From Candidatus Thorarchaeota archaeon (GTDB taxonomy: Archaea; Asgardarchaeota; Thorarchaeia; Thorarchaeales; Thorarchaeaceae): DNA of 36,057 nucleotides. The DNA lies in assembly GCA_029858305.1 (NCBI GenBank), contig JAOUFI010000019.1, forward strand, positions 1 to 36,057. Reading direction: 5' to 3'. Of the stretch, positions 1 to 36,057 are shown one piece after another. Positions within the stretch are counted from its first letter, which is position 1; every line of letters starts with the position of its first letter. The position numbers and the translations under genes were made by a program. The notes beneath the pieces are model-generated. The model made no database searches. It saw nothing but the letters and a program-made list of their open reading frames with translations, and was not told the DNA's origin.

Positions 1-1
1 A

Positions 2-862
2 TTGTCCGCATATAGTGTACGCGCCTCCTTCTCTGACCAATTCAATACCCTCAGGTATTGCTCGTGCACTTCCTGTAGCTTCATAGACAATGTCTGGTCC
101 ATGTCCACCGGCTATATCTTTCAGCTTCTGCTTCCGTTCATCCAAGGTAGTTTCTCCAATATTGAGAGTATGCGTGACTCCGAATTTCTTTGCTAGCTCA
201 AGACGGTTCTTGGCCTGATCAATCATTGTGACTGAGGAGGCACCACTGATGAGAGCTATAACAGCTATCATTAGACCTACTGGACCAGAGCCCTGAATTG
301 CTACATTCATTCCCCAAGTAAGGGGGCTCCTAAGTACAGTATGAACAGCAGTTGGCATCGCACAACCAACTGCACTGGCTCCATCAAAGCTGACATGATC
401 CGGAATCTTGATGATGTGTGTACCTGGTGAGAGATAGACATACTCACTATACCCACCGATGATATAGGGTGGTTTCTGAGAGTCCATTGTAATTCCATAT
501 ACAGTTCTATTAGTGCACTTGGTAGGCGCTTTAGCAACCAAGCAGTTCCAGCACTTGTAGCATGTATTGTACACATCATGGAATGTAACACGGTCTCCAA
601 TTTTCAATTCATTGCCATCCAGATCCTTGACTTTCTTACTGCCAAGTGATTCTATAGTTCCTACGACTTCATGACCAGGGATGAGAGGATATGGCACTCC
701 AGCCAATTTGCCATGCCACAAATGTACATCTGTCCCACAGACACCAGCATTGGCAACTTTCAGAAGCACTGCGCCTGAAGCGAGTTCGGGAATCTCAAAT
801 TCCTCTATTGACAGAGGAGCGCTTGGTTTAGGGACCACAGCAGCCCTGCTTGTTTTTGCCAT
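2..862 (-). CDS. Zn-dependent medium-chain alcohol dehydrogenase, 3' end runs off the window; not in the supplied ORF track
   Basis: Manual translation from ATG at 862: MAKTSRAAVVPKPSAPL...GVCGTDVH...GHEVVG...CYKCWNC...C...QGSGPVG. This gives catalytic Zn ligands, structural Zn cysteines and the GxGxxG Rossmann motif. Confidence 0.9.
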   Translation of the reverse strand, partial: MAKTSRAAVVPKPSAPLSIEEFEIPELASGAVLLKVANAGVCGTDVHLWHGKLAGVPYPLIPGHEVVGTIESLGSKKVKDLDGNELKIGDRVTFHDVYNTCYKCWNCLVAKAPTKCTNRTVYGITMDSQKPPYIIGGYSEYVYLSPGTHIIKIPDHVSFDGASAVGCAMPTAVHTVLRSPLTWGMNVAIQGSGPVGLMIAVIALISGASSVTMIDQAKNRLELAKKFGVTHTLNIGETTLDERKQKLKDIAGGHGPDIVYEATGSARAIPEGIELVREGGAYTICGQ

Positions 863-993
863 CTTTTCACCAACTTCAGAGAGGTTTTGTCGGAAATAGA
901 AAACTCAGATAAAAAGAAGCTCAAATGACGTAAATCAGTTATTATCTATGAATAATCTTATAAGTTAAATTAACAATAGTTCATTCAATAGAG

Positions 994-1251
994 ATGGTGA
1001 AAGCCGTGACAGAAATGAAACCAGATGAAAGTCTGGATTGTGTGGGATTGTTTTGTCCTCAACCACTTTTCCAGACAAAACAAGCCATTGAAAGCATTGA
1101 ACCAGGTCAAATTCTTGAGATACTTGCAGATGATCCTGCGGCGGAGGAAGACATCAAAAGATTCTGCAAGAGAACAGGTCATGAATTCGTCAGTGCCAAA
1201 AATCTTCCAGACGGAGTTAAGAGAATCTTAGTGCGACGGAAGAAAGATTAA
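994..1251 (+). CDS. tusA: TusA/SirA-family sulfur carrier
   Basis: LDCVGLFCPQP (CPxP motif) and ADDPAAEEDI; 85 aa; immediately upstream of a cysteine desulfurase. Confidence 0.9.
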   Translation: MVKAVTEMKPDESLDCVGLFCPQPLFQTKQAIESIEPGQILEILADDPAAEEDIKRFCKRTGHEFVSAKNLPDGVKRILVRRKKD

Positions 1252-1292
1252 TCACGGACAGGTCAGAAATAACGGTTTAAGGTTGGGATCAT

Positions 1293-2456
1293 ATGAAACA
1301 GGTCTATCTTGATTACCAGAGCGCAAAACCAGTTGATCCCAGAGTCGTGGAGGGCATGAAACCATACTTCAGTGAAAAGTATGGAAATCCATCAGCTTTA
1401 CACTCAATTGGGGATGAAGGAACAGAGGCTCTTGAAGAGAGTAGAAAGACAATTGCTCGGTTCATAAATGCTGATGAAGATGAGATCATCTTCACTTCAG
1501 GAGCAACCGAAGCAATCAATTTAGGAATAATCGGATATGCCCTGAAAAATCAAAAGAAAGGTAACCACATAATCATCTCCGAGATTGAGCATATTTCAAT
1601 ACACAATATCGCAAAACATCTTGAGCGCTCTGGTTTCGAGATATCAAAAGTCCCGGTAGACCAATTCGGCCGTGTGAATCTGAGAAAACTTGAGCAGAGG
1701 ATTACGGACAAGACTATTCTAATCTCTGTAGGCTATGCAAGTAATGAGATAGGGACAATTCAACCTATCCGTGAGATTGGTAAACTGGCAGAAGAGAAAG
1801 GAGTTGCATTTCACTCAGATGCAGTAGCTGCAGAAGGTTTGCTGCCAATTGATGTCAAACGAGATGGCATTCACCTTATGGCACTTTCATCAAACGACAT
1901 CTATGGTCCAAAAGGAGTCGGTGTTCTCTATATGCGAAAGAAGTTCCGAGTCAACCCTCTCATTATTGGTGGAGGACAGGAACAGGGTTTAAGGTCAGGG
2001 AGTGAAGATGTCCCTGGTATAGTGGGTATGAGCCTAGCTGCTGAGTTAATGCAGAAGGAGATGCCAAAAGAGGTGAAACGATTCACTTCGTATCGCGATA
2101 GGATGATCAGACAAATTCTCGAGGAAATTCCTGATAGTCATCTCAATGGTCATCCAACAGAGCGACTTGCAAGTAATACGCATGTAAGATTCGATGGAAT
2201 TGAAGGAGAATCAATCCTCTTGTCTTTCAAAGATAGAGGCATAGCAATCTCAACGGGCTCAGCATGCACATCAAAGACTCTAGAGCCATCACACACATTG
2301 ATTGCAACCGGTCTCCTTCATGAGGAGGCGCATGGCTCTTTGCAAATCACAACTGGAAGATTCAATACAGATCAAGACATAGATAGCGTCCTTGAGTTCG
2401 TGCCAGAAATAGTGACACGACTTCGAGAGCTATCTCCAATTTACAAATCGAATTAG
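1293..2456 (+). CDS. iscS: Cysteine desulfurase, IscS/NifS type
   Basis: YLDYQS, GNPS, FTSGATEA, EH, SNEIGTIQP, GPKGVG, GGGQE..LRSG and catalytic STGSACTS. Confidence 0.95.
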   Translation: MKQVYLDYQSAKPVDPRVVEGMKPYFSEKYGNPSALHSIGDEGTEALEESRKTIARFINADEDEIIFTSGATEAINLGIIGYALKNQKKGNHIIISEIEHISIHNIAKHLERSGFEISKVPVDQFGRVNLRKLEQRITDKTILISVGYASNEIGTIQPIREIGKLAEEKGVAFHSDAVAAEGLLPIDVKRDGIHLMALSSNDIYGPKGVGVLYMRKKFRVNPLIIGGGQEQGLRSGSEDVPGIVGMSLAAELMQKEMPKEVKRFTSYRDRMIRQILEEIPDSHLNGHPTERLASNTHVRFDGIEGESILLSFKDRGIAISTGSACTSKTLEPSHTLIATGLLHEEAHGSLQITTGRFNTDQDIDSVLEFVPEIVTRLRELSPIYKSN

Positions 2457-2468
2457 GAGATGAAATAA

Positions 2469-3248
2469 ATGAAATCAACAAAATACAGCGAAAAGGTTCT
2501 GGATCACTTCAGAAATCCTCGAAACGTCGGTACTCTTGAGGGAAACGATGTTGCTGTCGGAAAAGTAGGCAATCCCACATGTGGGGATATCATGGAGGTA
2601 TTCATCCGTATCGATGGAGATAAAATTACAGACGCAAAGTTCAGGACTTTTGGCTGTGGCTCAGCCATCGCAACAACAAGTATGACGACTGAGATGGTCA
2701 AGGGGATGACCTTGGATGAGGCAATGAAGCTGACTCGTCAGGATGTTGCTGAGGAACTAGATGGCCTACCGCCAATCAAAATGCACTGCTCAAACCTCGC
2801 AGCTGATGCTCTTCATGAGGCAATCAAGAGCTATAGAAAAGGTAGAGGAGAGGAAGTGGCAGATGATAAGGAAAAGGTGGAGGAAGAAGTTGAGTGTCTC
2901 GTTGGAAAAGATGAGTTCCTCGATAAAGGCGTCTACACAGGCGTTGATAATCTGCAGGATTTTGAAAATCGTAGAACTTTGATTCTTTATACAGGTGACA
3001 AGTCAGTCGAGAAGGCAATCGAGCTAACAGAGGTTACCGGACGTGTAATCCTTCTCACACCTGATGAGTCTCTTGTTCTTAGTCCAGAGCTAGCTGAGAA
3101 ACTTGCAGCCTCTACTGTAAAAGTACTATATGAGTCAAGACTCCTTGAGATACGCGGAGAGGTCGAGGTAGAGAAAGCGCTCATTCGAAATCTAGATGAA
3201 GATGAGGACTACGAACTCTTCGTTGACGCGGTTGTCATTATCGATTAG
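2469..3248 (+). CDS. iscU: IscU/NifU Fe-S scaffold fused to a C-terminal degenerate thioredoxin-reductase-like NAD(P)H-binding domain
   Basis: YSEKVLDHFRNPRNVG, GNPTCGD, FGCGSAIA and LPPIKMHCS; about 120 extra C-terminal residues. Confidence 0.9.
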   Translation: MKSTKYSEKVLDHFRNPRNVGTLEGNDVAVGKVGNPTCGDIMEVFIRIDGDKITDAKFRTFGCGSAIATTSMTTEMVKGMTLDEAMKLTRQDVAEELDGLPPIKMHCSNLAADALHEAIKSYRKGRGEEVADDKEKVEEEVECLVGKDEFLDKGVYTGVDNLQDFENRRTLILYTGDKSVEKAIELTEVTGRVILLTPDESLVLSPELAEKLAASTVKVLYESRLLEIRGEVEVEKALIRNLDEDEDYELFVDAVVIID

Positions 3249-3295
3249 TTCAAGGCAGTAAGTACAAATCAGATACTTGCTGCAACTGAGGTGAC

Positions 3296-3757
3296 ATGAT
3301 AGAGATAAGACCTGCAAGAGAAGAGGATAGAAACCTCCTCAAAACCATGTATCTATCTGAAGTTGAAAACCATGATGACCGTGCAGTGGCATTCGCGGAA
3401 CGATTGATTGGCCATTTTAATACATTACTAGCACTGCACGACAATAAGTTGTGTGGAACACTCACCTGGGATACAAGAGGGGGGTATGATGATGGTGTTG
3501 TGGAGCTTGTAGCGCTTGGTGTTAACAACGAGTTCCGGCGACAGCGTATTGCTACTAAATTGGTTGAGAGAATGATTGAAGATGCTGCGCTTTTCTACTC
3601 TGAACGGAATTATACGCTTAGAGTCATAATCCTATTCATGGAAGGTGGAAACGAGAACGCAAGGAAGTTCTATTCTCAAATTGGATTCTCAGAGGTTGCG
3701 AGAATATCTAATTTATACCCTCATGATGATGGAGTGATCTGGACTCGATATCTCTAG
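3296..3757 (+). CDS. GNAT-family N-acetyltransferase
   Basis: LGVNNEFRRQRIATKL (motif A) and NENARKFYSQIGF (motif B). Confidence 0.85.
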   Translation: MIEIRPAREEDRNLLKTMYLSEVENHDDRAVAFAERLIGHFNTLLALHDNKLCGTLTWDTRGGYDDGVVELVALGVNNEFRRQRIATKLVERMIEDAALFYSERNYTLRVIILFMEGGNENARKFYSQIGFSEVARISNLYPHDDGVIWTRYL

Positions 3758-3809
3758 AGTAATTTGTATTAACGACATAATAGAACCTTCAATAAACAAA
3801 TGAATTAGT

Positions 3810-4505
3810 GTGATTCTCATTATGGAAAACGGAGGCGGCATTGGAACACTGCAGGAACGCTCGTTACACGCCGCAATAAAGAAAATGTATGCAGGACCAG
3901 AAACTCAGATGGAGGTTGCAATCGACGGCTATGTAGTAGATGTTGTCCGGGATGGTTTACTCATCGAAATCCAGACAAGAAATTTCACTGCAATCAAGGA
4001 TAAATTATTCACACTCATGAAGAATCACCGTATTAGACTTGTATACCCTATACCGTATGAGAAGTGGATTGTTCGTCAGAGTCCAGATGGAATAAACGAG
4101 ATAAGCAGGAGGCGTTCACCGAAACAGTTGGGAATTGCCAATGTTTTTGAAGAATTAGTGAGCATTCCAACTTTTCTTCGCCATAAGAACTTCTCTCTGG
4201 AGGTCATCCTAATTAGAGAAGAGGAGATCAGAATTCAGAATGGGAAGGGGAGCTGGAGAAGGAGAGGGTGGAGTAATAGTGATAGAAAACTTCTCGAAGT
4301 AATAGAAAGACACCTGTACAGTGAACCATCGGACTTCTTACATTTTATTCCAAATACACTGGAAAGACCGTTCACAACAAATGAACTTGCAGAGGTTTCA
4401 GATATACCTAAACGTATTGCTCAGAAGATGACATATTGTATGCGAAAGATGGGAATTCTAAAGATTGTTGGCAAAGACAGGAATGCATATCTCTATACCA
4501 CCTGA
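3810..4505 (+). CDS. PD-(D/E)XK nuclease-like conserved protein with probable C-terminal winged helix
   Basis: SLH...E...YVVD...LIEIQT pattern; C-terminus FTTNELAEVSDIPKRIAQKMTYCMRKMGIL is HTH-like. Confidence 0.55.
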   Translation: MILIMENGGGIGTLQERSLHAAIKKMYAGPETQMEVAIDGYVVDVVRDGLLIEIQTRNFTAIKDKLFTLMKNHRIRLVYPIPYEKWIVRQSPDGINEISRRRSPKQLGIANVFEELVSIPTFLRHKNFSLEVILIREEEIRIQNGKGSWRRRGWSNSDRKLLEVIERHLYSEPSDFLHFIPNTLERPFTTNELAEVSDIPKRIAQKMTYCMRKMGILKIVGKDRNAYLYTT

Positions 4506-4625
4506 TAGAATATCAAATACTTTATTGGCAATGCTTATTATAACATAAATCGTAGTTATAGTAAGCGTCAGAAGTGGGCAAGTGGCGATTGAAATATAAT
4601 CTCCTTACTTGCACGCTGTGTACCG

Positions 4626-4919
4626 GTGATTAGAATGAGTCTGCATATCAATCTCACAAAGAGTACGCTCATTGTGCTGGACGAATTGGCAAAGGATGGT
4701 CCAATGTGTCCTCAAGAGATTGCTAACAAGAGCGGACTAGCAATGAGAACGGTAACACTTGCTCTGAAGACTCTTCAGTCTGGTAATTTCTGTAGAAAGG
4801 TACCTAATCTTAGTGATATGAGAAAACCTCTCTATCACGCGGATATTGATAAGATTATGGAACTCCAGAGAAACCACGAGATTTGGCGAAGCCTGATCAA
4901 TCTTCGAGTCACAAGATGA
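4626..4919 (+). CDS. Small winged-helix DNA-binding protein (MarR/ArsR-like)
   Basis: GPMCPQEIANKSGLAMRTVTLALKTL followed by DMRKPLY wing. Confidence 0.75.
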   Translation: MIRMSLHINLTKSTLIVLDELAKDGPMCPQEIANKSGLAMRTVTLALKTLQSGNFCRKVPNLSDMRKPLYHADIDKIMELQRNHEIWRSLINLRVTR

Positions 4920-4982
4920 AGTGGATCCAATCGTAAGAAGGGCACTTGGGCAATCGTTCCCTAGAGTTCGCCATCAATACAA

Positions 4983-5318
4983 TTATTCTGAGAAACAACC
5001 TTTGAGTACCGCGTGCATGACAGCTCCTCGCGCTACATCCATATCTGGTATGCCTGTCAATACTTCTTGACAGATTCTCATTGCAGGAAGACTTACTGGT
5101 GGTGGTACAGTACAACCATCATACTCAGCTGTGACATCAATCTTGCGAATAACATTAGTTGAAAGACCAAAATCAGAAATGACAGAATACATGATTTCAA
5201 GAGCAGCATCACATAGTATACAATGTTCACTGCTATAGAGAATAATGCAACTGCATCTACCACAGTCACATTTTTTCTGCTCAGCATAAGTCGAGATTGA
5301 TTCTGTTCTTATCATCAT
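4983..5318 (-). CDS. Cys-rich thioredoxin-fold protein, paralogue of 30466-30795
   Basis: CILC motif, SLP cis-Pro region; ISDFGL and LTGIPD match INDFGL and ITGIPE of the 30.5 kb protein. Confidence 0.65.
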   Translation of the reverse strand: MMIRTESISTYAEQKKCDCGRCSCIILYSSEHCILCDAALEIMYSVISDFGLSTNVIRKIDVTAEYDGCTVPPPVSLPAMRICQEVLTGIPDMDVARGAVMHAVLKGCFSE

Positions 5319-5324
5319 TTCTTA

Positions 5325-5483
5325 TCAGTAGATAGATAACAAATCCTCAATATAACAGGTATCTGCAAATACTCCTCCTCCAGAATGCCTTAATTTGCCA
5401 TATTGCACCATTCTGTGAAGGGTCGCAAGGATAAGTTCATTCTTTTCATTCTCCACGACATCCCTATTGACTGGTCCCAACAT
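5325..5483 (-). CDS. Possible 52-aa small protein, below the ORF-track cutoff
   Basis: ATG 5483 to TGA 5325: MLGPVNRDVVENEKNELILATLHRMVQYGKLRHSGGGVFADTCYIEDLLSIY. It fills the gap and ends 6 nt before the next co-oriented gene. Confidence 0.3.
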   Translation of the reverse strand: MLGPVNRDVVENEKNELILATLHRMVQYGKLRHSGGGVFADTCYIEDLLSIY

Positions 5484-5526
5484 TTAGCAAGACAGACGCC
5501 TTAACAAATGGCCACATATCTAGATA

Positions 5527-6711
5527 TTATGTATTCAATGAATCAAGAGCAGCCAGCAGATCTTTGAGCAAGTCAGTTGCATCCTCAATTCCGACAGAAA
5601 GCCGAACTGTAGAATCACAGATTCCCGCTTCACTAAGAATCTTTTCACCCAGACCATAATGTGTTGTGAGAACAGGAATACTAGCCAAGCTTTCGACACC
5701 GCCGAGTGATACAGCATTAAGGAAAATGTCTAATGAATCAACAAACTGACGAGTTCCTGCCAAATCAGAATCCAAGTCGAGTGATAACATTCCTCCAAAA
5801 CCATTCATCTGTCGTCTTGCAACTTGGTGATGGGGATGACTTGGCAGACCAGGATAATGAACCTGTTTGATTCGACTATCTTGAGAAAGTTTCTCAGCCA
5901 GATAAATTGCATTTGCATTATGCCGCTCCATTCTCACACTAAGCGTTTTAATTCCGCGGTCTAGAAGGAATGAGGCGAACGGATCCATTGTTCCTCCGAG
6001 AAGCTTTGCAGCACTCCGGACTCGCGCCATTAGTTCATTTGAACCAGATATGGTACCAGCAATGATATCGCTGTGACCTCCAAGATACTTGGTTGCACTG
6101 TGCATTACAAGATCCACACCGAATTCATGGGGGCGTTGATTAATTGGTGAACCAAATGTACTATCTATCATACTTATCGTTCCTACTGCAATAGCGGCAT
6201 CAGCTACTTGTTTCATATCAATAATCTTCAAGGTAGGATTCGTGGGGGTCTCAAAGAAACAAAGTTTGTACTTCTCTTGAGAATCTAGTAGTGCATCAGC
6301 TACTTCATCTGTATCAACATAATCTACGTGGATTCCATTCTGGGGAAGAATCTCATTAAAGAGATGAACTGTGCCACCATAAATTGAATCGCTTGATAGA
6401 ATCCGCTCACCACCCTTCACAAGACCCATTATAGCGGAAGAAATCGCAGCCATCCCAGATGCTACAACATGGGTGTCGTCTGTACCCTCGAGCGCACTGA
6501 TTTTTTCCTCAACACTTTTAGTGGTTGGATTACTCCACCTTGTGTATACATGGTTGCCAGATTTTCCTTGTACCGAGTCCAACATATGTTGCTGATTCTC
6601 GAAAACAAAAGTAGACGTCTGTACAATCGGTACCACTGCAGGTCCTGCTGTTTGCGAATGCGTTCCTTGGACGCAGAGAGTAGGAGGACTCCTCTTCTTC
6701 GGATTCAACAT
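5527..6711 (-). CDS. PLP-dependent trans-sulfuration enzyme (cystathionine/methionine gamma-lyase family)
   Basis: YTRWSNPT, SGMAAI, YGGT, ETPTNP, HSATKYLGGHSD, SLGGVESL and RLSVGIED; start taken at ATG 6711. Confidence 0.92.
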   Translation of the reverse strand: MLNPKKRSPPTLCVQGTHSQTAGPAVVPIVQTSTFVFENQQHMLDSVQGKSGNHVYTRWSNPTTKSVEEKISALEGTDDTHVVASGMAAISSAIMGLVKGGERILSSDSIYGGTVHLFNEILPQNGIHVDYVDTDEVADALLDSQEKYKLCFFETPTNPTLKIIDMKQVADAAIAVGTISMIDSTFGSPINQRPHEFGVDLVMHSATKYLGGHSDIIAGTISGSNELMARVRSAAKLLGGTMDPFASFLLDRGIKTLSVRMERHNANAIYLAEKLSQDSRIKQVHYPGLPSHPHHQVARRQMNGFGGMLSLDLDSDLAGTRQFVDSLDIFLNAVSLGGVESLASIPVLTTHYGLGEKILSEAGICDSTVRLSVGIEDATDLLKDLLAALDSLNT

Positions 6712-6900
6712 TTTCACTCCAAACAATTTCTATTTTATAAGATGAATCATTGCATCTGAGGTTTATAGATGGATGCAAACAGGCACTCTCAAGAGATTTT
6801 TCCAATTGCCAACTTGATCTGAAGCTAGCCGTTCAATGTCCATTGTCTAGAATACATATCTATGAATTGATGATAGAAACAGCAAGTCGTAATTTTTCTG

Positions 6901-7116
6901 CTAAGGTTCTTCAGGAATGATTAAAGCTGCAATAAGATATGCAAGTAAGCCAGCACCATAAACGAGAGTAAATAGGACCCAGAGGATTCGGATGATTGTC
7001 GGATCTGTGTTGTAGTACTTGCCAATACCGCCGCAGATGCCAAAAAGAACCTTATTATCACGGGAGCGATATAACTTGCCACCACTGCCTCCAGATGCAA
7101 TTGGTATCTCTGCCAT
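6901..7116 (-). CDS. pspC: PspC-domain membrane protein
   Basis: KLYRSRDNKVLFGICGGIGKYYNTDPTIIRILWV...YLIAALIIPEE; start ATG 7116. Confidence 0.9.
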   Translation of the reverse strand: MAEIPIASGGSGGKLYRSRDNKVLFGICGGIGKYYNTDPTIIRILWVLFTLVYGAGLLAYLIAALIIPEEP

Positions 7117-7302
7117 TTTACCACCACAAAGCCACACTGTTAAGGGGATATTAAACATTTGCAGTTGAAACGATTTATGCCATGATTTAGCCACCGTTCT
7201 TCATTAAAGCCAAATCCATGGTCTTGCCGCTCAATAAGCGGATTTATGGAAAGGATATGAGAACAGTAAGTGTTATACATAACATAAAGACAAGTAGCGA
7301 AA

Positions 7303-8334
7303 ATGAACTCTCTGGAGGCAATTCGCGCATTACCCAAAGTCGAGTTGCATGTACACGTCCTTGGCTCGATACGTCCGTCTACGCTTCTTGATATCATCAT
7401 TGAAGATGATATCAAAGTTGCCTACAAGACTGAACAGGATATAATTAATCGGTTTCAATATACAGACTTTGCCAACTTCATCAGTGTCTATATGGAGATA
7501 ATCAAGTGTATCAAGGATGGAAAGCATTTTGAAACCATCACTTACGAGATGCTTGAAAATTGTGCCAGCTGTAATACGCAGTATGTGGAACTTAGTTTCT
7601 CTCCCATGGATCACATCAAACAAGGCATTGAGTTTGTTACAATAGTTAACGCCATCAATAAAGGTATAAAACGAGCTCACAAAGAGTTTGGGATTCTAAC
7701 AAACATTAGAGTAGACCTCGTTCGCGACTCCGCCATGGAGGAGGCAATGAATATTCTCAGAAGTATTAAAGCCAACTCACATAATATCGTATCAATAGAT
7801 ATTGGAGGAAATGAGAGCGCACACTCGCCGAAGCCCTTTGCTCCAGTCTACAAATGTGCTAGAGAAATGGGTTTGCATCTTGTCGCGCATGCAGGAGAGG
7901 CTGCTGGACCGAAATCGATTTGGGATGCCATTCGATACCTGAATGTAGAGAGGATAGGACATGGAGTCACGGCGCAAGAGGATCCCAACCTTATGGAGTA
8001 TCTGAAGAGAGAAAGAATCGCTATTGAGATGTGCCCTGTAAGCAATTTGAGAACTGGTGTCATTTCATCGATGAGGAATCATCCTATCAGGGATTTCTTT
8101 GATAGAGGGCTATTTGTAAATGTGAATAGCGACGACCCATCTCTCTTTCATACTGACCTGAATAATGAGTACATACAACTACACAAGCATCTTGACTTTA
8201 CACTACCTGAACTTTTTCAGATATCACTGAACGGTGTCGATGCAGCCTTTGTTAATCTACAAAGAAAGACTCAACTAAGAACTCTTTTCATCCGTGAATA
8301 CGATAGGATTCTGGAGTTGATGACACGCTATTGA
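7303..8334 (+). CDS. add: Adenosine/adenine deaminase
   Basis: LPKVELHVH, HAGE, RIGHG, EMCPVSN and NSDDP. Confidence 0.92.
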   Translation: MNSLEAIRALPKVELHVHVLGSIRPSTLLDIIIEDDIKVAYKTEQDIINRFQYTDFANFISVYMEIIKCIKDGKHFETITYEMLENCASCNTQYVELSFSPMDHIKQGIEFVTIVNAINKGIKRAHKEFGILTNIRVDLVRDSAMEEAMNILRSIKANSHNIVSIDIGGNESAHSPKPFAPVYKCAREMGLHLVAHAGEAAGPKSIWDAIRYLNVERIGHGVTAQEDPNLMEYLKRERIAIEMCPVSNLRTGVISSMRNHPIRDFFDRGLFVNVNSDDPSLFHTDLNNEYIQLHKHLDFTLPELFQISLNGVDAAFVNLQRKTQLRTLFIREYDRILELMTRY

Positions 8335-8912
8335 GGTTCTGTCGTTGCCGGAGCCGACTGCTGGGGCGAGGGTGCTTCTTTTTTCATCAAGCTATCTCGC
8401 AGAACTCGTCCGATAACGCCTCCTGCTACCGCAAAGATAAACGAGGAGAGATAGATTATAGGTGAAATGATTATCATCACGACAAGATATAGAAGACCAA
8501 CAATTATGACCTCTATGAGATCACCTTCATAGGTAAAGGAATACACTCCTCGTAGTGAATAAATGACTACAAAGACGAATAGTGTAAGGTATGATTGCTC
8601 CGGTGCCAAGTAATCCACAAAGACCATTGGCGCAATAAGAATAGCAATCAGAATCCCAAATACCCATGTCAAAAGAGTACTCAAAAGAGCATAACCAATT
8701 TTCCCAGCAATAATGCCAATAATTACAGCCATAATGAATATCACTGGGATTGGGCCAGATACCATTGTTAACCAACCAAATACTAAATCGGTTTCGAAGA
8801 TGATTATACCGATAATAACTGCAAGTACTAAATCTCTACTAACCACGTCTTCAACCTCCATAAGCAATAGATTGCACGCATGCATTATGCGACACCATAA
8901 TTGATTACTCAT
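8328..8912 (-). CDS. Polytopic membrane protein of unknown function; true start probably downstream
   Basis: Several long hydrophobic segments and a charged C-terminal tail. Confidence 0.65.
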   Translation of the reverse strand: MSNQLWCRIMHACNLLLMEVEDVVSRDLVLAVIIGIIIFETDLVFGWLTMVSGPIPVIFIMAVIIGIIAGKIGYALLSTLLTWVFGILIAILIAPMVFVDYLAPEQSYLTLFVFVVIYSLRGVYSFTYEGDLIEVIIVGLLYLVVMIIISPIIYLSSFIFAVAGGVIGRVLRDSLMKKEAPSPQQSAPATTEPQ

Positions 8913-9032
8913 TTTCTTATCAATTCGATGTTCTCAAAAATAGTGCTTGCTTTCCAAGAATTTATAGCAGAGGTCTCTTTTACACTCTGATATCAATTCA
9001 AAAAGATTGATACTGTTGTAAGGTGCGGGATA

Positions 9033-9743
9033 ATGACAAAGGTTCTAGCCATTAATGGCAGCGCACGAATGGAAAAGGGATTCACAAAGAAACTACTGAA
9101 TGCGTTTCTTGAGGGCATGAAGGAAGAGGATGCTACGATTGATTTAGTCTATGCTAAACGGCTCAAAATCAGACCTTGTCTGGGGGATTTTGATTGCTGG
9201 TATGAGAAGGTTGGAGAGTGCGTTCAAGCCGATGATATGCAGGATCTTTATGTTAAGCTGCGAGGGACGGATATACTAATACTTGCTACTCCTATATACC
9301 TACCACTCCCGGGGGAAATGCAAAACCTCCTAAATCGGCTTATGCCACTTGTTGAGCCAATTCTCGAATTCCAAGATGGAAGAACTCGTGCACGTTTTCA
9401 TGAGAACGTGAGAATTTCAAAGATAGTCCTAGTCACAGTTGGCGGCTGGTGGGAGAAAGCAAATGCAGATACTGTGGTACGCATCGCAGAAGAGCTTGCA
9501 AAGGACCTCAGCGTTGAATTTTCGGGAGCACTCATCAGACCCCACGCTTTTCTTTTGAGTGAGAACGAAGAGAAAGCCTTTGAGGTTTTAAATGCTGCAA
9601 AGATTGCTGGTGCTCAGCTAGTAAGAGAGGGTAAGATGTCAAAGGACACATTAGAGATTATCAGTCAACCACTCATATCCGAGGAAGACCTCAGAGAGAG
9701 ATACAATAAGATGTATCAAAAAACGAAGAAATCTACTCTTTAA
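9033..9743 (+). CDS. Flavodoxin-fold NAD(P)H-dependent FMN reductase / iron-sulfur flavoprotein family
   Basis: LAINGSAR, PCLGDFDCW...C...DDM and LATPIY. Confidence 0.85.
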   Translation: MTKVLAINGSARMEKGFTKKLLNAFLEGMKEEDATIDLVYAKRLKIRPCLGDFDCWYEKVGECVQADDMQDLYVKLRGTDILILATPIYLPLPGEMQNLLNRLMPLVEPILEFQDGRTRARFHENVRISKIVLVTVGGWWEKANADTVVRIAEELAKDLSVEFSGALIRPHAFLLSENEEKAFEVLNAAKIAGAQLVREGKMSKDTLEIISQPLISEEDLRERYNKMYQKTKKSTL

Positions 9744-9833
9744 TCTAGAACAGGTTGAAGAGTATTACTACCTCATACGGATCTCCCTTGAAACTTCTAG
9801 TTATATCTCAAAGCAGCATATCGACGAATTGGT

Positions 9834-12644
9834 TTATCGCCTACGACGCATAAGAATATACACTATCAACAATAGTACGATGACAGATCCAATTACAATG
9901 GGTAAATTGTCGATTAGAAACGCGATGATGTCAGTTGCTTCAGATGCTGGAGCTTGTACTGTATAAGAGCCTTCAGCTGATACGGCAATATTTCCTGCAA
10001 AATCAGTTGCTTTGACACGGTATTTGACTGTCATGTCAACAGGTGCAGGAGGTATAAAGCCCGTGTGCACTCCACTGAGGTAAGTCGTGAACATCGTATT
10101 GACAGAAGCCCAGTTATCAAGAGAGAACTCAATAATCACTGATGCCAATCCAGAGGCGTTTGGTGGCTCTGAAGCAGTAGCTGTGACTATGACATAGCTT
10201 CCTTCATAGACAGCTGCAGTTGCATTGTGCTCTACTAAAGATATAATTGGACTGATTCTATCATCGACAAGATACGAGAATCCTAGGTTTAGGCTGGCAA
10301 TAGCGCTGTTATTCGTAGAAATAATTACGTAGTCAATCTGAGTGCCATAACTATGGGCAGCAACTGTTGTTGAATAGATACCTCCTGAAAGAGTCATATT
10401 AACTAGTGTCAAACTTTGCCAATCATCATCGGTCCATTGGAACGAGATGTAGTCTGCATTTGATATATTTGCAGTCACAGTGACTGCGTCAATGTATTGA
10501 GGTGAAACTGGATTCTGATTTATTTCATGAATGATTGGTATCTTTTTAGTTTCTAATATCGCACGACTCACATTGAGTTTGCCATATCCCCATGCATTAT
10601 TGCCTATTGCGGGAAACGGAGAAATAGCTCCTGTATAAGCATCAGTATAAGCTGAAGCTTCGATGATGTACTTCGCAAGAGAACCACAGTCTTTGTTTAG
10701 CTGCAACATTAAGGCTACTGCGCCAGCAACATGAGGACCGGCAGCACTTGTTCCACTGAAGAGCTGATATCCTCCAAACATTGGATTCAACGGTAATCCA
10801 CCAACCCCCGTCATCCAACTAGCCCAAGCAGAATCACTTGACCAGGAAGATACAACATCCCACCCACCGGGAGCGGAAACCGACATCTTTGGAATGTTAT
10901 CAATTCGAGGCCCACATGAAGAATAAGGAGCTATAAAACCATAGCCTGGTGACCAGAGATTTCGAGACATATAAGATGCTACAGATATTGCTGTATCAGC
11001 GGTAGAAGGCCAGGTGATGGTGAATTGGTTATTCCACCAACCATCACTTATAGTCCAGATAGCACCTCCACTCCATGATGTTGCGTCATCTGCAATATAG
11101 AAGTGATAACCTGCGGAGTTGGGATTTATTATATCGACATGCCAAGGAGTTGTGTCTTTGATAGTACCTTTGATATTAATGGCGATCATTGAGGTACCTC
11201 TCATCGATTTCGCCGTAAATGACTGAACAGTAACATTCAAGGTAGCTGGACTGCTTACCCAATTGTTATACCCAGTGCCAGGATTCAAAATATGCGAAAT
11301 AAAGCCAGTTGGAACAGGCTCTTGAATGATTATCTGTGCTTGGTTAACTGGTTGATTGCAGAGGATTGTTATATACAATTCAGAAATTCCAAGCCCGGAG
11401 GGAACTTCAAAGCGCGTTGTGAATATGATATTTGACAATCCAGTTCTCTGGGCATGACGGTATCCACCAAACAGATTTCCAGCAGGAACAATTACTGGAA
11501 TTCCGCTTCTTGTTAAGGAGTCAATCATGAGCTCGACATTACTTGACCCGTCGAGATATTCATAGGTCCAAGAACCTACCTCGATAATAATGACATCTGC
11601 GCCATGATCCCGCGCCCAGATTAAACCTTCTTCTACAGTTAAGCCGTCAGAGTCAAAGATGTCAATCATCATTAATTCAGCATCTGGTGCAATACCTACG
11701 AATTGGCGATAGCCTAGCTGTCCACCATTGAGAATTCCAGCTACTCCCGTGCCATGTCCATGGGTGTCGTAGTGAGTACTTGAGGTGAGATTCACTCCTC
11801 GCTCCCAGACCTCTATATTCAGACCATTCTTCTCGACAATATACTTTGTTTTTGGTGTTTTGAGAGCAATAAGATTCTCTCCAATGTTCAGAACATTATT
11901 AGAGTTTGTATCAGCCACAACGAAAAAGGTATCACCATCATCAATAGCTCCCAGAATTGTCCCATTGTCCAGCCAGATCCAATCAATATCAGTCTCATAG
12001 ACAGAGTTTCTGTTGGTATCGGTGACATAGAGAATCTCATTGCTCGAAATAGCAAAGTCATTATTGAGGTCGATGCCATCAGTTCCATTGTCAAACTGCA
12101 AGTTCCCAGGACTATACCAATTATACGATTCACCGTCTGCGTAGAAGAAGTCTGGGTGACGCCACTGAATTCCTGTGTCAAGGTCGGCAATTAAAATGTC
12201 TTTTCCTGTAAGATTCTGTAATTCATAATCCTTCATAGACCAAGCTAAATTTGTGTATGTTTCAGCAATTGAAACATCCCGAGGTGAGTGGTAATTCTGA
12301 TTCTTCAAGGGTTCAGCGTTCCGATACAACGGATGCAAAGCAAGTGTGTTAAGTGCACTCTCTGAAACCTCAACGATATAGACTGAACCAATATGCTGTG
12401 GATTCAATCCAAAAGATATCCCCATATTCTCAAATTCTAGAATCTCACTATTTGTCAATTCACGTTCAAAAGAAATTGAAACACGACTGACCGGTTCATC
12501 AAGATTAAGGATTGAGAGTTCAGGCTCAACAACAGATTCTGGAAATTCCATCTGATTTGAAGTATTCATGTTGGAACTTGGAACAGGTCCAACACTCAAC
12601 ATCAAAAAGACAAGTATGATAGACAAAATTGCTTTTGAAGGCAT
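9834..12644 (-). CDS. Secreted, membrane-anchored S8 subtilisin-like serine protease
   Basis: Signal peptide from ATG 12644; triad DLDTG / HGHGTGVAG / FSGTSAAGPHVAG; oxyanion PAGN; C-terminal beta-rich domains, then TM helix + RRRR. Confidence 0.9.
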   Translation of the reverse strand: MPSKAILSIILVFLMLSVGPVPSSNMNTSNQMEFPESVVEPELSILNLDEPVSRVSISFERELTNSEILEFENMGISFGLNPQHIGSVYIVEVSESALNTLALHPLYRNAEPLKNQNYHSPRDVSIAETYTNLAWSMKDYELQNLTGKDILIADLDTGIQWRHPDFFYADGESYNWYSPGNLQFDNGTDGIDLNNDFAISSNEILYVTDTNRNSVYETDIDWIWLDNGTILGAIDDGDTFFVVADTNSNNVLNIGENLIALKTPKTKYIVEKNGLNIEVWERGVNLTSSTHYDTHGHGTGVAGILNGGQLGYRQFVGIAPDAELMMIDIFDSDGLTVEEGLIWARDHGADVIIIEVGSWTYEYLDGSSNVELMIDSLTRSGIPVIVPAGNLFGGYRHAQRTGLSNIIFTTRFEVPSGLGISELYITILCNQPVNQAQIIIQEPVPTGFISHILNPGTGYNNWVSSPATLNVTVQSFTAKSMRGTSMIAINIKGTIKDTTPWHVDIINPNSAGYHFYIADDATSWSGGAIWTISDGWWNNQFTITWPSTADTAISVASYMSRNLWSPGYGFIAPYSSCGPRIDNIPKMSVSAPGGWDVVSSWSSDSAWASWMTGVGGLPLNPMFGGYQLFSGTSAAGPHVAGAVALMLQLNKDCGSLAKYIIEASAYTDAYTGAISPFPAIGNNAWGYGKLNVSRAILETKKIPIIHEINQNPVSPQYIDAVTVTANISNADYISFQWTDDDWQSLTLVNMTLSGGIYSTTVAAHSYGTQIDYVIISTNNSAIASLNLGFSYLVDDRISPIISLVEHNATAAVYEGSYVIVTATASEPPNASGLASVIIEFSLDNWASVNTMFTTYLSGVHTGFIPPAPVDMTVKYRVKATDFAGNIAVSAEGSYTVQAPASEATDIIAFLIDNLPIVIGSVIVLLLIVYILMRRRR

Positions 12645-12788
12645 GGCGCTCCCTCTTTCACGATGGAGTGCATAATTGCACACATACTAATAAGTTCATT
12701 CTGACTCATTTGGCTCATCCAAACGAAGTACAAGATTAGAATATATTTCTGCGATAGATAGGAGTACATCCATTAGGAGATAGTACGA

Positions 12789-13688
12789 ATGGATGAGAGC
12801 GATGAACACACGGAGAAATTTGAAACAAAGACTAAAATCTCATGGAAATTTGTTATATCAATCGAACTGCTTGTAATCACAACTATTGCAATCACAGTTT
12901 ATTTCACATACCGTGGTATGTTCCCATTTGATGCCGAACGTGGTATCTACAGGATACTGCCTGGAGATACTCTAGTTGATTTCATTTGGCTGTACATACT
13001 TTCAGGCCTTACTGGGTTAGTGTTGTTTTTTATCACGCCAAATATATCCAAAGCCCTACTAAGAGTGCACAGATCAATTCGCGGCAAGAATGCTCGTTAC
13101 TACTTCCAGACAATCGATCATCAAGTAAACGGCATTGGTCAATTAAGAAGAACGTTAATTCCAGCATTTGCCGCCCTAGGCATAGCCTATTCTATCTCAA
13201 ATATACAGACAATCGCCAATGCGATTTTTGTCTCAGAAGGTTTTATCGCTATAGAGGAAACTCAAACTATTATTTCCAGCCTGTCACTCCTCTTTATTCT
13301 TCTACTATTTGCGTGTTTCATCTTGATTGTATTTACCCCCATATGGCTATTGCAGGATAGTGGATTGGTCTGTGAATTAGAAAAGAAGCCAGGAGCTATT
13401 TCAGAGATTGAAGGGGTTGGGAACTGGTATCTGAAGATGATGAAGGGATTTGCAGGAATTTCAACAATTGTCGCATACATCTTCACCGTTATACAGACTA
13501 TAGGGTGGTATCAATCGGCGCTGCAGTCGCCACCAGAAGGCGGATTTTCTGTACTGATCCTCCTAGTGCCCGTCGCAGCTGTTGCAGCTGCACCATTACT
13601 TGCGCTAGGTCCTATACTGCTCATATTTGTCGCGTATGAGGTTTCTCTTAGAAGGAGCCTTCCTAAGCTTCAGGGTGTAGAGCATTGA
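12789..13688 (+). CDS. Polytopic membrane protein of unknown function
   Basis: 299-aa ORF with about 6 hydrophobic segments. Confidence 0.7.
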   Translation: MDESDEHTEKFETKTKISWKFVISIELLVITTIAITVYFTYRGMFPFDAERGIYRILPGDTLVDFIWLYILSGLTGLVLFFITPNISKALLRVHRSIRGKNARYYFQTIDHQVNGIGQLRRTLIPAFAALGIAYSISNIQTIANAIFVSEGFIAIEETQTIISSLSLLFILLLFACFILIVFTPIWLLQDSGLVCELEKKPGAISEIEGVGNWYLKMMKGFAGISTIVAYIFTVIQTIGWYQSALQSPPEGGFSVLILLVPVAAVAAAPLLALGPILLIFVAYEVSLRRSLPKLQGVEH

Positions 13689-13726
13689 GTTTCAATCCAG
13701 ATACCAATAGGATGACACTTCACCCG

Positions 13727-15416
13727 TTACTCTGCTTTACCATTGCTAAACCGGGAAACCTGTAGCAGTGCTACGAACGGAGTTAAGGGGAGAGGTATTG
13801 TCAAGGTAAAGAGGCCTAGAAGAATCATAACAACTAGGACCGACAGAACGATGCGTTTCATTCGGAGATGATCAATCTCACCTCCAGCATAGAGCCAGAA
13901 GCTTCTAACCACCAAAGCTGAGAGCAAGAACCATAGCAAGCCAAATAGAACATAATAGAGAGAAATCTGAAAATCACCTGTTAATGGAAAGATGAATTCT
14001 AATGGATGATGTCCCCACGAGGGATATTCTGTCCAAGATATAACACCAAACGGAGTAGCTCCTAAGACAAGCCAACGAGAGGGGCTATAGGCAGGGAAGT
14101 ATAGGAAAACATCAGTGGGCAAGAGTGCTGCGATTAAAAGAGGTAATGTGAGTCGTTCTTTGAAATCCCAATCAGTGGAATACCGATCGATAAGAGCTCT
14201 CCGCCTTATGCGCTTTGTTCCTATGGTTATAAGGATGAAGCAGCCAAGGAATACGAGGAAGATTGATGCAGTCATACCGACAATAAGGACATTGTTCTTT
14301 GGTGAAGGATCAGTATCAAAGGATCCTGCTGAACCAGGGATGGGATACCAACCATAACCAATATAGTCGTCCCACCAGTTTTGGAACCATAAATTATCTT
14401 CTCCATTATCTTCAGCATTAAGGTAAATAGTTGGCACCGAACATGTTTCTCGAGTAATTACAGTTGGTACTCCATGTCAATAGACCTTGATCATTATTAT
14501 GAATTATATTGGACTCGAATAGGCAGTCATGACCATTAAAAATAGATCCATATCGGTATGTGGATACATTATTGTTGACAATCCTAGAATTCGTCACATT
14601 GTACAAAGACAATCCACAAGAGCCTTGAGGCCCTATAGTACATTGAACGGTGTTGTTAACAATTGCACCACCATGTGAAGAATAGATGAAAATCCCCTCA
14701 TCAGAAAAACTCTGGACGCTATTATTTCGAATCATAAAATTAGGGCACATGCCTACTATAATTCCATCATCACCATTAATACCACTAATATTGTTTAATG
14801 CCACTTCAAGGCTTGGGCAATCGTATGCCCAGATTCCGTCAACTGACGAAAACAGAATTGAACTCAAAATGGTGCATGTGAGACAGCTTTCAAGGCGGAC
14901 ACACCACCACCCAGTATCAAAAACACATTCTTCAATAGAGCAGTCTTCACAATTCTCGAGGAAGATACCAGAAGCATATGATTCGATTGAGGAATTTTCA
15001 ATACGACCATTTGTCACATTCTGGAAATGCACGCTATATCGACCAGCTTCACTATTAGTTTGAAGTAAGCAACCAGATACTGCGAAGAACACGTTCGTGT
15101 TTGATATGTTCAAACAACATCCATCGAAATCTATGCTCAATGCTTCGATTACATACGGACTCTCTTCGGTTCCATTTCCAGGCCATCCTTGGAGAATAAA
15201 GTCTTGATTGCTTGAGATATTGATCGAGCTATGTGGTGTAGTATCAGCCAAGCTTACGCCTTTAACCCCTTCAGGAGCTGCAATCCTGTTTTGAATGAAA
15301 AACGCGGACTGAAAAACTGGACCAAAGAAAGATTGTGCGACCAAAAGAAGTGCACATAGTAACATCACTCTAGCGTGATACACAGCTCTCAACTCTATCT
15401 CCGCATACATTTGCAT
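13727..15416 (-). pseudogene. Parallel beta-helix (NosD/CASH-like) surface protein with C-terminal membrane domain, split by a 1-nt frameshift
   Basis: ORFs 14418-15416 and 13727-14437 overlap. Removing one T from TATTTAC (plus-strand aaa 14425-14427) joins them as ...FGANYYLNAEDNGEDNLW...NWWDDY. Signal peptide, WPGNGTEESPYVIE and NN-rich repeats are present. Confidence 0.75.
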
Positions 15417-15552
15417 ACAGAGGAATATAACCTCTGTGGAGTTTCACACTCGAAAGTTTGGGGCTATCAAGTAAATTGAAGTATATCAATCAGAAAGCTG
15501 CGTTGAACGGCAAGATAATATCGGACATCCAATATAGATTAGATGAACAAAG

Positions 15553-15900
15553 ATGACGCGTTTAAGCGAACCGAGTTTCGAAGATATCATCACTCTTGTT
15601 GCGCAGCTTGTTCCTGACATCCCTGAACCAAGTAAGATAATGTTCGAAATTGAACATAAAGACAAGGTTCTTTGGCTTGAAGGCTGGTGCGACGGGTGTA
15701 TAGCGGGAAAGGGATTCCCACCTAAGGGAAAAGGAAAGCTTCAAGAAAAATTAGATCACATTAGAAATCTGACCCCGGGATTCTTGAAGGAGCGAGCAGA
15801 AGAGAAAGGCATGATAGTACAGCATTCAGGATTCATACCACTGGATGATAAGGAGTTCCTCTATGGAGTGTCCTGGGCAATTTTCAAAGAGATGAAATGA
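15553..15900 (+). CDS. Hypothetical protein
   Basis: 115-aa ATG ORF filling the gap; contains WCDGC; no family recognised. Confidence 0.6.
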   Translation: MTRLSEPSFEDIITLVAQLVPDIPEPSKIMFEIEHKDKVLWLEGWCDGCIAGKGFPPKGKGKLQEKLDHIRNLTPGFLKERAEEKGMIVQHSGFIPLDDKEFLYGVSWAIFKEMK

Positions 15901-15951
15901 TCTCAATCCTGGTTTCCTCTAATTATCGCCTCCGTTGACTAGTGAAATGCA

Positions 15952-17151
15952 TCACAACCCCCAGTATGCCTGGAGAAAGTCCCACCACCCTTCATGCGGA
16001 AACTGCATGGCTAGATACAAGTCGCCATGCCAGAGGACATTATTGCTGAAGGATCCATAGGAACTTGGGAAAAAGATTCCCATACCTTCAGCTGAGGATA
16101 AAGCGGTACTTGTCACAACATAGATTGATGTCGAGAGAGTTCCATTCAATTCTGCCGCATAGGGGACATTGTTAACTGCCAAGGATTTTACGAATGTTGG
16201 CAGATCGATGTATGCTTCCCAACCATACTCGGACCAACCCAAATTACCCTCGCCCTTTGCTTCTGCAATCATTTCGTGAGCCGTTTCTCTATCAGCAAGA
16301 AGAAGACTCTCCAAAGCGTCGGTCATACTCCCGAGTTGCTGGACTATCAAGTCAACAAAACTCATGTCAATGGAAGCTAGCTCCACAAGCCGCGAGGCAG
16401 GGCGTTTTGCTTCATAGAATGCGATATAATTATCAACAATGGTCTTCGATAGATCAAATGCACTCATTGTTGGACTTGCAACTAGGTCTTCAAGTATCAT
16501 TCCGTAGGGATAGCCCCAGTTTGGCACGTATCCCTCTGTGGCAACTAGATATTCAATGTCCAAGCCTGCCCAGACATATTCGTACGCAACTTCAATCATT
16601 CCCTCAACACAAGCATCAAAGGCTAGAATGTCAATTTGGAAGCCTGAGAGAGCACTCGATATTTCTTGATGAGATAAGTAATCCTCAGGGTGGTCATCCC
16701 AACAACAACCCCTGAAGTCATCGCCATGGTCCCACAACACAAGAGCATAGTTGTCAGCTCTGAAATGCTTTGTTGAGAACTTGACAAAATCCGTGAGTGT
16801 ATCGGGATCGCCCATGTTTGTTTCAATCCCATTGAGTGCGAATCCGTCTACCAAATTAAGAATTCCAGCGTCGACCTTGTATAAATTGGCCACATCATCG
16901 TACCTGTCCCAGAGTACAATTACATTGACGTTCTCGGTTGATCCTACGGTCATCATATCCTCAACGTTCACGCTGCTATAGTAATCAAGATTGTTGTCTG
17001 CATCCAGATACACCATAATAGTCCATTGGGCTCCTGGTCTTGCATGAACAGATATGACGGGTAGAATTGCTGGAACTACAAGAATCATAGCCAGCATTAC
17101 CGTGATGATTTTCTTAAGAGTAGGTTGAATTCCTACATGTTCTCTAATCAT
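15952..17151 (-). CDS. Clostripain-family (C11) cysteine peptidase, secreted
   Basis: WTIMVYLDADNNL, NMGDPDTL, LWDHG (His) and FDAC (Cys); N-terminal hydrophobic signal; start taken at ATG 17151. Confidence 0.9.
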   Translation of the reverse strand: MIREHVGIQPTLKKIITVMLAMILVVPAILPVISVHARPGAQWTIMVYLDADNNLDYYSSVNVEDMMTVGSTENVNVIVLWDRYDDVANLYKVDAGILNLVDGFALNGIETNMGDPDTLTDFVKFSTKHFRADNYALVLWDHGDDFRGCCWDDHPEDYLSHQEISSALSGFQIDILAFDACVEGMIEVAYEYVWAGLDIEYLVATEGYVPNWGYPYGMILEDLVASPTMSAFDLSKTIVDNYIAFYEAKRPASRLVELASIDMSFVDLIVQQLGSMTDALESLLLADRETAHEMIAEAKGEGNLGWSEYGWEAYIDLPTFVKSLAVNNVPYAAELNGTLSTSIYVVTSTALSSAEGMGIFFPSSYGSFSNNVLWHGDLYLAMQFPHEGWWDFLQAYWGL

Positions 17152-17233
17152 TTCTCGCTCCACTCCATTAACGCGAACTGAAGTGAGCTTATACCTAAAC
17201 AATATCTTGAATTAAACCCTTACGATTGGAGTC

Positions 17234-17297
17234 ATGCCCTGTCTAAGAACTCCTGCTTTTAGGCAGGATTGAATGACGAAAAGCTTTGTAAGTAACC
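17234..17297 (-). pseudogene. Decayed copy of the nrdD 3' end (distal copy)
   Basis: Reads GYLQSFSSFNPA*KQEFLDR, then +1 nt and H, versus NrdD GYLQALSSYNPAKKQEFLDRH; 16 of 20 residues identical. Confidence 0.85.
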
Positions 17298-17326
17298 TCA
17301 GAAAAAACACTCAGAAAAAACGAGTG
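17297..17326. repeat. 12-bp tandem direct repeat CTCAGAAAAAAC x2 at the edge of the nrdD remnant
   Basis: Copies at 17297-17308 and 17310-17321, overlapped by a CACTC/GAGTG inverted pair (17308-17326). Confidence 0.7.
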
Positions 17327-17372
17327 AACATGATATTACAAAGTTTCTCAACTCGTTCGCTTGTGTACTGCG

Positions 17373-18185
17373 ATGAAATATGGAGTCTATATCTCTAACT
17401 ACGCACTTCAAGGAGATCCCAATAAATTCCTTGAATTGGCAGTTGCTGCTGAAGATGCAAAGTGGGATGGGTTCTTTATGTGGGACCACAATTATGCAGG
17501 AAAGGATGAATTGATTGCAGACCCATGGATCACACTTGCAGGCATAGCAGCACGCACTGAAAAGATTAGAATCGGCACAACAGTGACACCTCTACCAAGA
17601 CGACGCCCACAGGATGTAGCAAGGGAGGTCGCTACACTAGATATTCTTTCTAAGGGTAGGTTCATTCTAGGAGTTGGATTAGGGGGTTCTTCTGACAATG
17701 ATTATGGAAGTTTCGGAGAAGATACTGACCTCAAAGTAAGGGCTGAGAAACTAGACGAGTCATTAGCTATTCTTGAGGGTCTTTGGTCTGGTAAACCATT
17801 TTCATTCTCTGGAAAGCACTACAATATTCATGAGGTCACATTCAATCCTCGCCCGATTCAGCGACCACGCGTGCCAATATGGTGTGCAGGTACTTGGCCA
17901 ATAAAAGCTCCATTCAGAAGAGCGGCAAGATACGATGGTGTGTTTCCATTATCGATGAGCGAAGACATGTCTCTGGAGGAATATTCCGAGGTAGTAAACT
18001 ATGTCAAAAAGCATCGAGGATCCATGAAGGATTTTGATGTGGTAATTATGGGGACAACTACTGGGGATGAAAAGGTCTCGTGGATTGGTGAATCCGAGGC
18101 TCTTGGTATGACTTGGTATGTTGAAGTCATGATGGGAGATGATTTTAACAAGTTCTATGAAAGAGTTGTAAAAGGGCCTCCTTGA
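17373..18185 (+). CDS. LLM-class (luciferase-like) flavin/F420-dependent oxidoreductase
   Basis: WDH, DPWITL, IRIGTTVTPL, ATLDILSKGRFILGVGLG and PRPIQRPRVPIW; start ATG 17373. Confidence 0.9.
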   Translation: MKYGVYISNYALQGDPNKFLELAVAAEDAKWDGFFMWDHNYAGKDELIADPWITLAGIAARTEKIRIGTTVTPLPRRRPQDVAREVATLDILSKGRFILGVGLGGSSDNDYGSFGEDTDLKVRAEKLDESLAILEGLWSGKPFSFSGKHYNIHEVTFNPRPIQRPRVPIWCAGTWPIKAPFRRAARYDGVFPLSMSEDMSLEEYSEVVNYVKKHRGSMKDFDVVIMGTTTGDEKVSWIGESEALGMTWYVEVMMGDDFNKFYERVVKGPP

Positions 18186-18192
18186 AAAAATC

Positions 18193-18267
18193 CTACAGTG
18201 AATACCTGTGTCTATCTAGGAACTCCTGCTTCTTCGCAGGGTTGTTTGAAGATAGGTCTTGCAAATA
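18193..18267 (-). pseudogene. Copy of the nrdD 3' end including a stop codon (proximal copy)
   Basis: Reads YLQDLSSNNPAKKQEFLDRHRYSL* versus NrdD YLQALSSYNPAKKQEFLDRHRYSL*; 22 of 24 residues identical, 10 of them via different synonymous codons. Confidence 0.92.
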
Positions 18268-18350
18268 CACAATAAACATAAATTAAAAGATGAGTTGATG
18301 AATTTAGCATTCCTCTTACGATGAGGGAGAATTGAAGGTGGCCTGGTAGG

Positions 18351-19694
18351 ATGATGTGGAGAATACGATATTGTTCTGCCATATTTGTTTGTTTCACACT
18401 CATTCTGGTTTCTACTCATTCAATCGCAACCGAGACCACGAATGCAGAGCCAAGTTTCGGACCCAATTCAATACCAAACATCTACACCCAAAGTAGTGTA
18501 AATGAAACAGCAGCATATGGACCGCCCTTTGTAGTATTCGTTAATTGGGGTTGGACAGGCAATCTCACATACACATATTGGGATCTAAACGGGGATAAGG
18601 GCATTCCTAATGCTAATGTCACATGTCTATCCTTCGTATGTGATGGGATTTATGACCTAGGAAACGGTTCTTATTTGGTCAAAGTAAACACTACCTATTC
18701 CTGGGCTCCGGAGTATCTGTATCTAATTGTTGCCTTCGATAAAACAGGATTTGAGAATCAAGTTGTTGTGACTGAAATGCATTTGTATCCCGCACCCACA
18801 AATCTTGTTGTTGTTATACCAGAAGAGAACCAGATTGATAACTACCCTCTTTGGCTTATGATCCCCCTCGGTGATGCAATAGACATTCAATTTTTCTATA
18901 ACGACACAGATGACTCTGATGGTCATGTGGGAGGACTAGCTGGCGCATCCGCTAGTGCAACCATCGTTGGTCCCACGCTTACTGAGCAATATGTACAACT
19001 CACAGACCAAGAGAATGGGTATTATAATCTGACATTTGATACAACATCTGAATGGCTGTATGAATCTGTAGGATGTACGCCTAGGTCAAATTGGTTGCCT
19101 TATTATATTCACATTCAGCTCGCTCTTGAGAACAGAGTTCCATGGGATCGTACAATCGAAATCACCATCATAGATATACCAACAGAAATCCAAATAACTC
19201 CTCATTATGAACCATTATATCCATTACATCTTATCCCGAGTGGCAACTTCATATTCGTCTCTTTGGTGGATATCTGGCCTTCTCATGAAGAGGCGCTCGT
19301 TCGGGATGTAAGCATTTCAGTAGAAACTTATAACTCATCATTCATAGAGGTTCGTTCAATCACCGAAGATCCTGAAAATCCAGGAGTCTATGAAATCGTA
19401 TTGTTCAATAATGTTCCAGCTTCAGTACAAGCGACCATTCCCAATGGTGGATGTATACCAAACGAAATCACGTATGCATCAATAGTATTCTCAATCTTTG
19501 TCGAGAAAGAAGGGTATGCAAGTCAGGAAATCACAATTGCGGCAGATCTTATAGCGGTCGGTGGGGGGGGCTGGGGACCTCAGCCACTGGCGGGTGTTCC
19601 AATATTAATTGTAATTGCAGTTATAGTTGGAGCTCACTATTTCCGGAAACAACGACAGCTGCATTCTACAGTAGCATCAACTGAAATTGATTAA
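18351..19694 (+). CDS. Secreted, membrane-anchored beta-rich surface protein
   Basis: Signal peptide; repeated DLGNGSY / DQENGYY / ENPGVY turns; NxS/T sequons; C-terminal TM helix + RKQR. Confidence 0.75.
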   Translation: MMWRIRYCSAIFVCFTLILVSTHSIATETTNAEPSFGPNSIPNIYTQSSVNETAAYGPPFVVFVNWGWTGNLTYTYWDLNGDKGIPNANVTCLSFVCDGIYDLGNGSYLVKVNTTYSWAPEYLYLIVAFDKTGFENQVVVTEMHLYPAPTNLVVVIPEENQIDNYPLWLMIPLGDAIDIQFFYNDTDDSDGHVGGLAGASASATIVGPTLTEQYVQLTDQENGYYNLTFDTTSEWLYESVGCTPRSNWLPYYIHIQLALENRVPWDRTIEITIIDIPTEIQITPHYEPLYPLHLIPSGNFIFVSLVDIWPSHEEALVRDVSISVETYNSSFIEVRSITEDPENPGVYEIVLFNNVPASVQATIPNGGCIPNEITYASIVFSIFVEKEGYASQEITIAADLIAVGGGGWGPQPLAGVPILIVIAVIVGAHYFRKQRQLHSTVASTEID

Positions 19695-19708
19695 GGGGTA
19701 CTTCTCAG

Positions 19709-21850
19709 TCATAACGAATATCGGTGCCTGTCAAGGAACTCCTGCTTCTTTGCAGGATTATATGACGAGAGCGCTTGCAAATAGCCTGTTATTCTGCTGA
19801 ACACCTCGACTCCCACAAATCCGCACTTCGGACAGGGGATTTTTGAGAGGTCATCAATAGACGCAAACCTTGCACTCCGCCAATCAATACCACTCTGATA
19901 GTTGCAGTTCGGGCACTGTAAAACATCCTTTGTGAAGCTCCAATATGAGTTCAGAGTCTCTGTAGCAATCTTCTTTGTCAGCTCCCAAAGCGCATCAGGA
20001 TCTGGATTTGATTCACCAAGGTAGACATGAGTGAGAGCACCTCCATCCATGTACGGATGGAACATCCCTTCCTTCTTGATCCGTTGTGTCAGAGGAAGTT
20101 TCGCACCTACGTAGAGGGTCGTGCTGTTGGTATAGTAGACATTGGAACCATCACCCTTGAGATATTTCCTGATTCCAGGATACGCCTTGTAGTCCTTCAC
20201 CGCAAGACGACCTGCTGCGCTCTCAGCTGGAGTACGAGTGACACCAAAGTGGAGACCGGTCTCTTTCTGGAACTCTGCGGCTTTCGCTTTCAGGTGCTTG
20301 AGGACTTTGATTCCGAAACGTGTTCCCTCTGGTTCATGTAGATGGTGGCCAGTTATAACTTCAGCCATCTCGTCAAAACCAACCGTGCCCAACAGGAACT
20401 CACGTCGATTCATATCGATGAGAGGCTCACCATTTGGCTTGGGCTGTGTATAGAAAGGAACACTCCCGCTAGCAATCAGCTTGTCCATCAGCCGCTTCTT
20501 CTCAAGGATGACTTGTTTTGATAGTTCGACGTACTCGTCTATCTTCTCAAAGAAATGTTCCTCATCAGCTCTGCCTAGCCACGCGGCACGACCGAAGTTT
20601 GGTGTGACCATCTGCGAGGCTCCAAAGACCATATTTCCACTCAGGAACTCATCAAGTTCCTCATCACTACTCGCAGTCCAGAGATGTGAACAACAACTAC
20701 TGCAACCAGCCTCTATCTTTGATCGCCAGTTCAAGTAGTTCTCGAAATAGGGAGAACCATGTTTTACAGTGAGCTCAGCGACAAGCCGCCATGACTCATC
20801 ATACTCAGGTCCCATGAACTCTTTCCGAAGCACGATGTTGGGCTTTGGAAAACCGAAGCCCTTGCCCTTCGCATCACCCTTAATCATGACTTCCATGAAG
20901 GCATTGAAGAACAACCGCGCTTCTTCCTCATAGTCGCCATATGTGACCTCGGAAACCTTACCGCCAGGAAGTATTGCTGGAATATTACGCATAATCTTAG
21001 GAATACCGGGAGTAAGGTCAACACTACTGAATATCACCTGACCACCGCGCGCTACATACTGTTGGGTCAAAGTGAAGATCAACTGCTGCGCAGCTTGTTT
21101 GATCTTATTGTATGGCAGCCCTTTCATGAAGGGAGCTAAGAATGTATTGAAGTAGAAATATCCCTGACCGCCTGCAAAGGAGCTCTGAGCAGCAGCCAGC
21201 CAGATAGCGGCATGGTTTACTGCAACAGAGAGGTGTTGTGCAGGACCTGCGGCACTTGAGTGCATGCCACCAAGCCCATCAGGTGCAATACCTAGCGTAA
21301 GGACCTGTCGCATATCCCATGTGGCACAATAATCACGCGTTGAAAAATACTCTCTATCTTTGATGTAGATATCGCCTTTCAAATGAGCATCTGCTAGATG
21401 AGATGGTATTGAGAGGTAGGTATGTTGTTCCATCACCTGGTCGTGAACAAGTTTTGCAATCGTCTCAGGATTTCGCATGAGATTCGCATTGGATGTATGA
21501 GCACCGGGGTTATTAATGAGCAGACCGAGGTCGTACATAGGAATTCCAACACGAGTATAGAGGATACGTTCTTTCTCAAATCCCAGCTCAGCAAGGACAC
21601 TGTTGCACATCTCTCGAATTAGAGGACCGGATAGGAATTTGATACCAGAGGCAACAAGTCTATCCATGACCTTGACTGCCACAAGATGAGCATCAGCATG
21701 CGCGAGGTTAGCTTCCAATACAAGACTTTCAATGATTTTACTAGCATCGAAGGTCTCCATAGTACTGCTGGTGGTTCTGACCTTTGGCATCTTTTTCTCT
21801 CTGATGCGAAGGTCATCTGCATCTGAAATAGTGCTTCGAATGTCAGTCAC
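19709..21850 (-). CDS. nrdD: Class III (anaerobic) ribonucleotide reductase with N-terminal ATP cone
   Basis: ATP cone (FDASKII...IREMCNSVL), AHLKGDIYIKD, GGQ, FPKP, SCC finger loop, TPAES, YYTNS, CPNC/CPKC Zn site and glycyl-radical motif SRITGY. Confidence 0.95.
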   Translation of the reverse strand: MTDIRSTISDADDLRIREKKMPKVRTTSSTMETFDASKIIESLVLEANLAHADAHLVAVKVMDRLVASGIKFLSGPLIREMCNSVLAELGFEKERILYTRVGIPMYDLGLLINNPGAHTSNANLMRNPETIAKLVHDQVMEQHTYLSIPSHLADAHLKGDIYIKDREYFSTRDYCATWDMRQVLTLGIAPDGLGGMHSSAAGPAQHLSVAVNHAAIWLAAAQSSFAGGQGYFYFNTFLAPFMKGLPYNKIKQAAQQLIFTLTQQYVARGGQVIFSSVDLTPGIPKIMRNIPAILPGGKVSEVTYGDYEEEARLFFNAFMEVMIKGDAKGKGFGFPKPNIVLRKEFMGPEYDESWRLVAELTVKHGSPYFENYLNWRSKIEAGCSSCCSHLWTASSDEELDEFLSGNMVFGASQMVTPNFGRAAWLGRADEEHFFEKIDEYVELSKQVILEKKRLMDKLIASGSVPFYTQPKPNGEPLIDMNRREFLLGTVGFDEMAEVITGHHLHEPEGTRFGIKVLKHLKAKAAEFQKETGLHFGVTRTPAESAAGRLAVKDYKAYPGIRKYLKGDGSNVYYTNSTTLYVGAKLPLTQRIKKEGMFHPYMDGGALTHVYLGESNPDPDALWELTKKIATETLNSYWSFTKDVLQCPNCNYQSGIDWRSARFASIDDLSKIPCPKCGFVGVEVFSRITGYLQALSSYNPAKKQEFLDRHRYSL

Positions 21851-22155
21851 CGGAACTCACGTACCTCCCTTCTGATGGTTTCAATGTCAGGTATCTGACC
21901 ACTATAGAGCATCTTCATGTTGCCATTATTCTCAACAATAATCGATGGGGTGCTAGCTATGAAGATCTGATGTTCTAATAGAATGTACTCAAAATCCGAG
22001 TCCATTTCTCTTAGGTCTACTGTCTTAATCAAAACATCAGAATCGCAAAAAGCCTCGTTAATCACTGCTTTTGCCGCAGGACAATTGACACATCCGTCCT
22101 GAGTGAATAGATATAGAGTCGGCTTCGTAGCTAATCCTCCCGGCTGATGAATCAT
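21847..22155 (-). CDS. NrdH/thioredoxin-like redoxin coupled to nrdD
   Basis: LYLFTQDGCVNCP and STPSII; stop overlaps the nrdD start (GTGA 21850-21847); GGGAGGGAG precedes ATG 22155. Confidence 0.8.
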   Translation of the reverse strand: MIHQPGGLATKPTLYLFTQDGCVNCPAAKAVINEAFCDSDVLIKTVDLREMDSDFEYILLEHQIFIASTPSIIVENNGNMKMLYSGQIPDIETIRREVREFR

Positions 22156-22156
22156 A

Positions 22157-22270
22157 AACTCCCTCCCGGCATGAAGGGGCAAACTACTCTTAGTCCTATG
22201 AGAAATAAAAGCATTGTCACGGTCGGAATCGGCTTCTCGTCTAGCTCTAAGCCTTCGGAGAGAGGGAGTC
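22157..22270 (-). promoter_or_regulatory. Candidate structured 5' leader of the redoxin-nrdD operon
   Basis: Nested complementary segments, with GACUCCCUCUC pairing with the SD-containing GGGAGGGAGUU; TATA-like TTAATA about 40 nt upstream. Confidence 0.45.
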
Positions 22271-22552
22271 GTTCGCACATTATCCTAAGATTTCATTCCC
22301 TTGAGTACCTATTAAGGTCCTAGAGAACTAGAGTATGTTAGCACCGTTTAGAAGCATAGTTTTACTGTTCAAGGTCCTTCCAACTGAACAAGTATCTAGT
22401 AAAGGATACCAAAATATGATACAAATGAATATTCCATTTGGCGCGGAATATGAATGCTACTTGTGGGCTTGGAAGAGGGAGCGTCTTAAATGGAAAACCT
22501 AGAATAGGCATACCGCTTAGCATTCTTGTTGACTAGGCTCGGTGAAACTGAT

Positions 22553-23176
22553 ATGCCAATATACATCAAGGCTAAGACACCAGAGGACGGTTGGGTCCGA
22601 GTTGTCAGAAAAATTATGGATAGTGGAATGACACGGATCGATGAACGAGGTAGTCAGACACGATGGCATGATAATGTGATGATTCATATTAGCAATCCAT
22701 ATTCGAACAGAGTGAGTAAAAAATATCCATTCAGTGAAACTGTCCTCCGCGAGAAATATGCGACCCAGTTGCTCAATCCCAATCGTATGGATTTTGATTA
22801 TACCTATGGAGAGCGACTCAATGCATGGGGCGGTGAAACGATTAACCAAATTGAGTATGTCATTAACAAGTTGCGAGAGAATCGAAATTCAAGACGAGCA
22901 GTTGCTACTACATGGGACCCAAGAAAAGATACACGTGTTGATGAGGTTCCGTGTCTGAATCACTTTGTCTTCATGACGCGGCAGGATTTGATTGACTTGT
23001 CTGTAATGATTAGGTCGAATGATATGTACGGTGCATGGCCAGCCAATGTGTATGCACTTGGTGAACTACTGACATATGTAGCTGAGAAAACTAGCCTCAG
23101 CCCTGGCACTGTGACTACGCTCTCTGTGAATGCTCACATCTACAAGAATGATTGGAGCAAAGCAGAACTTATCTGA
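22553..23176 (+). CDS. thyA: Thymidylate synthase, short archaeal ThyA type
   Basis: DERG, FDYTYGERL, SRRA, VPCL (catalytic Cys), RSND and NAHIY; start taken at ATG 22553. Confidence 0.9.
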   Translation: MPIYIKAKTPEDGWVRVVRKIMDSGMTRIDERGSQTRWHDNVMIHISNPYSNRVSKKYPFSETVLREKYATQLLNPNRMDFDYTYGERLNAWGGETINQIEYVINKLRENRNSRRAVATTWDPRKDTRVDEVPCLNHFVFMTRQDLIDLSVMIRSNDMYGAWPANVYALGELLTYVAEKTSLSPGTVTTLSVNAHIYKNDWSKAELI

Positions 23177-23216
23177 TTTCTCCTTTCCGTGTCATTCATA
23201 TACTCCTTTAACTTGG

Positions 23217-23244
23217 GTAACCATAACGGTTACATAACGTAATC
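23217..23244. promoter_or_regulatory. Candidate operator: GTAACC-ATAAC-GGTTAC-ATAAC-GTAATC
   Basis: Perfect 6-bp inverted repeat plus a third half-site in 11-bp phase, between a TTTAA box (about 23207) and the Lrp gene. Confidence 0.6.
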
Positions 23245-23283
23245 AAGTATATGGGACCGGTTCCACAGGACGAGTGAAATAAA

Positions 23284-23901
23284 ATGGATGACCTTGACAA
23301 GAGATTAGTGTCAATCCTTCAGAAGAATGGACGAACGAGTCTCTCTGAGATTGGAGAGAGTCTCGGAATGTCACATGTAGCTGTAAGTAAACGACTTGAC
23401 AAGCTAATGAAGACAGACATGGTGAAGCTTACTGCAGGGATAAACTCTGAATACCTTGATACCAAAGTTCTGTTTATGGGCCTTGAAACCGAGAGCTTGG
23501 ATGTTGCAGAGAGAATCAAGCAGAAGTATGAGAAATGCCCAAGACTTGTGATGTTTGCTCCAGTCACAGGACGATACAATGTCTTTGCAGTAATGATTGC
23601 TGAGGATACTTGGAGTCTAGAATCAATCCTTGGCACATGTAGTATGAGAACCGAGCCCGGAGTTAGAAAATCTGAAAGTTGGTTTGGCAATGCTCCACTC
23701 ATGCCACAATATCTCACGATAGATATTAATCCAAAACAGACCGGTGATTCAGCTGGACCCTGCAAGATGGACTGCAAGGCCTGCAAGAGATACACCACCG
23801 AAAAGTGTGTAGGATGCCCAAGTACATCAGCGTACAAAGGCAAATTGTTTGCAGCACCTATTAAACAACAGAAGAGAAAACGTGAGAAGAGCAAGAGTTA
23901 A
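23284..23901 (+). CDS. Lrp/AsnC-family regulator with C-terminal Cys cluster
   Basis: MDDLDKRLVSILQKNGRTSLSEIG HTH, VTGRYN RAM domain and tail CKMDCKAC-x7-CVGCP. Confidence 0.85.
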   Translation: MDDLDKRLVSILQKNGRTSLSEIGESLGMSHVAVSKRLDKLMKTDMVKLTAGINSEYLDTKVLFMGLETESLDVAERIKQKYEKCPRLVMFAPVTGRYNVFAVMIAEDTWSLESILGTCSMRTEPGVRKSESWFGNAPLMPQYLTIDINPKQTGDSAGPCKMDCKACKRYTTEKCVGCPSTSAYKGKLFAAPIKQQKRKREKSKS

Positions 23902-23935
23902 CTCGACAGTAGGGCATCATAACATTGTGAACCAA

Positions 23936-24526
23936 ATGAATGCTGTCTTTATACACCCGTTGGCTGTTGTCGATGATGGAGCTGACATCGGAGAGGGTAC
24001 TCGAATCTGGCATTTTGCACATGTGAGAAGTACTGCTAAGATTGGAAAAGGCTGCAATATTGGGAAAGACGTCTACATTGATGGGGATGTAATCATTGGA
24101 AACAATGTGAAGATACAGAATGGCGTGTCAGTCTATCATGGTGTTATCATAGAGGATGACGTCTTTTGTGGACCACACATGACATTTACTAATGATATGT
24201 ATCCTCGCGCATTTGGCGACGGGTGGCAGGTTTTCAAGACGCTCGTGAAGAGAGGTGCATCAATTGGAGCACATGCAACAATAATCTGTGATACAACATT
24301 GGGAGAATATTGTATGGTGGGTAGTGGAGCTGTTGTTTCACACGATGTACCTGCTCATGGTCTTGTTGTGGGAAATCCTGCACGACTTGTTGGTTTTGTG
24401 TGCAAATGTGGCCAACCCTTGAAAGATGAGGTCTCGAGGGACAGCGATTCAATCAAATTGAGATGCTCCAAATGCAATGAAGTGACTATACTACCATTAA
24501 CAATGTATAACAAAAAGGTCAGGTAA
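23936..24526 (+). CDS. Hexapeptide-repeat (left-handed beta-helix) N-acetyltransferase, WbpD/WlbB-like, with C-terminal Zn ribbon
   Basis: IHPLAVVD, IWHF, KIQN, FTND.YPR, VVGNPAR and CKCG...CSKC; start ATG 23936. Confidence 0.88.
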   Translation: MNAVFIHPLAVVDDGADIGEGTRIWHFAHVRSTAKIGKGCNIGKDVYIDGDVIIGNNVKIQNGVSVYHGVIIEDDVFCGPHMTFTNDMYPRAFGDGWQVFKTLVKRGASIGAHATIICDTTLGEYCMVGSGAVVSHDVPAHGLVVGNPARLVGFVCKCGQPLKDEVSRDSDSIKLRCSKCNEVTILPLTMYNKKVR

Positions 24527-24533
24527 GACGACA

Positions 24534-26630
24534 TTGTCCCACCTCTATAAGAAGTTCGTTAAGGAACGAGTAGCAGCACTAGTAGCAGAAACAGAGCAGA
24601 TTAGAAACATCACTGTTATTGCTCATATTGATCACGGAAAGACCACGCTCACCGATTCTCTTATCGCAGATTCTGGATTACTCTCCAAGGAAGTTGCAGC
24701 ATCAGCAAGACTCCTTGATTACGACCAAATCGAGCAACAGAGAGGGATTACAATCAAGGCATCCGGAATCTCTCTCCTACATTCATTCAATGAGCGGGAG
24801 TATCTCATCAACCTAATTGATACACCAGGACACATTGATTTCTCAAGCCATGTAACACGAGGTCTCCGTTTAACGGATGGTGCCATTATAGTCGTTGATG
24901 CTATTGAAGGAATCATGGTCCAGACTGAAACTGTGACAAGGCAAGCAATGCAAGAGTTTGTGAAACCTGTATTGTTCATTAACAAAGTAGACAGGCTAAT
25001 GAGAGAAAGACGATTGAGCCCGAGAAAAACAGCCGAGGAAATCACACGCGTTGTCCGTGAATTCAATGCGATGTTGGGCAAGTATCTTGATGACGACCTC
25101 TTAGAAAAATGGGAGGTTTCCTTCAATAGAGGCTCATTGACCGTCGGTTCTGCATTGGACAAATGGGGAGTGGATATAGAAACTCTCAAGGCAAGAACAC
25201 ATGGTAGTGAAAAGAAAGTCGATCTTGGAAAAGCCTTCATAGAAATCCTCAAGGAAATTGATGAGATATATCGTGCAGAGAAACGCAAAGAGTTGATGGA
25301 TATCTTTCCAGTCGCACCAGTCGTTTTAAATTCTGTAATAAGAACTGTGCCAAATCCTTCCACCGCCCAGACGTATCGAGTACCGTTGTTCTGGAGAGGA
25401 GATTTGGAGTCAGAAACGGGTAGGTCTCTGCTCGAGTGCAATACAAAAGGAAGATGTGTCTGCCTTGTTGGTGATGTTCAACCAGATAGGCATGCAACTT
25501 CAGTTTCTGCAGTCAGAGTCTTTTCTGGTACACTTAGCAGAGCCGAACTATTGACTAATGTGAGAACAGGCAAACCAGCAAAGTCCCTTCAAATCGGACT
25601 CTTCATGTCCAAGACTCGAGTCGACCTTCCTACGATTCCTGCAGGGAATTTGGCCTTTATCACGGGATTAAAGGACATAGCCGTGGGGGACACATTGACT
25701 GGTGAAGGTAATGATCCTGTAGCACCTATGAGTGGACTTCAATATCCTATGGAGCCGGTTGTGACATATGCTGTCGAACCAAAGAAACTTTCAGAATTAA
25801 GTTCGATACAACAACCAATTGAAGAATACGTGAGATCAGACCCCGCATTGGAGTTTGAAGTCAACTCGGAAACTGGAGAGATGCTCCTCTCAGGTGCTGG
25901 AGAACTTCATGTCGAAATCACTATTGAGAAGATGGCGAGAACCGGCATCAATGTAACTCTAGGCACTCCAATGGTAATGCTCCGAGAGCAAATTACCAAG
26001 GATGGTGAAAGTCGAACCAGTGGAGGCCTAGATGTGAGTACATTTACTGTAATTGCCAAATTGCCTCAAACAGATACCTCCCCTGAGTCGTTGGGAGTAA
26101 TCGTTGATTCAGAGCCTAGTTCGAATTGCTGGCTTATCGACGCATCAGGGAAAATCAATCCATATGGTGAAGAAATTGAATGGGTGAAAGAAGGTTTCAG
26201 AACTCTAATTCGTAACGGTCCATTAAAAGGAGAGAAGATGCGAAAGCTATTGATTATCATCAAGAAGCTAGACTTAAAATTCACTGCACCAGAGGCTTCA
26301 TGGAGAGAAATTACTCAGCCTTTACTTCAAGCCTCAAGAGAGAGTGTGCTGAGTGGAAACCCGACCGTATTAGAACCATGGATTAGACTCGAGATCAGTG
26401 CACCTGAGGAGCATATTGGAAACCTTTCATCAATACTAGCTAAGAGAAAAGGTCACATTTTAGAAATCAATTCAGAGCGCACTCTTTACAGGATTGATGC
26501 AGAGATACCTGTAAGAGAATCGTTTGGTCTTGCTAATGAGATCCGTACATCGACTTCTGGGTGGGCAACATGGGGCGCTCGCTCTGGAGGTTTTAGAAGT
26601 TTAAAGAATCCAGATATTCGATACGACTAA
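24534..26630 (+). CDS. Divergent elongation factor 2 paralogue (aEF-2p-like)
   Basis: AHIDHGKTT, RGITI, DTPGH, NKVD, GSA, GELH and LEP..., ESFG...IR..TSG; no diphthamide HRG loop. Confidence 0.85.
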   Translation: MSHLYKKFVKERVAALVAETEQIRNITVIAHIDHGKTTLTDSLIADSGLLSKEVAASARLLDYDQIEQQRGITIKASGISLLHSFNEREYLINLIDTPGHIDFSSHVTRGLRLTDGAIIVVDAIEGIMVQTETVTRQAMQEFVKPVLFINKVDRLMRERRLSPRKTAEEITRVVREFNAMLGKYLDDDLLEKWEVSFNRGSLTVGSALDKWGVDIETLKARTHGSEKKVDLGKAFIEILKEIDEIYRAEKRKELMDIFPVAPVVLNSVIRTVPNPSTAQTYRVPLFWRGDLESETGRSLLECNTKGRCVCLVGDVQPDRHATSVSAVRVFSGTLSRAELLTNVRTGKPAKSLQIGLFMSKTRVDLPTIPAGNLAFITGLKDIAVGDTLTGEGNDPVAPMSGLQYPMEPVVTYAVEPKKLSELSSIQQPIEEYVRSDPALEFEVNSETGEMLLSGAGELHVEITIEKMARTGINVTLGTPMVMLREQITKDGESRTSGGLDVSTFTVIAKLPQTDTSPESLGVIVDSEPSSNCWLIDASGKINPYGEEIEWVKEGFRTLIRNGPLKGEKMRKLLIIIKKLDLKFTAPEASWREITQPLLQASRESVLSGNPTVLEPWIRLEISAPEEHIGNLSSILAKRKGHILEINSERTLYRIDAEIPVRESFGLANEIRTSTSGWATWGARSGGFRSLKNPDIRYD

Positions 26631-26639
26631 GCAGGTTCA

Positions 26640-28937
26640 TCACATACGAAGGTAAAAACGGCTATTCATCACAGCACCTATTGGAGCTATAACCCTGCGG
26701 TCAATAAGGGATACATTATCCATCATTTTCAGGGCTCGATTGATATTCGAAAAAACAGCATTCAGATATGGTTGTGCCTCGACCATCTCTGATTCTTCAA
26801 CCATCTGAAGATATGCATTGGCGATTTTGATCAATCCTAACCAGTCCTCAGATAGAATAAAGCTATATTGGTTTTCGTCAATAGCGGGTGGAGTTCCTGG
26901 GATTGTTGCTCTATCAATATATGCTGCATAGTGGTTTTCTAGGGTCAATGCAAATCTGCGAAGTACTTGCGACAATGAGGCGGAGGTTGCTTTGATGAAT
27001 TCAACCGATTCATCGAATTCAGGTTCAATGCGTAAAACTTCACCAAAGGCTACAGCAGCGCTGTATAATCCCGTCGCCATTTCAGAATAGTCTTTATTGG
27101 CAAAAAATGCTCTGATGGTCTGAATCAGATATGTTTCACCCAACCAGTATTGTGCGAGGAGAGGATCAACACGTTGAACTTCATCATCAACAGAAGGCTG
27201 AACCCGTCGTCCTAGCTCAATGTTCAAAGATTCAAGATTTAGCTTCGTTATGGATAAAGCCGCTGTAAGTTTTGCAACATCTGCTAGCGCATTATCAGAG
27301 TTGGCCATTCTCTTTGAACGTTCAAGAAGGGTTGGCCAAGATTTCTCAAGGAAAGGAACAAGTAGTGAAACGCTTTCAATGAACAGAGATTCTTGAGGTG
27401 CATCAATCAACATCCTATCAATATCTTCGAAGAGACGTTGTAGCCGTTGGGATATGTTACGACCATGTCGTGTGATTAGCCAAACAACATCATATGTTGC
27501 AATGGCAATTTCCTCGTAGGCTCGACGGTCTGTTGGAAAAAGAGGGATATATTGAACGAGTATATTTCGGATTGGCTCCAGAAAATCATCTGAATCAGAT
27601 CGATCTGAAATCCTCATCATGGAGAGTGCGAGACCAATTCGTGTTCCTAGAAGTTCAATATCGGAAACACTGCCCTTCTTCAAGAAATCTTCACGAATCT
27701 CTTCTGCCCATTTGAATGCCTTGATTCCCAAATCCCAGAATTCAGTAGATTCTGTAGATAAACTCAACCAACCAATCGTGTTTTCTACCTTTGCCTTTTC
27801 TAGTTCTACGTCAGGCATCTCATCATCTATCTCATCCAAAATACTTCTGGCTTGGGTTAATAGCTCAATCGCCTTGTTCATACTGTCATAGTCATTCATA
27901 AAACCATGAGCAAATCCGAGCCCACACAAGGTTTTGTACACATGAAATAATTGGATAGATGTCTTATTCTCTATACCCTCGTATATTTCAAGTCCAGACT
28001 CAAGACGCTCGATTGCCTCTGAAACACCCTCTCTCCAGCCATTAGCTAGGATACTTGATCCAATCACAAGATGTGCCAATCCAACTTCATCACGACTAAC
28101 CAGATCGGACTTCAAAGCAATATCATAAAGCTCTGCGGCTTTGTCCCCAATCTTTCGTGCAACTTTATACGATATTGAATCGTCGCGAGTTTCGTTCACT
28201 GCAAGTTGGAGAGTAACTTCAGCTAGTCTGAGAGCATCTTTGCTTGAACGTGCCTCTTTCTCTAGATTGTTGAGAATGTCGCGGGATTGGTCATACATTC
28301 CAAGTTCTGTCAATACACAGGCGTAATCAAAGGTTGCTTCGAAATGTAGTTCCTTCTGTCCGGCTTCTCTGGATATTTCTATCACTCGGTTGAGTAAGAG
28401 TTCAGCACCCTCAAAGAATCCAGCTTCAATCAAAATCCAAGCAAGATAATGAACCTCATGAAGCGCAAGTGTTGTTGTACCATCATGCCTTCGGTCGTAA
28501 ATTGCACCTAACGTTAGTGAAGCTTCATCGGTCAAGAAAGGTAGAACTGGCCGCAGATTGAGTCTAATTGTAGAGGTTATTGCTTGTGACAGTTCACCTA
28601 GAATGTCCACAAGTGTTGGGAGAGCCTCAATGTCGGGCAGGAGCTCGCATTCGGATCGTCTATTACTATTCGTGTATCTAGTATCAAGTAGTATTAGTGA
28701 TTCAGGTAGAGTTCGATTTTTCTTGAAGGATAGACGAACTGCTATCTCAGTCAGTTTTGCACTCGCTAGGCCAGGCCTTCTGAGAATAATTTCCTCAATC
28801 GCCCTTGCAATATCGAATAGAAGATTAGATTCCTCGCTGTCCCTAGCTGAAATGTTTTGAATCATTGAGAGACCATCATCGAGAGAGAGGGATGCACAGA
28901 GTATATCACGTAGTGCAGTCAATAGCAAGGATTCCAC
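26640..28937 (-). CDS. Large alpha-solenoid / TPR-like protein
   Basis: 765 aa, helical composition, repeated LG/LA...A...L..A patterns (e.g. LGMYDQSRDIL, KAIELLTQA). Confidence 0.65.
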   Translation of the reverse strand: MESLLLTALRDILCASLSLDDGLSMIQNISARDSEESNLLFDIARAIEEIILRRPGLASAKLTEIAVRLSFKKNRTLPESLILLDTRYTNSNRRSECELLPDIEALPTLVDILGELSQAITSTIRLNLRPVLPFLTDEASLTLGAIYDRRHDGTTTLALHEVHYLAWILIEAGFFEGAELLLNRVIEISREAGQKELHFEATFDYACVLTELGMYDQSRDILNNLEKEARSSKDALRLAEVTLQLAVNETRDDSISYKVARKIGDKAAELYDIALKSDLVSRDEVGLAHLVIGSSILANGWREGVSEAIERLESGLEIYEGIENKTSIQLFHVYKTLCGLGFAHGFMNDYDSMNKAIELLTQARSILDEIDDEMPDVELEKAKVENTIGWLSLSTESTEFWDLGIKAFKWAEEIREDFLKKGSVSDIELLGTRIGLALSMMRISDRSDSDDFLEPIRNILVQYIPLFPTDRRAYEEIAIATYDVVWLITRHGRNISQRLQRLFEDIDRMLIDAPQESLFIESVSLLVPFLEKSWPTLLERSKRMANSDNALADVAKLTAALSITKLNLESLNIELGRRVQPSVDDEVQRVDPLLAQYWLGETYLIQTIRAFFANKDYSEMATGLYSAAVAFGEVLRIEPEFDESVEFIKATSASLSQVLRRFALTLENHYAAYIDRATIPGTPPAIDENQYSFILSEDWLGLIKIANAYLQMVEESEMVEAQPYLNAVFSNINRALKMMDNVSLIDRRVIAPIGAVMNSRFYLRM

Positions 28938-28995
28938 TCTTCAAGCCTCTCTGTAAAGATGCGGTTTGATACTCCTTTAAAGCTTTCACAGCAAA

Positions 28996-29700
28996 CTATC
29001 GCTCAATAGTGAAGTCATGCCACTCCCGAGATGTTTCCGTCCCACGCATACGTTCCATACGTACTTGATGTTTAGGAATAGGTTCGATATCATTGATTCT
29101 AAAACGAAGTACTGCATCAGCAAGATAAGAAAATGTGGCATAGGTTTTTTCATCATGTACACCTTCTTCAAGCACATACATGATACTATGAGAGCTCTGT
29201 GTGATTCTTCCACTAAGTCGTTGAATTGCCTTTGGCATTGTTGCAGGATTTGAATGGAGAATCAAGGTGGAAAGACTATCAATGACGACACGAGCAACAA
29301 CTACATTTTCTAGAACCTCTGAGAGGACTATTCCTAGCTCGCTGATGTCATCAACTTTGGCAAGAGACCTTGCAGATCCTGTTTTTGGTGCGCCCATTCT
29401 CTCCGAGTAGCCATCTATGAATACAAACTGACCTGCTGCTTCTTGTGCCTCAGTTGCCCAGCCATGACGACTCATATCATTGCGAATGACTCTGGGAGAT
29501 ACATCGGTCGTGACAAATATAGCAGGAAATCCCTGATCAATACCCTCCGCAAGAAAAGCCTCTGCGTACGTAGTCTTACCTGCTCCTAGAGGGCCAACAA
29601 GCATGTAAGATACCTGAGTCAACTGTCCAAACTTAACAAGATCACTAATCATTGGATGTGCACGTGCAGGTTTTTGTGTTGAACTCTCTGAGCTATTCAA
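28996..29700 (-). CDS. KaiC/RAD55-like RecA-fold ATPase, CII-like, degenerate catalytic site
   Basis: Walker A GPLGAGKT, Walker B VVIDSLS, SYLAD and ERMRGT; TTD replaces the catalytic EE. Confidence 0.85.
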   Translation of the reverse strand: MNSSESSTQKPARAHPMISDLVKFGQLTQVSYMLVGPLGAGKTTYAEAFLAEGIDQGFPAIFVTTDVSPRVIRNDMSRHGWATEAQEAAGQFVFIDGYSERMGAPKTGSARSLAKVDDISELGIVLSEVLENVVVARVVIDSLSTLILHSNPATMPKAIQRLSGRITQSSHSIMYVLEEGVHDEKTYATFSYLADAVLRFRINDIEPIPKHQVRMERMRGTETSREWHDFTIER

Positions 29701-29719
29701 TTTGCCACATCCCAGTCAG

Positions 29720-30466
29720 CTAGCTTCCTGGACTTATTTCGCCAGGCCAGACTCTTATACCTTCGTCTGTAATTCGCATTGAGTGTATCCTCGAGCTGTG
29801 CTTTGATCCTCTGAGCTTTAAGACCTCAATTGAACGAGAACGTGATGTGTCTGAAATCTTTTCGTTATAGAGAACAATGACTCCTGAGGCTAGAAAAGCT
29901 TCGATATCGAACACACCTAAGCCTGTTTCTTGTGCTGGAATCTCACTTGTAATCAAAAGGGTGCAGCCTGTTCGTGTGATGTTTGCTGCAAGTCTAAAGA
30001 ACTCCTCCCGGAGGATATCTCGACTTCTAAACTTATAGGCCATGATTGAGAGGGTATCAAGCACGACACGAGTAGCATTGATTTTCTTGATATGATTCAT
30101 AATTATTGCCTGTAGACCAGATAGATCGAAACTGGGGTATTCCCCTATCGTGGCAGGTGTCGCCTCCTTTGAAGGAGAAAGATCAACGATGGAAATCTTG
30201 CCCTCCTTTTCGAGCTTTTCAAGATCCATCCCAAACCTTAGCATGTTTCTCTTTATCAGGATGGGAGATTCTTCTAGAGTCACAAACACTCCTGGTTCAT
30301 TATACTCTGTGACCCCCTTGTAGATGAACTGAGTTGCAAGGATGCTTTTGCCAGTACCAGCTTTCCCTGCGATGAGAATTGTATCGCCCTTTGGAAAACC
30401 GCCCTCAATCAACTCATCAAGGCCTGGAATACCAGTCTTTACTCGTTCTATTGTATAATCACTCAT
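29720..30466 (-). CDS. KaiC-like ATPase, CI-like
   Basis: TGIPGLD..IEGG.P, GKAGTGKS, EPGVFVTLEE, RVVLD and IEVLKLRGS. Confidence 0.9.
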   Translation of the reverse strand: MSDYTIERVKTGIPGLDELIEGGFPKGDTILIAGKAGTGKSILATQFIYKGVTEYNEPGVFVTLEESPILIKRNMLRFGMDLEKLEKEGKISIVDLSPSKEATPATIGEYPSFDLSGLQAIIMNHIKKINATRVVLDTLSIMAYKFRSRDILREEFFRLAANITRTGCTLLITSEIPAQETGLGVFDIEAFLASGVIVLYNEKISDTSRSRSIEVLKLRGSKHSSRIHSMRITDEGIRVWPGEISPGS

Positions 30467-30795
30467 CAGGATTCACCCTTCTTCTTGGTCATGACCTTGG
30501 CCCCGAGTACCATCTTCATCAACATCTCTGGCTCCGGGATTCCAGTGATAGAGACTCCGCCAATCATAACTGTGGGTAGGGCAAATATACCATACTCCTC
30601 AGCAGCCTCTGGATTCTCACTTACATTGATTATTACAAGCTTGAATGTATCAAGCCCAAAGTCATTAATCGTTTCTCGAATCACTTCTTCAGCCCTTGGA
30701 CAAAACGCGCATGAATCAGATTTGAAGAACACAACCTCAATCATATTGGAATCATCCGCCTCTGACTCGGTTGGTTCAGTCTTCAAATCGCGCAC
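30466..30795 (-). CDS. Thioredoxin-fold protein with KaiB-like segment, coupled to the KaiC gene
   Basis: CAFC and INVSENPEAAEEYGIFALPT; TGATG stop/start overlap at 30468-30464; exact start uncertain. Confidence 0.8.
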   Translation of the reverse strand: MRDLKTEPTESEADDSNMIEVVFFKSDSCAFCPRAEEVIRETINDFGLDTFKLVIINVSENPEAAEEYGIFALPTVMIGGVSITGIPEPEMLMKMVLGAKVMTKKKGES

Positions 30796-30886
30796 TCCTA
30801 GGATGAAGAAACGGTACCATCAAGTAACGTGGAAATCACTTGAATGTTTTGAGAGCGTGTAATACGCATTTGAAAAAGCCATTTCT

Positions 30887-31270
30887 TCACTTATAGCCCA
30901 TAAGGATACGAATTCTTGTAGTAGCTTTTCCGATTGCTCGGGCATGGTAACGGATATTCTTCGGCACCAGAGCTCCGATAATCAATGTCTCATCGCCTCG
31001 TGCTCCTACACGTTTGAATACGGCTTTTCCATCTTGGCAGCGAAGACTGATATCCCTAATTTCACCTAGCATCAGTTCTTTCCGCACACGCTCAGCAACA
31101 TCAGCAATCATTCCACACATAGCTGCAACGATATCTTGATTGGTCTTAGGAGATGTGGCGGATGAGACTAGCAGACCATTTCCTCTTGCAAGAACAGAAG
31201 CTGAATAATTGCCTTCTTTATTCATGGTCTCTAGAATCTTTGGAAGTTCGCGATAATCTGGCCGTTCCAT
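30887..31270 (-). CDS. Roadblock/LC7 (MglB-like) protein
   Basis: SVLARGNGLLVSS...IVAAM...AERVRKELMLGEI pattern; 127 aa. Confidence 0.85.
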   Translation of the reverse strand: MERPDYRELPKILETMNKEGNYSASVLARGNGLLVSSATSPKTNQDIVAAMCGMIADVAERVRKELMLGEIRDISLRCQDGKAVFKRVGARGDETLIIGALVPKNIRYHARAIGKATTRIRILMGYK

Positions 31271-31405
31271 ATGGACACACCATCTATCCTTGGAGTACTT
31301 GTCGCATTGTGTGTTTGCCTATTAAATAGTTTGAGACTATCTATATTTCCACAGTAGAGATTTAAATGTCCATGAACCCTCTTCTTGAATGTGGAGTTGA
31401 GCTGT

Positions 31406-31954
31406 ATGTCTACAGATTACCGTTTCAAAATTGTCATGTTAGGAGACGGTGCAGTAGGCAAGACAGCCATGACTGCTAGGTTCACCCAAGACTATTTTGA
31501 AGCAGACTACAAGAGAACCATTGGCACTGATTTCTCTGTCAAGCGAATGAACATTCCTGAAATTGAGGCTCACGTCACGCTGCAAATATGGGATCTCGCA
31601 GGTCAACCCAGGTTTGAGTTTGTGCGACAAGGATTCTATAGAGGCTCTAGAGGAGGTCTCCTATTATACGACGTGACCAGACGAAGAACCTTCATCAACG
31701 CGGAAGCTTGGAAGGATGAGGCCTTCAAGAATCTGAAGGGTGAGATACCTCTTGTTTTGGTAGCTAACAAGGTGGATCTCACTGACAGTAGAGCTGTAAC
31801 AACCGAAGAAGGCGAGGAATTCGCCAAAAAGAATGGATTCCTGTACGTCGAGTCGAGTGCTCTCACAGGTGAAAATGTAGAACAAGCCTACATTGAGTTA
31901 TGTAAAATCATGATTGAAGAGGGAAAAACGAAATCTAGTGGACCAATAATATAG
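31406..31954 (+). CDS. Rab-like small GTPase
   Basis: GDGAVGKT, TIGTDF, QIWDLAGQ, FYRG, NKVD and ESSA; no C-terminal Cys; start ATG 31406. Confidence 0.93.
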   Translation: MSTDYRFKIVMLGDGAVGKTAMTARFTQDYFEADYKRTIGTDFSVKRMNIPEIEAHVTLQIWDLAGQPRFEFVRQGFYRGSRGGLLLYDVTRRRTFINAEAWKDEAFKNLKGEIPLVLVANKVDLTDSRAVTTEEGEEFAKKNGFLYVESSALTGENVEQAYIELCKIMIEEGKTKSSGPII

Positions 31955-31961
31955 CCACAGT

Positions 31962-33092
31962 TCATTGGCGCGTGTTTCCTTTTAACAGTCCCAGAGCTCG
32001 CTTGCATTGCCAGACAACATAGAACATACGTTTTGTCTGTAGTGTTTCCTCATCATATTGTGCATAGAGTGCTTCGTATTTCTGAATGAACTCATCTCTG
32101 CGATTCGGATCGTTTGTTGATTCTATCTCCTTCAATAATAACTGAAATGGCTCAAGCATTTCATTCATATCCTCTACTTCCCACCGAATGATGGCTCCAG
32201 TGCCATCAGCAGTAAGGAAAGCATTACGAGATGGATACCATTCTATCCCATCAATCTCGCCCATTGTGGATGCTTCACCCTGAACTGTCTGGGTAGCAAC
32301 ATCCCAAAGATAGATTGTCCTATCACCAGACCCTGATGCGAGATAGCGCCCATCACTACTGAACCCCAATGAACGAACTTCGCTCTCATGACGTTGAAGT
32401 GTTTGTTCTAATTTCATTGGTTTGAATGTTGCATTCCATAATAGCATTGTCAAATCCGACGAACCAGACACAAGGCGGGATCCATCAGGATTGAAGCGCA
32501 CCTCTCTGACCGCAGCCCTATGGTCATCATGACGAGCAATCATCGCCCCAGTTTCTGCATTCCATTCGCAGATGTTTGCATCTACAGAGCCAGATACGAT
32601 ACGACTACCTTGCGGATCCCAATCAACTGTGACAACATAGAATCCATGACCCTTCATCTGACGAATCAATGAGCGATTTTCAACATCCCAGATAATGAGA
32701 GTTGTATCCCCACTTCCTGATACAAGCTTATTCCCATCAGGGGAGAACGAGAGAGACAATACAGGGTATGTATGTCCTTCTAGTATCCCAATACATTCGC
32801 CTGAACGTATATCCCAGAGCTTCACTAATCTCTCAACTGTTCCAGAGGCAACAATATCGCCTCTCGGACTGAACGCAAGAGAGGTGCTGAGAAAATCATC
32901 CTGCATCCGTTGCATCTCTGTGCAGTCATCAGCTGCATAAAGTCGAATACTTCGGTCTTGAAGAGCTGCTGCAAACATACGACCTACACGATTCATTGCA
33001 AAACGACGTGTTATCTCAGAGCCATGTTCTGCCTGTGGCTTGAGGATTGTAGGCTTCAAAAAGATGCTTAGCTCGTCATGCTCCATTGACAT
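31962..33092 (-). CDS. WD40 beta-propeller protein with short helical C-terminus
   Basis: About 7 repeats with GH...FSPDG..LVSGS.D..WD consensus; start taken at ATG 33092. Confidence 0.92.
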   Translation of the reverse strand: MSMEHDELSIFLKPTILKPQAEHGSEITRRFAMNRVGRMFAAALQDRSIRLYAADDCTEMQRMQDDFLSTSLAFSPRGDIVASGTVERLVKLWDIRSGECIGILEGHTYPVLSLSFSPDGNKLVSGSGDTTLIIWDVENRSLIRQMKGHGFYVVTVDWDPQGSRIVSGSVDANICEWNAETGAMIARHDDHRAAVREVRFNPDGSRLVSGSSDLTMLLWNATFKPMKLEQTLQRHESEVRSLGFSSDGRYLASGSGDRTIYLWDVATQTVQGEASTMGEIDGIEWYPSRNAFLTADGTGAIIRWEVEDMNEMLEPFQLLLKEIESTNDPNRRDEFIQKYEALYAQYDEETLQTKRMFYVVWQCKRALGLLKGNTRQ

Positions 33093-33308
33093 CACGCGCG
33101 GCGTAATCAAAGGCCCGTAAATATGTTGTGAAAGAGAATCTGAGGAATATTCAAGATAGTAGATTATCATGTCTACCTGTTTCAAAATTATATTTCAATA
33201 ATGATTTGCTAGGAAAATTGAATGAGCACATTTCAATTCTCAAAAAAAGGGAACTCCATCATACTTATTTTATTGAAAGGATTGCAATTGCGCAGAGGAA
33301 ACAATGTA

Positions 33309-34196
33309 ATGTGGATACTGACACTACTCCTAATTGGTGGGTCTTTATGCATTTGGATATTTACAGCAATAACGTTCCAAAAACAGCTACGCTTTGCTAC
33401 TCTGCTGTTTGATCTGCTTCCATTTTATCCACTAATAGAAGTAGTAGCAGCAATATCTTTCACTATTGGGTTGCATTTATGGTTACCATTAGAGTATGTG
33501 ATATTTTTCGGTTGCATAGGATGGGTAATAGCACTCCTGTTGATGCATCAGTTCATAAAATGGGGAAGAGGGTATCGTTTAGATCAATATCGGATGTTTT
33601 TACATACAATTAAAGATGATAGATTTGAGATTGTACTCTTCAATGACCATCTACATGGTGAGTTTAGTAAGAATAAGGTAAATGTCTTGTTACGACACGA
33701 TGTAGATATTTCACTCTCGCGGGCTAGAAAAATGTATGAGATTGAAAAGGAGCAAGGAATCAAATCTACCTACTTCTTTCGCATGCATGCAGAGAAGTAT
33801 AGCTATAATGAAGCAAAATCATTGATTGCACAACTTGTCAATGATGGCTATGGAATTGGTTTGCATTACGATGAACTTTCATTCACTAGGGGAAACAAAG
33901 AGAAAGCAATTGCGTTGTTTAAAGAGGATCTATCAGAACTTCGTAAAATCGGAACAACGCATATTGTTTGTGCCCATGGACATAGTAAATACAAGAATCG
34001 TGCGATGTGGGAAGAATTAGATCGTGAATCCCTGCAGGTTTGGTCAGCCTATGACATAATACATGATTTGTACATCAGCGAAGCGGGTGGAAAAAGAATA
34101 GTAGATTCAGAAGGTAAACATATCCTTCAAAAAATAGAAGAAACTACAATAGGGCAAGTTATACAGGTGCTAATTCACCCCGATTGGTGGTTTTAG
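33309..34196 (+). CDS. Membrane-anchored polysaccharide deacetylase-like protein
   Basis: About 3 N-terminal TM segments; LLRHDVD, STYFF, IGLHY and LIHP.WW; start uncertain (33222 or 33309). Confidence 0.75.
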   Translation: MWILTLLLIGGSLCIWIFTAITFQKQLRFATLLFDLLPFYPLIEVVAAISFTIGLHLWLPLEYVIFFGCIGWVIALLLMHQFIKWGRGYRLDQYRMFLHTIKDDRFEIVLFNDHLHGEFSKNKVNVLLRHDVDISLSRARKMYEIEKEQGIKSTYFFRMHAEKYSYNEAKSLIAQLVNDGYGIGLHYDELSFTRGNKEKAIALFKEDLSELRKIGTTHIVCAHGHSKYKNRAMWEELDRESLQVWSAYDIIHDLYISEAGGKRIVDSEGKHILQKIEETTIGQVIQVLIHPDWWF

Positions 34197-34342
34197 TTGA
34201 GAGGGAAGATGATATTTGATTTTCAACTCGGGTAATAATGAATTCGAAAAGACCTCATGCTATCATAAATACAATTTTCAATTCTCTCAACATTCCAATA
34301 AGATGAATTCTAGACCAAGAGGGAAATTCAGGAGGGTGTTCA

Positions 34343-35563
34343 TTGTCTAGAAAACCAGATAGAGTCGTGTCAAGAGCATTAGGGGGCGGAGAATCAGTCA
34401 ATCGTCTAAAGAAGGCAATGAAGAATATCTTCAAGTCATCTGAGGATAAGATCCAGAAAATGCTGGATGAAATTACAAGTATTCAAGCCTGTAGAGACGC
34501 TGCGTTGACAGGAGATGATGATTTACGACTACTTGCAATTTGTAGATTAGGTGAATTTGGAGCGGAGGCCTACGAATCTCTTGATATTGCATTAAACGAT
34601 GAAAATCCCATCATTCGAACCGTAGCAGCAGGTATGTTGGCATACACAAAGAGAAGTGATGCTTTGCCAATTCTCAAAGAGCATACGAATGACAACAACA
34701 CCACTGTGAAGGAAACAGTGGAATTTGCGTCAGAGTGGTTACTACGATATGGAAAAGAAGCTCCAAGAGGGAAAACAATACCTAAATCCCTTGAGAACCC
34801 AACCGAGATTCTCATTGATACCGAACCAATTCCTCTCCGAACAACCGATGATGTCTTGGTAGTTAATGAGTATACAATAACATCCGATACGCTCGAATAT
34901 GGTATAACCATCAAGAATGAGGGCAGTACTCCAATCAATGATGTTTCTGTGAGAATTCTTACATACCCACAGGAAGCGATCATACTTGTAGACCCTATGA
35001 CTCAAATGATAGAAACTATAGATTCAGGAGACTCGGGTTCACTCATTTTTGGATTTTCAATTTATGGAGAGTGCATCGAGGGTGAGATTATAACATCTGT
35101 AAACCTCGTGGACTCAAAAGGGGAAGTTCTCTCAGCAAAGGCAGGGAATGTATTCGTACGTTCGCTATTCAATCAATTCAATCCTCTTGAAACGGCTGCT
35201 GACGATTTTATTCGCCTGAAAACTGACATGAAACAATGGAACAGGGAGCATACTATTCTTGCTGAAGCAACTGAACTTCATGAATCTGTACTGCTTATTC
35301 TCGAAGGCAAAAACCTTCATGTGTTCCAAAGGGATGCTATAGAAAGAGAGGGTGTTTTCATGGGAGTGCAGACAGGACTCGCAGAGGGCAAGTTCAGTAA
35401 AACTAGAATTGCCGTGACCATGACAGTTGTCGGCAGTATGAATGATAGTCTATCAAAGATGAGAATTGATATTTTTGCAGATGATCCCGAGATACTTCAG
35501 ACAGCTGCCAGTGACCTCTTTGAAACAATACAGAGAGACCTTGGAGTGCTAGAAGAAAAATAA
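34343..35563 (+). CDS. HEAT-repeat protein with C-terminal beta-sandwich + platform (COP/adaptin appendage-like)
   Basis: HEAT units (ALNDENPIIRTVAA, NDNNTTVKETV), linker, then YGITIKNEGSTPINDVSV sandwich and an alpha/beta tail. Confidence 0.65.
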   Translation: MSRKPDRVVSRALGGGESVNRLKKAMKNIFKSSEDKIQKMLDEITSIQACRDAALTGDDDLRLLAICRLGEFGAEAYESLDIALNDENPIIRTVAAGMLAYTKRSDALPILKEHTNDNNTTVKETVEFASEWLLRYGKEAPRGKTIPKSLENPTEILIDTEPIPLRTTDDVLVVNEYTITSDTLEYGITIKNEGSTPINDVSVRILTYPQEAIILVDPMTQMIETIDSGDSGSLIFGFSIYGECIEGEIITSVNLVDSKGEVLSAKAGNVFVRSLFNQFNPLETAADDFIRLKTDMKQWNREHTILAEATELHESVLLILEGKNLHVFQRDAIEREGVFMGVQTGLAEGKFSKTRIAVTMTVVGSMNDSLSKMRIDIFADDPEILQTAASDLFETIQRDLGVLEEK

Positions 35564-35574
35564 GAGCCTTCTTT

Positions 35575-36057
35575 CTATGTGAGTCCGCCTGCTTCAAGGA
35601 TTTTGATTGCTAACTCTAGGAAAGCAGCCTCAACATTTATTCCTGTCTTTGCACTTGTTTCAAGAAATGATGTAATGACACCTTGATTCGCAATCTTTTC
35701 TGCGAGTTTCTGTCCTTCCTCAGTGGTCACAATGGTCTGAGCCATCACAGGATTGTCTTTGAATTGATCCCTTAGGTCTATCTTATTGGCGATTAGAACA
35801 ATAGGTATCTTCTTACCAGCATTTGTCCAGCATTCATCCACCCAGTTCATGAGATTGTCAAAAGACCCACGTTCAACTGTAGAATAAACTGCTAGCGCAC
35901 CCTGTGCGCCTCTATAGAAAGTGGAACGTACACTCTTGAAGTGTTCCTGGCCTGCGAGATCCCAAATCTGAATGCTAACATCATGACCACCCTCAAGTTG
36001 CATCTTCTTGACAGCAAAATCAGCACCGATAGTGATCATGTAGTTGGCTCGGAAACC
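35575..36057 (-). CDS. Rab-like small GTPase, 5' end beyond the window
   Basis: Frame open to the window end (GFRANYMITIGADF); QIWDLAGQE, FYRGA, NKID and ETSAK. Confidence 0.92.
   Translation of the reverse strand, partial: GFRANYMITIGADFAVKKMQLEGGHDVSIQIWDLAGQEHFKSVRSTFYRGAQGALAVYSTVERGSFDNLMNWVDECWTNAGKKIPIVLIANKIDLRDQFKDNPVMAQTIVTTEEGQKLAEKIANQGVITSFLETSAKTGINVEAAFLELAIKILEAGGLT

Follow-up and report, generated by a model that had tools for sequence, protein, structure and literature searches.

A probable array of gene cassettes with the 3' end of nrdD as anchor in Thorarchaeota

CIME/ICE accretion occurs at the fda gene in Streptococcus thermophilus. In integrons and integrase-less attC clusters, one-gene cassettes lie between copies of a recurring site, and their order and content vary among relatives; the cargo of integrons is rich in defence genes and small proteins of unknown function, and insertion is apparently favoured beside the anchor. 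The accessible part of a study of archaeal integrons (Ghaly et al. 2022, PMC9668308) mentions neither nrdD nor Thorarchaeota. According to the available sections of bioRxiv 10.1101/2020.12.28.424599, tRNA-linked islands and the tycheposons of Prochlorococcus contain direct repeats derived from the 3' end region of the target gene, which the incoming element restores; in the tycheposon islands older units are pushed outward, degenerate partial copies lie distally, content varies among strains, and integrase-bearing elements and their remnants are found. The pTN3 integrase of Thermococcus nautili, an element-borne archaeal tyrosine recombinase, carries out low-specificity, homology-like recombination of short identical segments; the portion of PMC8371274 at hand describes it for segments of at least 104 bp and for chromosomal inversions, not for cassette capture.

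The locus described here lies in a window of 36,057 nucleotides (contig JAOUFI010000019.1 of Candidatus Thorarchaeota archaeon, assembly GCA_029858305.1) and is probably an array of gene cassettes for which the 3' end of the essential gene nrdD serves as anchor. It would be a variant on the known theme of 3'-end accretion, with a protein-coding target and mostly single-gene units. The integron features listed above are shared by the nrdD array; unlike integrons, it has no IntI, its repeats are copies of coding sequence instead of attC-type folded palindromes, its cargo has no common promoter and occurs on either strand, and the site lies inside an essential gene. The array likewise resembles the tycheposon-type islands in its target-derived repeats, a target made whole again by the incoming unit, outward displacement, distal degenerate copies and variable content. 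The nrdD target is protein-coding, however, so that the repeats carry a codon-level selection signature; most units consist of a single gene and measure about 1 kb, and the 97 nrdD loci yielded neither an integrase nor a fragment of one. An enzyme like that of pTN3, supplied in trans, could act on the tails of various anchor genes.

The features of the window are collected in Table 1. Its NrdD matches positions 2-562 of the 562 positions of the NRDD profile and thus has a full-length domain. The gene is single-copy in the source assembly, and it is uninterrupted and full length in the window and in relatives. The protein ends in SRITGYLQALSSYNPAKKQEFLDRHRYSL directly before the stop, with SRITGY situated 25 residues ahead of the C-terminal end, in agreement with R-I/V-x-G-Y, the C-terminal glycyl-radical motif of NrdD. 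The repeated segment consists of the final 24 codons, from the Tyr that follows the radical-bearing Gly through the stop, and the Gly codon itself (19784-19786) lies directly outside it. The upstream neighbour of nrdD is thioredoxin/glutaredoxin-like and not a recombinase.

Table 1. Features of the nrdD locus in the window
Feature	Position	Strand	Description
nrdD, class III (anaerobic) ribonucleoside-triphosphate reductase, array anchor	19709..21850	-	713 aa; Pfam NRDD E=1.6e-134, residues 121-711
Thioredoxin/glutaredoxin-like ORF, upstream neighbour of nrdD	21847..22278	-	143 aa; weak matches (E=1e-3 to 4e-3), under curated cut-offs
Tail 0, working nrdD end	19709..19783	-	codons Y6-L29 (the tail has 29 residues), followed by TGA
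Cassette 1	18268..19708		one cargo gene
Cargo gene of cassette 1	18351-19694	+	447 aa; no Pfam family; hydrophobic stretches at both termini, the C-terminal one an anchor; surface-anchored protein
Tail 1, intact displaced tail	18193..18267	-	YLQDLSSNNPAKKQEFLDRHRYSL plus TAG
Cassette 2	17298..18192		one cargo gene
Cargo gene of cassette 2, luciferase-like monooxygenase/oxidoreductase (LLM)	17361-18185	+	274 aa; Pfam Bac_luciferase E=2.8e-45
Tail 2, decayed tail	17238..17297	-	codons G5-R24, in-frame TAA; profile E=3.2e-9
Distal flank of the array	13727..17202		C11 peptidase, 115-aa ORF, NosD/beta-helix ORFs
Clostripain-type C11 peptidase	15952-17202	-	95% identical in L059
115-aa ORF	15553-15900	+	
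NosD/beta-helix surface protein, two overlapping ORFs	14418-15416 and 13727-14437	-	

Downstream of nrdD the window contains two additional tails on the same strand, with one cargo gene ahead of each. The first-pass annotation had reported this recurrence, and both approaches applied here bear it out. Among the direct-repeat families of the window, that of the nrdD tails is the largest (19716-19783; 18200-18267, 81% nucleotide identity; 17227-17294, 62%), and a profile built from 110 tails finds four matches in the 3.04-Mb source genome: three in the window (E=8.9e-18, 4.5e-16 and 3.2e-9) and one on a small contig (C2:4159-4230, E=2.2e-11). The next-best match has an E value of only 0.26. The motif is thus confined to the nrdD locus and one small contig, which rules out chance similarity or a genome-wide repeat. 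As the annotation had also stated, each inter-tail interval holds exactly one gene on the strand opposite to nrdD.

Tail 1 shares 22 of 24 residues with tail 0, the codons differing synonymously at ten places and non-synonymously at two; codon comparison thus upholds the earlier description, including the TAG stop. In tail 2, which reads GYLQSFSSFNPA, then the in-frame stop, then KQEFLDR, the described 16/20 identical residues and TAA are present. The additional base noted there is not: relative to the orthologous copy in L059, tail 2 has instead lost 34 nt, comprising the last five codons and the stop. The missing 34 nt are present in contigs of the public sequencing runs X2-X4.

Logan contigs of public runs (X1-X4) served as the assembly check, X1 being probably the source sample and hence not independent support. 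In X1, single contigs bridge tail 2 and the nrdD end. Tail 1 is covered by two contigs whose overlap is only 30 nt, and a branch departs at 18223, inside the tail; other sequence is also found after the nrdD stop. In X4 the LLM cassette is connected straight to nrdD within one contig, cassette 1 being absent (joint 18223>19726). In addition, 15 of 67 contigs terminate less than 1 kb past nrdD, as expected from strain variation at an array. The thin junction at tail 1 and the many contig breaks would also suit an artefact of assembly or binning, in which strains were joined chimerically at repeated sequence. The bridging contigs speak against this, as does the same architecture in 27 loci assembled separately, in various studies and with various assemblers, long contigs included; an artefact of this kind is barely credible.

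The array structure is present in many genomes. Of 52 non-redundant Thorarchaeota loci with 1 kb or more of downstream sequence, 27 carry additional same-strand tails after nrdD; with a minimum of 5 kb the figure is 15 of 37; the surveyed loci come from related MAGs, and these counts are therefore not independent events. Variable cargo between nrdD tails, proposed earlier as the pattern to be sought in relatives, is what these 27 loci contain. The number of extra tails per locus ranges from 0 to 9, the maximum occurring in L084, and the 67 tail-to-tail units measure 71-4690 bp (median 963). Some cargo stop codons directly touch the next tail, and the cargo may take either orientation relative to the tail. 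Cargo is unrelated between units, 67 of 113 ORFs being singletons; the first cassette of L012 is a homologue (43% identical) of the cargo of window cassette 1. NosD-like genes form the distal flank or the cargo in relatives, among them a cluster of eight NosD-like ORFs. Decay of the tails with distance from nrdD, claimed from the window, is a trend only: intact tails make up 16 of 28 at the first rank, 9 of 20 at the second and 2 of 8 at the third, but those at ranks 5, 6, 8 and 9 of L084 are intact as well. One further array was found, anchored on an acyl-CoA dehydrogenase gene.

The tails diverge in the manner of coding sequence. When 43 extra tails were set against the resident nrdD tail of their own locus, the differences at codon positions 1, 2 and 3 numbered 250, 150 and 509, and the differing codons comprised 387 synonymous and 215 non-synonymous cases. 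The synonymous share in codons 6-13, 14-21 and 22-29 is 0.49, 0.72 and 0.77, respectively, compared with 0.48, 0.70 and 0.81 for 378 pairs of true nrdD tails. Serine codons alternate between TCN and AGY, and 51 of 62 extra tails have a stop codon after codon 29. This pattern matches that among real nrdD ends, from which it is indistinguishable, and the extra tails are therefore former or potential working gene ends, as was first suggested from the mostly synonymous divergence in the window.

The copies might instead be kept because they act on adjacent genes as functional signals in DNA or RNA, such as a promoter, terminator or attC-like hairpin, and not as gene ends, given that each window copy lies just upstream of an opposite-strand cargo gene and that the window copies contain a 6-bp hairpin, TCCTGC-N6-GCAGGA. 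Only 6 of 48 true tails and 8 of 57 extra tails have this hairpin in perfect form, however, and it is absent from L084 with its nine extra tails; eight folds gave z-scores of -0.2 to -2.9 with no full-length hairpin. Taken with the codon-periodic variation and the cargo on either strand, these data make the signal explanation highly improbable.

A single ancient duplication of the tail could have been followed, within each lineage, by unequal crossing-over, gene conversion and illegitimate insertion, and units would not have passed from one genome to another. Nearly all copies do share the Tyr codon as left boundary of the repeat, and the exchange points vary as homology-driven events would have it. 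Yet synonymous sites are near saturation while the protein is kept, which is not expected of neutral copies remaining in place. Several displaced tails are, moreover, closer to true nrdD ends elsewhere than to the nrdD of their own genome, and some are almost the same as such ends: tail 1 of L021 matches tail 0 of L053 at 70 of 75 positions, the Gly codon included, and tail 2 of L021 matches tail 0 of L022 at 67 of 75. L044 combines an nrdD end of L023 type with a tail and following flank of L022 type. Together with the unrelated cargo of the units, this leaves descent from one ancient duplication very unlikely.

Cargo turns over between close relatives. The LLM cassette (83-90% amino acid identity) occupies position 1 in L009, 2 in L010 and in the window, and 3 in L012 and L059, with newer units between it and nrdD in some genomes. 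Occurrence of the same cargo at first, second or third position lends support to the earlier interpretation that units have repeatedly entered nrdD. Similarly, a cassette with a 246-aa product is found first, second and second, each time with a different next neighbour. Between L059 and the window, the nrdD body is 96% identical and the distal C11 gene 95%, whereas the cassettes are different.

Cargo is co-inherited with the 3' part of the preceding tail and the 5' part of the following one. L085 unit 1 and L095 unit 0 hold cargo of 98% identity; the tails preceding it match at 16/24, 23/24 and 27/27 positions in codons 6-13, 14-21 and 22-29 plus stop, and the following tails at 23/24, 19/24 and 19/27 in the same segments; further pairs with cargo identity of at least 90% show the same half-tail pattern. 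The LLM cassette, too, is accompanied in other genomes by the 3' two-thirds of tail 1, which is identical to tail 0 of L009 at 44/48 to 47/51 positions in codons 14-29 and at 9/24 in codons 6-13. Cassette pairs indicate a mid-tail exchange point, whereas the pairs window/L059 and L021/L053 indicate one at the left edge of the repeat; between the window and L059 identity falls from ~94% to ~54% precisely at the Tyr codon (codons 6-13, 13/24). Tail 1 of L059 reaches ~45 nt deeper into nrdD. The junctions are mostly in the conserved middle of the tail, without one fixed point, and a simple single-site model does not explain the mid-tail, left-edge and longer-copy cases together.

No recombinase gene was found within or near the arrays. 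None of 50 cassette ORFs contains a recombinase domain, and an HMM derived from 14 Thorarchaeota integrase domains detected nothing at E<=1 among 8,933 ORFs from 97 nrdD sequences (1.2 Mb); the initial remark that the locus has no integrase therefore extends to its relatives. In the source genome, which is 88.9% complete, such that a gene may be unassembled, this HMM again gave nothing at E<=1, PF00589, PF00239, PF16795 and PF01797 had no match, and neither tyrosine, serine, SSV-type or Y1 enzymes nor a pTN3-like integrase was seen.

These results bear on how far the array may be called integron-style, as it was at first. The analogy holds in that mostly single-gene cassettes lie between recombination sites and vary among relatives. 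Membership of the integrons is rejected: no IntI was found in the searches above, the tails hold merely a 5-6 bp hairpin where attC sites form long ones, and the cargo, instead of being co-oriented and promoterless, is opposite to nrdD in the window and on either strand in relatives.

The same searches bear on the possibility that the units are non-mobile scars of full-size integrative elements (viruses or plasmids) that used an integrase of their own to enter the nrdD 3' end and were later trimmed by deletion to one gene each. The same-orientation direct repeats of the 3' part of an intact nrdD are those of tandem integrative elements, and elements that restore a 3' end and stack in tandem are well known, as far as the consulted parts of bioRxiv 10.1101/2020.12.28.424599 and PMC8371274 extend. 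PF00589 integrases are present in 16 of 41 genomes sampled from the same family, and there are a few multigene units, reaching up to 4.7 kb. Nevertheless, the integrase that some elements at such a site carry is missing, even as a fragment, from the cassette ORFs and nrdD loci searched; 20 Thorarchaeota integrase regions contain no nrdD tail (best E=0.18), and none of the viral contigs searched carries the motif. The units are also compact, some cargo abuts the next tail, and one and the same single-gene unit recurs in different contexts with half-tails attached. We therefore consider trimmed scars improbable.

Under the preferred reading of a cassette array anchored on nrdD, a unit, usually with one accessory gene and about 0.5-1.5 kb long, would carry a copy of the last 24 nrdD codons. 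Its entry would take one reciprocal, Campbell-type exchange, in which its tail recombines with that of the resident nrdD or with another tail of the array. The incomer would supply a new nrdD end, leaving nrdD intact and the old tail behind the new cargo; repeated entries would stack units outward, and exchange between tails would delete or release them. A unit tail in first position would serve as the working NrdD end, and lineages of units with broken tails would then be removed, which would explain why the tails stay protein-like. We infer a circular intermediate, transfer between cells and an enzyme. As to the engine, host homologous recombination on the conserved middle block of the tail is a strong contender, though short of probable; a tyrosine integrase that another element provides in trans, for which the pTN3 enzyme is a precedent, may tentatively be considered, and something undescribed seems unlikely.

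The nrdD array may conceivably be one instance of a general gene-capture system of Thorarchaeota, without a cassette-borne or array-linked integrase, that docks at the conserved 3' ends of indispensable genes (nrdD, acyl-CoA dehydrogenase). If so, it would match integrons in function but be made of other components, its units would have to supply a working gene end, and its engine would be either host homologous recombination over very short stretches or a homology-guided or programmable recombinase yet to be discovered. A dedicated enzyme, if one exists, must handle several unrelated targets in one genome and would be of interest as a tool.

A protein-coding anchor (nrdD or the acyl-CoA dehydrogenase gene) permits a synonymous/non-synonymous test and offers an internal clock and a check of quality that are rarely available; the spare nrdD copies are of working quality, suggesting that units pass through the working position of the essential enzyme often enough to stay functional. 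The array also accounts for the breaks of Thorarchaeota assemblies at certain housekeeping genes, and such locations stand out as hot spots of surface, membrane and defence genes. It would represent a route of gene flow without recognisable mobile-element machinery, in the archaeal group closest to eukaryotes.

The window is the whole of one contig (C129) in an assembly of 3.04 Mb, 205 contigs and 88.9% completeness, and its closest public relatives are all labelled as Thorarchaeota, Promethearchaeota (Asgard) or unclassified archaeal MAGs. The nrdD gene is single-copy in this assembly, and a repeat search of the window gave, as its largest family of direct repeats, three copies of the nrdD tail, i.e., codons 6 to 29 in our numbering, from a Tyr codon to the stop (tail 0 denotes the working end, tails 1 and 2 the displaced copies). 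The observation behind the first-pass annotation, which had interpreted the locus as an array of cassettes anchored on nrdD, is real, and both the array and its reading as a series of mobile units are supported. Tail 1 differs from the working tail by the 10 synonymous codon differences originally counted and by 2 non-synonymous ones, and each interval indeed holds one gene on the opposite strand, coding in one case for an anchored protein of 447 aa that has no Pfam family and in the other for a luciferase-like (LLM) oxidoreductase. The in-frame TAA reported for tail 2 was confirmed; the single extra base was not, and the missing end reflects a loss of 34 nt by comparison with the orthologous copy of a relative (L059).

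A DNA profile built from 110 tails matched the genome in four places, three in the window and one on a 4,961-bp contig (C2), with no fifth site (next match, E=0.26); the tail motif is therefore not a dispersed repeat. At least two further arrays of the same kind are present in this genome. One is built on the 3' trailer of the 16S rRNA gene, in copies of 84-108 nt that are 88-98% identical. In the other, small units are separated by a second protein-gene tail, ...EIFG(A/P)DYLPYRQEKQM followed by a stop, which is the end of an acyl-CoA dehydrogenase in a relative of the same genus. Copies of this type occur in 10 of the 12 other genomes of the genus, with as many as 14 in a single genome; our assembly yielded no copy of the anchor gene itself. 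The degenerate nrdD tail on C2 lies behind a NosD-like surface protein gene, within one such acyl-CoA dehydrogenase-tail array; a unit may have passed from one type of array to the other.

Location of nrdD, tail copies, other anchors and selected cargo units (C, contigs of the same genome; L, loci of relatives)
Feature	Location	Strand	Description
nrdD	window 19709-21850	-	713 aa, Pfam NRDD E=1.6e-134
Tail 1 (copy 2)	window 18193-18267	-	translation YLQDLSSNNPAKKQEFLDRHRYSL, then TAG
Tail 2 (copy 3)	window 17238-17297	-	codons G5 to R24, in-frame TAA
Degenerate fourth nrdD tail	C2:4159-4230 (L004 1470-1541)	opposite to acyl-CoA dehydrogenase tails there	reads ...HQEFLDRHRYRL, then stop
Longer displaced copy (tail 1)	L059:1906-2037		~45 nt more of nrdD than all other copies; encodes ...KIPCPKCGFVGVEVFSRITG
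16S rRNA 3' trailer array	C205:127318-137765		at least 7 copies downstream of 16S gene
Acyl-CoA dehydrogenase-tail copies	C2 (247-297, 1952-2002, 4260-4310, 4920-4961), C46 (10455-14205), C52, C77, C112		
Anchor of acyl-CoA dehydrogenase tail	L167:5787-7031		3' end of 414-aa acyl-CoA dehydrogenase, genus relative
MvaI/BcnI-type restriction enzyme + N4/N6 DNA methylase	L046:13046-14545; L098:16334-18045		two-gene unit in nrdD arrays
Small hydrophobic cargo type	L084:9568-13335, L085:4408-8322, L086:2626-3477, L049:1394-1807, L059:2049-2468		

The distribution of the arrays was assessed by searching, with five tail variants, 59 loci taken from species-representative genomes and another 37 taken from metagenome contigs; after removal of 5 duplicate loci, 67 sequences with a complete nrdD end remained, the window included. 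Variable cargo between nrdD tails, as the first-pass annotation had anticipated for relatives, was found in 27 of the 52 loci with at least 1 kb downstream, all with one or more further same-strand tails; the proportion was 15 of 37 where at least 5 kb was available. The number of extra tails per locus (n=67) was 0 in 39, 1 in 8, 2 in 12, 3 in 4, 4 in 1, 5 in 2 and 9 in 1, and the tail-to-tail units (n=67) measure 71-4690 bp, with a median of 963. Both complete Thorarchaeota chromosomes of the set (L023 and L029) are among the loci that lack an extra tail although 10 kb beyond nrdD is available, and the array is therefore common, not universal. Fifteen of the 67 contigs terminate less than 1 kb past nrdD, which is the expected effect of strain-level array variation on assemblies. 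In nearly all copies the first codon is the Tyr next to the glycyl-radical Gly, and a few retain the Gly codon as well. The sole inverted tail among 97 sequences (codons 7-29; L045:339-398, minus strand) lies on the strand opposite to nrdD, about 9.6 kb upstream of it.

The coding character of the displaced tails was examined by comparing 43 near-full-length extra tails, each with the nrdD tail of its own locus. The differences at codon positions 1, 2 and 3 number 250, 150 and 509, and the differing codons comprise 387 synonymous and 215 non-synonymous changes. The synonymous share in codons 6-13, 14-21 and 22-29 is 0.49, 0.72 and 0.77, compared with 0.48, 0.70 and 0.81 in 378 pairs of true nrdD tails from array-bearing loci; the spare copies therefore vary exactly like working nrdD ends. 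Serine codons in L084, the locus with nine extra tails, switch between TCN and AGY while the peptide, YLQSLSSFNPAKKQEFLDRHRYTL, stays constant, and in 51 of 62 extra tails codon 29 is followed by a stop. Such a pattern would be expected neither of neutral copies decaying in place nor of signals acting at the DNA or RNA level. Some displaced tails come close to the true nrdD ends of other genomes: tail 1 of L021 matches that of L053 at 70 of 75 positions, Gly codon included, and its tail 2 that of L022 at 67 of 75. For tail 1 of the window, the top match to any foreign true tail (57/75) is the same as that to its own. Placement of the tails in an nrdD tree gave no resolution, because they offer 72 nt near synonymous saturation. 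Taken at the codon level, these data are evidence that the spare tails are kept in working order. Such tails might be thought to supply replacement peptides for oxygen-cleaved NrdD, a spare-part role for which GrcA is the analogue, a reading we rejected: the tails carry neither the Gly, nor a start codon, nor an upstream open frame.

Individual units change position among relatives. The LLM cassette (83-90% amino acid identity) directly follows nrdD in L009, is the second unit in L010 and in the window, and is the third in L012 and L059. A cassette of 246 aa takes the first position in L015 and the second in both L012 and L016, with a different next unit each time. L059 and the window share 96% identity in the nrdD body and 95% in a distal C11 peptidase gene; between the two, L059 carries genes for a TPR protein, a small membrane protein and the LLM oxidoreductase. 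Among the assembled contigs of public sequencing runs, one from X4 fuses the LLM cassette straight to nrdD, and X1, probably the source sample, branches within tail 1 and contains alternative sequences directly past the nrdD stop. The runs other than X1 contained at most 20% of the sampled words, and window parts left uncovered in X2-X4 do not signify absence. Two loose-end sequences of the run contigs had no match among 137 loci.

The cargo comprises surface proteins (NosD/beta-helix, Ig-domain and LRR), small multi-pass membrane proteins, TPR and zinc-ribbon proteins, an ABC transporter pair, a NERD nuclease, a MoxR-VWA pair, MvaI/BcnI-type restriction-modification pairs, a hydrolase, a PLP enzyme and TFIIB. 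The restriction-modification units of L046 and L098, from two different genomes, are 72% identical in nucleotides over 2.2 kb. The small hydrophobic cargo type (81-147 aa, several hydrophobic helices, no Pfam family) is always directed away from the next tail, with its start codon abutting that tail, and several paralogues are stacked within one array. Its 116-147 aa members were considered as small IS200-like transposases and rejected, their sequences being those of multi-pass hydrophobic membrane proteins without a Pfam family. Elsewhere in the window (13727-15416, minus strand), a NosD/beta-helix surface protein is divided into two ORFs of 332 and 236 aa with a 20-nt overlap; both cluster with undivided homologues of 560-1690 aa in relatives, which implies a frameshift, a sequencing error or a real split.

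Cargo at least 90% identical between different contexts takes with it the 3' part of the preceding tail and the 5' part of the following one, and not the other halves. In the best pair (L085 unit 1 and L095 unit 0, cargo 98% identical), codons 6-13, 14-21 and 22-29 plus stop match at 16/24, 23/24 and 27/27 positions in the tail before the cargo and at 23/24, 19/24 and 19/27 in the tail after it. One reciprocal exchange between a circular unit and a resident tail, within the middle and most conserved block, would be expected to yield just this product. A single exchange point does not fit all of the data. Identity between the window and L059 is about 94-96% as far as the Gly codon, after which 11 of 24 sites differ in codons 6-13; for the trio L053, L021 and L024, the simplest reading is an insertion at the Gly/Tyr boundary and then a deletion inside the middle block; and the overlength tail 1 of L059 means that the length of the homologous segment per unit is not fixed. 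The small hairpin of the window tails, TCCTGC-N6-GCAGGA, was considered as a recombinase core and rejected; it is not conserved, being perfect in just 6 of the 48 true tails and 8 of the 57 extra ones.

No recombinase, transposase or integrase domain was detected in 50 cassette proteins. A custom profile of 14 tyrosine-integrase catalytic domains of the same archaeal family gave no hit at E<=1 among the 8,933 open frames of the 97 sequences (1.2 Mb), nor in our genome, where Pfam Phage_integrase, Resolvase, Phage_integr_3 and Y1_Tnp also had no match (at 88.9% completeness). Phage_integrase (PF00589) matched in 16 of the 41 family genomes sampled (G000-G040), among them 1 of 4 other genus members; the remaining 25 had no match, including 13 of the 20 genomes with at least 90% completeness and at most 5% contamination. 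Many Thorarchaeota may therefore lack a Xer-type chromosome-dimer resolvase or have one that is too divergent. In 20 regions around these integrases, no nrdD tail and no tRNA gene was present, and a degenerate tail pattern had no matches in viral contigs. A free-standing homing endonuclease with co-conversion of the tail would account for replacement, not for duplication, and the cargo genes are not nucleases. Because several docking sites in one genome are unrelated, the exchange points variable and a recombinase gene absent, we lean toward a homology-driven process, or an enzyme not bound to a single sequence.

In tycheposons and tandem islands at tRNA genes, as outlined in a preprint (bioRxiv 10.1101/2020.12.28.424599), the incomer renews the 3' end of its target and displaces the old end outward, and the nrdD array appears to share this logic. 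Like an integron, it consists of one-gene cassettes between recurring sites, variable among relatives; unlike integrons and integrase-bearing islands, it has no integrase, whether in cis or elsewhere in the genome, its tails lack attC-type structure and its cargo lies on both strands. On these features, membership in either class fails. The Aloposons of Heimdallarchaeia, tRNA-targeting giant-gene transposons, are unrelated. Our searches of the literature on Thorarchaeota gene cassettes, Asgard integrons and integrative elements yielded no published account of such arrays; the available portion of an archaeal integron survey (PMC9668308) mentions neither nrdD nor Thorarchaeota, and, among the matches listed for nrdD as an integrase attB, titles and abstract openings contain nothing on archaea. 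What distinguishes the nrdD array is an anchor that codes for a protein, no recognisable engine having been found, and tails that, to judge from their codons, are kept functional.

Follow-up and report, generated by a model that had tools for sequence, protein, structure and literature searches.

A probable signalling module of Thorarchaeota centred on a single-domain CI-like KaiC-family ATPase with a closely linked thioredoxin

KaiB in its fold-switched form and SasA's thioredoxin-like N-terminal domain sit on the B-loop of the CI half of KaiC (PDB 5JWO and 6X61). In the proteobacterial kaiBC hourglass operon of Cereibacter sphaeroides, genes for a two-domain KaiC, a full-length KaiB (91.4 bits) and a histidine kinase are combined. 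Archaeal KaiC-like modules with inactivated KaiC (iKaiC) domains have been reported as a “signal transduction hub” (Makarova, Galperin and Koonin 2017, mBio, cited in PMC5847659). Two further families are relevant here: the MJ0307-family thioredoxins of methanogens (PDB 1fo5, 1nho; TIGR00411), and the small GTPases controlled by Roadblock-fold partners, as in MglA/MglB and Rag/Ragulator, together with the Asgard structures Thor-Rab and Thor-RB (PMC10933270). We describe a gene cluster that shares features with each of these systems.

The window is the whole stretch of DNA analysed, 36,057 nucleotides of contig JAOUFI010000019.1 from a Candidatus Thorarchaeota archaeon. An earlier note on this DNA had described five co-oriented genes, and the ORF list contains this row on the minus strand: a Roadblock protein, a CxxC thioredoxin, two KaiC-family ATPases and a 765-aa TPR-like protein. 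The features are as follows.

30887..31270, minus strand: Roadblock/LC7 protein, 127 aa (PF03259), first gene in the row
30466..30795, minus strand: MJ0307-type thioredoxin, 109 aa (Thioredoxin_3)
30700..30711, minus strand: CxxC active site of the thioredoxin (C29-A-F-C32), from aligned sequences
30464..30468, minus strand: TGATG junction of thioredoxin stop and ATPase 1 start, from the DNA letters
29720..30466, minus strand: ATPase 1, complete single-domain CI-like KaiC-family ATPase, 248 aa (PF06745)
30095..30187, minus strand: B-loop-equivalent segment, ATPase 1 residues 94–124 (including Y110-P-S-F113-D114-L-S-G-L118), from alignment with the CI insert
28996..29700, minus strand: ATPase 2, divergent KaiC-family paralogue, 234 aa (PF06745)
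26640..28937, minus strand: TPR-like alpha-solenoid, 765 aa (AlphaFold2 model), last gene in the row
31385..31954, plus strand: Rab-like small GTPase, divergently transcribed (Pfam Ras)
31962..33185, minus strand: WD40 beta-propeller protein, conserved neighbour past the GTPase (Pfam WD40)

The TGATG overlap reported in the same note is present in the DNA: within tcctgatgagt, around 30464–30468, one base is common to the thioredoxin TGA and the ATPase 1 ATG. Two starts are uncertain, since the thioredoxin may begin at GTG 30795 (109 aa) or ATG 30744 (92 aa), and ATPase 2 at TTG 29700 (234 aa) or ATG 29652, the latter being used in many database entries. The gaps of 91 nt between Roadblock and thioredoxin and of 58 nt ahead of the TPR gene would leave room for separate promoters.

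Gene order across Asgard genomes, a check suggested with the original description, was compared in the 43 Thorarchaeota loci fetched via ATPase 1. The five-gene order was kept in 37 of them (36 identified by script, plus L054, where ATPase 2 is in two pieces); five of the remainder were cut by contig ends and one was without the TPR gene. Given this recurrence, the arrangement exceeds chance. The thioredoxin and ATPase 1 were neighbours in 42/43 loci, as were the two ATPases, with Roadblock immediately 5′ of the thioredoxin in 41/43 and a TPR gene after ATPase 2 in 39/43. Wherever both ORFs were called, the thioredoxin and ATPase 1 frames, with start codons picked by script, overlapped or lay no more than 9 nt apart (41/41): 35 overlapped, by 4 nt (26 loci), 1 nt (6), 8 nt (2) or 20 nt (1), and six were separated by 0–9 nt. 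The GTPase adjoined Roadblock divergently in 36/43 loci, with one further locus having both genes on the same strand, and the WD40 gene adjoined the GTPase in 32/43; at L020/L051 (one genome of the genus), WD40 lay directly beside Roadblock with no GTPase in between. In an independent rearrangement, the order's second family, represented by L022/L076, lacks the TPR gene and has one strand carrying Ras, Roadblock, thioredoxin, ATPase 1 and ATPase 2. A thioredoxin orthologue at E < 1e-40 was found in 72 of the 86 genomes of the family; among the remaining 14, several have a contig end at the locus. Two Atabeyarchaeia genomes carry a thioredoxin gene (CGFC), then a KaiC gene 1 nt away, then a gene for a Gtr1/RagA-like GTPase (64.5 bits), with a TPR protein gene facing this group; the protein encoded 5′ of that thioredoxin showed no similarity when compared with Roadblock. 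A thioredoxin–KaiC pair beside a small GTPase recurs, then, in a second Asgard class, and the Roadblock/small-GTPase link proposed at the outset is conserved across three arrangements.

Both ATPases are KaiC-family proteins as originally assigned (PF06745, cut-off 26.6 bits; ATPase 1 scored 244.3 bits and ATPase 2 scored 103.2). The translations contain every motif quoted for the cluster: ATPase 1 has EPGVFVTLEE, IEAFLASGVIVL and EVLKLRGS, ATPase 2 has TFSYLADAV and ERMRGT, and the thioredoxin has LVIINVSENPEAAEEYGIFALPT and CAFC. The proposed CI-likeness of ATPase 1 held, with 187.5 bits against the CI half of solved KaiC and 77.3 against the CII half, and orthologue medians (n=41) of 232.8 bits on the CI profile and 149.7 on the CII profile. 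Against the PDB, ATPase 1 scored 220–265 bits with KaiC, 175 with PH0186 and 61.9 with the Sulfolobus RadA paralogue SSO2452 (2w0m). It contains Walker A GKAGTGKS, the catalytic pair E65-E66 (TLEE in 42/42) and KLRGS, and its residues 94–124 align with the CI insert [FY]DLS[GA]L, which is absent from 8 CII halves. P111, F113, L115 and L118 are invariant in this segment; Asgard genomes also contain KaiC-like genes that have a B-loop of the FD(L/I)S type and no adjoining thioredoxin. Thorarchaeota orthologues share 75–95% identity, and L076, the sole second-family locus, 65%; the single Cys is kept in 57% of sequences. By these alignments, ATPase 1 is a single-domain homologue of KaiC, complete and CI-like.

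The thioredoxin matched PF13192 (Thioredoxin_3) at 36.8 bits (cut-off 24.8) and TIGR00411 at 54.8 bits. Its top PDB match was the MJ0307 thioredoxin 1fo5 (2.3e-13), and KaiB was absent among the best 60 of 147 PDB matches. Both CxxC cysteines were present in 42/42 aligned sequences, within the motif C-[AVIP]-F-C-P, and the cis-Pro was invariant or nearly so. The structural model has the topology beta-alpha-beta-alpha-beta-beta-alpha; in a fold search, ranks 1–49 were all thioredoxins or chains/complexes with a thioredoxin-type fold, and fold-switched KaiB (5jyt) was rank 50. On the KaiB Pfam profile, the thioredoxin scored 24.3 bits (cut-off 27) and covered just positions 18–55 of 82; a PDO-like protein from a different Asgard genome outscored it (36.7 bits), and true KaiBs matched the profile end to end with zero thioredoxin hits. 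Identification as KaiB was rejected on the partial, sub-cut-off KaiB match, the best match to 1fo5, and the retained CxxC and cis-Pro; from its sequence, the protein is an MJ0307-type thioredoxin and no KaiB. In the sense of KaiB membership, the initial description “KaiB-like” is not supported; homology between the thioredoxin family and KaiB is detectable (hhalign probability 95.8%, 61 columns), and the complex model below places the protein at the KaiB site. With the MJ0307 family it shares the closest sequence, the minimal fold and the active-site layout, but it lies under the TIGR00411 equivalog cut-off (92.75 bits), has C-A-F-C, an acidic and variable N-terminal tail and a basic C-terminal tail, and is always coupled to a KaiC-like gene. 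Orthologue scores of at least 139 bits were confined to two Thorarchaeota-order families (Atabeyarchaeia 95–109, all others at most 78), indicating a dedicated paralogue; the only stronger Thioredoxin_3 match in the same genome is a two-domain PDO-like protein encoded at a different place.

A complex model of the thioredoxin on ATPase 1, the interface check recommended earlier, scored 0.75, whereas the highest-scoring of 3 controls had 0.01. Of solved complexes, 58/80 reach the mark for this score, as do 2/110 mismatched pairs; these counts are only rough here because our own alignments were supplied to the modelling. Contact agreement among runs was at least 96% and partner pLDDT at least 77. 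The predicted interface comprises thioredoxin residues 24–35 and 58–95, CxxC residues 28–31 included, and ATPase 1 residues 94, 96, 100, 102–118, 120–121 and 123–124, almost wholly the B-loop-equivalent segment. ATPase 1 F113-D114 align with the [FY]D of the CI B-loop and are homologous to KaiC F122/D123, mutation of which is reported to reduce binding of KaiB and SasA (bioRxiv 10.1101/2020.06.17.158394). The model thus puts the thioredoxin at the ATPase 1 B-loop, the KaiC docking site of KaiB and SasA. As in the KaiB–CI and SasA–CI pairs, a small thioredoxin-fold protein of the same topology, remotely homologous to KaiB, has its gene beside a CI-type KaiC domain, and the model sets it on that loop too, the homologous F-D pair lying at the centre and the contacts running mostly through its C-terminal half. 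Unlike them, the Thorarchaeota protein scores as a thioredoxin, with invariant CxxC and cis-Pro (cysteines are absent at this site from six aligned KaiBs), its predicted binding partner is a single-domain ATPase with no CII ring, and the module has neither KaiA nor a SasA-type kinase domain. Because the KaiB–CI and SasA–CI complexes are solved structures, the high score may be recall and speaks for likeness, not for binding; the predicted contact face is moreover the generic thioredoxin substrate groove, so that its conservation fails to single out the ATPase as partner.

Such recall would suit an ordinary disulfide reductase whose only tie to the KaiC-like stress or signalling ATPases is shared expression, as in an oxidative-stress regulon, with no binding between them. 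In CxxC, cis-Pro and fold alike the protein matches a working thioredoxin, its nearest relatives come from the protein disulfide oxidoreductases and the MJ0307-type thioredoxins, and a Legionella KaiC homologue is reported to boost oxidative-stress resistance without contacting its KaiB homologue (PMC10671191). We nevertheless consider this reading unlikely, in view of the tight coupling of the two frames at all 41 loci, the repeated pairing in a second Asgard class, the dedicated paralogue and a C-A-F-C dipeptide that is unusual yet conserved.

The Roadblock protein matched PF03259 at 30.4 bits (cut-off 23), and its top PDB matches were Roadblock/LC7 proteins (4.3e-5); its likeness to the crystallised Roadblock proteins is only distant (26.9 bits). 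The GTPase scored 172.7 bits on Pfam Ras and 306 bits (6e-91) against PDB 7ezb, “Thorarchaeota Rab”. The crystallised Thor-Rab is reported to originate from contig LRSL01000056.1 (PMC10933270), which is our locus L045 and also contains the cluster; on sequence comparison, the divergent GTPase is its orthologue. A Roadblock gene thus adjoins a Thor-Rab orthologue, comparable to MglA/MglB, Rag/Ragulator and Thor-Rab/Thor-RB; in the available portion of PMC10933270, “KaiC” and “thioredoxin” have 0 occurrences each. All TPR Pfam matches of the 765-aa protein were sub-threshold; its AlphaFold2 model (mean pLDDT 89.1) is a solenoid consisting entirely of helical hairpins, with the Ctr9, Ski3, IFT-A and LGN TPR scaffolds as top fold matches at low query TM (0.2–0.34). 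The WD40 protein scored 162.9 bits on Pfam WD40, with 5 repeats.

The Roadblock protein has a single Cys, Cys78, which 97% of 40 aligned sequences retain, and the ATPases have no conserved Cys. Together with the position of Roadblock directly 5′ of the thioredoxin, this could point to Roadblock (for example, through an intermolecular disulfide of its dimer) or the TPR protein as the true thioredoxin client, with redox control acting on the GTPase regulator and not on the ATPase. We rate this as quite improbable: the Atabeyarchaeia keep the thioredoxin–KaiC pair with no detectable Roadblock, and the thioredoxin frame overlaps that of ATPase 1, not Roadblock.

ATPase 2, which also matched DUF7504 (43.1 bits), had been proposed as the CII part of a split KaiC (CI + CII). 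The CI part of this proposal fits ATPase 1, as shown above, but ATPase 2 is no CII half. Its orthologues all matched both profiles, with medians of 67.6 bits on CI and 44.0 on CII (39 orthologues >220 aa, of 42 collected), and its match to PDB KaiCs was confined to the CI stretch. It has a B-loop insert of CI length where 8/8 CII halves have a gap, and in the quick tree, the phylogenetic check called for in the earlier note, it formed a separate long branch not joined to CII. The EE pair is lacking, as that note had observed: TTDVSP (D66-V67) occupies the position of TLEESP of ATPase 1 in 40/40 sequences, where CI and CII both have E-E or E-D. The S-Y dipeptide in the S-T/S-S columns of CII (S191 and Y192, each in 39/40) is its sole CII-like trait. 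On the CI over CII scores, the insert, D-V and its own branch, the CII assignment was rejected. The best 120 of 214 matches each had at least 77% identity to ATPase 2, and their source names were almost all Thorarchaeota; a search among longer proteins turned up no near relative in fused form. ATPase 2 is probably catalytically impaired, judging from its residues; since it retains Walker A (GxxGxGKT, 40/40) and the arginine finger, it may still bind nucleotide. RMRG[TS] is present in 38/40 sequences.

Public annotation (“RAD55 family ATPase”, “KaiC/GvpD/RAD55 family RecA-like ATPase”) would make the ATPases RadA-paralogue (aRadC/Rad55-like) recombination mediators and the cluster one for DNA repair. 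The match of ATPase 1 to SSO2452 agrees with this, but its scores on KaiC and PH0186 are far higher, the catalytic glutamates are missing from ATPase 2, and the conserved neighbours (GTPase, Roadblock, WD40, TPR) include no repair genes; we regard this reading as very unlikely. A genuine Kai-type timer (hourglass or oscillator), with ATPase 1 as the CI and ATPase 2 as the CII part of a split KaiC, and with a redox-active KaiB, is the least credible and highly improbable, because the B-loop and CI-likeness of ATPase 1, the S-Y at the CII phosphosite and the modelled KaiB-site placement are set against an ATPase 2 that is nearer CI, keeps the CI-length insert, lacks the E-E needed by CII for phosphotransfer, falls outside the CII group and has no fused relative found, a thioredoxin under the KaiB cut-off, the absence of KaiA (none was found, as the earlier note had stated) and a report of KaiB only alongside full-length KaiC in 11,264 genomes (PMC5520375).

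By sequence criteria, there is no KaiC split into CI and CII and no sign of a clock; the cluster is probably a signalling module. It resembles the C. sphaeroides operon in the tight linkage of a thioredoxin-fold gene to a KaiC-family gene and a signalling output gene, and differs in having two single-domain genes, neither CII-like. Like the iKaiC hub modules as reported, it places an active single-domain KaiC-like ATPase beside a catalytically degenerate KaiC-family protein with predicted input/output partners; unlike them, the partners are a dedicated thioredoxin, Roadblock, a Rab-like GTPase and a TPR solenoid, and ATPase 2 retains Walker A and the arginine finger.

With somewhat better than even confidence, we propose a Thorarchaeota-wide signalling operon centred on a single-domain CI-like KaiC-family ATPase that would work as follows. 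ATPase 1 would form an ATP-driven ring, by analogy with KaiC domains solved from archaea and cyanobacteria. The dedicated thioredoxin, presumably produced together with ATPase 1, is predicted to dock on the latter's exposed B-loop (F113-D114) by way of helix 2 and the CxxC/cis-Pro groove, taking the site and orientation that fold-switched KaiB and SasA's thioredoxin-like domain take on KaiC-CI. Conserved cysteines are absent from both ATPases, so the thioredoxin more probably signals its own redox state to the ATPase or brings in a client than reduces the ATPase. ATPase 2, with its nucleotide-binding motifs kept and catalytic glutamates lost, may partner ATPase 1 or serve as its adaptor without hydrolysing ATP, with S191 a possible phospho-acceptor, and the TPR solenoid would serve as scaffold. 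The Roadblock protein would couple the module to the adjoining Rab-like GTPase, much as MglB is coupled to MglA or Ragulator to Rag.

Five minus-strand genes form the module in the window, with the gene of a Ras-family GTPase on one side and that of an EF-2-like protein on the other.

Genes of the module and its neighbours
30887–31270, minus strand: Roadblock/LC7 protein (127 aa; PF03259, 30.4 bits)
30466–30795, minus strand: thioredoxin (109 aa; Thioredoxin_3, PF13192, 36.8 bits)
29720–30466, minus strand: ATPase 1 (248 aa; KaiC family, PF06745, 244.3 bits)
28996–29700, minus strand: ATPase 2 (234 aa; PF06745, 103.2 bits; DUF7504, 43.1 bits)
26640–28937, minus strand: TPR-like protein (765 aa; TPR matches in Pfam all below threshold)
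31385–31954, plus strand: Ras-family GTPase, divergent from the Roadblock gene (172.7 bits)
Beyond the Ras-family GTPase: WD40 protein (Pfam)
24534–26630, plus strand: EF-2-like gene, encoding a 698-aa EF-2/EF-G-like GTPase, convergent with the TPR gene

All of the amino acid strings quoted in the earlier note were found in translations of the window ORFs, and the TGATG that it had described as coupling the thioredoxin to the first ATPase was read from the DNA at 30464–30468, where one base is common to the thioredoxin stop and the ATPase 1 start. The statement that no KaiA is visible also held, the sole match being one of 14.7 bits with two in-frame stops. The AlphaFold2 model of the TPR-like protein was a confident, all-helical solenoid (mean pLDDT, 89.1), for which the nearest solved folds were the TPR scaffolds Ctr9, Ski3, IFT-A and LGN, with low TM scores; an Atlas look-up led to TPR-type proteins only, and no specific function was indicated by it or by the fold search. 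The EF-2/EF-G-like gene holds the same position in 36 of 43 Thorarchaeota loci, and in a related family without the TPR gene it lies directly after ATPase 2. Elsewhere in the window (19709–22278, minus strand), a 143-aa ORF with a weak Thioredoxin_3 match (18.4 bits) precedes and overlaps an anaerobic ribonucleotide reductase gene, nrdD (450 bits); the ORF may encode a redoxin or an activase partner.

Conservation was assessed in 43 loci (L036–L078), each with an ATPase 1 relative of at least 65% identity; the titles of the loci fetched with ATPase 1 name Thorarchaeota. The order Roadblock–thioredoxin–ATPase 1–ATPase 2–TPR, on the conservation of which the earlier proposal depended, is kept in 37 of the 43 (36 by script, plus L054). 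Five of the remaining loci end at contig ends, and in one, which belongs to a different family of the order, the TPR gene is genuinely missing. Adjacency of the thioredoxin and ATPase 1 genes was observed in 42/43 loci, as was that of ATPase 1 and ATPase 2, the exceptions being contig-end breaks. With starts set by script, the thioredoxin and ATPase 1 frames overlap in 35/41 loci; in the other 6, 0–9 nt lie between them. Among the products, conservation within Thorarchaeota is highest for ATPase 1 (75–95% identity), followed by the thioredoxin (46–86%) and the TPR protein (41–81%). When 400 genomes of the phylum were searched with a profile, thioredoxin orthologues of at least 139 bits were found in two Thorarchaeota-order families only; two Atabeyarchaeia genomes scored 95 and 109 bits, and all others 78 bits or less. 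A strong orthologue was present in 72 of the 86 genomes of the family, and in several of the other 14 the locus lies at a contig end. In L054 (6844–7540), the ATPase 2 match falls into two pieces that overlap, with a change of frame or a break, which suggests a frameshift or an assembly error.

Two further arrangements bear on the linkage. In the second family of the order, the Ras, Roadblock, thioredoxin, ATPase 1 and ATPase 2 genes are all on the same strand. In Atabeyarchaeia, a thioredoxin with a CGFC motif stops 1 nt ahead of a KaiC-like gene whose product is 40% identical to ATPase 1, which is followed by a Gtr1/RagA-like GTPase gene (64.5 bits), with a canonical TPR protein gene facing; of the 80 loci retrieved with the Atabeyarchaeia KaiC, this thioredoxin lies directly upstream only in the 2 from Atabeyarchaeia. 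A 152-aa upstream protein in Atabeyarchaeia had no Pfam match and did not resemble the Roadblock alignment (hhalign probability, 0.07%). Across these independent arrangements, the linkage of thioredoxin, KaiC-like ATPase and small GTPase therefore survives rearrangement, which in comparative work is the customary mark of a functional tie. Full-text literature searches, the reach of which did not extend to Makarova et al. 2017 (mBio), returned no description of the cluster. The module is real and conserved, and known so far from genomics and one model.

Several loci outside this pattern were also recorded. Thioredoxin-fold ORFs on the same strand as a KaiC-like gene and 1.8–2.8 kb upstream of it were seen in eight loci, mostly from Iainarchaeia (L226, L193, L191, L249, L246, L245, L229 and L250); the two scanned in Pfam were one glutaredoxin and one thioredoxin, and these distant ORFs could reflect either synteny within the lineage or the same link in a looser form. 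In several DPANN loci, the genes at a distance of 1.8–2.7 kb are of the ordinary glutaredoxin or thioredoxin type. On a Streptomyces sp. contig (L215:3534–4693), 156 nt separate a true KaiB (75.6 bits) from the KaiC-family match downstream of it (233 bits, judged on the first 231 ATPase residues). In four genomes of the genus, a KaiC-like paralogue, 37–40% identical to ATPase 1, contains a single TAG in frame, and a further copy carries a TGA; the recurrent stop could represent recoding, two adjacent genes or a shared pseudogene.

KaiC-like paralogues with an in-frame stop
G016:C205:55192–55902: TAG
G023:C37:34346–35056: TAG
G008:C344:8750–9460: TAG
G024:C247:71801–72514: TAG
G006:C61:6697–7413: TGA

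ATPase 1 belongs to the KaiC family by its profile match (PF06745 positions 1–228 of 231), its Walker A motif (GKAGTGKS), its TLEE catalytic pair (42/42) and its KLRGS arginine finger (40/42). Against solved structures it matched KaiC with up to 265 bits (CI half, 187.5; CII half, 77.3), and the single-domain Pyrococcus protein PH0186 with 175 bits. An insert ending Y-P-S-F113-D114-L-S-G-L aligned with the [FY]DLS[GA]L of eight bacterial CI halves, which is missing in their CII halves. ATPase 1 reached 212.1 bits on PRK09302 (cut-off, 408) and 167.2 bits on TIGR02655 (cut-off, 546.25), the circadian KaiC equivalogs, and as a 248-aa single domain it covers only positions 9–240 of the 515 in the circadian KaiC model. 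A circadian KaiC proper was therefore ruled out, by architecture (one domain rather than CI plus CII) as well as by the equivalog scores. The genome contains only two clear KaiC-family genes, those of ATPase 1 and ATPase 2, and three further weak matches (20.9–33.7 bits).

The second half of the split KaiC envisaged in the earlier note, ATPase 2 as CII, was not borne out, with four of the five features compared going against it. All 39 orthologues scored higher on the CI profile than on the CII profile (medians, 67.6 vs 44.0 bits); the KaiCs in the PDB were matched in their CI stretch only; and the B-loop position holds an insert of CI length, where all eight CII halves have a gap. In a quick tree, with SH-aLRT support only and a midpoint root, ATPase 2 formed a separate long branch (length, 2.15) and the eight CII halves a clade of their own (support, 93); the rows labelled “arc” (L031–L033) in that tree are Thorarchaeota ATPase 1 orthologues. 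Nor was a fused near relative found, the best 120 longer-protein matches listed being bacterial two-domain KaiCs of at most 44% identity. What remains of the CII comparison is the serine of the SY pair: S191-Y192 falls in the columns of the CII S-T/S-S, each residue being kept in 39/40 sequences, a correspondence at the alignment level only. The best solved relative of ATPase 2 was PH0284. Among its 214 matches, the best 120 were at least 77% identical to the query, nearly all with source names giving Thorarchaeota, and these were named “RAD55 family ATPase” by their sources.

Walker A (40/40) and the RMRG arginine finger (38/40) are retained in ATPase 2. All 40 sequences read T-T-D-V-S-P, with D66-V67 in the position occupied by E-E or E-D in CI, CII and ATPase 1; all eight CII halves have E-E there, the catalytic pair on which CII autokinase and phosphatase activity depends. 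These motif counts left out ATPase 2 sequences shorter than 225 aa (3 of 42), as did those for Roadblock below 120 aa (1 of 40) and Ras below 170 aa (1 of 37). With a PF06745 match and a replaced Glu pair, ATPase 2 corresponds to what has been called an inactivated KaiC, or iKaiC, in PMC5847659, which follows Makarova et al. 2017 in the term. Since Walker A and the arginine finger are intact, “inactivated” is here an inference; with those motifs kept and the catalytic Glu pair replaced, ATPase 2 probably binds nucleotide and hydrolyses it poorly.

The thioredoxin passed the cut-offs of two Pfam families, PF13192 (cut-off, 24.8 bits) and PF00085 (25.9 bits; cut-off, 23.5), and scored 54.8 bits on the NCBIfam equivalog TIGR00411. 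As the latter is below the 92.75-bit cut-off, the protein is a relative and not an equivalog. Its best solved relative was the MJ0307 thioredoxin (1fo5, 2.3e-13), with glutaredoxin-like and PDO proteins next; KaiB was not among the best 60 of the 147 structure matches. C29 and C32 are present in 42/42 thioredoxins, in the motif C-[AVIP]-F-C-P, and in the A-L-P-T loop the cis-proline is conserved in 42/42 and P-T in 41/42. The single model has a thioredoxin-like topology, β-α-β-α-β-β-α (mean pLDDT, 77.2; strands 19–25, 51–57, 75–78 and 81–84; helices 32–46, 62–68 and 89–108). In a fold search with it, ranks 1–49 were thioredoxin-fold chains and a fold-switch-stabilised KaiB stood at rank 50; because the E-value of the latter was similar, the fold alone fails to tell this thioredoxin from KaiB.

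The likeness to KaiB proposed in the earlier note proved real but local, and membership of the KaiB family failed on score, coverage and the CxxC. On the KaiB profile, PF07689, the window thioredoxin scored 24.3 bits (cut-off, 27) over positions 18–55 of 82 only. It was the sole PF07689 match in the genome at E ≤ 1, and 30/30 aligned members of its family matched the profile at E ≤ 0.01 (best, 8.3e-7). Comparison with six plasmid-borne KaiBs by hhalign gave a probability of 95.8% over 61 columns. True KaiBs scored 58.6–91.4 bits, end to end (positions 2–77/81), and had no thioredoxin-family matches. The active-site position, A-G-x-T-P-K in the six aligned KaiBs, is C-x-F-C in the window protein and 41 orthologues. 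A control PDO-like protein from another Asgard genome scored 36.7 bits on the same KaiB segment, and sub-threshold PF07689 matches were obtained in 10 of 14 control genomes, the cut-off being passed in one; the local KaiB resemblance is therefore not restricted to KaiC partners. The other controls, three thioredoxins with CPYC from a different family of Asgard archaea, had no PF07689 match. We therefore assign the thioredoxin to the MJ0307 kind and not to KaiB. The PDO-like thioredoxin of genome G075 (L138:82–690, minus strand) has two domains, and its 36.7 bits on Pfam KaiB, which extend over 32 residues only, are probably a false positive on the segment “VIDL..NPEL...Y.I..VPT”.

A complex of ATPase 1 and the thioredoxin was predicted with each protein supplied as a 30-row alignment. 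The complex score was 0.75 in three runs, whereas the highest-scoring of three controls gave 0.01. Among reference pairs, 58 of 80 solved complexes but only 2 of 110 mismatched pairs attained the mark for such scores, counts that apply only roughly here because our own alignments were used. The runs shared at least 96% of their contacts, with a partner pLDDT of at least 77. On ATPase 1, the predicted interface comprises residues 94, 96, 100, 102–118, 120–121, 123–124 and 145–146, corresponding to the B-loop and the following helix; on the thioredoxin, it comprises residues 24–35, including the CxxC, and 58–95 (helix 2, the cis-Pro loop, strands 3–4 and the start of helix 3). The tightest predicted contacts join ATPase 1 residues 113–118 to thioredoxin residues 72–75. 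According to bioRxiv 10.1101/2020.06.17.158394, the exposed CI B-loop docks KaiB and SasA's thioredoxin-like domain in a similar orientation, and KaiC F122 and D123 matter for both. The KaiB side of the KaiC interface has been described as lying chiefly in the C-terminal half. The predicted complex reproduces this KaiB/SasA docking mode. Because complexes of KaiB and SasA with CI have been solved, the score may be recall, and it shows a likeness rather than binding of this pair.

If the contact is real, the thioredoxin would more probably be a ligand or adaptor sensitive to redox than an enzyme that reduces the ATPase, because neither ATPase has a conserved cysteine: ATPase 1 has a single one, retained in 57% of sequences, and ATPase 2 has none. 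A candidate alternative client of the thioredoxin is the Roadblock protein, in which Cys78 is kept in 97% of sequences. The Roadblock-fold gene lies beside a small GTPase gene in 37/43 loci, the arrangement expected of a putative MglB/MglA-like pair of Roadblock/LC7 regulator and GTPase, although the likeness of the Roadblock protein to those that have been crystallised is only distant. The divergent GTPase in the window matched PDB 7ezb, “Thorarchaeota Rab” (here Thor-Rab), at 6e-91. The source of the 7ezb protein is given in PMC10933270 as contig LRSL01000056.1, which is our locus L045 and contains the whole cluster; in the passages of that paper covered by a term search, the words “KaiC” and “thioredoxin” each occur 0 times. 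A second Ras-family GTPase gene (125 bits) runs from 35575 to 36057 on the minus strand and past the window end, 3.6 kb from the Thor-Rab orthologue, and in most related loci the same relative position is taken by a gene with about 43% identity to the Thor-Rab orthologue. In genome G012 (L020/L051), the sole such genome of its genus, the WD40 gene directly adjoins the Roadblock gene, with the GTPase gene absent between them.

As a whole, the module belongs to none of the clock families (KaiB, CII or circadian KaiC). It is most like the pair of KaiB/SasA and KaiC CI, placed within an archaeal KaiC-like “hub” with an inactivated paralogue and joined to a Roadblock/Rab pair. KaiC-like ATPases are proposed signalling hubs in archaea, and to our knowledge few of their partners have been identified. 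The module offers a dedicated, redox-competent thioredoxin, predicted to bind on the same KaiC loop as KaiB and SasA. The operon occurs nearly throughout one Asgard order and adjoins a GTPase with a solved structure, Thor-Rab. In the most far-reaching interpretation, which we consider rather unlikely, the thioredoxin of Thorarchaeota and Atabeyarchaeia would be a living example of the ancestral state of KaiB and of the SasA domain, still redox-active and with its substrate groove on the KaiC B-loop; thiol redox would gate a KaiC-type ATPase ring, and the ring, together with its dead paralogue and the TPR scaffold, would set the state of a Roadblock/Rab switch in an archaeon closely related to eukaryotes. 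Should the binding fail, the cluster would be a conserved yet ordinary KaiC-like neighbourhood; if this interpretation is true, it would provide a plausible ancestor-like state for KaiB.

What the first reader, a model, noticed from the sequence alone, without database searches (positions are those of the whole stretch)
34343..35563. Miniature coat-adaptor-like protein: HEAT trunk + hinge + beta-COP/adaptin-type appendage
Seen: short HEAT array, a Pro-containing linker, a beta-sandwich-like segment, then FNPLETAADDFIRL...ILEGKNLHV...FMG...MRIDIFADDPEILQTAASDL. Inference from recalled patterns: the tail resembles the beta-COP appendage platform, and the layout mimics trunk-hinge-ear large subunits of AP/COPI complexes in 406 aa. 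It is convergent with a Rab-like gene.
Basis: inference. Interest (0 to 1): 0.7.

Follow-up and report, generated by a model that had tools for sequence, protein, structure and literature searches.

The report
Thorarchaeal HEAT-hinge-ear adaptor-like protein
An Asgard (Thorarchaeota) archaeon encodes a small soluble protein in which a few ordinary HEAT repeats are tied by a floppy hinge to a domain predicted to fold like the two-lobed "ear" of eukaryotic vesicle-coat adaptors; it looks like a lineage-specific reshuffle of an ear module already reported in archaea, and its job is untested.

Summary

The "trunk" is a generic 92-residue HEAT stack with no Adaptin_N match. The ear is a promiscuous Asgard module: cytoplasmic tails of surface proteins, and fusions to Zn-ribbons, LRR, TPR, WD40 and BBS-type propellers. 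HEAT-ear ears form one clade, so one fusion. The gene was found in 49 of 86 family genomes. It lies between a WD40 gene and a Rab-like gene that are adjacent in all four HEAT-ear-less genomes examined.

Archaeal ears are in print; I found no HEAT-hinge-ear chain in print. This scan has already noted the same family on at least seven other genomes.

The parts
34343..35563 (+). Whole gene: 406-aa HEAT-hinge-ear protein (TTG start, stop 35561-35563)
   Evidence: ORF list and translation. Orthologues align from residue 1 (M1, K4 and R7 nearly invariant).
34343..34477 (+). N-terminal helical lead, residues 1-45, with invariant G14-G15 and the start of the invariant TSIQAC(K/R)DAALTG block (45-57)
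   Evidence: Model helices 6-12, 16-29 and 36-43, pLDDT 61-67. Conservation.
34478..34753 (+). About four PBS-lyase-type HEAT repeats, residues 46-137
34754..34837 (+). Disordered hinge, residues 138-165
   Evidence: pLDDT below 50 for residues 142-160. The first half has variable sequence.
34793..34843 (+). Conserved hinge motif E151-T167, ENPTEILIDTEPIPLRT (family consensus ENPxEILL[DE][TS][DE]xIPL[RK]T)
   Evidence: Alignment of 36 orthologues. The core (A/E)EIL survives in the 39-44% identical orthologues. A role as a short linear binding motif is inferred.
34838..35167 (+). Ear subdomain 1: Ig-like beta-sandwich, residues 166-275
35168..35542 (+). Ear subdomain 2: alpha/beta platform (TBP-like or helix-grip), residues 276-400, order a-b-a-b-b-b-b-a; orthologue-invariant W299-N300-R301-E302-H303
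35575..36057 (-). Context only: convergent Rab-like GTPase ('Ras_down'), cut by the window end; no link to the HEAT-ear gene is shown
   Evidence: Pfam Ras E 7.4e-38. An orthologue at 84-97% identity lies downstream in 21 of 25 assessable loci. It is a paralogue of the crystallised Thor-Rab (E 3.7e-37).
31962..33185 (-). Context only: WD40 propeller protein with a C-terminal helical tail (likely start near 33092)
   Evidence: Pfam WD40 E 5.8e-49. It lies upstream and divergent in 22 of 28 assessable loci. It is present in 69 of 86 family genomes, 28 of them without the HEAT-ear gene.
31385..31954 (+). Context only: orthologue of the crystallised Thor-Rab ('Ras_up')
   Evidence: 7ezb_A E 6e-91. 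The SMTZ1-45 copy in locus L015 is identical to 7ezb over 177 residues. Present in 25 of 26 assessable loci.

Best explanation
The gene encodes a soluble cytoplasmic scaffold made of two binding modules joined by a flexible tether. The rear half (166-400) is an adaptin/COPI-type ear: an Ig sandwich packed against a TBP-like platform. By analogy with eukaryotic ears, and given its reuse as the constant module of many Asgard proteins, it probably serves as a protein-protein docking hub. The front half is a conserved helical lead plus about four generic HEAT repeats and offers a second binding surface. The hinge carries a conserved acidic-hydrophobic motif (ENPxEILL[DE]) that probably works as a short linear binding motif. 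The protein arose once, within Thorarchaeota, when a common archaeal HEAT stack was fused to the lineage's own ear module. It is an analogue of the trunk-hinge-ear layout of AP/COPI large subunits, not a shrunken adaptin. Its most likely partners are products of the genes it sits among: two Rab-like GTPases (one is the orthologue of the crystallised Thor-Rab), a WD40 propeller and a Roadblock protein. Shown here: the gene, its conservation, the predicted fold, the modular spread of the ear, the single origin and the synteny. Inferred: every binding event and any role in sorting.

For: Sequence-only hints: 3 of 74 family members hit Pfam Coatomer_b_Cpla (best E 2.7e-4). Language-model features of residues 166-406 place it next to eukaryotic adaptin/COPI ear clusters (0.83-0.89; below 0.9, so a lead only).

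Hub role: of 149 representative hits, 131 carry the ear. They sit behind TM helices of beta-helix, LVIVD, SBBP, SBP_bac_5 and Big-domain surface proteins, or behind LRR, TPR, WD40, BBS2/7-type propellers and Zn-ribbon arrays. 78 are followed by a C4 Zn ribbon.

Single fusion: the 15 HEAT-ear ears plus 2 ear-only fragments form one clade with support 1.0 among 135 ear segments.

Hinge motif and invariant N-terminal block.

Synteny across 39-73% identical orthologues: Ras_down in 21 of 25, WD40 in 22 of 28 and Thor-Rab orthologue in 25 of 26 assessable loci.

Print: archaeal IG+TBP 'adaptin appendage regions', including Zn-ribbon and TM-linked forms, are described as interaction hubs (10.1101/2024.02.06.579148; passages and section 6).
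Against: The protein itself hits no appendage Pfam family at E<=1. A family profile finds no adaptin in the PDB by sequence (best E 0.049, to an unrelated chain). The fold call therefore rests on predicted structure.

The neighbours do not depend on this gene. The WD40 orthologue is in 69 of 86 family genomes and in all 16 genera, against 49 of 86 genomes and 7 of 16 genera for the HEAT-ear gene. By my hand count the split is: both 41, HEAT-ear only 8, WD40 only 28, neither 9. In 4 of 4 HEAT-ear-less genomes examined, Ras_down and WD40 are adjacent and co-directional, so the HEAT-ear gene sits as an opposite-strand insert between them. In 6 of 29 loci WD40 is missing. In 4 of these with downstream DNA Ras_down is missing too (the other 2 end at the gene), and its orthologue was found elsewhere in the 3 of these genomes that I searched. 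In this window a 324-aa membrane-protein gene separates WD40 from the HEAT-ear gene.

A shared fold does not show a shared function. I could not map the ligand-binding residues of eukaryotic ears.
Confidence: 0.55

Rival explanations
1. It is a true, reduced homologue or surviving precursor of the AP/COPI large subunits. On this view the HEAT part is a remnant adaptin trunk that binds a membrane-bound small GTPase, and the ear recruits accessory or cage proteins. Together with the WD40 propeller, the two Rab-like GTPases and Roadblock it would form a primitive GTPase-driven coat.
Against: There is no Adaptin_N hit at E<=1, and the HEAT part is 92 residues whose best matches are designed alphaRep/PBS-type repeats. 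No sigma/mu-type subunit gene lies nearby. The gene was found in only 7 of 16 genera of one family. The neighbours persist and remain adjacent without it. The ear is fused just as readily to LRR, TPR, WD40 and Zn-ribbon arrays. HEAT-ear ears are one long-stemmed clade inside an archaeal ear family.
Confidence: 0.1
2. It is an ESCRT-linked cargo adaptor, a functional analogue of ESCRT-0, as proposed in print for Asgard proteins that carry the adaptin appendage region. The ear would dock to ESCRT-I/II components and the HEAT part would select cargo.
For: The paper 10.1101/2024.02.06.579148 (passages and section 6) links archaeal ears to ESCRT loci (the 'Meth_adaptin' systems) and to Vps28-C, longin and TPR fusions in Asgard archaea. 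The C-terminal Zn ribbons of ear paralogues weakly hit zf-Sec23_Sec24 (5 of 22, best E 3.2e-4) and Vps36-NZF-N (2 of 22).
Against: This protein has no Zn ribbon, and Pfam reports no Vps28-type domain in it; I did not search for a steadiness box. No ESCRT or ubiquitin gene appeared among the ORFs I scanned in the window from 23.3 kb onward. None of 13 ORFs scanned in the 20 kb around the ear paralogue on contig C119 had an ESCRT hit.
Confidence: 0.15
3. The ear resemblance is a fold-level coincidence of two common building blocks, an Ig sandwich and a helix-grip domain. On this view the protein has a role unrelated to trafficking, for example as a regulator or assembly factor of the adjacent Roadblock / KaiB-like / KaiC-like signalling operon, or of other HEAT clients.
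Against: The two subdomains match ears as one rigid unit: 207-224 residues aligned, well above single-domain hits. The same two-domain unit is conserved as a block in 131 representative clusters. Sequence-only leads point to the same families. Print reports HHpred probability 98 for a euryarchaeal ear against beta-COP 5NZR_B (supplementary table of PMC10936438).
Confidence: 0.2

Closest known systems
Beta-COP and gamma-COP appendage domains of COPI (PDB 9qpq_H, 5nzr_B, 1pzd, 1r4x; Pfam Coatamer_beta_C, Coatomer_b_Cpla, COP-gamma_platf)
   Different: Sequence identity is 8-12%. The protein itself has no significant Pfam match. The trunk is 92 residues against several hundred in beta-COP (the beta-COP length is recalled). 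No partner subunits are known. That 9qpq chain H is beta-COP is inferred from its residue numbering; 5NZR_B is named coatomer subunit beta in a supplementary table of PMC10936438.
AP2 alpha- and beta2-adaptin appendages (PDB 1b9k, 1w80, 1qtp, 1e42, 3h1z, 2iv9)
   Different: Whether the peptide-binding sites of the adaptin ears are kept could not be tested. The hinge is about 28 residues. Its conserved motif (EILL[DE]) recalls the acidic-hydrophobic motifs of adaptin hinges, but by the recalled clathrin-box consensus it does not fit.
Archaeal 'adaptin appendage regions' (IG + TBP) described with ESCRT systems (mBio 2024, PMC10936438 / 10.1101/2024.02.06.579148), and the Asgard Alpha_adaptinC2 candidates in Table S3 of PMC10307638
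   Same: The same IG + TBP unit. Paralogues here show the printed features: a Zn ribbon after the ear, TM-linked forms and TPR fusions. Many of the 33 Table S3 rows are ear + Zn-ribbon proteins of about 330 aa.
   Different: All 33 Alpha_adaptinC2 rows are Lokiarchaeales, Helarchaeales or Sifarchaeia; none is Thorarchaeia. [quoted passage not shown] 'HEAT' has 0 hits in the 7 of 10 mBio supplementary files that could be searched. This protein has no Zn ribbon and no ESCRT context.
BBSome subunits BBS9/BBS2/BBS7 (PDB 6vbu, 6voa): propeller + GAE + platform
PBS-lyase-type HEAT proteins (Pfam HEAT_2; designed alphaRep proteins, PDB 3ltj and others)
   Different: Those proteins have no hinge and no ear.

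Membership tests
Adaptin/COPI appendage ('ear') fold | N-terminal Ig-like beta-sandwich subdomain | tested here: met
   Strands 166-274, pLDDT above 90. They align within the alpha, beta2, beta-COP and gamma-COP ears. This is a predicted structure, not a solved one.
Adaptin/COPI appendage ('ear') fold | C-terminal alpha/beta platform subdomain packed on the sandwich so that both align as one unit | tested here: met
Adaptin/COPI appendage ('ear') fold | Sequence match to the Pfam appendage families (Alpha_adaptinC2, B2-adapt-app_C, Coatamer_beta_C, Coatomer_b_Cpla, COP-gamma_platf) | tested here: inconclusive
   The protein itself has no such hit at E<=1. Among family members, 3 of 74 hit Coatomer_b_Cpla below its threshold (best E 2.7e-4). 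A family profile against PDB sequences finds no ear. Language-model features: 0.83-0.89 to eukaryotic ear clusters.
Adaptin/COPI appendage ('ear') fold | Conserved peptide-binding sites on the platform and on the sandwich | not testable with these tools
   The fold tools return no residue-level superposition. The orthologue-invariant W299-N300-R301-E302-H303, F339-M340 and R374/D376 are candidate site residues only.
AP/COPI large subunit (adaptin, beta/gamma-COP) | Long Adaptin_N-type HEAT/ARM trunk | tested here: not met
   No Adaptin_N (PF01602) hit at E<=1 and only HEAT_2 at 27.0 bits. The repeat region is 92 residues. The fold matches listed for it are alphaRep/PBS-type repeats.
AP/COPI large subunit (adaptin, beta/gamma-COP) | Disordered hinge between trunk and ear | tested here: met
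   pLDDT below 50 for residues 142-160. The hinge is short (about 28 residues) and holds a conserved motif.
AP/COPI large subunit (adaptin, beta/gamma-COP) | Assembly with a second large, a medium (mu) and a small (sigma/zeta) subunit | not tested
   The neighbours I scanned are Ras-family GTPases, a WD40 protein, Roadblock, a Trx/KaiB-like protein and KaiC-like proteins. No genome-wide search for sigma/mu-type genes was made, and no binding could be predicted.
Archaeal adaptin-appendage-region proteins (IG + TBP; PMC10936438) | IG + TBP two-domain unit homologous to the other archaeal ears | tested here: met
   phmmer links residues ~170-397 to more than 100 representative clusters. 131 of 149 representatives carry the unit. 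Alignment.
Archaeal adaptin-appendage-region proteins (IG + TBP; PMC10936438) | Genomic or domain link to ESCRT components (Vps4, ESCRT-III, Vps28-C, steadiness box) | tested here: not met
   The protein has no such domain, and no such gene lies among the window neighbours I scanned. None lies in the 20 kb around the C119 paralogue.
Pfam HEAT_2 (PBS-lyase-type HEAT) | Score at or above the gathering cut-off | tested here: inconclusive
   27.0 bits against a cut-off of 27.7. Six of 74 family members, at most nine of which have the HEAT-ear layout, hit HEAT_2, best E 5.1e-8. The fold match is clear.

The most novel reading that the evidence does not exclude
The adaptin-type ear is the common cytoplasmic handle of a large set of Thor-, Loki- and Hel-archaeal single-pass surface proteins. 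The soluble HEAT-hinge-ear protein, together with the WD40 propeller, the two Rab-like GTPases (one of them Thor-Rab) and Roadblock that flank it, would then be a GTPase-switched adaptor. That adaptor would gather or sort these ear-tailed receptors at the membrane. This would be a working, pre-eukaryotic counterpart of cargo-adaptor-coat logic, built from the same folds: small GTPase, HEAT, hinge motif, ear and beta-propeller.
Probability: 0.08. Interest if true: 0.9.

Novelty: new variant of a known kind. Interest (0 to 1): 0.5.

Why it matters
The origin of vesicle coats is an open question in eukaryogenesis. Published Asgard surveys report the adaptor domains only as separate pieces (PMC10307638). 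This protein shows HEAT repeats, a hinge and an adaptin/COPI-type ear in one archaeal chain. The evidence points to a local reshuffle of a promiscuous ear module and not to an ancestral adaptin, which is a caution against reading domain order as ancestry.

It also offers concrete experiments. In Ca. Thorarchaeota SMTZ1-45 the gene lies two genes from the Rab that has already been purified and crystallised (7EZB). A direct GTP-dependent binding test is therefore feasible.

The wider observation, that this ear forms the cytoplasmic tail of many Asgard surface proteins, gives a handle for asking what archaeal ears bind.

Tried and rejected
Complex prediction. I submitted WD40 + Thor-Rab orthologue + HEAT-ear, each as a 19-row alignment. 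The tool reported a full queue, and reported itself unavailable. Nothing was folded, so no statement on binding can be made.

Sequence route to eukaryotic ears. phmmer of the protein against PDB sequences finds only alphaRep/HEAT chains. A 22-sequence ear profile finds no ear (best E 0.049, to an unrelated designed protein). NCBIfam gives only sub-threshold NblB and DUF11-repeat hits.

ESCRT link. No ESCRT hit among 13 ORFs scanned in the 20 kb around the C119 ear paralogue.

Expression. No RNA holder is listed among 21 sequencing runs. I did not lay reads.

The search for related loci with the 53-row alignment failed for lack of a conserved stretch. I repeated it with 36 closer orthologues.

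Literature. Earlier scan notes mention a '2026 survey table' that lists this layout. Searches and passages of PMC13734099 and 10.1101/2025.11.06.686947 did not turn it up. The supplements of PMC13734099 are not held and may bear on this.

Clathrin-box reading of the hinge. The motif ENPxEILL[DE][TS][DE] does not fit the recalled consensus at the fourth position, so I do not claim it.

The weak 4wwm_A hit (E 0.025, residues 274-334) was not followed up.

Full report
OBSERVATION

An ORF of 406 codons with a TTG start runs exactly from 34343 to 35563 on the + strand. The window is about 41-47% G+C. The best-named relatives are 'HEAT repeat domain-containing protein' of Candidatus Thorarchaeota. 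Orthologous loci come from 29 Thorarchaeota/Promethearchaeota assemblies. The organism is therefore an Asgard archaeon of the Thorarchaeota type. The downstream convergent gene 35575..36057 (-) is a Ras-family GTPase (Pfam Ras E 7.4e-38) and is cut by the window end.

ANATOMY

Pfam sees only HEAT_2 over residues 57-126 (E 5.7e-6; 27.0 bits against a cut-off of 27.7) and nothing in the rear 60% of the protein. Against PDB sequences the protein matches designed alphaRep HEAT proteins.

AlphaFold2 on a 53-row alignment gave mean pLDDT 86.2. The model has these parts:
- helices 6-43 at moderate confidence;
- HEAT helices 47-136;
- a segment below pLDDT 50 at 142-160;
- a nine- to ten-stranded sandwich at 166-274;
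- an alpha/beta domain at 280-399, in the order a-b-a-b-b-b-b-a.

A second model of residues 166-406 alone, built on a different and more diverse 22-row alignment, gave pLDDT 92.9 and pTM 0.78 with the same secondary structure.

WHAT THE REAR HALF IS

- Foldseek against the PDB: the top 16 listed matches were all COPI or AP2 ears or whole COPI chains. Examples are 5a1u_E at 4.6e-12 and 9qpq_H at 3.2e-11 with TM 0.65 on the target. The list also holds the alpha-adaptin ears 1w80, 2vj0, 1b9k and 1qtp, the beta2 ears 1e42 and 2iv9, and the gamma-COP ears 1pzd and 1r4x. BBSome chains follow.

That 9qpq chain H is beta-COP is my inference from its residue numbers. 5NZR_B is named 'Coatomer subunit beta (appendage region)' in a supplementary table of PMC10936438.

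Sequence-only support is weak but points the same way. Three of 74 family members hit Pfam Coatomer_b_Cpla on their own (best E 2.7e-4; 1 of 22). Language-model features of residues 166-406 put it nearest to eukaryotic adaptin/COPI ear clusters (0.83-0.89, which the tool rates as a lead only). A family profile found no ear among PDB sequences.

WHAT THE FRONT HALF IS

The most conserved stretch of the whole protein lies at the junction of the lead and the first repeat: T45-S-I-Q-A-C-(K/R)-D-A-A-L-T-G57, nearly all invariant in 36 orthologues. G14-G15 are also invariant.

The hinge has a variable first half and a conserved second half, ENPxEILL[DE][TS][DE]xIPL[RK]T (E151-T167 here). The core (A/E)EIL survives in orthologues of 39-44% identity. 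I read this as a short linear motif, which is an inference.

THE EAR IS A SHUFFLED MODULE

phmmer against 1.84 billion representatives gave 323 hits at E<=0.001. After nine full-length HEAT-ear clusters, the hits match only residues ~170-397. That unit sits near the C-terminus of proteins of 260-2,770 residues.

The N-terminal parts of these proteins include right-handed beta-helix/NosD, LVIVD, SBBP propellers, TSP3, Big domains, FG-GAP, SBP_bac_5, LanC-like/glycosidase-like, LRR, TPR, WD40 and TIR domains.

In sequences read in full, the ear follows a hydrophobic helix plus a basic stop-transfer stretch. Examples are P0143 (beta-helix ... TM ... RRRR ... ear), P0150 (solute-binding domain ... 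TM ... KRR ... ear ... Zn ribbon), P0172 and P0141. The ear is therefore cytoplasmic.

I took a census of the 149 listed representatives other than P0025, using a crude hydropathy-window predictor:
- 131 carry the ear;
- 83 have at least one TM-like segment upstream, 59 of them within 120 residues;
- 78 have a CxxC...CxxC ribbon within 70 residues after the ear;
- 7 have two ears;
- 8 have the HEAT-ear layout.

Two clusters (P0181, P0248) join a BBS2/BBS7-type propeller to the ear.

This genome has three ear genes:
- the one under study;
- a 758-aa protein with about ten Zn-ribbon repeats, a linker, an ear and a Zn ribbon (contig C119);
- a 363-aa TM-ear-Zn-ribbon protein (contig C21).

In a sample of 301 genomes of the phylum, the ear profile matched in 150. 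By family the counts were f1 72/76, f9 62/68, f16 5/5, f24 6/7 and four further families with one genome each. There was no match in the other 22 families. At most six candidates were scored per genome, and absence here means 'not found at E<=1e-5'.

A FastTree of 135 ear segments put the 15 HEAT-ear ears plus two ear-only fragments (P0130, P0132) in one clade. Its support is 1.0 and its stem is about 1.0 substitutions per site. Segments covering fewer than 190 profile positions were dropped and the tree was midpoint rooted. This points to one fusion event.

DISTRIBUTION AND NEIGHBOURHOOD

The HEAT-ear orthologue was found, in nearly all cases once, in 49 of 86 genomes of the family. That is 13 of 23 high-quality genomes and 7 of 16 genera. 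It was not found in several genomes of 97-98% completeness.

In the 29 named loci the gene order is: a 765-aa protein, KaiC-like, KaiC, Trx/KaiB-like and Roadblock (all on the - strand); then Ras_up (+); WD40 (-); HEAT-ear (+); Ras_down (-). The counts are:
- Ras_down downstream in 21 loci, absent in 4, no DNA to judge in 4;
- WD40 upstream in 22, absent in 6, not assessable in 1;
- Ras_up present in 25, absent in 1, not assessable in 3.

Ras_up is the orthologue of the crystallised Thor-Rab (7ezb E 6e-91). The SMTZ1-45 copy in locus L015 is identical to 7ezb over 177 residues (paper PMC10933270, abstract and passages seen). That paper does not mention these neighbours. Ras_down is a paralogue (E 3.7e-37) and is unusually conserved: 84-97% identity where the HEAT-ear protein is 39-73%.

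Evidence against a tight functional unit:
- The WD40 orthologue is in 69 of 86 genomes and in all 16 genera. My hand count is: both 41, HEAT-ear only 8, WD40 only 28, neither 9.
- In 4 of 4 HEAT-ear-less genomes fetched, Ras_down and WD40 are adjacent and co-directional. The HEAT-ear gene therefore lies as an opposite-strand insert inside that pair.
- In six loci of a deeper clade WD40 is missing and the HEAT-ear gene lies about 100 bp behind Ras_up on the same strand. In the four of these with downstream DNA, Ras_down is missing too.
- In the three of those genomes that I searched, the Ras_down orthologue (85-87% identity) sits elsewhere, without a WD40 gene.
- In this window a 324-aa membrane-protein gene with no Pfam family and no tblastn match in the 29 loci separates WD40 from the HEAT-ear gene.

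MECHANISM

Best reading (confidence 0.55): a soluble two-module scaffold. The ear is a docking hub, the HEAT part and lead form a second binding surface, and the hinge motif is a third. It was made once in Thorarchaeota by fusing a common HEAT stack to the lineage's ear.

The candidate partners are the neighbouring Rab-like GTPases, WD40 and Roadblock, but they are not shown to bind. I submitted a three-chain complex job. The tool's queue was full and the tool was then declared unavailable, so no binding evidence exists in either direction.

The rivals are a true reduced adaptin/proto-coat subunit (0.1), an ESCRT-linked cargo adaptor as proposed in print for other Asgard ear proteins (0.15), and a fold-level coincidence with an unrelated role (0.2).

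COMPARISON WITH PRINT

Archaeal 'adaptin appendage regions' (IG + TBP) are described in 10.1101/2024.02.06.579148 / PMC10936438. They include Zn-ribbon forms, TM-linked GOLD forms, and Asgard fusions to Vps28-C, longin and TPR (passages and section 6 seen; the authors' names are not quoted because the tool did not show them).

[quoted passage not shown] Its Table S3 holds 33 Alpha_adaptinC2 rows, all from Lokiarchaeales, Helarchaeales or Sifarchaeia and none from Thorarchaeia (the file was cut when stored).

'HEAT' occurs 0 times in the 7 of 10 mBio supplementary files that could be searched.

Full-text searches and passages of PMC13734099 and 10.1101/2025.11.06.686947 gave no description of a HEAT-hinge-ear chain. 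The supplements of PMC13734099 are not held.

I therefore rate this a new variant (domain layout) of a known kind.

EARLIER NOTES OF THIS SCAN

The same family has been noted on at least seven other genomes, with the same reading. I re-tested three of their claims:
- the Thor-Rab lead holds;
- 'separately dispensable neighbours' holds;
- 'most ears lack this stalk' holds.

I could not verify their '2026 survey table'.

VERDICT

The ear interpretation is supported. The 'trunk' and the coat role are not supported. Interest 0.5.

Noticed in passing
window 33222-34196 (+): A 324-aa ORF with several hydrophobic N-terminal segments and no Pfam family lies between the WD40 and HEAT-ear genes. It has no tblastn match in any of the 29 orthologous loci, where the two genes are mostly about 100-190 bp apart. 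It looks like an insertion specific to this lineage.
   Followed up: partly
proteins P0143, P0150, P0141, P0172; census: The adaptin-type ear forms the cytoplasmic tail of many Asgard single-pass surface proteins with very large extracellular parts (beta-helix, LVIVD, SBBP, Big, solute-binding). Of 131 ear-bearing representative clusters, 83 have a TM-like segment upstream and 78 have a C4 Zn ribbon after the ear.
   Followed up: partly
proteins P0181 and P0248: Two clusters of about 605 aa join a BBS2/BBS7/Itfg2-type beta-propeller to the ear (P0248 also has a Zn ribbon). BBS2_Mid scores 33.5 bits against a cut-off of 27 in P0248. This layout is reminiscent of the BBSome subunits BBS2/7/9.
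   Followed up: no
L001 1486-3762 (-) = G000 contig C119; neighbouring ORF L001 1-1410 (-): The best-conserved ear protein of the family (758 aa here; about 760-780 aa in most relatives) has about ten tandem Zn-ribbon units, then a linker, an ear and a Zn ribbon. The gene beside it encodes a paralogous Zn-ribbon array with no ear. No ESCRT hit among 13 ORFs scanned within 20 kb.
   Followed up: partly
relatives, e.g. G215:C15:4149-11266, G087:C18:43036-47350, G251:C51:20760-27424: Tandem arrays of three to five ear genes with open frames of about 350-480 aa, the size class of the TM-ear-Zn-ribbon gene on contig C21. This suggests local gene-family expansion.
   Followed up: no
alignment A2 members: The C-terminal Zn ribbon that follows many ears weakly hits zf-Sec23_Sec24 (5 of 22, best E 3.2e-4) and Vps36-NZF-N (2 of 22). 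All hits are below the Pfam thresholds.
   Followed up: no
window 35575-36057 (-) and its orthologues in L004-L030, L033-L035, L039-L042: This Rab-like GTPase is 81-97% identical across genomes in which its neighbours are 39-85% identical. In 4 of 4 genomes without the HEAT-ear gene it lies directly upstream of, and co-directional with, the WD40 gene, which suggests a Rab-WD40 operon.
   Followed up: partly
window 26640-31270 (-): A conserved block of a 765-aa protein with no Pfam family, two KaiC-like ATPases, a thioredoxin/KaiB-like protein and a Roadblock protein. It accompanies the locus in the loci with enough upstream DNA. The scan has already noted it (e1-6876947).
   Followed up: no
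protein P0183: A 783-aa protein combines a beta-propeller, a TIR domain (E 4.3e-15) and the ear.
   Followed up: no
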